Below are positions 1 to 64,000 of a stretch of DNA of 64,000 nucleotides, piece by piece; position 1 is the first letter of the stretch; each line of letters starts with the position of its first letter. The translations under genes and the position numbers were made by a program. Where the stretch lies: the NCBI RefSeq assembly GCF_031769215.1, contig NW_026782161.1, positions 496,001-560,000 of the forward strand. The letters are read 5' to 3'. This stretch comes from Ylistrum balloti. Taxonomy: Eukaryota. The notes below the pieces were generated by a model. The model searched no databases. It was not told the origin of the DNA and saw nothing but the letters and a program-made list of their open reading frames with translations.

Positions 1-1401
1 AAAGGCTTTATGTTACACATGTGGGAATTAAGACTTTAAGCAAATGAAAGAAAAGCAATGTCACCCATTATTTTTGTCACGGATCGTATGGTTGTGTCAG
101 CAGAATTAAATTAGGCCATCCTAACAACCTCACTAATTGACTTACTTTTCTTCTCACATCGTGTTAACTTTAGAAAACATACAGATTACACGAGAAGATG
201 TGAAAGGGAGAACGGACAGAAATTGCTCGATATATCTTCATTAACTTAAGGAATTTTCCGTAACATAAAATTGCCAATAGGAGAGCATTTAAAAGTTAAG
301 GAAACTGCCTATAAATTATCTTAGCACGAAGCTAAGCGGTTCTTTATTCCTTCTTTCAATTCAAACCTGTCACTGAAACTAGGAAACAAACAACGAGTGT
401 TCTACGGCATTTAAAGTCACTCCTACAAGCATTTTTATTTAATGAAGTCACTCTCATCAGCATACAGATGTAGGAAACAACAAATCCCCTCATTCCACGT
501 AGACTTCAATGCTGATATATGATTAGGTTTTAATTAATTAAAATTTGATTTCAAACATTTGCTTTCAATTTTTTTTTATTTTTGATTTTTATTTGATTAA
601 ATCCTAAAGATTAAAACGTTAACTTACCCGTCTTTGAAATAGATTGATTCTCTACATTACAGGTAGTTGGTTTGAAATCTTTATTGACCAAAATATCCCA
701 TTTTAGTAGAATTAAAGAACAGAATAACAACCCTTGAACATCTTCTTACTTTGTTTTCAGTTAACCGTATCACACGGCCAATTAAACCTGTGGTATGTCA
801 CGTGTACCTGTTGAATTCGGGAGCCAATTCAAACCTCTATTCGTAATCGGTACCTTTCATAAAATCGGGAATTACTGTAATTAATTAGATATAATACAGT
901 ATAAACAAAAGAAACATCTTGCATTGTAAATACAAATGTTAACAAACACCAGTTTTATTTGAACCATGCTTTCTCGGGGATGAAATGATTGAATAAACAA
1001 ATCATACTGGTTTCATCTCAAATGGCTCAAATACATTTCATTTTTTTGTCAGAGTACGCAAAATTGCGCCAATAATACGTGATTTTTTCAACAGTAAGCC
1101 TTCCCCCGGATCCCCCTACCAGGCGCGGTTCTCTATGCGACCCTCGGCCGCTCACGATTGGGATATGTAAAATAAAAAAACAATAATTAATAAATCTATA
1201 CTAGTCTGGCTACGCCCATGGGGACAAGTTAGAACCAGAATAAAATAAAGATGATCTCTCCTTGTCAGTGAAGCTGGGGGGTGGAAAGTGTCTTATACCA
1301 CATTAATAGAAACTTACCTTGTGTGTGGGAAGCGCGCCTAATCCTTCCATATTCTTGAAACCAAGAGATACTATGGAGATTCCGTGGACAATAGAGATCT
1401 A

Positions 1402-1458
1402 TGACGTCATATCCATTGGATACATTGTTATTGTTGCGCAGTAAATGGAATGACGTCA
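1402..1458. promoter_or_regulatory. Two full CRE palindromes (TGACGTCA)
   Basis: TGACGTCA at 1402-1409 and 1451-1458, 150-200 bp upstream of the ATG at 1608. Confidence 0.45.
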
Positions 1459-1607
1459 TAATATGTATGACTTCGTTTCTAGATTGTTTGCTACAGTAAC
1501 AACCATCGGTGTTATTTGTAGAAAACCATTTCTATATAGACTGAACCCGGGTTGTACTCTAGTCAAACAACAAAAGCCAGGAAGTTTGGCATTGATGATC
1601 GGAGACA

Positions 1608-4395
1608 TTGCAATTTCCATCGGACATGAATGGAAACAAGCCTAATTGGTGTTTCATTGACGGGAAAGTACCAATCTTTATCGATAAATCCGAGGATGCA
1701 AAGTTTCCAATTTTAACAAACGGTCGAAGGTACAAGAAAGATTCAAGAGAATGGCTGCATAAAACAAGCAATAATCGGGGCAAAAACAGGAAGCGGACCG
1801 TCGATAGTAAATCAGACGCCTTGGAGGACCACAAATTAGAAGTAAATGTCGAAAGCCTATCCGACACCATGGAAATAGCAAAAAATACCGGTGGGTCGTC
1901 ATCAACACTTAACTTCTCGGGAAGAAATATAGATATGGGAAAGCAAAAAGAGCATGATATTCGTCTGTCACCTTTCCAGTGTTTTGGAAGAGGTGAAAAA
2001 AAATTCGGTGGGTCTTCATCACCAGTTGACTTCTTTGGAAAAAATACAGATGTGGGAAACCGAAAGGAGCATGCTATTCGTCTTTCACCTTTCCAGTGTT
2101 TTGGGAGAGATGAGGACAGGGAATTGGCTGTAAACCAGATCGCTATACGCAGCTGTATAGCCAGAGGCGAATCTTCGAGGCGTCTTCGCAAGAGAAGGTT
2201 GACTTGGTTGAAAGCAGAGAAAAATGACAGTTATTGCATAGAGGTAAATGGAGAAAACAACTTCCAGCCGGATCACGATCGTTTCCGACCGATACCAGAA
2301 GTAGCAGAATTAGAAGCAATCGAGTTCCTGGACCCTGTAGCGGGAAAATCACACGAAGATGTTAATGGCCATTCTTTAGAGATTTCCGCAAGTTTCTGGT
2401 TCGATACGGTAAGTCAGTAACCACGTATAGGATTTTCTTGCAAACTCCGGAGTCGAGAGAACAGCTTTGGTTGAAAACTAGATACGTAGCCTCTTCTATT
2501 ATATTCTACACCTTTCCCTCCTCCACAAAGTCTTAACCCTTTATAGACAACCATTTCGTCTTTTTTTTCTTAGTTGCCACATAGATTACATTTAGTGTGG
2601 TCAAAGCCATCAAGTCTGTTTTAGGAGTAACTAATTAGTCTGCCTTCTGGGGCTTAAACAAGCGACCTCTCTGCCCCTCTGTTACTGTTGCTTTACTTGT
2701 TGTACATCGTGTGTACAAATTCAAAGTGGTTAAAAATCCCAACGAATCCAACAAAGTGTCAGTAATCCCGCTAGGGTTCGCCGGGACGTTTATCGCTGAA
2801 TGGATTAATTGATTACATACAACATATCTTTCCCTACAAAATATTCTATCGACTCCACGGAGAGCTTAAAATATACTACTTATTCATATCACGGCTATCA
2901 AGACGTATCTAAGTCCGTGTTCCAATTAAATAAACAAGCGTACGGCAAGAAACCTCCACACGTTGAGGAACTCCGTTCATTTATTATACTGCATGCCCTG
3001 CTTAGAATGAAACGTGATAATTTGAACTTAACTGTATTTAAATGATGAAATTTCCAATAATTCGTGTATGAAGCCGTGAAACAGTTCAAAAGGATACGTG
3101 TGTGTGTATATAATCAGACGTTATCTAATTGCATCCGCTTTTAGGCAATGTCTGTTTCAACCTATTGTACCAAGAATTATGCTTAAAAATTAGCTATAAG
3201 TACAATATTGTGACTACATCGATGATGTGCAGATGTACAGCGCAGAAGGAAGGCGAGAATAAAAAGCATCTTTTTTTTACAAATAGGATGACAGCACCGA
3301 TGGTACTTGGTGGCGCGAGACAAAACCTTCGTCATCCGATTCTTCCCTGGAAGACTTTTGTCCCGGCCTCGACGAGAGCGCTTGTCCAATTGATCCCACC
3401 CTGATAAGGTCCCCTGTCCCAAGGAAACGGTAGGAACACCACACAAACTTCAGTTCACAGTTTCATTCACAGAGAACCATAATACACTGAACTGAAAATA
3501 ATCCTTAACTTCAATGAGAACAATGATAAAATAGATTGTATCTACGTAGTATTATTCAATATCTCGTTATAAACTATGTACTAATGTAAGTGTGTGCAGT
3601 AGCAGTGATGCACGGGGGAGAGGGGCGGTGTTATAGAGTTGGTAAAAATGTGTTTGTCTCCCCCTCCCCTTTCCTAAAATCTGGGATCCGCCGCTGAGCT
3701 ATCCCCGGTACTCCAGGGGTTACAGTAACTTTTCCTCTCTGCACCCCTGGGATATTTCATGGCATAATTCAAGGTTCCATTGGTGAGGCACCTTGTGGAC
3801 AAGACGAAAAGACTAGTTTGATCATTTGATGTACATCTATCGAATCTTAACGTCGCATAATGGTCGACTTTTTATTCTGAAGCAACAAAATTACCTCGTT
3901 TGGCCAGAGGCGCAGACAGTGAAAGTGATCGTAACCCCAGGAGAATCGAGGATGCCACTGAGCAAAGAGGATACGGCGGTGTGATAAACACTGTTGGTGA
4001 CCATCTCGTCTGGAACTCCTATTCGTAAATCTACCATTGCAGACTTTGCCTGGTTTTTCGAACGGTTTGCTGGAACCGCGATTTACGATTACATGTTTTA
4101 CGCCGGTAATAACAGTCTAATTGGATATTTTTCGTGATATTAAAGGACTTGTATGTGATATTTAAACCTTCCACTACAAGTGTCTAGATCGTCACTATTT
4201 CTTTCACGTTTGCTATTTTCAAGGGAAAATAAATGTCTTATCTTAAGTTGAAATTATTTATTCAGGGAGAAATTGACACTGTTGTCAGAGGAGATTGACC
4301 ACGAACGACAGGAAAAAACTGGTTCCCCAACAGAGGAGTTCGGCAGCCGTTCCTTAACAAGTCCCAAGGACGACCCACGGGTGGAACCAAGTTAA
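1608..4395 (+). CDS. Uncharacterised protein, 3-exon model (~357 aa), with an internal 39-aa tandem duplication
   Basis: Exon 1 1608-2408 (267 codons, strong donor ACG|GTAAGT). Exon 2 3287-3429 (acceptor ttttacaaatag, DDSTDGTWW...PVPRK, donor CG|GTAGGA). Exon 3 4266-4395 (acceptor ttattcag, EKLTLL...VEPS*). Phases join 0/2 without stops; AATAAA at 4502-4507. No recognisable domain; exons 2-3 are inferred from splice signals and frame only. Confidence 0.55.
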
Positions 4396-4620
4396 CATTT
4401 GTGATCCTGTTATCAGCTTTGTCTGAGCACGAAAGTTTTAACATTTGATAAGAATTATATTCAGTGTTAAATCCATACCTTGATTAGAATATTTCAATGT
4501 TAATAAATAAAGTGTTATTCAGAGTAAGGTTCTGTGTTTTGTCTCTGTTTATTATAGCAGAGCCGACTTCCAAAGGAACAATTTCCCTTATTTTTTCACA
4601 TCTTTTTCATCGCCTAGTCT

Positions 4621-5760
4621 TGCTACCATACCTTCTATCAAACAACAAAGACACTCTTCTACAATACCCTCTATCATCCAGCTAAGACACCTGTTACCAT
4701 ACCCTCTATCATCCAGCTAAGACACCTGTTACCATATCCTCTATCATCCAGCTAAGACACCCTGTAACATACCCTCTATCATCCAGCTAAGACACTCTAC
4801 TACCATATCCTCTATCATCCAGCTAAGACACCCTGCTACCATACCCTCTATCATACAGCTAAGACACCTGCTACCAAACCCTCTATCATCCAGCTAAGAC
4901 ACCTGTTACCATACCCTCTATCATTCAACTACGACACCTGCTACCAAACCCTCTATCATCCAGCTAAGACACCTGTTACCATACCCTCTATCATTCAACT
5001 AAGACACCTGTTACCATACCCTCTATCATCCAGCTTACACGCCTGTTAACATACCCTCCATCATCCAGCTAAGACACTCTACTACCATATCCTCTATCAT
5101 CCAGCTAAGACACCCTGCTACCATACCCTCTATCATCCAGCTAAGACACCCTGCTACCATACCCTCTATCATCCAGCTAAGACACTCTACTACCATATCC
5201 TCTATCATCTAGCTAAGACACCTGTTACTATACCCTCTATCATCCAGCTAAGACACCGTTACCATACCCTCTATCATTAAGCTAAGACACCCGTTACCTT
5301 ACCCTCTATCATCCAGCTAAGACTCTCTACTATCATACCCTCTATCATCCAGCTAAGACACTCTACTACCATATCCTCTATCATCCAGCTAAGACATATG
5401 TTACCATACCCTCTATCATCCAGCTAAGACACCTGTTACCATACCCTGTGTCATCCAGCTAAAACACCCTGTTACCATACCCTCTATCATCCAGCTAAGA
5501 CACCTGTTACCATACCCTCTATCATCCAGCTAAAACACTGTTACCATACCCTCTATCATCCAGCTAAGACACCTGCTACCATACCCTCTATCATCCAACT
5601 AAGACACCTGCTACCATACTCTCTATCATCTAGCTAAGACACCTGCTACCATACCATCTATCATCCAGCCAAGACACCTGCTACCTTATCCTCTATCATC
5701 CAGCTAAGACACCCTGCTATCATACCCTCTATTTTCCAACTGAGACACACCATGCCATCC
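4621..5760. repeat. Minisatellite, ~35-37-bp unit, ~30 copies
   Basis: Unit ccagctaagacacctgttaccataccctctatcat repeated head to tail with point variants. Confidence 0.95.
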
Positions 5761-6537
5761 AGTCATTCTTTTTCAATTATATCAAACATAATTGAATTCA
5801 GAAAACATTTGATTTAAAATCATACACAACCTATTCGATTGAGTGTTCAAAATTTCTAGAAAGTATCCCAATATTGATAAACCAAACAAGTTTCTTCATC
5901 AGTCAGCTTCAGTTTTTATTGGTTTACTAGATAAAATATTGCTAACACTAGTTGTACATTAAATTAAGCATTTGAGAAAATTATCGTAAATCTTTTTCCA
6001 AACAGATAAAATTTCATTTGACTTTCAGAACCTTAACATTTCATACAATAACCAAAGTATTATCTGACCTTACATCTTTACCACTATCAGATGACCTTGG
6101 CTGTTGCAGAGATGTTAAATATATATAAATGAAATACATACAATTTTGTAAATCTCAATTGTGGATCATTTGTCAGACAAAATTTGAGTCTTTCTATCAT
6201 AACCTTTCTTGTAGCTAAATATAATATCAACCTAGTAGGATGTTTCAGAATCTTTTTCATCAAATTTGGATCAAAGAACAAGTGATATCCTTCATTCAAA
6301 TAAAGTTAACTTGCATGTTAACGTTACAAAGCATTTACGCAAAACACGTCAGCAGGGTCAGCTGTTACAAAGGTGTCTAGAACTGATCCAGAATGGATTC
6401 AGGCACTGACAGTTATCTCAATAGTCAGAACACTTCACAGTATCCCAAACTTTTCAATTCATGTCTAAATGCACAGTGAATATAGACAAATTGTAAAAGT
6501 GATGAGTCAGCTTATACATGCCCAGTGTAGACGTCTT

Positions 6538-9311
6538 TTATTTTTTCCCTGTACCGTACAAGGCCATCTCGTCCCATGACTTAAAATTTGGTAATTGTTG
6601 GGCTTTTGATTCTTTAAGTTGCTTTTTCTCTTTTCTACTGAGATATCTTTTGGTAGAACTGTTGTTGGAGTGTGCTGTACTGACTTCCTCATTTCCACTG
6701 TTAAGATTTTCTATGTTGTCAGACCCAATATCTGTAAGTGAAGGGAGACCTGACTCAAAATCAGTATGTGCTGATGGTTGAGAGATTGATGAATTATCAT
6801 ATCCCAATCTTACTGAAGCATTTGCACCAGGTCTTAAATCCAACTGCCTTGATTTTGGCAAATCTTCAATTTGTGACTTTTGTGAAATGCCATGAAATGT
6901 CCTTGATGAATCACCATATTCTCTCCTTGGTAAGTCTCCATATTCAAGCTTTGGACCATCTTCTGATTTTAACCTCTGCGAGTTATCACCATCTGACGGT
7001 ACATTACCAACCACCGATCTTGATGACTCGTCAAACTTTGTCCGCGGCAAGAAATCTGATCTTGACCCTAGTGTAATTCCATTCCCTGATGAACCACATG
7101 ACTTTTTCAAATTTTTAAATTTTGAATATGTATCAAAATCATGTCTCTCTTTTTCTTGATTTCGTAGCTTGGGGGGTTCCAGCATTACTTTGTTTTCCTC
7201 TTCATCCTGCTGTTTCAAAGATTCAGATTCCAGCCGATTATACTTTGCTAGTATGCTAGTGAAAGGATTCACCCTCAACTGTTTTAATTGCTCCTCAAAA
7301 GAAAGCTCTTTGGGGTCATTTAAATAGGATGGTTCACTTGTTGGCATGGGAAAGCCTTTTAATCCCCCAGAGTTACTTAACAAGGACATTTTGTTACTGC
7401 CCATCAAAGATTTAAGAGTATTCTCCAAGCGTTCATTCCCTTCCACATCACCATGTTTTAAAGCTTCCAAGTTCTTCTGTACTCTTAAATCATGTCTATC
7501 TATTGCATCCTGTGACAGTCTAGGTCGTTTTGATCGTAGAATTTTGATAGCTGCAGGTCGACTGACAGGAAAACTTTCTACAATCCTGTCCAGGGTCCAT
7601 TCTTCAGGGAATTCTTTGTTTAGAAATCTCATCTGCTCCATTGCCTCCCATGTTAACATTGCTGCTTCTCTTACAGCTGGAAAACTCTTTTTCTGTATTA
7701 TTTTCTGCTTCAAAAATGCTCTTTCTTTTTTCGTCATACTGTAACATACCAAATAAAATCAAGATACTTTCAACAAATAAGCCTGAAATACCTACATACA
7801 TATACATCAAATGTTGACAGAAATTATAAGCCATGTACACTGTGTATGCCCTTTATGATCAATACAAAGAAAATCTACTTCATGATATTACATTGAGACT
7901 CAGGTGATTGAGATTTGAAAGTAGCAGCTGGCTGGCACTTTGATATTTTATAACAAACCATGTAGGCTGCGTATACTCTTCCTGATCGTTGTGAAGAAAA
8001 ATCTACTTGATGATATCACATTGAGACTCAGGTGATTGAGATTTGAATTGTAATACAAGAAGCCTAGCAGCATTGAAGGTCACCTGAGATAAGCAATATT
8101 AATTACAAAGGTTAGGGGGTAAGCAGCTTTCAATTGTCATGAAAAAGAAATTGTGGCATTGATGATAGTAAGCCAAGGTTAATACAAAGTTATTTCCAGT
8201 GGGAAATAAACAACAATATGCTCAAAAGTGTATTTTTTTTCTATAAAAATTATAACTAAAAACAAGAACCAACATGAATTAAGTGTAGAAAAGATCATCT
8301 GCTAGGTTCCAGAAGGATACCAAAGAGTATGTAGGACGCTCTTAAAAAGTGGATTAGAATCAAGGCCAGAAAAAGAGCAACAACTCCTGAGACCAGGTTT
8401 GAAAAATATGTGACTTTTATAGTAACGTTAAACTCCTCCCCAGGAAGAAATGTGAGACACATTTTGGTAATTAAAGCACCTTTTAGATGCTTTCATCCAA
8501 GAAAAGCATTTGATTCTACCATACAAGAGTGTTGAGATGATTTTTTTTCAAATTTAAGTCAATCTGATCGAAATTAAACAAATTATGTTCGAAAACCTGC
8601 TTTTCCTATATAAAATATTGTAGTTTTCATCCCACCTAACAGGGAAATTTGTGACCCTGAACCGATGAAATTCGTGATTTTGGTAAAACACCTTAAGACA
8701 CTTCCATAGATCTATGAAGAGCATTTGATACTACCATTTCTGGGTGTCTAGAAGATTTTTGAAATTCAACTCAGTTTGACCACTTTTTGGCCCCATCCAT
8801 CAACCCCTGGGTGTCAGCCAGGATCAATATGGGCATACCATCAAGCCCTCATCCTTTGCTCATAATTTTAACCAAGTCTGAAATATTTCCAATGGTAATT
8901 AAAACAAATTATGCTCAAAAATATTTTTCCTATGAAATAAAGTAAACATTACACCTTCAGAGCGGGGAAATGTTGAGACCCTGGGGCCATGAAATTCATA
9001 ATTTTGGTATAACACCTTAAAATGCTTCCATCCATGAAGGGCATTTGATCCTATCCCTTCTGGGTGTTAAGAAGATTAGGCACAATTTAAATCTGAGTCA
9101 ATTTGACGAGTATAAGAGTTACATCCCTTGAAAATGAATTTTAACATTATTATGTTTACCTGGCTATGTCAGCGCGACTTGGCAATACCGGTTCCTCGTC
9201 AAGAAATATGTCTTCGTCGTCAAACCATTCCTTTCTACGTCTGGTGGAAAAGTTTACAACGAAACGAGAAATTCGGCTACAGGACGTGAACAGATTCGGT
9301 CTCAACATCAT
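6538..9311 (-). CDS. NGRN: Neugrin (mitochondrial ribosome assembly factor), 2 coding exons, ~450 aa
   Basis: Exon 1 9311-9160 (MMLRPNLFTSCSRISRF..., an Arg/Ser-rich N-terminus resembling a mitochondrial targeting peptide; donor AG|GTAAAC). Exon 2 7738-6538 (acceptor tgttacag). Contains LTWEAMEQMRFLNKEFPEEWTLDRIVESFPVS, matching the neugrin core (human LTWEAMEQIRYLHEEFPESWSVPRLAEGFDVS). Confidence 0.88.
8054..9110 (+). mobile_element. Degenerate non-autonomous Helitron/Helentron-like element with internal subrepeats (NGRN intron)
   Basis: Starts acaagaagcctagcagcattgaaggtcacctgag, homologous to the start of the copies at 28911 and 30004. Three diverged internal blocks (~8440, ~8640, ~8965) share gaccctg...gaaattc...caccttaa...gcatttgat.ctacc. 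Confidence 0.55.
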
Positions 9312-9545
9312 GCCGAACGGACGGAAGACAAACTACTGTAACGAATACTTGTAGAACCAAAATTCCGGATTGGTAATCTTACTTTTTTCAACATATTAAA
9401 ACCAAAATGTCTAAGTCCAAATTTTAGCAATACTAGTATTTCATTATTAAATATTTACATAACAATACATAGTATTATTTGACTGAGGATATAAGTCTGA
9501 TCTTAGAGATTCCGGGATTTTACTCGAAATTTATATAGTACCAAA
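9312..9545. promoter_or_regulatory. Probable bidirectional promoter, NGRN/DCP2
   Basis: Divergent start codons at 9311 (-) and 9546 (+) are 234 bp apart; CCAAT box (ATTGG) near 9369. Confidence 0.6.
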
Positions 9546-12500
9546 ATGGATGCAGCGAAGTCGACAACAACAACATCGGGATTTCAAATTCCTCTTTACG
9601 TTCTAGATGATTTATGCAGGTTTGTACAAAACGACGTTCTGAGCAGTTTTGCATTGAAATAACAGTATGAAATTCACGAACCTCAAAATAAAAGTAATCA
9701 GACTGCGAGTTTCAGAGCTTATAGTCATACCACGGACATGTATATCTATATTTAAGTCCGTGGTCATACTTAAGGGAATCAGGCGTTCTATAATCCGTGT
9801 TATTGTAGGATTTTTTTGCCAGTGAGTATCATTTCCGAAGTTTCAGTGAGTCCCGTTTCAACGAACGAGCTTCTTTTTCACACGAGTATATATTTTATTT
9901 AGAGATGCCTCATGATGATGCTTCTGACTGATTTATTTAATGATTGAATGACGTTAAGTTCTGGTTTATGAGATGTAAACGCCAAAGAGACTTGAGATCA
10001 GGTTTATGAACTCTTGAAATCATATACTCATTTGATACAAACATTTACTAGAATGAATCAAACTTCAAGAAAACATAACGGGTAGGTTGAATGAAAGGGA
10101 GATAATTTATCATAGGCGTTGGGAATAGCTACATGTACCTACACGAGTACTATCGAACGCTCATATGTCAATGACTGGAATTCGGTTCATTTCTCAAAAT
10201 TCATGCGACACACACAGAAAGGGTACGAGTCCATCACTCAGACATTTGATTCCAAAAGTTACTTATAATTGTAACCCTGGTAAAATACTAGCCGCAATAT
10301 ATCGCTCTGCTAGAGAGAACTTCTCTTTAGCTAGATTCGTTGAACCTCAGACTAGTAAGCCAGGGGCCCAAGGTTTGATTCCAAGCGAAGGCATTGAAAT
10401 TAATAATGACCTCTTCTACACCGGGGCCCATGCAGGGACCCAGGAATAGTACTTAGCCATGACCCACCAGCGTTACTTTCACAAGCACCGCTGTGATCCC
10501 TGGTCACTTGAGGACGAGTTATTTCCTTGAAAGGGAGTATGTAACCCTGGTAAAATACTGGCCACAATAGATCACTTGGCTAGAGAGAATTTCTCTTTAG
10601 CTCGATTTGTTGAGTATCAGACTAGTAAGCCAGGGGTCCCGGGGTCGATTCCTAGCAGAGGCGTTGAAATCAATAATGACCTCTGGTACATAATGTTTGG
10701 TAGCATAAAATACACATGTTTATATATGTCTCTGATTTTATGTATAGAATGTCTGATACCTGTTGTCATTCATTAATAGGCCAAATTAACTGGCCATATT
10801 TTCTAATACATGTAGTTGATTGGATTCTGGACTTATCCACGACCATAGGAATTGGACATTCTATATGTGAAACATTCAGTAGCTATTACAGATTCCTGCT
10901 ATTTTAGGAATATAATAGCTATATTTCATATATGGAATGTCCAATTCCTGTGCCCCAACTTATCCTGATCATCTGTCCAGCCTAGTACACAGCACTGTTC
11001 AGAATACTCTGTTTGTACATTATACTAAAGGGTGTAGAGCAAATGCCGTGCTTCTAGTAAAGTTAGAGTAGGTTCCAAGGTCCCTTGCTTGGATACCTCC
11101 AGGTATGCATGACAATTGAAGAGTAGTAAGGAACTAAGGGGTAAGAGGCAATCACAACAAGCTCAGGATACTAAAATTGTTATTTATTATTCTTCGTCTA
11201 CCGATTTCACTCGTAACATATGGGCTTCTTCAGGTCCTGACCTTGTTGCGATTGCCTCTTACCCCTTAGTTATACTACCATGGATGTGTTGACAGGTGTT
11301 GCAAGTGTATTTGATCAGTGCTGTAAAGTATTTGTTACACACAAACAATGGAAGTATAAACAATATCTTAATGTTCTTATACACAAGTCAGGGTAATAAT
11401 GAAATGTGGTACCACATCCATACAATATGTTCATTATGTACTGAGAACTGTAACCACAGGTTAGTTTTGAACATTTTGATTAAGGATGAAATGTGGTAAC
11501 ATATACTTTTTGAAAATTGTAAGTTGTGTTTGGGAAAAGTGAATAGCTGTTAATTTAATGAAATTGTGACCTTTTTTTTAACAGTCGATTCATTATCAAC
11601 ATCCCTGATGAAGAAAGACAGGACCTCATCAGAATATTTTTCCAGATAGAGCTGGCACATTGGTTTTACCTGGATTTCTATTGTGCTGAGAATCCAGAAC
11701 TCCGATCATGTGGAATAAAAGACTTCTCTGCACAAGATATCTTTTAAATATGAAAAGAAAGTGATTTTGTATAGAATAGCAGTATGCATCACACCAATTT
11801 TAGATATGTGAGACCAGATATTAGTGTTAATCCTATGATATCACACCTGCACATGCAAGTAAGCACTGTCTGTATGTCCTTTCGGATCACGAAATTATCA
11901 TTACTTATTTATTTTTTATTCTCTTAATGAGAAAAGAAGGTAATATAATCCCAGTAATGGATATTATTTAGGAAAACAATTTTTGAAATAAGAATGAAAA
12001 CTGGTAGATATATGTTCATGTATAATAATACTTTATCAAATTTTGAACCATGGCTTACACTGTTGGCAGAACTTATCATATACAGAAATATGCAAACAGA
12101 ACTTTACATACAAACATAAACATATATTTTTTCTGATAACATCATGAAAATTAAAAAAAAAAATCAGATATCTGTACTAAAGCCTCTACTGTGACTTACT
12201 GATGAATCTTTTTGAAAACCATTGAAGATCATCATCACATTCTGTCACAATCCATAAATTGCTCAACACTCGACATTTTTTCCCATTAAACCTAATTATG
12301 CAGGCCATAGTTGAAGAAATCTAATTATTGTTTCCTTAGCCTGTTTACTGTTCAAACATTGCCCATTTTTGAGTGGTCATGCAGGTGAAGTGGACAAGAT
12401 TCTGGAGAATTGGCGTACCTATAAGATGAGTGTTCCAACATATGGTGCCATCATGTTGGACCCTGAATTGAAATATGTGAGTGTTTCATGAACATAGTAC

Positions 12501-15500
12501 TTCATGATTTAATTGTTTTCCCAAATATAACACTCAGTATGTAGAACATTGTACACTGTTTTGAAAGATTGCTTGTGTTTTTGTAAAGAAGACATTTTAT
12601 TGGTGAAATTGTGGCCATAAATTAAGATCAGCAGTGACAGTGGATGAATGATGATGGTCAGTTTTATTAAGGGTTATTGAATGTTAAGGAAAGGAAACAG
12701 ACAAAGTTACTTTTATAGCCTCATTGAAGTTTGTGAAAAACTGTTCCTTCTGCTACATGTGATATCCTATAGAGGTCTATGTAGTCAGGTAACAGTTATG
12801 GCCCATGGGCCCTTTGTCAATAAGAAGAGGTATGATCATTATTGTAAACATACAGTATAGAAGAAAAATATGAGAAGACAGCATGGTCTTTTTCTTCCAT
12901 TGTAGGTTCTTTTAGTACAAGGGTTTTGGACCAAGAGTAGCTGGGGCTTCCCTAAAGGCAAAGTGAATGAAGAGGAGGCCCCTCATGATTGTGCTGTGAG
13001 AGAGGTAAATTTATAGTATAAAGTGTGCATTTGTACATATACATAATGTATATAAGTCTATATGTCATCACGGAATTCAAAGTCACAGGGTAGACTGAAC
13101 ATTTTATCAAATTATGAAGCGATTAGCTTGTTTATCAAATTTCAAATATCGGTAGCTGCTTTAAAAATTACAGTGGAAAATCACTGGATTGAGCATACAT
13201 TACCTAATAAGGACTCAAAATATGTAAAAGAAACCATTATCATATAGATGTTACATCCAATATGTAGATATAAAACAGAGGTTATTTCAAAAGAGGAATA
13301 GATACTGGGAATCCATTCAGTTTGGTAATTATATGTAGATATAAAACACAGGTTATTTCAAAAGAGGAATAGAAACTGGGAATCCATTCAGTTTGGTAAT
13401 TATGACAAGTTATTAAAGTGACAGTGACATCTGTTGCTGGGCAGGTATTGTCATGATAGAGAAGTACAAAAAAAGTTATAAGCACAAATTGGTTCTACAG
13501 AAAAACCTGATATGGTAGACTAGAGAAATGAAAAAATAATGCTTCTGAAATACGTTACAAATTGCTTTATATACATGTAACACTGGTCTATGGTCCGTCT
13601 GTCTGTAAACAATTTTTCAACAATTTTTTAGCAATTTTCATTATCTCTACTTCTTGAAAAGAATTGGATGGATCTTTCTTAAATATCATATATACCGGTA
13701 GGTTCATCTTGGTGCCTGGTTGTGCCCTTTTTAGAAATTAAATCTTATAGAATTAAGAGCTAAAGAAGTGGAAAGAATAGAAAAGAAGGGAAGATGACAC
13801 GATAGTGGCACGAAGATCTGGGATCTCTTGTTATATGTAATACATTTGGGTACACAATTTACCGTAGCTTCCACATGATTTTCAATTTGACGTGAAAACT
13901 TTCAAACATGTTTACACTTAAGGGACCATTGACTGTCATACAACAAGTATCTAATTATCCTCCCCTTGGCCCCATCCCATCTCACCCATCTCCTATGAAA
14001 GGGAGGAGAGGGGGTTTATAGTAGTCACTTTGTGTGTACATGTATGATCTCATAAACCCATGAACACATTTAGTTCATATTCTCATTAAAGCATCACAAA
14101 TGTCTGATTATACGATGGCCATCAGTCAAGGTTTATGCTCGAACACTTTTGAAATGACAAGCTTATGTATAAGATAAATGTACCTCATGAACTCCTTTAT
14201 GTGGATTAGCCCACAAGAGATTTACTGATTGATAAAAAGACAAAGGTGTGGGGTATATTCAAGCCCCTGTTCACTATGTTCTTACTTAAATTAAAAAGTT
14301 CAAGCATGAAAATGATACTGTATCTTACATGTACTTTTATGTAAGGATGTGATGTTATACATGTACTGGTGTGATTTCAATCTGTTCAGCTTTTAATTAG
14401 TAAAGATATTTTGTAAAACAAATGTATCAATCAATTTGCAAACATCATTCAAGACAGTCTTACACCGAAAGTAGAATATTTCAGGTTTTGATAATGTATT
14501 TAGTGTACTGAAAAATGCGTCTTTATATATGATACTCTTGTTAAATGGGGTTGGCCTTGTTCATCACAGGTTGAGGAGGAAACTGGATTTGATATAGTAA
14601 AACTTATCGACAAGAATGCCTTCTTAGAGAACCATTTCAATGACCAACTGACACGTTATATATATATCAACACGTCCCGAAAAGAAATCAAGGTACTGTA
14701 CTACAAATTTATTTAGCAATATTGTCTTGAGAAATATGAGAAAAGAAGAAAGTGATACCTAACACAGGGGAAGTTCTATGTATGCAGCCAAAGACACGAA
14801 AAGAAATCAAGGTACTGTACTACAAATTTATTTAGCAATATTGTCTTGAGAACTATAAAAAAAGAAGAAAGTGATACCTAACAGAATTGGACGGGGGAGG
14901 AATGGGGGGTGGAGAACCTATGTATGCAGCCTCGATGGGGGAAGAGTAGGGGTGGGAGAACCTGTGTTTGCAGCTTTGACAGGGGAAGAGTGGGGATGGG
15001 AGAACCTATGTATGCAGCCTCGACGGGGGAAGAGTGGGGATGGGAGAACCTGTGTATGCAGCCTCGACGAGGGAAGAGTAGGGGTGGGAGAACCTGTGTT
15101 TGCAGCTTTGATGGGGGAAGAGTGGGGATGGGAGAACCTGTGTATGCAGCTTTGACGGGGGAGACATTGGGGATGGAGAACCTGTGTATGCAGCTTTGAC
15201 GGGGGAAGAGTGGGGATGGGAGAACCTGTGTATGCAGCTTTGACGGTGGAAGAAGTAGAGGTGGGAGAACCTGCGTATGCAGCTTTGACGGGGGAGAAAT
15301 TGGGGATGGAAAACCTGTGTATGCAGCTTTGACGGGGGAAGAGTGGGGGTGGGGAAAAATGTGTATGCAGCTTTGACGGGGGAAGAGTGGGGATGGGAAA
15401 ACCTGTATATAAAGTCTTTTATCACATGTAATTCACAATATAGAAGGTATTCCTGTTATGAATCATTTTATGAGGAAAACATTTGAACTCGGTGCTTAGC

Positions 15501-18500
15501 CATCACGACTGCTTTATTTCTTATCTAGCTGTTGAATTGATTTACAGAGTTTGCAGTGGTTTCCAATTGAAGCTCTTCCAGCACACAAACATGACCAAAC
15601 CCCAAAGCAGCTAGGCTATAACCCAAACAACTTCTTCATGGTCATTCCATTTATCAAGTAAGTAGGCTGAGGATTGGACAATTTTATCAGTTTCAAATCA
15701 TAATTACATTTTACACTTTAATTAGTTGTGGTACACTATTGCTAAGAACTTGAATAGTTCAGATTGTTACACAACATTAACTAACCTGGCCACAGTTTCA
15801 CTCACCAGATAAAGATTGGACCTATCAGCCAAAAAGTTTGATATAGCAATAAAGTGACAACAGTATTGTAGAGTCAAAACAAAAATTAGAAAGTCTGGAA
15901 AGCAATTTCCTGGTCTTATGAAATCAGGCCAAATTACTTCAGATATGGTTTACGATTGCACCTTTTCTTTTGATATGAAAATTCAGTAATTTAAGGAAAC
16001 ATTGTAAAATTGTAATGAAAATAATAAAAAAATCATTAGCACACATTGTGTAACCCCCATACATAATCCAAAGCTTTACTGTACAATATGTACAGTATCT
16101 ATCTCAGTTTTCACTGATAGGTCTCCAATTTTAGCTGTACAGAATATGCATGCTTATCCTTTAACCAGAAATTAGTGACATCACAGTATGAAAAGGATGA
16201 GAATGAAAAGTGAGAATAATCACATACTCATAGAACATTGGAAACATCAGGTGCCTTTACTTATGTGTGTATATATGAATATATTTGTTATATTTACACT
16301 ATACATCAATGTATGTAATGAAACGGATATGAAATATCTGACACAGCATCACTGACAACACTATCATCATGTATTCCCTGGTTACACTTATATTCAGAAA
16401 TGTACCAACAACCACAGAATGATAAACTTGTACTTTATACATACTATGTATAACATATGTCTGATGTAAACATTTCTGTTTTAACATCTTCTATAACTGA
16501 AATGTGCCGGGCACTAGTGGTCTATAACAGAGAAACCTTTAACCTTGATATGTAATGTTTGCTTGTCCCTTGAGTAGAGCCTCAAGGTTGGACATTCAAG
16601 AATCCCACTCCGCGGGTTGAAAATTCTTTGTCACACCCTGAAGGTAGGAAAAGATTATATCATTGAAATCTTGTTTAACCAATACACAAATTGCAGATGT
16701 TAAGTGTTATAAATGTGTTCAGGATATTACTACACAATGATTTTTGTTGTTCAGACCATTGAGAAAGTGGCTTGCAGGGAGACAGAACCTGTTAGATACT
16801 GAACTTAACGAGTACAATAATGCCTCCCAACACAAGCAACAAAAGGGAGGTAGTGGAGGTGGTGATGTACGACACCACCGTGAAAAACAGAAACAAAAAC
16901 TACAACAGTTCTTTGCACAGCAAAATCAGCAGGAGTATCAGGATTACTTACAGCTGAAGGAAAATGATCCTCAATCCAGAGCAGATTCGGCTAATAAAGA
17001 TCTAAGGTCACGATCAGAATCTCCACGCAAAGAGCCGTACCATAAGGGAAGACACCAGGAGAACAGTGAACCATCACAAGGAAAAAAGGGATATCATATT
17101 ATGGTAAGTACCACATGTTTACTGGTTATTAGCTTAATATCTTATTTGATTGGATTTCTGTTTAAACATTTACAAGTAACAGGATCTTAAAGACCTTGGA
17201 GGTCGTAAATAATTTACTAGAGTTATTTCATTGGAAGAGTAGTATCATAAATGAGTTTGTAAGTGATGATTTGTGTTGTTTATTTAAGAAAAAACTCTAG
17301 AATTGTTACTGGTTTATATTTATATCAAGTTAGTGGTGAAAAATTTAATGTTTATTTATTTCTAACCAATTTCAGTACTATACATTCATAAGAAAATATA
17401 GATCTATACTCAGATTATATCTAATACTATTCTATAATCCCTGTATTATGGATAACAAGGTTGTATACTGCCATCTATACTTTTTCAATCTGTGTGTGTG
17501 TCCATAGATTACACCTTCATTTTCAGATGCACAAGAAAAAATTGAAGAGAGCAGATGGCTATTTTTAAATAATCTCTGAATAGTTTCTGAATTCAAATAA
17601 TGACAAATTGTTTTGGAAACAGGGCGCCTGAAGTACATGTATGGTTTTTTTGTTTTATTCTCTGAAATTTCAGTATCTACTAGGTAAAGTTTTGTTGTAT
17701 TTAACGAGTCTTATGAAATGCCATTAGCTGTATGGATGTTTGGATGATTTCTTAATATCACTCTTCAGGACACTGACAGGCGACTTACTTTAGAATGATA
17801 CTCTCCGGCGCGATTTGTCTCCCTGATGATTCTAGATGTTATGCTTGAAACAATTACTGTGTTTTACTGATTGGTGTAATATATACCTAAGTACAATGTA
17901 GGAGATCAATCCTATATGTTGTTACACCACTTGTACCTGTGCAGGTGATTAGTCCACAGTATTTAACATGTGTACAGATTTGAATTTGATAAGTGAGTGA
18001 AAACTGTTAATTGTTCGGCATTTGAATTTGTGATGCCAGATAAAATAAATAGTAATCTTTCTTAAATCTGTTACACATAAATTTCAGAATCGTGACGGTA
18101 CTATTAGCGGATCTTCCAGAAGAAGTTTAAATCCACAATTTGAAAACAGTCCAGGTAATTGCAAGTCTTAATTATTACTTATTGCCCTTTGATAAAATGT
18201 CCATAGCTTAACTTTGCTTTTATTTAATCAAGGATGATGAAACTTGGTGTATATATAGGTCATACAATAACAACATGTAGTGTACTAAATTTATAGCTAT
18301 TAACCCCTTAAGTACAGAATTATTGCCCATTGATAAAATTTTGTTCTGATAAAAGTTGTTTTCGGGTGGCATTTATCAGTTTCAAAGATACTCTTGTTTG
18401 GTTTGTATTGCTGTATTTTAGAATTAGATTGGTTTGTATTGCTGTATTTTAGAATTAGATTGGTTTGTATTGCTGTATTTTAGAATTAGATTGGTGTGTA

Positions 18501-19656
18501 TTGCTGTATTTTAGAATTAGATTGGTGTGTATTGCTGTATTTTAGAATTAGATTGGTTTGTATTGCTGTATTTTAGAATTAGATTGGTTTGTATTGCTGT
18601 ATTTTATAATTAGATTGGTTTGTATTGCTGTATTTTAGAATTAGATTGGTTTGTATTGCTGTATTTTAGAATTAGATTGGTGTGTATTGCTGTATTTTAG
18701 AATTAGATTGGTGTGTATTGCTGTATTTTAGAATTAGATTGGTTTGTATTGCTGTATTTTAGAATTAGATTGGTTTGTATTGCTGTATTTTAGAATTAGA
18801 TTGGTTTGTATTGCTGTATTTTAGAATTAGATTGGTTTGTATTGCTGTATTTTAGAATTAGATTGGTGTGTATTGCTGTATTTTAGAATTAGATTGGTGT
18901 GTATTGCTGTATTTTAGAATTAGATTGGTTTGTATTGCTGTATTTTAGAATTAGATTGGTGTGTATTGCTGTATTTTAGAATTAGATTGGTGTGTATTGC
19001 TGTATTTTAGAATTAGATTGGTGTGTATTGCTGTATTTTAGAATTAGATTGGTGTGTATTGCTGTATTTTAGAATTAGATTGGTTTGTATTGCTGTATTT
19101 TAGAATTAGATTGGTTTGTATTGCTGTATTTTAGAATTAGATAAATGTAATACATTGCAAAATATTTGTTACATTGAAAACAAAATGGTGAAAAAAGTCA
19201 ATAGAATTCAACGGAATGTCTTTGTTATATGACACTGGTTGATTTTTTGAAAAAAATATTTTTGTAGATTTCTGTTATTTTATATAACCATAATGTATTA
19301 TAAATTTTCATGAGTTGAACTAATTGTTCCTCATGTTTGTATGTCTGTGTTGTTTTCTGAATGCCATTTATTTATGTTTAACAGGTCAAAAACAAGGACA
19401 GTCATATGATAGCAGAAACAGGCTTCCCACTGTGGTATTTGACAGAACACAACCTCCACCTAGTCTCCCCGTGAAATCCCAGCATGACAGGAATAACTCC
19501 AATAACACACATCACATAAACTCTCCACATAGCAAAGGACAGTTTGTCCAAAAAAAGCATAAATATGTTAAAATCACAGACCCTGACGGCCTTGGGTCAG
19601 AGACATGGCTCAACTTCAGTTTTGACGTGTCAGCCATCATGGCCTGTGTTCAGTGA
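9546..19656 (+). CDS. DCP2: mRNA-decapping enzyme 2 (Box A + Nudix hydrolase), 9 coding exons, ~457 aa
   Basis: Exons 9546-9619, 11585-11736, 12349-12476, 12906-13004, 14570-14692, 15548-15657, 16755-17103, 18088-18154, 19385-19656 (1374 nt, in frame). Motifs [39 protein letters not shown], Nudix box [37 protein letters not shown]. Intron 2 is AT-AC; exon 5 is anomalous (see findings). Confidence 0.96.
10270..10690 (+). mobile_element. Complete miniature non-autonomous LTR retrotransposon (TRIM) with tRNA-like sequence in its LTRs (Helenus-like)
   Basis: LTRs 10270-10420 and 10540-10690 (151 bp each, TGTAAC...TACA, ~24 ungapped mismatches by hand count). TSD TAAT at 10266-10269 and 10691-10694. 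PBS-like cggggcccatgcagggac at 10422-10439. PPT gaaagggag just before the 3' LTR. A-box/B-box tRNA-like segment in each LTR. Confidence 0.88.
11122..11279 (-). mobile_element. Inverted repeat enclosing a decayed hammerhead-ribozyme-like core; probable Penelope-like terminal remnant
   Basis: 30-bp arms 11132-11161 and 11242-11271 (1 mismatch), extendable to ~45 bp. Minus strand reads CTGAAGAAGCCC-atatgttac-GAGTGAAATCGGTA, then AATAAA. Confidence 0.45.
11737..12348 (+). other. U12-type (minor spliceosome) AT-AC intron, DCP2 intron 2
   Basis: 5' end ATATCTTTT at 11737, branch-site-like TTCCTTAGC at 12332-12340, 3' end AC at 12347-12348. Splicing gives KDFSAQ-V-FKHCPF, co-linear with human RDFAKAVFSHCPF. 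There is no GT donor at the end of exon 2. Confidence 0.9.
13261..13400. repeat. ~70-bp tandem duplication (2 copies)
   Basis: tatgtagatataaaac.caggttatttcaaaagaggaataga.actgggaatccattcagtttggtaat occurs twice, in DCP2 intron 4. Confidence 0.85.
14895..15410. repeat. G-rich minisatellite, 44-bp unit, ~11-12 copies (DCP2 intron 5)
   Basis: agaacc recurs at 15001, 15045 and 15089; unit gggggaagagtggggatgggagaacctgtgtatgcagctttgac. Confidence 0.95.
18398..19141. repeat. Minisatellite, 31-bp unit, ~24 nearly identical copies (DCP2 intron 8)
   Basis: Unit ttggt(t/g)tgtattgctgtattttagaattaga; essentially one variable position. Confidence 0.97.
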
Positions 19657-22499
19657 AGTTTTTGTGATATGTAAAGCTTAACAGGGTGTTAAGGCATGCT
19701 TTAAAAGGACATGGAATGTGAGATTGTGAGCTAGTTAGTCTTGAATACATGAAATCACAGGTGCTTGTCTGTGTTTACAGTGGTTAGATGGATGTTTAAA
19801 GGTGGTTTTCTGGTAACCTGTGATTTACTAATAAGGAAGTGATATTTTGATAGTAAGTAAAGAAAGTATCAAGGACATATACTTAGTTTAAATGTAAGGA
19901 AATGTAGTGGGCGTGATATTCTTAGTCATTTGTAAAGGTGCTTAGTATGTATGATATTTTATACATAAAGTGTCAAAAATGTTTCTAAGCAACTTGTTGA
20001 TTTATAAAAAGAATTATATAAAATTGACCACACTCTTGTTTTCTATTATGAAAATCATTATTCACAACTGTATTTCATCAGATACGTCCTGTAGGTTAGA
20101 GTTCATAAGCTAATGTATACTGTTTGACAACATTATTTCACACCATTAATTTACTGTTGAAAAAAAATAAAAAATGACTGACTACTGATCGTCTAAGGAA
20201 GAAATGGTGGCACCATGACTGAATGTAAAAATACACAGCAGAGATGTAAAATTCTTGTGTGTTGATGACCATCATTCAGTATTTCAGTGACTAGTACTCT
20301 TATCAATATAGTATAACAGTAAGTACAGTGAAAACAGACTGTACATCTTAAAAGAGACTGGCCTTATGACTGTGTTAATTCTGTGTTCAGATACAATTTA
20401 ATTTCCTTCCTTGATTACTTCTATTCATTATTATATGGAGACAAATCTTTATAATTGATGGAAGTCATAATGTAAGCAGAGGATAATTTTTGAGGATCTC
20501 TTTAAAAATGTTTGATATCACTATATTGACTGGAGAAGTTTTGAGTGGGTATATAAAATACTAACCCTGTACGTAATATTCTGTACTATATTTAAGGTGT
20601 AAGTATCTTGTAACTGTTACATGTATTCATTAACATATAGGAGATGGATCTCTATCAAAGTGCAATTAAAATTCCAATACATAGTAATGTACTGTAATTA
20701 TCTTACAAGCCTTAGTTTCAACACAACTAACTTAACATATCCCTGATGAACTGCAATTTTTACAAAAAATCTGGATTAATTTCTTTGTTTTACAGTAACT
20801 ATAATTATCTAAAAAGTGAATTGGTTTCAGCAGTCCAGCCTAAAGGGCTAGTAAACTTATGCAGTGATCCAACATACTTCCGTCCGTTTTCAACTTTTGA
20901 AAATTAAACAGTTTTTTTCAATAACAAAAACCTTGGGTACGGATATTGGGCGTGTAGCATGAAAGAAAAAATATTCAAAACAGAAAACTGGATATCTGTT
21001 TCATCTTTTTTTATTTTCATAGGCATGTATTTAACATAAATATTTTAATTACATTATTCATATGTTGATTCTTCCATTCAAACAATCTTACACCACTTGT
21101 ATACGCTGTTTAGTGCTTCTGATATTGAAAATAACAAAATGACTCTTCCTTATAATAAATTACGGCTTTTGAAATTAGAATTTATGGCTCAACCCCTTTG
21201 TACCCCTTGAAAAGGGGTCAGAAAAACAGATACTGATTAAAGTCTGATCATGTCAGAATACAAACTTACTCATTTTAGATAACAAGCACTGTACGAGGTT
21301 ACACATTCTATATTCCCAAAAAAATAAATAGCGAGAGCTGGACATTGTATTCAGGAATAAGAATGACACATCTTGGGTAAAGTAAATTGCAAAACATTCT
21401 TCTTAAGTATGTTCTTCAAATATTCTTTCGCATTGTCTGGTAAAATTCAATTAAAAAATTATGAATAATATTTTTACAATTTTAGTTTTTGAAAGAATGA
21501 TGTACAATTAAAAAAGACAATTAAAAACAATACAAAATGTACAATGTGAGGAGAGTGTGTGGTAATTGTAAATGTCAAAATGCTTGTGAAATATGAAATG
21601 TTATGCTATTTTTTGTGAATGTATTTGTGTAGGTACGTGTAATGATATGTGTACAGATGATTTATCAGTGACAGTGCGGATGATGTGTATCAAAATGAAC
21701 GCCCTCCTGTGTGAGGACATGTTTAGAATTGTTCTTTACTTAAAAAAAAAAAAAATCAAAACAATCTTGGTGGGTTTTAGAAAAGTAAATGACACCGGCA
21801 TTAAATCTAAATGACAGTAATCAAACCATGGAATATCACTTTGCAGTTTTAGTACAGCAAATAATTACGTCTGTAAAATGATAAATTGATCTGTTTCACA
21901 TCATGGCACTTGCAAAATGATACAGCTTATAACATGAAAAACAATGGCATCTTATATCTAACATTGTGTTACAATGTATACGACAATGTACAACTATATA
22001 ATTATGTATCAGAATGTATACTGTCAAACATACAGTAGTAATTTTGATTTAATTTGTCAACCATTAAATCAAAGTGACTTTAGAAATACTTATTACCTGT
22101 ACTACAAAAATGGCACTGCATCATTGAAGCATCTCCTACACATTCCTGGTATTCTAAATTCCAACATTCCACACAAATTCTGTCAATAATACAATTAATA
22201 TTATTTGAATCAGTGTCAACACTTGTATTGTCAGTTGCGTTGCGTAACAACTCTGAATTACTGGAGCCATGGAAACAAGAATAACGGAAAAATTGTCATT
22301 TGTCAACAAGGACACATTTAAGAGAATACATGTGAAGAACTCGTACATAACAAAGATCCCAGTGGTTCTTACATGAAGCTGCCTTTGTTGACATCTTGAC
22401 TTACACTAATGTACATTTACGGAACAAACAATTATCACGATATATTTAACAGCAAGTTTGAATTATTTCCATGATAGGAAATAAAACAAATAAGGCCAA

Positions 22500-23150
22500 C
22501 AACTGCAGTTTTATAATAAAAATCAAAGTAAACTTTGAGATCCTGAAGTCATGGAATTCACAATTTTGATTAAGTACCTCAAGATCCTTCTATCCATGAA
22601 TAGTATTGAATTCTAACATATTCTGGTATTAGGAGGACTTTTGTAATCACAATCAACCCAAACCACTTTGACCTGTCCAGCAAGTCCCTAGGGTTAGCCA
22701 GGTGCCCACAAAACTGCCATTCCATACTAATAATTCTAACCAATTTCTGATGGAAAGTAAGTGAACAACACTAAAAGATATGTTTCCTCATCCACCCTCC
22801 CCTGGGCCTTTTTTTTTTTTTTTTTTTAATTTTCACTCAATTTGATTCAGTTTGGTTCCATCCATCAAGCCCTTTAGGGGCAGGAATGGGTAAATATATA
22901 TGTGCACATCATTAAACTACTAACTAATTTTGAATTATTTCCAATTGAATTCAAACAAATAAACTCAAACATGCAATTTCCATTGATAAATTATTGTAAA
23001 TTTTACCCCTTCCCCAAGGGGAGATGCAAGACCCTGGGAATGTGAAAATCACAAAACTATGTAAAGGAATTTAGATTCTACCATACCTGGGTCTATAAAG
23101 TACATTTTTGAGTTAATTAAGTCAATTTGACCATTGTAGGCACCGGCCCT
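22500..23150 (+). mobile_element. Fragment of the dispersed Helentron-like family also at 8054-9110 and 30004-30435
   Basis: Shares the blocks gagatcctga..catggaattcacaattttg..aagtacct.aagat.cttc.atccatga and gaccctggg...aaatcaca...tagattctaccatacctgggt. Confidence 0.45.
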
Positions 23151-23344
23151 CAAATTTATAACCACACAGTTATCATAAACAACAATCTCAGATAAACAGC
23201 TTCTTAAATCACACAGAAAGCTTTATAATATGTCAAGTAATCAAAACATAATGAAATTAAAAAAAACAGGAGCATATTTAATGATTTATTAGAAAATAAT
23301 CTAAATAATTTCATATCAACATATATAAACTGTATTTAATGTAT

Positions 23345-23682
23345 ACAGGGAAACTCCTGACAAAGTTTAACATTTATAGGGAAACTCCTGACAAAGTTTA
23401 ACATTTACAGGGAAACTTTTAACAAAGTTAAACATTTACAGGGAAACTCCTGACAAAGTTTAACATTTACAGGGAAACTTTTAACAAAGTTAAACATTTA
23501 CAGGGAAACTCCTGACAAAGTTTAACATTTACAGGGAAACTCCTGACAAAGTTTAACATTTACAGGGAAACTCCTGACAAAGTTTAACATTTACAGGGAA
23601 ACTTTTAACAAAGTTTAACATTTGCAGGGAAACTTTTGACAAAGTTTAACGTATACAGGGAAAGTTTTGACAAAGTTTAACG
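23345..23682. repeat. Minisatellite, ~31-bp unit, ~11 copies
   Basis: Unit tttacagggaaact(cctg/ttta)acaaagtttaaca. Confidence 0.93.
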
Positions 23683-24324
23683 TCTGTTTTTGTATTTAAC
23701 AATTAGGATTAAGGTAAAGATGACTTACAGTATGACAATTACAGCTGACATGTATACGTTTTTGGATGAAATGTAACAATTTGAGTTCTTATATAGTTAC
23801 AAGTTATGCAAGGGTAAAAAAAACACCTTTGGTGAAAATTTCCCTGTGTACAGTATAAAATTGTCATGATCCACATCATTTTGAATTCAAACAACTGGGA
23901 AGTGTTGTATACTGTATTGAATGACGAAATAGAAGGAATGTTACCCAATTTGAAATGAAACTTATTATCCATGTATCATCCAGCCTTAAGTTTTTCCTCT
24001 ACTTACTGTCATGTTTTACCTTACTACAAACATAGGTTATTTGTCTGTGCTGCATTCCCATTCATCCTGACTTCTGGGGTGATTCTTTTCATAATCATTA
24101 AGTGTTTATCTATTCTCCATTACCTGTAGGTATATTTGATTATAAAAGCAAGGAGCAGGTTTTCATGAGCTATGCCTGTTTTTCCTTTTCCTTTTGTCTG
24201 TAAAATCACAACAATGAAATATTCTGAAATGAAAAACTTTGGCTTAACATTTCACTATAATGACATATCAATAAATGTGAAGCCACCTCTTTATAATCAC
24301 AGAGAAATATAATTACCTGTATCC

Positions 24325-27260
24325 TTAACACAGCACTAGAGTGTCATCTCTCACAATAACCCTTCCTTCTCACTACAGTGTTACAGTCATTATCTCACAC
24401 AATAACCCTTCCTTCTTAACACAGTGTTACAGTGATTCTCACACAATAACCCTTCCTTCTTAACACAGTGTTACAGTGATTCTCAAACAATAACCCTTCC
24501 TTCTTAACACAGTGTTACAGTGATTCTCAAACAATAACCCTTCCTTCTTAACACAGGGTTACAGTGATTCTCACACAATAACCCTTCCTTCTTAACACAG
24601 TGTTACAGTGATTATCTCACACAATAACCCTTCCTTCTTAACACAGTGTTACAGTCATTATATCACACAATAACCCTTCCTTCTTAACACAGTGTTACAG
24701 TGATTCTCACACAATAACCCTTCCTTCTTAACACAGTGTTACAGTCATTATCTCACACAATAACCCTTCCTTCTTAACACAGTGTTACAGTCATTATCTC
24801 ACACAATAACCCTTCCTTCTTAACACAGTGTTACAGTGATTCTCACACAATAACCCTTCCTTCTTAACACAGTGTTTCAGTGATTCTCACACAATAACCC
24901 TCCCATCTCACCAGTATTACAATGATTCTCACACAATAACCCTTCCTTCTTTACAGTGTTGCAATGATTCTCACACAATAACCCTTCCATCTTAACAGTG
25001 TTACAGTGATTCTCACACAATAACCCTTCCTTCTTAACACAGTGTTACAGTGATTCTCACACAATAACCCTTCCTTCTTAACACAGTGTTACAGTCATTA
25101 TCTCACACAATAACCCTTCCTTCTTAACACAGTGTTACAGTCATTATATCACACAATAACCCTTCCTTCTTAACACAGTGTTACAGTAATTCTCACACAA
25201 TAACCCTTCCTTCTTAACACAGTGTTACAGTGATTCTCACACAATAACCCTTCCTTCTTAACACAGTGTTACAGTGATTCTCACACAATAACCCTTCCTT
25301 CTTAACAATGTTACAGTCATTATCTCACACAATAACCCTTCCTTCTTAACACAGTGTTACAGTGATTCTCACACAATAACCCTTCCTTCTTAACACAGTG
25401 TTACAGTCATTATCTCACACAATAACCCTTCCATCTTAACAGTGTTACAATGATTCTCAAACAATAACCCTTCCTTCTTTACACAGTGTTACAGTCATTC
25501 TCACACAATAACCCTTCCATCTTAACACAGTGTTACAGTGATTCTCACACAATAACCCTTCCTTCTTAACACAGTGTTACAGTCATTATCTCACACAATA
25601 ACCCTTCCTTCTTAACACAGTGTTACAGTGATTCTCACACAATAACCCTTCCTTCTCTTTTTTACAGACTTTATCTAAAATAACCCTTCCTTCTTAACAC
25701 AGTGTTACAGTCATTATCTCACACAATAACCCTACCTTCTTAACACAGTGTTACAGTGATTCTCACACAATAACCCTTCCATCTTAACACAGTGTTAAAA
25801 TGATTCTCACACAATAACCCTCCCATCTCACCAGTATTACAATGATTCTCACACAATAACCCTTCCTTCTTAACACAGTGTTACAGTCATTATCTCACAC
25901 AATAACCCTTCCTTCTTAACACAGTGTAACAGTGATTCTCACACAATAACCCTTCCTTCTTAACACAGTGTTACAGTCATTATCTCACACAATAACCCTT
26001 CCTTCTTAACACAGTGTTACAGTGATTCTCACACAATAACCCTTCCTTCTTAACACAGTGTTACAGTGATTCTCAAACAATAACCCTTCCTTCTTAACAC
26101 AGTGTTACAGTGATTCTCACACAATAACCCTTCCTTCTTAACACAGTGTTACAGTGATTCTCACACAATAACCCTTCCTTCTTAACACAGTGTTACAGTC
26201 ATTATATCACACAATAACCCTTCCTTCTTAACACAGTGTTACAGTCATTATCTCACACAATAACCCTTCCTTCTTAACACAGTGTTACAGTCATTATCTC
26301 ACACAATAACCCTTCCTTCTTAACACAGTGTTACAGTCATTATCTCACACAATAACCCTTCCTTCTTAACACAGTGTTTCAGTGATTCTCACACAATAAC
26401 CCTCCCATCTCACCAGTATTACAATGATTCTCACACAATAACCCTTCCTTCTTAACACAGTGTTACAGTGATCCGCACACAATAACCCTTCCATCTTAAC
26501 ACAGTGTTACAGTCATTCTCAAACAATAACCCTTCCTTCTTAACACAGTGTTACAGTCATTCTCAAACAATAACCCTTCCTTCTTAACACAGTGTTACAG
26601 TGATTCTCACACAATAACCCTTCCATCTTAACACAGTGTTAAAATGATTCTCACACAATAACCCTCCCATCTCACCAGTATTACAATGATTCTCACACAA
26701 TAACCCTTCCTTCTTAACACAGTGTTACAATGATTCTCACACAATAACCCTTCCTTCTTAACACAGTGTTACAGTCATTATCTCACACAATAACCCTTCC
26801 TTCTTAACACAGTGTAACTCAGTGATGATCTCACACAATAACCCTTCCTTCTTAACACAGTGTTACAGTGATTCTCAAACAATAACCCTTCCTTCTTAAC
26901 ACAGTGTTACAGTCATTATCTCACACAATAACCCTTCCTTCTTAACACAGTGTTACAGTGATTATCTCACACAATAACCCTTCCTTCTTAACACAGATTT
27001 ACAGTAATTATCTCACACAATAACCCTTCCTTCTCGCCACAGATTTACAGTAATTATCTCACACAATAACCCTTCCATCTCACAGTGTTACAGTCATTAT
27101 CTCACACAATAACCCTTCCTTCTTAACACAGTGTAACAGTGATTCTCACACAATAACCCTTCCATCTAACCCTTCCATCTCACAGTGTTACAGTCATTAT
27201 CTCACACAATAATCATTCATTCTCATCACAGTATTCGTACATTCTCACAGAATAACCCTT
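24325..27260. repeat. Satellite-like tandem array, 44/46-bp unit, ~65 copies
   Basis: Unit cacaataacccttccttcttaacacagtgttacagt(gattctca/cattatctca), with recurrent diagnostic variants. Confidence 0.97.
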
Positions 27261-27362
27261 TGCCTCTCAAATTAATATATAGATATGTCATAAAATAACC
27301 ATCTGTAAATACAAAGTAATCTTTAAGGTGTTTCCTGGCAAGTGGTGATCCTATTCATATGC

Positions 27363-30300
27363 TCATTGAATGGAGCATTGTCCTGAAATAGAATTATGAA
27401 AATCTTGATAATCATTTTAGCAGTTCTGTGTATATACTTTGATATATTGGAATTTGATGCATTTGATCTTAATATTAGGTAGCAGAGGTTTTTAACACTT
27501 AGTTTTTCTTATCCTTATCTGTATTTTCTAAAAATGAGTTTGAATTTACTTATCATAGATCAACAGCTATCCAACTATCTATAAAAAAAAACATATACAA
27601 ATTTAAGAGAGAGAAAAAAGATAATTACAATTTCTTGTTACAAGCAAAATGTTTATACAAAAGAAATGTATCTTTTAGTTTCTAAATATATGATGTAATT
27701 CAATTTAAATCCTGTACAATGAAAAATACAAAAGTATCTCTTAAAAATTTGATCAATTTCAAACAATGGTAAATATCTCTAAAATCTTTGGATATTGTTC
27801 CTTCTTTGATACTGGTGAGCTTACTTAACATAACTTAAAACATTATGATTAGAAAGTTAATATTAACGATAGTTCTGTGGTCCCCCTATATCAGCAGGTG
27901 TTCTAATATTTCAAAATGACCTCAGTAGGCGACATTTCTGGTAGTGTTGTTTATGACACACCTACATTAAGACTACTGTTTGTTCTAGCTTACCAAGGTA
28001 TTTATTGTCTGTCTCTTCCTCTTGTGTAGAAGTATCTGCTGTGTTGAGTTGCTGAATAGATAGAAAGGTCTGGATCTTTTCTGCTTCTTCCATCCATAAA
28101 TGAGTCTGATAAAACATAAAACATTCAATTCACACAAAAAACAGTAAATGTATGAAAATATCTTTTTTAATATTTCTGATTAAAACAATTATAAAGATAA
28201 AACTAGTGTTTAGTCATAGAAAAATTGTGACTAACAAAACTTTATTGTACTTACTCTAAAACTGCCAATATGTTTCCCATCATCTATAATATCTAACATC
28301 AAAGTACACTAATGAACTAAAACGCCAATTCTATACATACTTAAAGCACCAGAGTGTGGATATATGTTTCTGTTTTTCACAATAATTGTCTCCATGTTTG
28401 AGAGTTTCCCTGTCAAACATTTACAATATAAGATTTCCAAATTCATTTCTTGTACAGCATCAACTGTATCAATATAGAAGTAGACCACATATAGAGTGTT
28501 GTTTATGATAAACCCAAGTGATTATAATCACGGATTCTCACCTGTTTCCCTAACAAGTCTTTTCTTTTTCCTTTTGGTTCCTCTGTAATAAAACAAGAAT
28601 ATGTACTCTCAAATGACAAGGAATTATTATACCATACCAAAATCAATCTCTTGACCTTTTGTTACATACTGTATATTTATTTGTACTGGAACAGCATTTG
28701 CTTTCTCCCAGTTTCAAGACAGATAAATAGAATATGAAAACTCCTACCCGATACGTATATAGACAACTAAGAACAATCTGTATAGAAAATAAGATATCAT
28801 ATTTCAACATTTTGATAAGTCATTAAAAGTAATGTAAAGTAGGCTACATGGTTTTCTAGTTGTTAACACTATACTTATAGTACTATCTGTATGAAATACG
28901 TGATAATTAAAACATGAGGCCCATGGGCCTTAATGGTCATCTGACATAAAATACAACATTTCAAATTTTGAACTTGAGAAGAAGTCGAAAATGTTTTTTC
29001 AAGATGGCGGCCATGTTGGATTTCGGACCAACCCGAAATTAACAAACTTCGGTCAGGATCATGTCACGATCATTTCAGGTAAGTTTCAGCTCAATGAGAC
29101 ATGTAGAACTTGAGAAGAAGTTGAAAATTTTTACGACGAATGACGCCGGACAAAAGGCGATCGCAATAGGTCATCAGACCCTTCGGTCAGATGACCGAAT
29201 AAATACCAGGTATCATTCCATAATTAATACTGATACCTGTTTTAGGACTAGTATACATATATGTACATAAAAACACTCTGTAGGCAACCTGTTTTTAATC
29301 AAATGTACAAATGATTCATTATTTGATAAAACAAAAATCACTCTCACATAAAACTGTAATGAATTAAATATACCTTTCAGGGCATGGATCACAGTTCTTA
29401 ATCCCAGTTCATAGTGGCCAAGTGCAGATTCATAATCTTCAGCTGTATGCTGAAATCCATTATAAAATGTTAAGTAGATTGCAAACAACAAATTCATATT
29501 ACTACTTCTACAAAAAAAAAATTAATTTTGAAATGGTAGCCACAAAATCGCATTATTTCTAGATTAGAATTTATCATTCAGTATCCATCGATTTGATGGA
29601 AAGTTTAGCTATAGTTCAAACTATGAAAAGAACCTCCAACCTAGAAATATACATCCAAAGCTTGTTCATTTCCTGGTTGGGGCATAAAATTACTTCTCCT
29701 GGGGTGTTTTTTAATTTTATTGTATATTTTACAGTCAGTAATTAATGCTAGTTATGTTTCTCTTTGTTCAACAGGGTAAAGCTTTGGTATATTATCATGA
29801 ATAGTACAGACTAAAACATATTTCCATTCCAGTTTAGTAGTATTATGTAGACAACTTTGTACAACAGTTTTACCTCAATCTCCGCTCCTTTAACGACTTT
29901 TAATGCTGCAATCATTTCATCATTGTGTTCATACATCTCCACTGCAAAAAAATATATAAAAAAAATAAAATGTTTTTATGAAAATAAAATAAATCACTTC
30001 ATTAACAAGAGGCCTTGCAGCCTTAACGGTCACCTGAGATTAGCAATATTGAACATTAAAGTTATAGGGTAAGTTGCTTTCAAGTGACACGAAAAAGAAA
30101 TTGTGATAGTTATGAAAGTAAGACTTAAGTGATATGTTTCAAGTCCTTTGGAGCCCATCATCCAGTGTCAATATATGCATAGCGTAAAAACTGTCATTCT
30201 AATCTAATTATTCTTACCAAGTTATTTCAAATGAATATAACAACTTTATTCTCAAAAATCCAATTATCTGATAAAACTAGAATAAACTTCAACCCCTGCC

Positions 30301-33300
30301 CAGGAGAAAATGTGAGACCCTGGGGTCATGAAATTCACAACTTTGTTAAAGCACCTAAAGATGCTTCCATCCATGAAGAGTATTTGACACTACCATATCT
30401 GGGTGTTGAGCAAAAGATTTTTGAAATTTAAATCAATTTGACAAGTTAATGTTATTGTGGGTTTGTCCGATGTCACATGACTTACAGTGTTGTTATTGTG
30501 GGTTTGTTTGATGTCACATGACTTACAGTGTTGTTATTGTGGGTTTGTCCGATGTCACATGACTTACAGTGTTGTTATTGTGGGTTTGTTTGATGTCACA
30601 TGACTTACAGTGTTGTTATTGTGGGTTTGTCTGGTGTCACATGACTTACAGTGTTGTTATTGTGGGTTTGTTTGATGTCACATGACTTACAGTGTTGTTA
30701 TTGTGGGTTTGTCTGATGTCACATGACTTACAGTGTTGTTATTGTGGGTTTGTCTGATGTCACATGACTTACAGTGTTGTTATTGTGGGTTTGTCTGATG
30801 TCACATGACTTAGTTTTGTTGTTGTGGGTTTGTCTGATGTCACATGACTTACAGTGTTGTTATTGTTGGTTTGTCTGATGTCACATGACTTAGTGTTGTT
30901 ATTGTGGGTTTGTCTGATGTCACATGGCTTACAGTGTTGTTATTGTGGGTATGTCTAATGTCACATGACTTACAGTGTTGTTATTGTGGGTTTGTCTGAT
31001 GTCACATGACTTACAGTGTTGTTATTGTGGGTTTGTTTGATGTCACATGACTTACAGTGTTGTTATTGTGGGTATGTCTGATGTCACATGACTTACAGTG
31101 TTGTTATTGTGGGTTTGTTTGATGTCACATGACTTACAGTGTTGTTATTGTGGGTTTGTTTGATGTCACATGACTTACAGTGTTGTTATTGTGGGTTTGT
31201 TTGATGTCACATGACTTACAGTGTTGTTATTATGGGTTTGTCTGATGTCACATGACTTAGTTTTGTTGTTGTGGGTTTGTCTGATGTCACATGACTTACA
31301 GTGTTGTTATTGTGGGTTTGTCTGATGTCACATGACTAACAGTGTTGTTATTGTGGGTTTGTCTGGTGTCACATGACTTACAGTGTTGTTATTGTGGGTT
31401 TGTCTGATGTCACATGACTTACAGTGTTGTTATTGTGGGTTTGTCTGATGTCACATGGCTTACAGTGTTGTTATTGTGGGTATGTCTGATGTCACATGAC
31501 TAACAGTGTTGTTATTGTGGGTTTGTCTGGTGTCACATGACTTACAGTGTTATTGTGGTTTGTTTGATATTAAATGACCTAGTGTTGTTGTGGGTTTGTT
31601 TGATATTAAATGACTTAGTGTTATTGTGGTTTGTTTGATATTAAATGACTTAGTGTTGTTGTGGGTTTGTTTGATATTAAATGACCTAGTGTTGTTGTGG
31701 GTTTGTTTGATATTAAATGACTTAGTGTTATTGTGGTTTGTTTGATATTAAATGACTTAGTGTTGTTGTGGGTTTGTTTGATATTAAATGACTTACTGAG
31801 CTTTCATAGCGGAAATGTCTGAGGTAACATGATTTGATGACAGTGTTTTTTTTGTAGTGAGATCATGTAAGTCACATAACTTACACAATATTGTTGTTGT
31901 GGAATTGTCTGAGGTCACATGACTAAGAAATGTGGTTATCTGATGTCACATGACTAAGAAATGGGGTTGTCTGATGTCACATGACTTACAAAGTTGTTGT
32001 AGTGGATCAGTAGAACAAGATCTTTTCAGAACTTCATTCTTTTTTGGCTTCATTAATGTCTTTAATTCTTCAGCTCTGTTAATGTATTCTTTAACCTTGG
32101 AAGTAAAGCAAAACAAAAATCATTTACAGTCTCTTTACTCTGCATGCTGAATGCCACTATGATAGAGGAAAAACTGCTGTGTCAGCTATTCATTATCTGT
32201 AAACTTTCACAGTCATAGCTTTCTGAAGCTAAAGTTGTTTTTAAATTGGTTAAAAAATCAAACACAAAAAACAGTCTGAGTAAACATTTTCACTAAATTT
32301 TTGTACATATCTCTTATTTGTTCTATATAAGTATGCTTACTTTTTTCCTCAGTACTTCTTTCTTTTCTCTATCTTTCTCATCTGGAGACAAAAACAAATG
32401 AAACAAATCAGTTTTTACCTTATTTAACCATCTTGGTAAAATTGATATTTCAGTTACGTCTAGGTACAGTAAACATGGATGAGTAGAAGTCGACTGGACA
32501 ACATGAAATATTGGACTTACAAGATGATTCAACTCAGCTGTGTTTCTATATATTTTTTAATGGAGACATTGTGCATTGGAGATTGACCCTATTTTCATCA
32601 GTTGTTTACCGGATACGTGTAAACAGAGGGATTAATGTTCGACTGAAAATTACATAGGGGCTTGTTAACACAGATACGGCTGACCGATCACTCTCAGTCA
32701 TCTGTACCAAAGTCAGGAAATTTTTACCCGAGACAGGGTGACACCTGAATCTTCGACACAAGAAAGGACATTTTGGTAGATTTTATAAGGGATGGACCAC
32801 AAATTATATGCAACAAAACTTGGTATATGGCTCAACAGTGTTTCAATCATCTGTGTTTAATTTACTAAGATGCAGAAGAGAAAAAATCGGTACCAAAAAA
32901 AACATTTGACTTATCTGATGTATTTGATCAAAGTGTGTTTGACACAAGTGAGTTTTACTTTATGGTATATAAAAATAAAATAAATGTCAGGTCACAGATG
33001 AAGGTATAATGTAACACAAAGCAACACAGAACTCTACGACTGAGGAAATATGTTAATGTTAACAAGCTTTAATAAAACTTATATTGAAAATTGTATCATT
33101 TCACTGTCATGAAAATAGGGAAAAACTCACGATGGATGGCTGGGATGAAGTGAGAGAGAGAATCACAGTAGTGTTTTACAGCTGCTGCATAATCTCCTTT
33201 CTGGTCTGAAAGTACAGCATCCCGTACAATGGCTACCTGTAAATACACAAAAATACATTACAGTATCACATAACATGGACACAAATAATTTTAATCATGA

Positions 33301-35924
33301 AGTCACTTTGCACCAAATATAATGCGAAGGTATCGGCAGATCGGAAAGGACAGAAAAATGTGTGAAATCGCTTACCGCTTTATCCAAGGATTGATTACTA
33401 GGCATATGGTCAAGATCAACAAACGGATGATTAAAGAAGTCATCGAAGCCTATTCTCTTATCCGGGTCTCTTTTCAGCATCCGTAGTAAAATATTTCTAC
33501 ACGAGTCTGAAACCGTGACACCATAAGGAAGCTGAAAAACACCAACATCAGATTGATAAATGTGAAAACAGACCTGTATCTAACACCAACATCAGATTGA
33601 TAAATGTGAAAACAGACCTGTATCTAACACCAACATCAGATTGATAAATGTGAAAACAGACCTGTATCTAACACCAACATCAGATTGATAAATGTGAAAA
33701 CAGACCTGTATCTAACACCAACATCAGATTGATAAATGTGAAAACAGACCTGTATCTAACACCAACATCAGATTGATAAATGTGAAAACAGACCTGTATC
33801 TAACACCAACATCAGATTGATAAATGTGAAAACAGACCTGTATCTAACACCAACATCAGATTGATAAATGTGAAAACAGACCTGTATCTAACACCAACAT
33901 CAGATTGATAAATGTGAAAACAGACCTGTATCTAACACCAACATCAGATTGATAAATGTGAAAACAGACCTGTATCTAACACCAACATCAGATTGATAAA
34001 TGTGAAAACAGACCTGTATCTAACACCAACATCAGATTGATAAATGTGAAAACAGACCTGTATCTAACACCAACATCAGATTGATAAATGTGAAAACAGA
34101 CCTGTATCTAAACTCAGTACGTAAACAAACAATTATTAGAAGTAAGCTGTCAATTTGAATATACTTCCACTTTTAGTGTTTGTTCATTACAGGTTTTTCA
34201 CCTCCTTGACTTGTCCTATTTCTGGGATTTTTACATTGACAAACGTCGGTGTTCTAGTGACATAAAAGCGTGGACTAGATCCCAATATGGGGTTGAGTCA
34301 TCTGTCAAGATGTCCAAATTGTTGGCTTGTTTTAGAAGACAACTCCTGGGTCTAATGGTGCCTTATCCTGTGGGTGACATAGATAGCGTTTGCCACATCG
34401 TACCAGTCGATTCTTGTCGGTTTGGTTAGAAGGGGTTGGGTGAGGTTGACGTGATTTTTATTGAATGTTACTTATTCCTTCTAATATCTTCATAACAAAT
34501 ATTTTAACCCTATATTCCCAAAACCTGTTGATCAGTGTTATCATGCTTACTCTCCTGTTCTCATATTACTTTCTAGTACATGTATATGTTGAAGGTCTAT
34601 TGAAACAGCTGAGTCAATCAGGTGACAAGGTGAGCTTTTAATCAGCTGGCCTCTGATGTAACTGCAGAGACTGGACATATAGGAATATTTCTTTCTTTTT
34701 TTTTCACTGTTTTCTGCATTTGGCTAAGATTTTGGAAAATACTCACATGTAGATTTTTTATCCAGGTATAAAAGCAATAGTAAGTTCTAAATAAAATTTT
34801 AATGTCTGATGCCAAATACAATATATACCTCTACTGGTTTTGAATCCCAAATTTTCTCCTCAAGTTCCTTCAAGTTTTTGGAAGCAAAGGGTGCGCGACC
34901 AAATAAACATTCTGTGAAGAAAAGAATTTAAAGTTCAAACTAATACTGATCCTCTCTCTGCAAATTTGATATAAAAATAATATCATATGAAAATTTCAAT
35001 AGGTTAACATAAATTCTGAAAATCATTTCTCTATCTAAAGTTTCTAATGTTGTCAACCTTTAACCATTATATATGTAAAACCTTATCACAGATCTTAAAA
35101 AGCTAAGTGTTTAAGGGTCATCACTCATCAGTGAAAACAAATTATAATCAGTTCCACTGAATATCAATCATCACATTTATTTGTACTTAGATAACCAGAT
35201 GTTGTATATTATGTTTGAACATTTTTGTCTATATAAGACCCAAAAGTTGATACTGAAATTTTTTCAATACTGATTAAATGTGAAGAAATATTAGGTAATT
35301 CTAGCATTCTTCATATTTTTAGCAGGTCATGATACAGCTAACATCAAGTTTGCATGATAAAATCAGGTGAACTGACACAGAATCTTGCACATTTTAACTG
35401 ACATCACATTCGTAAATACTGAGGATGATATATTTTTTGTATGAACATGTAATGTACCAGAGAAAGCCTTTACAATTCTTCAGTACGTATGATTTGGTAG
35501 TTCTGATTGTCACTAGTTACACTAAATTATGAGTACTTTTGCAAACACAACCAACATTACATTTGCTTCATATTACAGACAGAAGATTACTTTAATAACG
35601 GGTTACGTTTAGAGTTCAATTAAAAGTATTGTTTCAAGATTAAGCAAAATGTATGACACCTAGAATTAATAGGTAACTTTAAAAAGTGTCAAATGTAATC
35701 ATGGTAGGTTTCCAAATAAATGAGCAAATACCATTTAAGCAGCAAATCTTTTAAGGTTTTTTCAATTTTTGCAAGATTTTACATCAACATATATTATACA
35801 AGACACACATTCATACACATCCATATACCAGTAACACATAAGGATACATCAATATATCATCTTATCATTATTATTATTAAGTCATTAATACATAATCATA
35901 TTACATCCATCATCATCATCGTTG

Positions 35925-35967
<43 letters not shown>

Positions 35968-38900
35968 TACTATCTCATCAATTGATAATAACACATCATC
36001 GTCATCATCATCGTCATCGCCATAATTGTCATTATCATCGTCATCATCACTGTCATCATCATAATGAAATAATTTAATAAATGCCATGATATGATACTAA
36101 TCCTCATTATTATCATCATTGAAACACACATGCACACTCTCTCATACCCACCCATATACATACAACCATTCATAAGATATGTAGACAAATTAGAGAAGCT
36201 TAATCAAAACTTAATTATTGAATTATTGATATGAAATGATAGCAAGGTAAAAACACACTTAACCATATATTCAACTCCTAACCCTACCATAAAATATTAC
36301 TTCTATAAACTAGATGTCAAGAAAAGCATCATTCCTTACTTACCATAGAGGATGACACCTATTGACCAGATGTCAACACGAGCATCATATATCCCTTTAC
36401 ATATTATTTCAGGTGCCATATACAAAGGTGATCCCCTCATCGCGTGCAGCTCATCACCATGGAACATGTGTTTAGCAAAACCAAAATCTAAAACATTAAA
36501 AAAGCATACAGAGACAAGAGAATCAAACATAACCCCACAAATATGAACACATCTAAAATGACATGCCACATACAGAGCAGATATTGACAATTAATTTGCT
36601 AAGAACTTAAAATGCAATAAATAATATCTAAGAGTGTCATCTTTTATCTGTAAGGAAACACACTCTGTCCCCAGCTGTGTTTGTACTAGCGACCCTTTGG
36701 TCTCTAGCCGAACACTTTCCCACTCAATTTAATTGAAATTCCCACTAGCTGAGGCTAGTTAGGTGATCTGTTAACTCATCTACTACATATCTAACTTAAA
36801 CAACAGATTGGAAAAAAGCCAGTTACTCTAATATTAAAGTGTTATGATGAGCAAATCTTACCTGCAATTTTGAGAGATGGATTTGCTGGTGAAGATAAGA
36901 GGATGTTCTGTGGTTTTAGGTCCATATGTGCTACGTTATGCTCTCTCAAGTACCTCATAGCTTTCACTTGAGACAAAAATATGATAATCAGTTGTTGTTC
37001 TTAAAAATTATCATCAGATAAGGAGTATCAATCACAACAGCATTGGAGTGAAATTATTATGGCACAATAACTTAGGTGTACAAAACATTGCAGTACTTTT
37101 TACAACTTAGTTTTTATATCTTAAAAATTAGTATGAGAAAATTCTCAACAATCAACATTTGAGCTGACTATGTGTTTATATAACACTTACTGTCTGAAGT
37201 CTATCATGTAATCAAACCAATACATCATTACTGTGATGTTTTTGTGAAATTATGTTGTATTTGTTTATCTGCAAGAATTGTCAGTTCAAAATATGCCAAG
37301 CTATGAGAAGTTTCTTACCAATTTGCTGTAGAAATCGCTTGACTATGTATTCAGGCAGGGTCCTTTTGGAGCGTATAAAATGGGACAAGTCTCCACCACT
37401 GTAATATTCCATAATGAGATAAATACACTTTTCATCCCACTGAAAATATAAAGAATAGTTTAATGAAAATAAAATATTATTGTATGATAAGCTGACCTAT
37501 CGTGCAGTTAAACATGTAAGATATCAAAAGTTGAACTCTGGTACACAAGTTTGCTAGACTGTCCACAGAACACACTTTAACATACACAGAAATGTATACC
37601 ACAATGACATTTATGGAAATCAGATTAAAAGTCGCCTCTAATACACACACTTTAACATACACAGAAATGTATACCACAATGACATTTATGGAAATCAGAT
37701 TAAAATCGCCTCTAATACACACACTTTAACATACACAGAAATGTATACCACAATGACATTTATGGAAATCAGATTAAAAGTCGCCTCTAATACACACACT
37801 TTAACATACACAGAAATGTATACCACAATGACATTTATGGAAATCAGATTAAAAGACCACTCTAGTACACCCAAATAAAAATACACAGAAATGTATACCA
37901 CAATGACATTTATGGAAATCAGATTAAAAGTCGCCTCTAATACACACACTTTAACATACACAGAAATGTATACCACAATGACATTTATGGAAATCAGATT
38001 AAAAGTCGCCTCTAATACACACACTTTAACATACACAGAAATGTATACCACAATGACATTTATGGAAATCAGATTAAAAGTCGCCTCTAATACACACACT
38101 TTAACATACACAGAAATGTATACCACAATGACATTTATGGAAATCAGATTAAAAGTCACCTCTAATACACAGGTATAAGATATATCGTGTACATACCTCC
38201 ATTAGAAAACATCAGTATCAGGATAATGGCTCATTTTAGGGAAATCATTTAGCAACACATTTCAGTGTGGACAAACATGATGATTATCTCCCTTTTCAGA
38301 AGTAATGACTAGATATACAAACCTGGAAATCCTTGAGTTCCACAATGTTGTCATGTTTTAATTTTTTCAAGAGTTCTATTTCTCTTAGTAAATTCTCTGA
38401 TGAAGCTTTATTTAAAGATGACCTCAAAACACACTTTACAGCTACAACTTCTCTAGTACCATGCTGAAAAAACAACTTTATATTTAAAGAAAAAACACAT
38501 GTAAATATCTAAAACTTTATAAAAAGCTCCAACCTCAGACTTAAAGTTTTGACAGATGTTGCATAATAACAAATCAATTATGCTTTTTCTGGAGCCATTC
38601 TTCGATTAATACACATGTGTGTACTTAGCAACCAAGATTATCCTGCTCTGTTAAACCTTGGCATACTGTGATATCGTTTAGTGTTACTAAATTTTTAGGT
38701 GTTCAATTTGTGTTGAAGATATTTAGCACAATATTGTATATTGATATACAAATAATTACAAATAATTAACCCATAGGCCAAATGTACTTTATAAATTCTA
38801 GACAGTGTGAAGCTTATTCTTGCATTAACTGTTAACTGATGCATGTATGACATTAGTGATCACAGCATCAGACAAATCTAAAACTCTTTAATAATCTTGA

Positions 38901-39468
38901 ACAATCAAATTCTTATTTCCAAACACAGCAAGGACATGTGTAGATAATTTATTTACTGGTTAACTGTAATTTCATTCGGGTCAAGTTATAAATCAATATT
39001 TTTGTAGTCTGACCAAAATTATAGTCAATAACTCGTATCTATAGGCATGGTCGGGCTAAGATTTTTGTACATTACATGAATAATAATATGAAACAAAAAT
39101 TAACTATCTAAAAAAATAATGAATCCTTCGCGAGCAAGTTATTAGATAAATGAATTGTTAATTGCTAAATATCCCCACTGATTAAGATGCACTTCAAATT
39201 GCACATACAAGAGGCATCTTATTATCAAATAAGATTTAGACCAATGCAGACGATGCATGTTTGGCGACACTGACAGCTGATGATGAGTCAACACGAAAAA
39301 TAGCATCTATCGCATGTATTTTAGGTGAAATTAATTACATTTTACAGGATATTATACCTTTTTGTAAGCTTTATATACCGTAGCATAGGTACCACTACCA
39401 AGTTTTTCAGTAAAGACATATCCGTCTAATTTCGGTTGAGAAATTGAAGCTGACATCGGTCGAGCCAT
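27363..39468 (-). CDS. ULK3: Serine/threonine kinase ULK3 (kinase domain + two MIT domains), 15 coding exons, ~476 aa
   Basis: Exons (5'->3'): 39468-39358, 38463-38323, 37439-37319, 36966-36862, 36487-36344, 34911-34829, 33531-33376, 33236-33131, 32381-32341, 32095-31990, 29941-29874, 29449-29374, 28582-28542, 28105-27994, 27382-27363; all GT-AG, 1431 nt in frame. Motifs [50 protein letters not shown] segments [13 protein letters not shown] and [12 protein letters not shown]-terminus CSIQ (human CTLQ). Confidence 0.96.
28911..29204 (+). mobile_element. Short, apparently complete non-autonomous Helentron-type element (HINE-like), ULK3 intron
   Basis: 5' palindrome AGGCCCATGGGCCT, then sub-terminal GGTCATCTGAC (28935-28945) whose exact reverse complement GTCAGATGACC lies at 29186-29196. 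3' stem-loop ggtcatcagacc-cttc-ggtcagatgacc. Confidence 0.7.
30004..30435 (+). mobile_element. 5' part of a Helentron-like element, cut off at the adjacent minisatellite
   Basis: Starts aacaagaggccttgcagccttaacggtcacctgag; co-linear with the 8054 copy (ggtcacctgagat.agcaatatt...gaaaaagaaattgtg). Confidence 0.6.
30441..31795. repeat. Minisatellite, 41-bp unit (~27 copies) grading into a ~36-38-bp variant
   Basis: Unit gtgttgttattgtgggtttgtctgatgtcacatgacttaca; from ~31550 the unit is gtgttgttgtgggtttgtttgatattaaatgactta. Confidence 0.97.
33541..34110. repeat. Minisatellite, 44-bp unit, ~13 near-identical copies
   Basis: Unit accaacatcagattgataaatgtgaaaacagacctgtatctaac, abutting the acceptor of ULK3 exon 7. 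Confidence 0.97.
35893..36120. repeat. (CAT)n imperfect microsatellite in a ULK3 intron
   Basis: Long run of catcatcat with cgt/tat interruptions. Confidence 0.92.
37571..38171. repeat. Minisatellite, 75-bp unit, ~8 copies (ULK3 intron 2)
   Basis: Unit cacactttaacatacacagaaatgtataccacaatgacatttatggaaatcagattaaaagtcgcctctaataca. Confidence 0.95.
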
Positions 39469-39751
39469 GGTCCCATGTTGTTATTTTCGTTTCTAATTAT
39501 ATTACCTCCAATACTGAAGATTTCCACGACAGGTGCTCGTTAAAAGTGATTTTTGGAAATTATATATTAAAAATGAATAAAATGTCTAGAATTTCACACT
39601 TATCATTATTAATAATCTACTATTCTGAATATTTATTATGTTTACAAAGATTTTCGATTACTCAACAAGGCGAGATTTCACAAATATTGTTTAAAAATGG
39701 CGGCAAAGGTTAGCAATGTAACTAGGGAAAGTTGTTTACATCGATTATATT
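39469..39751. promoter_or_regulatory. Probable bidirectional promoter ULK3/ZNF474-like and 5' exon of the ZNF474-like gene
   Basis: ULK3 ATG at 39468 (-). YY1-type motif AAAATGGCGG at ~39694-39703 (+). Strong donor ATT|GTGAGT at 39751/39752. Confidence 0.55.
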
Positions 39752-40364
39752 GTGAGTATTTTATGTCTATTTAATTTGACTTGATACGACACCCTGTAAA
39801 GATAAACTCTACTTTTATGGAAGGGTATATAAATGAAATTAAGACACTAACGATCACAATCTTCATATGTTACCAAATACATTTTTAACACCTTTTCGTT
39901 CTAGTCAACTCATTTTTGGCACATCACCAAGACTAGACTGGACCACATTTTGTATGATTGTCCTGTATTTGGTTCGGCGTGGACATTGGCATCAATTAAC
40001 TCGTTTAGGTGAAAGATTTGTTTGAAATAGCCAAGTTTTATTTTTATCTTGAATGTTCATCAAGTTTTATATTTTTACTATAAGGACAGTTAATTGATGT
40101 AAGTTAGATGTATACAGTTGTAGATAATTTGAAATATACATGTAAACGTATAGACTCTGTATATGTTTATGTATGTAAAATGTAAAATGCCAATGTAATC
40201 AATGTCATTATTTGTTCTAGTCCAAGTGTTCTAACTTATCTATCAACATTTTTAAAATTTTTTCCTTGTAATGAACGATCGTCAGTAGAATTCCCACATA
40301 TATAAAAATGCCAAAATTCTTGTGTCTCCAGCAAGAATCGGCATTTCGGCAAAATTTTAAATAA

Positions 40365-40465
40365 AGATAATTTCTCTTTAGCTCTATTAGTTTGGTGTAA
40401 GACTAGTAAGCCAGAGGTTTCGGGTCCTAACAGAGGCATTGGGAAAATAATGACCCCTGATATAT
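40365..40465 (+). mobile_element. Partial copy of the tRNA-containing LTR (same family as 10270-10690)
   Basis: ttctctttagctc...agactagtaagccagaggtttcgggtcctaacagaggcattgggaaaataatgacccct aligns with the 3' two-thirds of the LTR. Confidence 0.72.
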
Positions 40466-41226
40466 ACATGTACCTTGTAGAGTACGCGTAATGATCCCTG
40501 ATATATGTATGTGCCTTGTAGAGTACGCGTAATGATCTCTGATATATGTATGTGCCTTGTAGAGTACGCGTAATGACCCCTGCTATATGTACGTACCTTG
40601 TAGAGTACACATAATGACCCCTGATATATGTACGTGCCTTGTAGAGTACACGTAATGACCCCTGATTTATGTATGTGCCTTGTAGAGTACGCGTAATGAC
40701 CCCTGATATATATGTACGTGCCTTGTAGAGTACACGTAATGACCCCTGATATATGTAGGTGTCTTGTAGAGTACACATAATGACCCCTGATATATGTATT
40801 TTCCTTGTAGAGTACACATAATGACCCCTGATATATGTACGTACCTTGTAGAGTACACATAATGACCCCTGATATATGTATGTGCCTTGTAGAGTATGCG
40901 TAATGACCCCTGATATATGTATGTGCCTTGTAGAGTACACATAATGATCCCCGATATATGAAAGTGCCTTGTAGAGTACGCTTAATGACCCCTGTTATAT
41001 GTATGTGCCTTGTAGAGTACACATAATGACCCCTGATATATGTATTTTCCTTGTAGAGTACACGTAATGACCCCTGTTATATACATGTGCCTTGTAGAGT
41101 ACACATAATGACCCCTGTTATATACATGTGCCTTGTAGAGTACGCGTAATGACCCCTGTTATATACATGTGCCTTGTAGAGTACGTGTAATGACCCCTGT
41201 TATATACATGTGCCTTGTAGAGTACA
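40448..41226. repeat. Minisatellite, 41-bp unit, ~19 copies
   Basis: Unit taatgacccctgatatatgtatgtgccttgtagagtacac(a/g); gtgccttg recurs at 40511 and 40552. Confidence 0.96.
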
Positions 41227-41415
41227 TGTTAATATGTAATGTATTATTGTACACAATTGACCTTATTTTTGTCCATCCATCTACACTTATCCGCAAATGA
41301 CAACTATTTGTAAATTTTGATTGAGCGATACATTGATTAAAAGGTCATAGTTTATGCAAGTTTTATCAAAAGGTTGTTCTGGTGTATCATGAATTCAGTT
41401 TGAAAATAAAAATGA

Positions 41416-44924
<3,509 letters not shown>

Positions 44925-45903
44925 AATTTGGAGATAAAAGTGGAAGAGGAAGTCATTAGTAGCTTAAAATTTCTGGAGATAAGAATTTCTAGAAGACGGA
45001 TCAATTCAGAGTATCCAAAATACTGGAAGGTTGCCAAGATATTATTGTCATTAGAAATCCAACTCCCTTTCGTTGTCAGGGTATACTCCTCAAATATGGA
45101 GGAAGGGCATTAAAAAATGTTCTATACAAGAAATAGATATAAAAACAAAATAATACCATTTTAGTTATCACAGGAAATGTTTATAGAATGTGAATGAATC
45201 TAAAATAATAGGTGCTTCATTACCTGATTGAATATGAACAGATTTGAAGTTTTGATAGATGGAGGATGGACCACAGATGCAGGGCAATTTGAACAGCCCA
45301 GCATCAGATGATGGTGGACTACACCATCATCACATGGTAGCTGTTCCTGTTTGATTTTGGGACTGATCAGAAAAACAAAATGGCTGACAGACGATCATCC
45401 TGAATTTAGCAGGTAAAGATTATCATCGCTAATTCTGCAAAGGAATGTTGAAATTTCTTATCATTAAGAGCAAAAACAGAGAGGAGAAGGGAAAAGATCC
45501 GACTTTCAAAGAGTGAATAAAGATCAAACAATGGTGGGCACCAAGATCCCTCTGGGATTGCTTGTGTAGTATTTAGATTGAATATCAAACATAACAGTGA
45601 TTTATCATTCTTAATTAGTCACATAAAGCCACAAACTAGTCAAAACTTAAATTGTGTGTTAATTTAAAACAAAACAAAACATTAAATTGATGAAATGTTG
45701 AATTTGCATTCAAACTACTAACTAAAGACATCAGTTCACCTTATCATATTCTCTTGTATCACAGATATAAATAGATTACAGAGCATATAGTGTACCAATT
45801 AACTAAAATACTAGCTCAGATTTCTCATTTATTTTAAAATCAACCTGTTACTTCATAATCTCTGCAGAAAAATTGAATCACTCATTATACTATAGATACA
45901 TTC

Positions 45904-46116
45904 TACAATTTGTTATATAGATGGTGTAAAATTTTACTGTGTCCATCCACCTAGTACACACTAGTTTAACACAGTGATCTCAATACTTCTGTTAGTATGT
46001 TATCAGTTTACAATTTGTTATATAGATGGCGTAAAATTTTACTGTGTCCATCCACCTAGTACACACTAGTTTAACACAGTGATCTCAATACTTCTGTTAA
46101 TATGTTTTCAGTTTAA
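45904..46116. repeat. 105-bp tandem duplication (2 copies)
   Basis: tacaatttgttatatagatgg...gatctcaatacttctgtta.tatgtt.tcagttta starts at 45904 and 46009. Confidence 0.88.
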
Positions 46117-47310
46117 AATTTGAAAGTTTATTTATATGTTAAGTTTTTTTCATAAAACAACTTTTATTGCCAGATCTGATGTACTAAACCCAATATGAGC
46201 CAATGACAATGCTCAAGTGATTAAGATGTTTTAGTGCTTAATGGTAAATTTATTTGTTTACATTGATGTACTGTGATATTTGTATCGAATTGAATAATGT
46301 TGTAGATAACATATTTGTAAATAAGGACACATTTTAAGGTAAATTTTTTGTTATATATTTTCTTGAATTTATTTTCCAGATTATAGAATGAATAGCTAGC
46401 TGGCTTTCAGGTTAGTCATTTCTGAACACGGTTTTGTGATTAGTTTTATTTGATAAATTTTGTTTGCCCTACGTAATTCCGGTTGATATGTAGACTTCTT
46501 AAAACAAATCTTACATATCAAAAGCATGGCACAAAGTTATATCTGAATCTTGCCTGGATGAACCTCAGAGGTAATGGGTCAACTCATTTCTCGTAACACA
46601 GCCAAGAGATCTGAGAAAGTTTTATTCAACCTTAGAATATTAGAGGTTTGAAATAAAAGAAACTTACTATTTGATAGCATCTTTTCTCTGAAATTTACAT
46701 CATTACATTATCAAAAGTAGAAGAATGCATTGATATTTCAAATTTCCTGGATGCTACAAGAATGTAACTATGGTAACGACCATTGTAACCACTGGAAATA
46801 CAAACATGTTCTAAAATCATGTGATTGGAATGACTTAATTTCAAGAAAAGGTTTTTGATTGTTTTGATCAAACTCAGATGTCAGTTTAATTTGTGGTCTC
46901 TATCTTACCCTGTTACTCTCCTAACCTGTTACCAGTTCAGATGTAGTAATATCTATCTTATATCTCACTACTCCAATAAACAAGAAAACATAGTATACAA
47001 AAAAATCATTTCAAGCAAACGTCTTTGCCAGTTGACAGGGATTCCCTCTCTGTTGGTCTCTACAATACTGTACTAGAGTGATGAAATATTCTGTGTTAAG
47101 TTTAGATAGCTGATGGGGTGTATTTCTTATTGACAGTTTTGTGGTCATATTTGGTCAGTTTGACCCCGGTTTAAACACAATCACTAGATCTTATCATTAC
47201 TAGGTAGCTCTCTGTATGTTATGGCCTAAATGACTTTATATTTAAAGTTTTATGTTTATTGATAAATTCTCTGTAATTGTTCAAGTTACTGAAAGGTTCT
47301 TTATTATCTT

Positions 47311-47797
47311 AGATATCTAGTGAATATTTACACAATTAATAGGCCCCAAACTCCTGTTACCGCAGAATGTCCAGATTATATACACCTGTGAGTAGATCTG
47401 TAACACCAGATATCTAGTGAATATTTACACAATTAATAGGCCCCAAACTCCTGTTACCGCAGAATGTCCAGATTATATACACCTGTGAGTAGATCTGTAA
47501 CACCAGATATCTAGTGAATATTTACACAATTAATAGGCCCCAAACTCCTGTTACCGTAGAATGTCCAGATTATATACACCTGTGAGTAGATCTGTAACAC
47601 CAGATATCTAGTGAATATTTACACAATTAATAGGCCCCAAACTCCTGTTACCGTAGAATGTCCAGATTATATACACCTGTGAGTAGATCTGTAACACCAG
47701 ATATCTAGTGAATATTTACACAATTAATAGGCCCCAAACTCCTGTTACTGTAGAATGTCCAGATTATGTACACCTGTGAGTAGATATGTAACACCAC
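47311..47797. repeat. Tandem repeat, 97-bp unit, 5 copies
   Basis: agatatctagtgaatatttacac... starts at 47311, 47408, 47505 and onward. Confidence 0.95.
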
Positions 47798-50700
47798 TAT
47801 TTAAAAGTTGGACATCACCACCCTTTCTTTCCTTACTATTAGCATGTCTTGTGAATCATTACAGCTAGGTATACAGTGCTCTTGGGAGCTTGACAGGTGG
47901 AATCCTTTTCCTATGACTAAATGGTGTCCACATCATTTTTATTTGATATTTACCTGGACCTCACCTGTAATCAATTTGGAATTATATATATATACAATGT
48001 ATCATTGGTTATCATCATGTGATGACATCTGTCACTGTAGATACATGTACCATGTACACACAATCATTGTAAATAATGAATCTTTGAAAATTGTTGATGG
48101 TTGTGAAATAAATTTGAGGATATTGTAAATAATAATTATATAAGAATGGTATTGCATAAAGGAGACTGTTGATAATGTACATATATATGAAAGCCTTTAG
48201 ACTGTGATGCTCAAGTCATGTGATAAATACATGTGATTCCATGAGGGTTGTACTACTGCTGGTGATTATACCTGTACCAACAAAAACCTTCAGATTGCTA
48301 CGGTTGTGATTTTATTATTTTTGGTACAGTATATTTTGTCCACAACATTCCATTCTTTAGATTGACAAAAACCTGACTCTAATTGTAACTTTGATTGTTT
48401 ATGACCGTATATTGGCCAGGACCGTAAATTGGCCAGGACAAGATCTTTGATTTAAACTTTAATTGATAATTAGCTGATCTTAATGATTATGACCTGAAGT
48501 TACCTTGTTTATATCATGTCCTTGGACAATGACCTTACCTCAACTTGACCTTGACCTGACCTGACCTTATAATGTTCATGACCAGAACATAGATTGACCA
48601 TGACCTGTCTTTAGATAATTTATGGCCTGACCTTAGATTGACATATAAGTGACCTAAAATGACCCAAACCTAACCTGATATATATATTGTTCATAACTTG
48701 ACCTTAGACTGACCATGAGCTGACTTAAGACTGGCTGATCAGAAGTAAGATAGACCATTATCTTACATAAAACTTGCCAAACTGACCAGTTTGAACTTCA
48801 ACGGCATGTTGTCATTTGCCTACTCTAATTACTAACTTGTTCAAATCATCAGAATGGGATATGTTGGCTGATTGTTGACCCAACTGGAAACAACTCAGCT
48901 GATAAGAAAAATAACATGTACTACACCGTAATTTACTCCATATGTTAATAAGAAATAAACTTTGGGTATATAATCCTTATATACATATATGATTATTGTT
49001 AATTTTACCCATGTTATGTACATTAATATTGTTTGTTTATATTATTATATTGTTAAACAGTGTGCTTATTTATTAATAGTTGTTGAGTTTGTAAACTGTG
49101 ATAAACCTATATATATTGGAGATGATTTTTGGTAGTACATGTCATAAGTCATTATTATTGCAAAATGTGTTTGTTCCTCACCAGTTTGATCCTTTAGCCT
49201 AATAAGTATGTTATATTTCCCATGATGACTGTCCTGCCTACAGAATATGTACCATGTTCATATCATATGTATATTTTGTAATACCTGTGTTTGTATGCAA
49301 TATAATGTCTACCCTTGTGTGGGGCTTTTGCAACGTCACTTGATTTTAAATACCTTGACCCAGTTGAAGGCTTTTCCAATATTTATTCAACATATTGTAC
49401 ATGTAATAGTGGAGAAATGTTATATTGAAGCACAGTTACCCATAGTTAGACTGAGAACACTCTTAATTAGATGATGTATATTCAAATGGAATTTTAGTTT
49501 TTTAAAAAAGGAAATAAATCTGAGTTCTTCATATCATCAACATAATAGATATGTAGAGAAATTACAAAAAACACACACACAAATACAGCTTTTGTAAAAT
49601 CCCTCCATCATGCATTTTCTAGAATAATATGAGTTAAAGAGACAGAAACTTGTAACCAACCAACTAATGATTTCACTGTCCAGAAATCCTTACTGTTACA
49701 ATTTCATGACAGAAAAAGCCAAATGTTTAAAAGCTGAAATTAATTTTAATGAGCAGGTTGTGACAAAATTTCATTGAAAGTACATAATCTGCAAAAATTG
49801 CAAAATTCAAAACCTAACCTTTATATTATTTTTTTTATATTTCTCATTTTATTAGCCTATCAGTTATCTATTATGATAATATAACTGTTGTAACATTTGA
49901 AAAATTAATGGATAAATGGTATGATATTGACATAATGAGCAGTTAATATCACATGATTGTAACTTTGGCACTATCTAAATTTTGTATTAAATGACACATC
50001 AATATTATAATATAGACCTACTTAATGTCTTTTGTATTTTTGAATATCAGTGTAAATATTACGATGTTGACTCCAACTTTACATTGTTAAACTTTACAAT
50101 CTTTCGGTTAGTAAAAAAATCATATTTCCATTAATACGCCGGTATATAACAATTTTATTTTACAACAACTGCAAAACAACTTTTAGGAATAATACATTAT
50201 TCACTCATGTTGGCCGCAATAGAAGTGAGTGAGGAGTAATACTGTGAGAGGAAACTCTTGTGGTCGAGCACTGACCTTGTCACACCTGTTAGGTATTGGT
50301 ACTCATAGCCATGGATCCATGTGTCTAGGAAATGGTAAACAGATAAACATTGACATGGTAAGGGACTAATGGATTTGTAAGCAGAATGTGCTGAACATAA
50401 TGCATAGTTTTGTAAAACCAGGAAATTTTATATCAAGTTTGATTAGGATTTTATAGTAATCATTTATTGAAAAATATGGAGTCTGATTGAATTCAGTCAT
50501 GAAAAGCAATTTTCAATTCAATTCAAATTACTGATTAAGAGAAGAATAAAAAGATTTGATAATGATAAAAAAAAAATTCAGTTTAGTTTTGCCATACTGA
50601 AGGGAACTACTTGTCCTCAACAGATCAATGGTTGAGATTTTTCAATACATTTCTGGTAGTTTGCGGGATCTGCTTTCCATACAAATGGCCTTACTTATTG

Positions 50701-52554
50701 TACACATTGTTTCATTATATTTTGAACTGAAATTTTCTAGGTATTTCAATATTTAGTAAATTAATTTCATAAGTTCTAGTAGATAATAGCAATATTATGA
50801 ATAATTAGAAAACATATGGTGCTACTTAGTCTGTTTGTGTGCCAGCAGAGTAGGCAACTGACAATACATTGTAGGTTACAATTTCGCCACTGTAATGATC
50901 AGTAAATCAGACAATAAAACTTTAAACTACTTGTAAAAAGTTTTTGTAACATTTTTTCATATATGCAAATTCACTCCCTTTGTCTACCAGATTTGAGAAA
51001 TTTTACACAGAAATTTCATTGGGGTATTTAGGTAGTATTAATTTTTTTCTGTGTTCTGGTAATTTTGGGATATGGAATGTAATTTGCTTTTTTTTTAAAT
51101 TTGTGACAAGTTTGTGTTATTTTATTATTGTTGAAATATCACAGATCTCTACCAAAAATTACACTTAAGTGATCCTGATAATTGATGATATTGTTGATAG
51201 TTGTTGCTTTTGTGAGGGAAAATATGACTTATCATGATAACTATCTCATTATGTCTAAGATAATTGTAGAAAGGTACCACAATTCTGGTGTTGTGACAGT
51301 CAATAAGTTCACTTTAAAGAAATTGTCACTATAAAAAATTGTATTTGGGATACAAAGGGTAATTCATGTTGTTTATTGTTAACATGTTTGGTGAGACCAG
51401 AATGACCTTGTCGTGCTGACCTTTACATCGTACTTAAGTATTGGAGTACACTAATGTTGTTCCTGTCACTGTACCTGAGAGTTCATGGAAGTAGCTGGTC
51501 TGTTCTTTACATTACAGGAAACATCTACCCATTATGTCCAATAATGTAACAAACAAATCCTTCAGCCTGTGTCTGCACAACACCAGATACAGGTGTGTTG
51601 ATACAGGTACCAGTGAAGGACAATTAGGAGGAATTTCAGGTGAAATACAAATCATTACATTTCATAGTAGAAGTAATAACTTGATTATGGTAAAGTTCAG
51701 TGTGACAGGGTCATAATGGTTCAACTGTTCAAATTATCGTTAAAAAATTAAGATTATTCTTGTGTGCTTTTAAGTTTTGAAAAAATATGCTGTGCTAAAA
51801 GAAACCATTATTAGTAGCATATTCTGATATTGGTCTGACATTTAACACTCATGTAGGTGTATGTTCTCATTTACACACCAAAATAAAAACATTTATAGCC
51901 CATGGTCTGTTGTCCGTCCTTAAACAATTCTAGATTTTTTCTTGAGATGTACCAGATTGATCTTTTTTATATTTCATATGTAAGTTTTCTTGGTTCCTTG
52001 CTGTGTCATTCAAATTTTGAAGCTTATCAATAATAAAAATGGCTGACAGGTGGCCATCTTGGATTTTGACAAAAGAAAGTTTGTTTGATAATCACTATTT
52101 CTTAAGAAGTACTGGATGGATTTTTCTCTAATTGCATGAGTACATGTAGGTTTGCTGTGGTCCCTCATTTTGACCTTTTGATTTTAGGATTGCTCAGAAA
52201 AAAATGGCCAAGAGGTGGCCATCTTGTATTTCACAATTATTACTGTTTGTTAAGAGGAACTTTCAAATTTCATATAAATTGTAATTAAAAGCAAAAACAA
52301 AGGAGTGAAGAGAAAATGAAAGAAAATTAACTGATCTACCTTTTAAAAGAAATACAATTTCTTTATGTTGATAATATATATTTTTTGCATTTATAGCCCA
52401 TGGTCTGTTGTCCGTCCTTAAACAATTCTAGTTGTGTTTTTTTACAAGGTTTAAAGTGCTACAAATTGGTATCTTTCAACTACCTTCCTACTGTAATGTA
52501 GTGAAGGTTTACATCTGTATTACAAGGAAATGAATTATACATTTGTCTCATATG

Positions 52555-52858
52555 TTTAACAATGTTTAACACCATATGTTTAACGACATATGTTTAACAC
52601 CATATGTTTAACACTGTTTAACGACATATGTTTAACACTGTTTAACACTGTATGTTTAACACTGTTTAACGACATATGTTTAACACCATATGTTTAACAC
52701 TGTTTAACGACATATGTTTAACACCATATGTTTATCACTGTTTAACGACATATGTTTAACGACATATGTTTAACACTGTTTAACGACATATGTTTAACGA
52801 CATATGTTTAACACTATATGTTTAACACTGTTTAACACCATATGTTAAACGACATATG
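52555..52858. repeat. Compound short tandem repeat built on tgtttaac(ac/gac) motifs
   Basis: Interleaved atgtttaacaccat, tgtttaacac and tgtttaacgacata units. Confidence 0.88.
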
Positions 52859-55053
52859 ATGTAGCCTTAAACATCCACTAGTGTAATAGAAACTTTGTAT
52901 AATTCATTTTGTTATTGGGAGAAAGATTAAAGAAAAAAATGAGATCAAAATTTTAGAATAATATGACTGAATTAGCAGAAAGTTTGAGTTTAGTGGTATA
53001 CATACTGTATATTTTTTAATATGTATTTATATATCATGTTTAAAACCCCATCAGATTAAGCTGTACACCAGGTGACCATTTCTCATATCACTACCTAATA
53101 TGGTATATATACCAGAACTTTATCAGAATCGGATTACCTGTTTACTGTATGTATGATGCATTTTCCCATAATATTCACAGAGTTGTCACCCTTGTTTTTG
53201 TTGTCTACCAAAGTTTGTGAGGAGGTTAGGATACCGATAACAACCGTTTAAATCATCTAAGATTCACTAGCCTGTAAAATCACTGATTTTGAAAGGAAAA
53301 AAAATAGATGAAACATTGTAGAACCAATGAACACAATAATTTGAAATAAAAACATCACACAACTCTTTGTTTTGTTTGTTTAAACTGACGCCTCAGTTAC
53401 ATGAACCAGTACACTACAGGGAATTCTGTACCATTAAACTAGCACTATATAACCAACATTCAGAAGTTGAACAACAATGGCCATCAGTATGGTGCTATAT
53501 CTTTTTAACAGTTAGTCATAGTTCCACGGTGACACCTGATCAGATGTGAAATGGGAAATTTGAACAACAGGACTATGTTTTAAAAGAACAAAGCTAAAAT
53601 TCTTTATTTTTTGCTGAGACCAATGTCTACGGCGTGAAACATTTCTAGTTTGCCCGTAAAAGATGTACACATCCGTCACTCTCTAAAAAAACTGCTATAG
53701 ATTGCGTTCCATGTAAATGGTGGTACTTCTAATACAAAATCTTACCGACGATTCATGCGCGAATTAATTGGTAAATCATGCAAATTGGAAACCATCCCAG
53801 CATTAAATAAGTTTAACTCTGATTCTATAGTACATGATAAAAGTAAATATCGTAATATTTCTGTTCGATAGGTACAGTAATATTGATGAATTAGGAAATC
53901 CAAGTTTCCTGTCCTGTCGCAATCTCTCAATACTCTCCATCGCAATTACGATATCTAAAATTAATGATAATATGAAAACTTGAAATTAAATGACAGGTAT
54001 TGATTTTATAATTCATAACACACTGGGGAAACGCCGAAACAGCTCGCGGACCTCTGCTTATTTTATTTAAATGATCACAAAGCAAATGTAAATTGCCTTC
54101 CTCTACTGATCCCCTCCTTCTAACTACCAAGCTATCTTATTACTAAGTTCTGTCAGTAAATTGTTCAAAAAAGTTATAAAAAATCACTCTTTAATATCTT
54201 AATAATGATATCTTTATCTGGTTTTGTTAAATGACATTAGACTGTTACCCATTTATCATAATATACACTGTATGTTGAGCATTAGAAGATCCAACATAGA
54301 TATCATGCATACTTAGCATTGTGGTACTGTGGTGACACATTGGATCACACCCGCGACAGAAGGGAGATCAAAACAAAAGAATTCCATAAAAACCTGGAAA
54401 TGTTGTGTTGTTCAAAGTCTAAGGAAGTAATAGGATATGGTGAGGTGCTACTTTATGTGTAGAATGTTTGAGGATGCGGATCAGGATCTAATACACGATT
54501 AAGATTTTAGTTGACTTTCAAGACTTGTTGAAAGAAGATTTAATTTTGTCGGAGTGCTAGTATTGGATTTAGAGCATTGTATATCATTACATTGAACTTG
54601 CATGTAAATCACGGACTTGTTGCTTGAAAATTAAGAACATGGTTAAAATTTTGCAACAGCCAAGCAAATAAATTGACTTATTTACGACTATTTATAAATG
54701 TAAGTCATAATTCTTATTGAGAAATAAAATATACAAGTTCAATTAATTCGAGATTTACTCTGTACTATGTATTTGTATTGGATAGAAGCATTGCCAAAGA
54801 AGAGAAAACAATATCTTTTTGGAAATGCTGTGGTTCATCAATTTCTAATCATTGTCCTTCCTTTCCATAATGTAATGGATTACTTTAGATATAGTTAATA
54901 GTAGATGTTATAGATCCCTTCTAATCCGAATCCTTGATCAAGAGTTTTCAGTTGTTAATCTTCAATTTAATTGCTACAGTAATACTCAATTGTTCTGTTC
55001 AAATGTGTTTTCAAATTCTGGATCTCCTCGCAGTTTTATATGTCTAAAACCTT

Positions 55054-55789
55054 GTGGTAACTGCAAATGAGCTTAAAAAAGAACAAATAAAAAATAAAAC
55101 AGAAATCGATGTTTTGAAATTAACAAACAACAAAATCCAGACTGAGGTAAACAAAAATAAACTTTGTCAGGATTTACAAATCGAAGCGATCGATAAACAA
55201 TTGATTGTGGCAAAAATTGACCACAAACAAACTTGTGAATCAGTCCCAGACTTCAAAAACATAGCAAGTCGGTACGACGATAAACAGTTAAGTGGTATTG
55301 CAAATGCCAAAAACCCTCAAAGCAGTATCAGAACGTGGAAAGGATCACGTGAAATGCTACGAATCCGAGATGGAAAAAGCTCGCGACTCCATAAAAGCAT
55401 GTGCATTATCCGTTGTTGGCCTCAAAAGCAGTTGGATAAGTTAAAAAGCTCCAAAACAAATGCGAACACCAGGATAATACTAGTGGACAGACCGTAAACC
55501 ATTAATAACCCACAACAGGTTCAGCATGCGTTACAAAGTCACAAAGCTAGTGCAACATTCGACGATTGAAACCTGTGCGCAGCTCCAGTGCTTGGATGAA
55601 AATCCAACAACGGGTGAAAACGACCCAAACATACATATACCTGTACCACGGACGGACGATCCTGGCAGTAGCATTAACACTTCGAATCCCGTATTACAAA
55701 CGAAACCGTCAGGACACACTCATCGCGCTAACATAACAGACTCTGCAAAGGTTAGTGAAAGTAATGACAAGTTACGAGAGAACCGTTAA
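55054..55789 (+). pseudogene. Broken coiled-coil-rich reading frames, possibly a decayed retroelement ORF1/gag
   Basis: Two consecutive ORFs (147 and 87 aa) with heptad-like K/E/Q/N-rich sequence, inside a TE-fragment cluster, with no convincing splice structure. No diagnostic motif. Confidence 0.25.
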
Positions 55790-56014
55790 TACAGTGAAGT
55801 AATGTCAGATGTTAGTACCATACCCGAACGTTTCCGTAAAGCAGAGAGTCACTTTGATGGTTAATGTTATCAACAATAGACAATGATTCGTGCATACAAT
55901 GGAAATAATCGGGAAACAGTGAAAAAAAAGCACAAGTTGATTAGTTCTTGGTGAAAAACGGTTTTTGGGTAACTTGGATGTATCAGTGGTAGAGAAGGAA
56001 CAAGAGAGTATACT

Positions 56015-56164
56015 TGGAACAGAGGTCAATATCCTATCCTTTGCCTCCAGTAGAATTCGAACCCAGTACCTCTGGTTACCAGTCTGATTCCAAACTGATC
56101 GAGCTAAAGAGAAGTTCTCTCTAATCGAGCAATATATTGTGGTTAGTTTTTTACCATGGTTACT
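56015..56164 (-). mobile_element. Solo LTR of the tRNA-containing TRIM family
   Basis: Reverse complement gtaaccatggtaaaaaactaaccacaatatattgctcgattagagagaacttctctttagctcgatcag...cagactggtaaccagaggtactgggttcgaattc...gaggc...atattgacctctgttcca aligns over the full 150 bp with the 10270 LTR. No TSD recovered. Confidence 0.8.
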
Positions 56165-56193
56165 TTTAAATTAGTGCCGTTTACATCATTCGC

Positions 56194-56716
56194 GAGTCCG
56201 CAGACCTTCTTTGCTCATCTACATCAGCCGATTCAACATAAATAGCTTTCCACCAAGCTGTATGATATACCTGGTAATGTCAATTTCCTTATTGTGAACT
56301 GTCCATTTCTGGCAAGCAACGTTCCTGCTTCTCCAACATATGGTGTTAACATGTCGCTGTTGATTCAATATTCAAGGGCCTGCCCACATTATCACGATTT
56401 TCGTGCAAATTGTCCTCAACTGACGGACAAGCTCGTAACACCAGGTATCAAAAGATCATCAATTAAGGCATGCCGATAAAAATTATGTGGAGGTTTTATG
56501 GTCGTCATAGTAACCTCATGGAGAAGTATTCCATTTCTCTGTGCGATATGAAGCTTGATGTGTCTGAATGAAGCTCATTAGCTTGCCTGTTGGTTCTGTT
56601 GTTGTATATTTTGCTCTCATTTGAGAAGGAGAGATTACTTACTTGGATTGACCAATGTTTACATTGTGTGTGTCGACGATTAAGTAGAAGACACAAACTC
56701 TTCCGGAACACATGGT
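56194..56716 (+). mobile_element. Decayed Penelope-like retroelement fragment (RT C-terminal region)
   Basis: Translates LYDIPGNVNFLIVNCPFLASNVPASPTYGVNMSLLIQYSRACPHYHDF, a degenerate form of the PLE-type motif YDKRDDFNFxIVNFPFLxSNIPxSPAYGVYISQLIRYxRAC; frameshifted afterwards. Confidence 0.75.
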
Positions 56717-56719
56717 ATT

Positions 56720-57182
56720 TTTAGGGCTTTTCACCAACTTAACTATGACCTATTTAGATTTAATCTAGTTGATAATGCATCCTGTAATTGTGGTCATCCT
56801 TGTGAGAATGCCTATCACTTTTTTATTGAATGTCCCCTGTTCTTAATTGAAAGGCGTATTTTGGTACATAATCTAAATATTTTGAATGTTCCGTTTGATA
56901 TTGAACTTCTTTTATATGGTAATTGTGATTTTTCTGTGGACCTTAATTCAACCATTTTTAGACATGTGCAAAATTTTATTAAAACCAGCAACAGACTTTG
57001 AGTTAATATATATCAACATTTGTACTATCAGTATTGTATTGTATTATCAGTATTGTACTATATTGTCATATTGTTTTGTATTGTCATATGTAATGTATCT
57101 TTGGAGAAGGCGTTGATAAGTTGTAATAACTTGTGCCTAATCCACTGTCTGTATTTGACAATAAATATGTTTAAACTAAACC
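56720..57182 (+). mobile_element. 5'-truncated CR1/L2-group LINE 3' end
   Basis: Met-less open frame 56720-57001, ...SCNCGHPCENAYHFFIECPLF...LLLYGN...IFRHVQNFIKTSNRL*, typical of the ORF2 C-terminus of invertebrate CR1-type LINEs. Followed by a 3' UTR with AATAAA and a short terminal repeat. Confidence 0.72.
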
Positions 57183-58255
57183 TATTGTTTTTGTTGTTTC
57201 TTATTCTAATTATTCTTCTTCCAATATTGCGGGTTCGTAATCTTTTCAATTGTTTTTAAGTAGGTCAAAAATCCAATATGCCCGCGATGACGTCATAAGT
57301 TAAAAACTAAAAAACGGCAATATCTCGAACCATTGATTGTACAGTTTGTGCAATAATATCATTTCTAGAGAATTTCCATATCTAACTTTTTTCCATGCCA
57401 TATTAATACAAAATATGTCAAATAAAAAAGCTCGCTGCTGGGTAAAGTTTCCAAAATTTAACAATTTTTTTTTCAATTTTGAACTTTCTTGAATTTTTCT
57501 TCTTCAGATCGATGAAGAACATCCTTCTGATGAATTTAGTGTTTTGTTTTTCGGTGAGTCTGTCCAGTATCCAAGATTGTCGCCAAAGAAGTGAAAAGCC
57601 CGCAAAATTGTTAGCAACAATTTCTAGTTCTCTTTGTAAATCTTTCATAAGTTCATATTTTTCCCTAGATTGATTGAATTTGAATTTGGATTATGACTTC
57701 CTTCTTATTTATGTTGGTATATATATATTTTATAACGTAAACGTTATTTTTAGACACACCTATTGGCCAAAATATGGATATCAAGCAGAAGGTAAACTGT
57801 TTCGTGTGGTGATTTCCCTGGTGTTCCGACCGATCAAAAGATATTACTTCTGGAATAGATAACCCACCAGATACCTAGGTTTGTTATTGATATCTGGCTG
57901 AATTCGGGTATCTATCAGACTTGTGTTAAATGGGAAAAAATAACCAACAAAAACGATAATTTTACTTATATATCTAATTATGGTAAGTCGGTTACCGGTT
58001 TTTAGGCTAAAGGTACTCAGTACGCATAGCCTATTGCTACGGCCTTTCAGACAAAATTTACCGATCCTGGCCTTCTCATTGGCTGAAATATCGAAGAGTT
58101 AATAGAGCCCTCTAGCGGCAATTTTCTGCGTAAATAATGCCGCGATCTTTCAAATCGCTATTTTAAAAGCATCCAAAATTAGTTTATTTTTTTAATAACA
58201 AAACGATTACTATATATTTCAAAAAAGAAGCACAGTGTGGTTGAACTATTGATAA

Positions 58256-60163
58256 AGGGCCGGTTTCCAAAACGGCCCCTTCTCTGATTCAAATTTCCTG
58301 TTGGTGGTGCATTGCCCATGCCGTTGTGGTCACAAATCTATAAAGTATAAAGATTTAATTCACTTGGTTTGTTTTTATGGCTCCTCAAAGTTGTACCTTT
58401 CAGAAGCTGTCTAAGTGTTGATAAAATGTGCATGTTATGTAAAATATTAATGAAAATCTAATCAAATGATAGTCACCGTAAAGAAGACATTCATGGCATG
58501 ATTGTGACAAAAAATCATGTTTCCATCGCGCCATTTGGCTGTTTTATGGAAGAAACAATCTCAAAAATGCCATTTTCGATGATAACATTTTAGACACAAA
58601 AACTGTGTTTTTTAGAGAATACACCCTTTTATGGGCGTTGGATGCAAACCAATTTTTATCCTATTAAATAGTACGTAATATGCTATTGATGAGAGGAAAA
58701 ATCATCAAAATGTAAGTGGTGGAACATTTTCAAATGTTGGGTTGAATTAGCCTATGTTTGAATTGCCGATTTTCGACTTTCTTTAGATAATTAACAAAAA
58801 AACGAGAGTATTTGCTCGGTATGTTGAGAATATGTACACAGATATGAAAAAAAAAGTGAGAGAAACAGTTTTTCATAAAAAAAATCCAAGATGGCTACTT
58901 CGCAAGTCCCCGTGGTTGAAGACATTGGCTGACAAATAGACAGAACAACAAACAAAACGTGTTCCTTATGATTTTGGTTGGTTTTCGCATTTACGGGAGT
59001 GTTCATAGCTACGGGCGATTGTATAATACCTATATTTATAAGTTTGGTTAGTCACATGGTAACGGGGATCTTTCATATCGAGCCCCAAACATACTTTCGA
59101 CATATGCACTCTGTTGCCGCATCGAAAACTATTTCAAGTTTTGTCGGAATTTCTTTACCTGTGATTGTAATGGTCGAGGGTTTTCCAGCGTCCTGTAATA
59201 CCCAAAGTAGTACAAGATACTGGAGATGTGCGCACACATTCCCATCGTTCTCTCTCCAACTGGGCACTGGCAGTAGTAGTCCTTTATTGGGGCCTCAACA
59301 TCGGGTGAAACGGGGAACAGTATCCAAACGTTATATTTCGTTTGGCTTTTGTGTCGAGAATGTATTTGACATCGGAGAAGGTCTGGGGAGTGCTGGTAAA
59401 GCCACACCTCATAGTCGCCGTCATCAATTAAATGTTCGGCGATGTAACCAGGAGTCAGAGATATCTGATATGTTCCACACGTAATGGTTCTCAAGTAATC
59501 AAGATCGAAACGGGGAAACAGTACTTTTTTTTTTTTTTTTTTTACACATCATAAAACTGTCATGAAACATCCGCTCTGATATTCAATATAAAAGTTTGTA
59601 TATAATAAGCTATATAATAGGGTTTCAGACAAGGTTGTTACTCATTTCCCCTTTTCTTTCAATTTACAACCACATTCAGGCGGCGATATGAGAACGTTCC
59701 ACCACATGGAATTAGCTGATTTTTGGTACACATATGAAACAAGTAAAGCTCTATCCGATTTTCTGATGGAAATTTGCATCCAAAACTATACAACAGGAGA
59801 AAATTGCAAATTTATGGCAATTTTTCTTCATAATTGTGTCTCTGCAAGTGCATTTTCATCCGAGAATATTTTTTTTTTATGTTTTATGAATAAACACGAT
59901 GTTTTGGAAATATTTATCAAAAGAAATTTATACTATGTTGCTAATTACAATTTCGAGATAACCTTATTTTATTTACGAACTTATGTCTTTGATGCTGAAT
60001 TTGACAACTTTATAAAAATACATTTTCACTGAAATTATTAAATCTGGGTGTCGGAAAGGTGTAAAATTATTTTTCGAAAAAGAAAAAAACAGTGGTTGAG
60101 CTAGATAAGAAATTATACGGGGGCAGGCTCCTATGGAGAATTAACATTACTGGAAACAGGCCC
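58256..60163 (-). mobile_element. Internally deleted DNA transposon remnant carrying a SWIM-type zinc-finger ORF (possibly PIF/Harbinger-ISL2EU group)
   Basis: Minus frame ~59545-59129 reads FPRFDLDYLRTITCGTYQ...SRHKSQTKYNVWI...YYCQCPVGERTMGMCAHISSILYY (CxC-x9-CxH). Candidate 13-bp TIRs GGGCCGGTTTCCA (58256) and TGGAAACAGGCCC (60151-60163). TSD not matched. Confidence 0.5.
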
Positions 60164-63100
60164 TTTTGAACAATATATTTTACGGAATTCTCGACATGAC
60201 GTAAGCGTACAGAACACTGTACGTGCGAGTTGATAAGAAGCTAGTCTGGGGGCTTGGTTTGAATTATCAACTAACAGCACTTATAAACAAACAAAACTTA
60301 CAAACAGAACATCAGTTTTGTTTTAATCCTTGTCGTTGTGGCAAGATCGTCTTAATATATAACATCACTTTACCTCAGTAGACGTCACCGAATTGGACTG
60401 TTCGTCCCACGCGCACACCCGTCGATATGACACTTTTTTTCAGGTTTTTCACACCTACCGCCATGACACTTTTTCAAGTTTTTGAAGATAAAAAGTTTGC
60501 GCTTCGTAGGCAAGGTACATTTGGTGCTCATGATTTATGAATAATATATTTTTAATACTGTACTGATCATGATGTTGACTCTGTCATAACTTATATTTTT
60601 TGTCTTTAAGTTTATTTGATGAAGGTTGATTGTGCTGATTTCTCAAGGTTTGTTAATGTGTATCAAAGTTCCTTGAATTGAAAATATTTCTTCAAACAAA
60701 GCGCGTATAAAAAAAACCCCAAAATATTCATGTTTATAATTATCAATTAACTAGAACGAAATATTTCCATAACATATTTATTCATTTAGCGTGTCATGGT
60801 GACATTATCTAATGCATTCGAGATCAGAAATAGTAGTAGCTATAGTGAAAATATTGTAAATGTTGTATATATACGGAAGTCTGGTTTAATCTCAAAGAAC
60901 TATTTCTTTATAAACATAATTACTGCAAGAAAAGTCTAACCATGATACTTCAAGGAAGATAGGCATGTAAATACATTTAATGTAATTACTTACACTTTAA
61001 TCTATCTGAAATGCTGTGTACACCTTATCTACTTTCCTCAACTACAAATATAATTACAATAAGTAAGGACTATTACTTTGCAATACATTCAAAATAAAGA
61101 AGTAGGTATAAAGTCCTTTCGATTTGTCTAAATCCTCATATTGATAGGATAGTCATTGCAACATCTTGGGTATTTTAAAGGTTTTATTTAGTCAACTTCA
61201 TCATAGAGCTATTGATCATTTGGCTTGTGTGCGATAAATATATGGTTGGGTGTATTTTGTTATTTTTTTTTATCTATTTTGATTTGTTCACATTATTGTC
61301 GTCAAATTTGAAATGAGAATTAAAGAAGATATAAAATCGCTTAAAATTAAGAAAAATAGCCTCTGGTTCTCTTATTTTAGTAATTTTTGCATTCCAAAGT
61401 GTAGGAGTATGGGGAAAGTAATATAGCTTTGCGGTTATTTGTGAACATTTTTCAATACGTTTAGCCTTTCAGTACTTTGATTCTAACTTTTACACTACCA
61501 AGTGACCACTTCCGTGGGCTTTTATGTTCCGCAATCACGTTGTAGGCGCCGGCACGTACATGTATGACGTCAAACAGTCCAGCCCGGATGGATACAAGTT
61601 AATTTTCCAAGTTAGGATTTCGAAAGGTGCAATTATCGATACTTCACGAATAATCGATTGCAGATACAGATTCCTTAGGCCTAATTGTATCGATGCAGTA
61701 GGTAACCTCAAACAGACATGTGAAGAGGTCTCTGCCTGTAGCTATTTATAGATAAAACAATTACATTATGTATTTCTAATTTGCGAGTTTTGACACTTCA
61801 CCCCACTCAGAGAAGATACATATATAACACATTTATACGTCTCTGCTCAGAGTAAGTCCCTGCGTGCGGGAGTCAATTGCCACTGACCAGTGCGCAAACT
61901 CCACGAATCGTTTCCGTTCTGGATAGACTTACCATAGCGTCTAGCTTGCTTATCCAGTCAACACTGAATGTGGATGTAAATTTAGATATATTTTTGAGTG
62001 GCATGAGATTTCATTTCAAGAAACACAAGTGTGAGTTTATGAATTTTTGTAGTTACATGTGTGGATATTCAAATGCGTATGGTGATCAGGATTATATTGC
62101 TTTGGATAGGGGGAAACAGGAAAAATGCAAGCTTTCGTTTCCCTAATGATTTACACTGTCTAGCTTTCTTTCGTCTCATACGTATCTAAATATGTAGTTT
62201 AGGTATCATGATGTGTTTGAGGTTATCATGATAGGTAAATTAGACTTATTGCGGGACAATGGCTGCTCATATGCAGCTGTATAAATGAATTATACCGGTA
62301 GTTGACGCCAGTGAGCGTTATTTTATAGAATTTTCACTGATGTTAATGGTGGTTTTAAAAACGTAATTTTGCGAAATGATGACAACAGTTCTATGGACTT
62401 TCAATTCCACTGCTTTTCCAATTGAAATACTATAGTTTTGACACAAAGGTAAGTCGGACAAACAAACAAAACTTTATTATTTCATAGATTTTGCATACCG
62501 TAAACATAAAAATTCAAAACCTGCATGTTAACATCTTGCATTGAATTGACAGGGTCTATCAAAGAAGTGTCAATAAGTGAAAACAAGCATTGTAAGGCTT
62601 TTTCAGAAAAGATCTCAGGATATGTTGTAAATATGACCATAATACACTTTTCTGCTAAGTATCATGTTGGTGATTGTGAAATTGATTGAGTTGGATAGGG
62701 AGAGTTAAATTTTCCTTGACCGTCGAGGCACAAATGTGTATTGCATAACACATGAGTAATATATGTATTTCCATTTGGTATTCCTCCTTGGCTTTCATTT
62801 AAATTGGACGTTTGACAGTGTCCAAGGAATGAACTTATAATCAGCATCGTCAAATGATATATGTTATAATACCGAAGTTAGCTACATCGAAAGTAATTTA
62901 TTTCATTAGGATTCATTAGGATAAATTATAGATGCAGGGTTTCTAAACAAAACATCTGTATCCATATCAAAATATAAACATATGAAAATAAAAGTAATAA
63001 CAGTTCGGTGTAATGGCTTAAGCAAAGTTTGTGATTTATGAAATATAATAGAAACGTTTATCTTTCCAGTGTTCATCAAGCAGCTTCTCAAATTCTACCA

Positions 63101-64000
63101 AAGTGTACCAAGTTTCAGTTACATGACAATTTTACTACAATGAAATTGACAGCTTGGCACAACATGTGTATGATTTATTCAAATCGCTGGATCTAGAGCT
63201 GATTTTAATTGTTATCAGGTATGTAGCTCAACAGCTGATCAATTTATGTGCTCTTCAGTTTTGATGTGTTTAGATCTAGAAGTCTCACAGTCTCTTCTCT
63301 CTTGCATTGAGTTATCTTCATAGAATAGAAGTTCTTATAATGTTCCAAAATATCTGAGTTACCTTGTTATCAATTAAGATAATTAGAATGTGCTTATTGC
63401 TTAACTAACAGGTATAGTGGTCTTTAAATATTGCTGATTGTGACCTCCTGAAAGTGTCCCATTTTGTTCTACATGATTTAACATGATTTAAATTGCAATG
63501 ATAGTATAGTGTAAAACAGGATAGAAACAGGTATCTGATATCAGGTTCTCAGCTGGATCATTTATTTTACAGTATATATTATGTTTCTTTGATATGTTAT
63601 TGATATTAAAGGATGTAAATTATTTATGAAATTTTGATCTGTGAAAGTTTATCAATCAGTTATATATTAGAAATTTATCTTATTTTTCAAGTGATACAAT
63701 ATAACATTGATAGTATCATCCATTCAGATGAGCATTTTATTCACTGCAATGAAATCTGCAGATTTTCCTGTTTGGATACAATGAAACGAAGGCTGAATAA
63801 GCTTTATTGTATTATTTCTGTGTACATTTCTAGTCTTCTCTTATCTTATGTTTAAAATAGTTTTGTAAGCAATTCTTGCCAGAAAACTGCTTGAATGGTA
63901 GAAAACAATGTTTAGCAATCCATTCAAGATGGCATCTTGTTTTTAAGCATAATGTCAAACTATTTGTCATCATAGAACACTATAATTTTCAAAGATTTTT

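Follow-up and report, generated by a model that had tools for sequence, protein, structure and literature searches.

The element on the forward strand at positions 10270–10690 of the window (the whole 64,000-nt stretch of DNA analysed here) is very probably a structurally complete, functionally dead TRIM of the Helenus type, whose LTRs carry a block derived from tRNA-Thr. Judged by its sequence, it is a member of the lineage published as Helenus-1_MiYe, Helenus-3_MiYe, Helenus-2_ArIr and Helenus-1_PeMa. Elements of this kind, among them some from scallops, were published in 2024 under the name Helenus, so that the observation is genuine but unremarkable.

Structure of the window element

Direct comparison reveals two direct repeats of 151 nt each (10270–10420 and 10540–10690) that align without gaps at 84.1% identity and enclose a non-coding interior of 119 nt (10421–10539), so that the TRIM architecture is present within a total of 421 nt. 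Both LTRs start with TGTAAC and the ends are ..CTACA in the 5′ LTR and ..GTACA in the 3′ LTR, giving both LTRs the termini TG..CA; compared with LTRs from the young 406-bp copies described below, the 5′ LTR has a mean identity of 87%. The target-site duplication TAAT lies at 10266–10269 and again at 10691–10694. A decayed primer-binding site (PBS), CGGGGCCCATGCAGGGAC, occupies 10422–10439 after a spacer of one nucleotide, and a decayed polypurine tract (PPT; GAAAGGGAG(TA), GAAAGGGAGTA) at 10529–10539 abuts the 3′ LTR. The open reading frames across the element are short mechanical ones only, and the first detectable coding exon of DCP2 lies such that the element is about 0.9 kb upstream of it.

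The tRNA-like block of the 5′ LTR (10321–10393) contains a box A region TAGCTAGATTCG at 10328–10339, the anticodon loop CTAGTAA (Thr, AGT) at 10352–10358 and a box B region GGTTTGATTCC at 10372–10382. Its counterpart in the 3′ LTR (10591–10663) has the same loop, with box A region TAGCTCGATTTG at 10598–10609 and box B region GGGTCGATTCC at 10642–10652. The start of the block is part of a palindrome with 11-bp arms, GCTAGAGAGAA-C-TTCTCTTTAGC, at 10309–10331, whose 3′ arm is positions 1–11 of the block; the palindrome of the 3′ LTR lies at 10579–10601, and the core AGAGAA-C/T-TTCTCT is present in both LTRs. An earlier note on this DNA had described the two 151-bp repeats, the 119-bp interior, the TAAT duplications, a PBS-like site and a purine tract, and every one of these structural details was confirmed; the tRNA-like segment with a Thr loop and the AGAGAA-C-TTCTCT hairpin that it reported were likewise found in both LTRs, with either C or T at the centre of the hairpin.

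The two LTRs differ at 24 positions, a divergence of 15.9% (K2P 0.181), which agrees with the earlier estimate of about 16% and with the old insertion proposed from it, the LTRs of the 406-bp copies being 91–100% identical. In both window LTRs box A has TCG/TTG in place of TGG and box B has GGTTT/GGGTC in place of GGTTC. Because both LTRs are substituted in boxes A and B, and the PBS and PPT are mutated as well, the window copy is an old, decayed relic.

A dispersed family in the genome

Searches of the 648.5-Mb genome that allowed up to two mismatches found at least 328 junctions of LTR end and PBS as well as 830 LTR core motifs, and the reversed-pattern controls for both searches gave no matches. 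With hundreds of relatives in the genome, a chance origin of the element is excluded. A search for full-length members scored 47 matches among 2007 candidates, and family copies were compared pairwise. Twenty-two other full copies have TG..CA ends, the PBS TTGGCGCCCA(T/C)GTAGGGAC and the PPT GGAGGGGGAGTA, the tract in relatives being either this form or AGAGAGGGAGTA. Their 4-bp target-site duplications are perfect and mutually unrelated in 19 of the 22 and carry one mismatch in three, and arrays of the form LTR-interior-LTR-interior-LTR occur on C173, C181 and C653. These are the independent duplications and tandem LTR arrays that the earlier note had proposed to look for; it had held that copies lacking duplications, PBS and PPT and behaving as tandemly duplicated SINEs would speak against its reading, and the copies found are of the opposite kind.

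The young family measures 406 nt (151+104+151) and its LTR pairs have the 91–100% identity given above, and the window subfamily measures 421 nt (151+119+151). The longer 119-nt interior is common to a handful of relatives at 81–89% identity, which points to an older subfamily. At the level of the family, the order LTR-PBS-interior-PPT-LTR, the 4-bp duplications, the hundreds of dispersed copies and the tandem arrays are directly observed.

Primer-binding site and possible helpers

The PBS of the family matches the complement of the 3′ end of the host tRNA-Lys(UUU) plus CCA at 18 of 18 positions without a gap, and its T and C variants correspond to two variants of the host tRNA-Lys(UUU) genes. 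The window PBS matches the same complement at 15 of 18. The earlier note was right in assigning the site to tRNA-Lys(UUU), but its score of 13 of 18 is that of a different Lys complement.

The same 18-nt PBS is followed by sequence other than Helenus at 22 places, which represent six or seven other LTR families; one of them, L103/L112, resembles the present family further in its 1-nt T spacer and in an LTR ending in CTGTTACA. A Pfam search of ten ORF starts in the LTR families sharing the PBS returned nothing significant, and among the best 150 matches to RT_RNaseH_2, the Gypsy-type RNase H, none adjoins one of these families. These searches thus brought up no autonomous partner. A 4-bp target-site duplication by itself is no proof of a Gypsy helper.

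The tRNA-like block

The commonest forms of the boxes in the family, TAGCTCGATTGG for box A and GGTTCGATTCC for box B, fit the motifs TRGCY..YGG and GGTTC reported by Kojima 2024 (PMC10886601), according to which boxes A and B are the best conserved parts across the Helenus elements of bivalves, insects, fish and fungi. The earlier assignment to the Helenus group, with tRNA-derived LTRs and a 4-bp duplication, is supported both by these published motifs and by the family copies.

ARAGORN called no tRNA in the window nor in 26 family loci, young copies included, and Rfam, searched at E ≤ 10 for the window copy and at E ≤ 1 for 10 family loci, returned no tRNA in either case. When the Rfam tRNA model was applied to a young LTR, it aligned from end to end (positions 1–71), scoring 14.4 bits where the threshold is 29. 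In this alignment two of the five pairs of the anticodon stem and five of the seven of the acceptor stem are able to form; the anticodon stem is broken and there are mismatches in both the acceptor and T stems, and the D arm is preserved, as is the loop CTAGTAA of the anticodon. Among seven host tRNA types sampled, those nearest to the block are Thr, at 69–72% identity, and the bit score reached by true tRNA-Thr(AGT) genes of the host is 73.7. Given no call from ARAGORN and none above the Rfam threshold, the description "tRNA-derived" therefore draws on the literature, on the motifs of boxes A and B and on the alignment below threshold. In Kojima 2024, tRNAscan-SE calls seven bivalve Helenus families tRNA-Thr. 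A second Helenus lineage in the same genome scores 49.9 bits with the tRNA model, enough to pass.

The sense strand of the element contains no T4 run and four A4 runs. The missing T4 runs are compatible with read-through by RNA polymerase III but not significant as evidence for it, as T4 was absent from 0.33 of the shuffles.

A palindrome at the start of the block

The palindrome consists of an upstream arm and positions 1–11 of the block, which comprise the 5′ acceptor strand and the start of box A, with zero or one base at the centre; the form in the window is the commonest in the family. Folding of the LTR places the palindromic stem in every predicted structure, and the predicted fold is very stable (z = −5.3) and not a cloverleaf, with the 5′ part of the block locked in the stem.

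By eye, across about 20 published bivalve consensus LTRs, the arms keep their pairing through many two-sided changes, examples being GAGAA/TTCTC, GGGAA/TTCCC, GGGTT/AACCC, GAAGT/ACTTC, GAATC/GATTC and CGTCC/GGACT. In the same kind of reading of published bivalve LTRs, the outer pair changes from T-A to C-G where box A is TGGC, and at the positions that are not Watson-Crick pairs in the roughly 20 LTRs, sense-strand G/T pairs are common, with not a single A/C pair among them. The pattern raises the tentative possibility that the palindrome is a selected element of the sense-strand RNA in most bivalve Helenus elements whose block starts with ..CTTTAGC or ..CTTTGGC. Such an element could serve as an RNA-RNA duplex for dimerisation or packaging, or as a stem that spares the tRNA-like block from processing. 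The palindrome is not mentioned in Kojima 2024, and a covarying 11-bp palindrome overlapping the start of the block may be a new observation.

Discussion

The anatomy of the family suggests how its copies would be made. An autonomous LTR element, which we infer to be probably a Gypsy, would supply the proteins that package an RNA beginning in the 5′ LTR and ending in the 3′ LTR. The host tRNA-Lys(UUU) would prime reverse transcription of this RNA, plus-strand synthesis would begin at the purine tract, and a borrowed integrase would insert the new copy with a 4-bp duplication. As to the origin of the RNA, we lean towards recruitment of RNA polymerase III by the conserved A and B boxes. The window copy is an ancient insertion upstream of DCP2 that later decayed, with priming lost and transcription from its own boxes probably lost too.

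An element of the same class could also obtain its RNA from RNA polymerase II, starting at a promoter in the LTR or reading through from host genes; the tRNA-like block would then be a passenger or have some other role, for instance in RNA structure, dimerisation or packaging. We regard this as possible but rather unlikely. It would accommodate the LTR having no T4 terminator beyond the block that could delimit R, the broken anticodon stem and mismatched acceptor and T stems, the stable fold in which the palindromic stem takes up the 5′ part of the block, and the apparent covariation of that stem among published families; Kojima 2024 also describes a Pol III function of Helenus as unproven. 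What it leaves harder to account for is that boxes A and B, of all parts, are the best conserved across Helenus from bivalves, insects, fish and fungi, that the commonest boxes of the present family fit the motifs of Kojima 2024, and that the related Cassandra TRIMs are reportedly transcribed from their own 5S promoter. Transcription by RNA polymerase III from the internal boxes thus remains the reading we prefer.

Two further explanations are very improbable. The repeats could have arisen by tandem duplication of a SINE of tRNA origin or by a segmental duplication at this site, the TG..CA ends and the flanking TAAT being fortuitous; a tRNA-like block is indeed what SINEs would provide, and the tetramer TAAT occurs often where DNA is AT-rich. 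Against this, the unit LTR-PBS-interior-PPT-LTR is present at hundreds of unrelated sites with differing 4-bp duplications, the exact 18-nt tRNA-Lys complement of the family stands one base past the LTR, a purine tract abuts the 3′ LTR, and neither a poly(A) tail nor a LINE-like one is present; this explanation was rejected on the duplications, arrays and PBS of the other copies. Equally hard to credit is the idea that the LTRs bear working tRNA-Thr(AGT) genes spread by the element, even with the loop and D arm intact and seven bivalve Helenus families passing tRNAscan-SE as tRNA-Thr (Kojima 2024). The block yields no ARAGORN call in 26 loci, stays below the Rfam threshold in a young LTR and gives nothing on the window copy; its anticodon and acceptor stems form only in part, and genuine host tRNA-Thr(AGT) genes have the higher score given above. 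The ARAGORN and Rfam results therefore lead us to reject a working tRNA gene, and the window element is best read as a dead Helenus-type TRIM.

Taken alone, the window copy is of little importance, since it adds a further decayed example to a type of element already published. The wider family matters for annotation, as these LTRs and the second Helenus lineage can inflate counts of tRNA genes. The 406-bp sister family includes copies with identical LTRs, so this genome offers a recently active Helenus, and with it material for checking the Pol III hypothesis. A precise assignment of the PBS, to the host tRNA-Lys(UUU), is a further gain, and confirmation of the covarying palindrome would add a new functional element to what is known of Helenus-type parasites.

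Comparison with known systems

The tRNA-derived SINEs (SINE2) resemble the present element in their tRNA-like head with A and B boxes, their dependence on a helper, their shortness and their high copy number, but they are without LTRs, PBS and PPT, are mobilised by LINEs, have a tail at the end and generate target-site duplications of variable length. Cassandra of plants and Ajax of nemerteans are also miniature non-coding LTR elements; their LTRs contain a Pol III gene's internal promoter, a feature for which Kojima 2024 has the concept 'TRIMp3'. The LTRs of Cassandra and Ajax bear 5S, in contrast to the tRNA-like block of the Helenus-type LTRs described here. In Cassandra a short R is delimited by a conserved Pol III terminator and the duplication measures 5 bp, whereas the present element has no T4 run and a 4-bp duplication.

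The nearest relatives are the Helenus families of scallops. Kojima 2024 lists consensus sequences for their LTRs and interiors, together with a table of sizes. A 26-mer from the LTR of Helenus-3_MiYe and Helenus-2_ArIr matches the window at 25 of 26 positions (10287–10312), a 21-mer from the interior of Helenus-3_MiYe at 19 of 21 (10510–10530) and a 19-mer from the LTR end of Helenus-1_MiYe at 18 of 19 (10672–10690), the chance expectation for the three matches being 0–0.01; a 30-mer from the LTR end of Helenus-1_MiYe had no match at up to three mismatches because of an indel. The suggestion of the earlier note that the family might be unrecorded is accordingly weak, as both LTR and interior match published scallop families, a likeness judged from these short motifs and from reading DataS1 by eye. 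Neither the 406-nt nor the 421-nt size appears in the table of Kojima 2024, where Helenus-1_MiYe has a 151-nt LTR, a 115-nt interior, a total of 417 nt and a 4-bp duplication; the genome studied here is probably that of a further scallop species. The PBS was aligned in that paper with a gap to Aplysia tRNA-Lys-CTT, in contrast to the gap-free match of 18 of 18 to the host tRNA-Lys(UUU) obtained here.

Helenus-1_MiYe and Helenus-3_MiYe (Mizuhopecten yessoensis), Helenus-2_ArIr (Argopecten irradians) and Helenus-1_PeMa (Pecten maximus) have the LTR start TGTAACCCTGGTAAA.. in common with the present family. In all four, as in the family of the window element, a palindrome precedes TTTAGCTCGA, GCCAG comes directly after the loop CTAGTAA and box B is GGTTCGA; the LTR end ..AATAATGACCTCTGTTACA is one that the family described here has in common with Helenus-1_MiYe. 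In the scallop elements as in ours, the interior begins with TTGGCGCCCA(Y)GTAGGGAC and finishes with ..GAGGACGAGTT.TTTCCTGGAGGGGGAGTA, and the scallop LTRs of 151–160 nt, interiors of 105–115 nt and duplications of 4 bp are likewise similar to those of the present family.

The window copy as an LTR element

The window copy consists of two 151-nt direct repeats with TG..CA ends (5′ LTR, 10270-10420; 3′ LTR, 10540-10690), recognized by sequence reading and by a repeat search, which enclose an interior of 119 nt (10421-10539) and are flanked by the TSD TAAT (10266-10269 and 10691-10694). A PBS-like CGGGGCCCATGCAGGGAC follows the 5′ repeat after a 1-base spacer, and the purine tract GAAAGGGAGTA lies directly 5′ of the 3′ repeat. 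Our reading of 10000-11000 together with the repeat search confirmed the layout described in the earlier note. The LTR pair aligns without gaps at 84% identity (84.1%), 24 of the 151 sites being different, 15 of them by transitions (K2P 0.181). Both LTRs read TTAGCT.., then the loop CTAGTAA, then a GGTT(T/C)GA-like box, with the palindrome AGAGAA-C/T-TTCTCT 5′ of this tRNA-like block.

A DCP2 box-A domain exon at 11580-11744 (plus strand, 74 bits) lies about 0.9 kb downstream of the copy. On its other side, 2.5 kb upstream, is an uninterrupted 404-codon ORF on the minus strand (6538-7752). Just 3′ of the copy are two strong inverted repeats, at 10844-10952 (32-nt arms, 88% complementary) and 11132-11271 (37-nt arms, 95%), which look like MITE-type or hairpin elements. 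Two further decayed Helenus-like LTR fragments, of related families, are present at 56015-56163 (minus strand) and 40362-40465 (plus strand); they have 75-77% identity to the family LTR, and neither has an interior or a clear TSD.

The family and its subfamilies

The window corresponds to C304:496001-560000 in a genome of 648.5 Mb and 1372 contigs. A search of this genome with the window element yielded 47 scored full-length matches from 2007 first-look candidates. Counted over the whole genome at up to 2 mismatches, the LTR-end/PBS junction occurs 328 times and the LTR core motif 830 times; reversed control patterns gave 0 matches. Another 22 full copies share a unit of 151 + 104 + 151 = 406 nt, and all of them have TG..CA ends, TTGGCGCCCA(T/C)GTAGGGAC directly 3′ of the 5′ LTR and GGAGGGGGAGTA directly 5′ of the 3′ LTR. 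The independent 4-bp TSDs and tandem LTR arrays that the earlier note proposed to look for were both found: perfect TSDs, all distinct (TGTA, AACA, TAAA, CAGG, ATGG etc.), flank 19 of the 22 copies, the remaining three having a TSD with a 1-base mismatch, and LTR-interior-LTR-interior-LTR arrays occur on contigs C173, C181 and C653. That note had named other copies without TSD, PBS and PPT as evidence against its reading; since these features are present in the 22 copies, the reading was not refuted. In these respects the family behaves like an LTR retroelement.

The 119-nt interior of the window copy has only 71-77% identity to its 104-nt counterpart in the 406-nt copies, and 81-89% identity to that of a handful of copies on C85, C403, C97, C666, C383 and further contigs. 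In these relatives the sites, where they survive, read TTGGCGCCCATGTAGGGAC and, for the tract, AGAGAGGGAGTA. The two LTRs of a 406-nt copy are 91-100% identical, L012 and L016 each having an identical pair, as against 84.1% in the window copy. Judged by its sequence, the window copy is old and its subfamily is older than the sister 406-nt one, which has been recently active. One copy of the window subfamily (L035:1348-2271; G000:C666, ~191.5-192.5 kb) has expanded to 924 nt through about ten tandem copies of a ~50-nt interior segment, a minisatellite that arose within a TRIM.

The primer

Host tRNAs were collected by searching the genome with the Rfam tRNA model and running ARAGORN on the loci retrieved. 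The reverse complement of the last 15 nt of host tRNA-Lys(UUU) plus CCA is TGGCGCCCATGTAGGGAC, and a second tRNA-Lys(UUU) gene variant gives TGGCGCCCACGTAGGGAC. Since both PBS variants of the family match these gene variants exactly (18/18) and the PBS of the window copy matches the host complement at 15/18, the primer assignment to tRNA-Lys(UUU) in the earlier note was right. Kojima 2024 (PMC10886601, Figure S2C) aligned the PBS of this lineage, with a gap, to Aplysia tRNA-Lys-CTT, whereas the match to host tRNA-Lys(UUU) is gap-free.

The tRNA-like block and the palindrome

Neither the window nor any of 26 family loci contains a tRNA by ARAGORN, and the window copy gave no Rfam tRNA match at E<=10. 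The Rfam tRNA model aligns end to end on a young LTR at 14.4 bits (threshold, 29), with the D arm and T loop intact; 5/7 acceptor and 4/5 T-stem pairs can form, but only 2/5 of the anticodon stem. Among the host tRNAs sampled (Ala, Arg, Asp, Cys, Gln, Lys, Thr), the nearest are Thr genes, at 69-72% identity. The commonest family forms are TAGCTCGATTGG in the box A region and GGTTCGATTCC in box B; the corresponding sequences of the window copy are TAGCTAGATTCG and GGTTTGATTCC in the 5′ LTR and TAGCTCGATTTG and GGGTCGATTCC in the 3′ LTR. Because changes within GGTTCGA weaken TFIIIC binding to tRNA gene promoters, the promoters of the window copy are probably impaired. In a second Helenus lineage, represented by L090 (G000:C250:759173-759244), whose LTR resembles that of the published Helenus-3_ArIr by eye, the block scores 49.9 bits, above the Rfam tRNA threshold, and ARAGORN calls it tRNA-Asp(atc); a TRIM LTR such as this one would be wrongly counted among tRNA genes.

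The hairpin AGAGAA-C-TTCTCT of the earlier note is present and is longer than was noted there: the palindrome GCTAGAGAGAA-C-TTCTCTTTAGC has 11-nt arms, the 3′ arm being positions 1-11 of the tRNA-like block (10309-10331 and 10579-10601 in the window; L012:1844-1866, minus strand). All predicted folds contain it, and the fold of the young LTR is far more stable than those of shuffled sequences (z = -5.3). In about 20 published bivalve Helenus consensus LTRs, read by eye, the arms vary widely yet remain complementary: the outer pair changes from T-A to C-G where box A is TGGC, and the two central pairs covary too. The mismatches include many sense-strand G/T pairs and no observed A/C pair, a pattern that points to pairing of sense-strand RNA rather than to a site in double-stranded DNA. 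In a hairpin the two central covarying pairs would be unusable, which suggests that the RNA may form an intermolecular duplex. The palindrome is not discussed in Kojima 2024 (PMC10886601). In the predicted fold of L012:1757-1906 (minus strand; z = -5.3), the LTR 5′ end CCCUGGU and an ACUAG further in pair with the anticodon-side region ..CUAGU..GCCAGGG of the block in a long-range closed structure; the two LTRs of the window copy, though decayed, both retain the outer CCCUGGU/GCCAGGG pairing.

Transcription and a candidate helper

The anatomy, primer complementarity, TSDs, copy number and tandem arrays of the family were observed directly in the genome. The family would be transcribed by Pol III from the A and B boxes and may be mobilised in trans by an autonomous LTR element. 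T4 runs are absent from the sense strand of the window copy and of 19 of the 22 other copies, in contrast to four A4 runs that the element tolerates; a third of shuffles are also T4-free. Unlike Cassandra, as reported, the Helenus LTR here has nothing to terminate Pol III and define R.

A further 22 exact 18-nt PBS sites were found, in six or seven other LTR families (among loci L091-L112). The closest of these, and the best candidate helper, is the family represented by L103 (C569:1140855, minus strand) and L112 (C1371:29436, plus strand), both with the exact 18-nt tRNA-Lys(UUU) PBS. Its LTR is 846 nt (TGTAGCAGG...CTGTTACA); it has a 1-nt T spacer as in the Helenus copies, a PPT ending GGAGTA, an ORF start ~1.2 kb downstream, and 4-5 copies at 98-100% identity. 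Pfam gave no significant match for the ORF starts of the shared-PBS families. Intact Gypsy-type pol frames are abundant in the genome (939 candidates), and none of the best 150 adjoins the shared-PBS sites. Three same-strand copies of one shared-PBS family (L108-L110; G000:C854:21668, 27213, 33114), 5.5-5.9 kb apart, resemble a full-size element in a tandem LTR-interior-LTR array.

Comparison with published Helenus elements

Helenus elements are TRIMs with tRNA-derived LTRs, a PBS and PPT, and a 4-bp TSD in animals, and 51 families are reported from pteriomorph bivalves, three scallop species among the hosts (Kojima 2024, PMC10886601). Four scallop families, Helenus-1_MiYe, -3_MiYe, -2_ArIr and -1_PeMa, resemble the window element in how the LTR starts, in the palindrome that precedes TTTAGCTCGA, and in the loop and box B; their interiors start TTGGCGCCCA(Y)GTAGGGAC and end ..GGAGGGGGAGTA, as in this family, and Helenus-1_MiYe also shares the LTR end. 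Motifs from the published scallop consensus sequences match the window element at 25/26, 19/21, 18/19 and 17/19 (chance expectation, 0-0.01); one 30-mer has no match in it because of an indel. The classification proposed in the earlier note is supported, and the element is most likely of the same scallop Helenus lineage, in another scallop. The table of Kojima 2024 (PMC10886601) gives 151/115/417 nt with a 4-bp TSD for Helenus-1_MiYe, and the 406-nt and 421-nt sizes are absent from it. The element belongs to a known kind, not a new one, and only two points may be new, the covarying palindrome and the exact assignment of the primer to tRNA-Lys(UUU).
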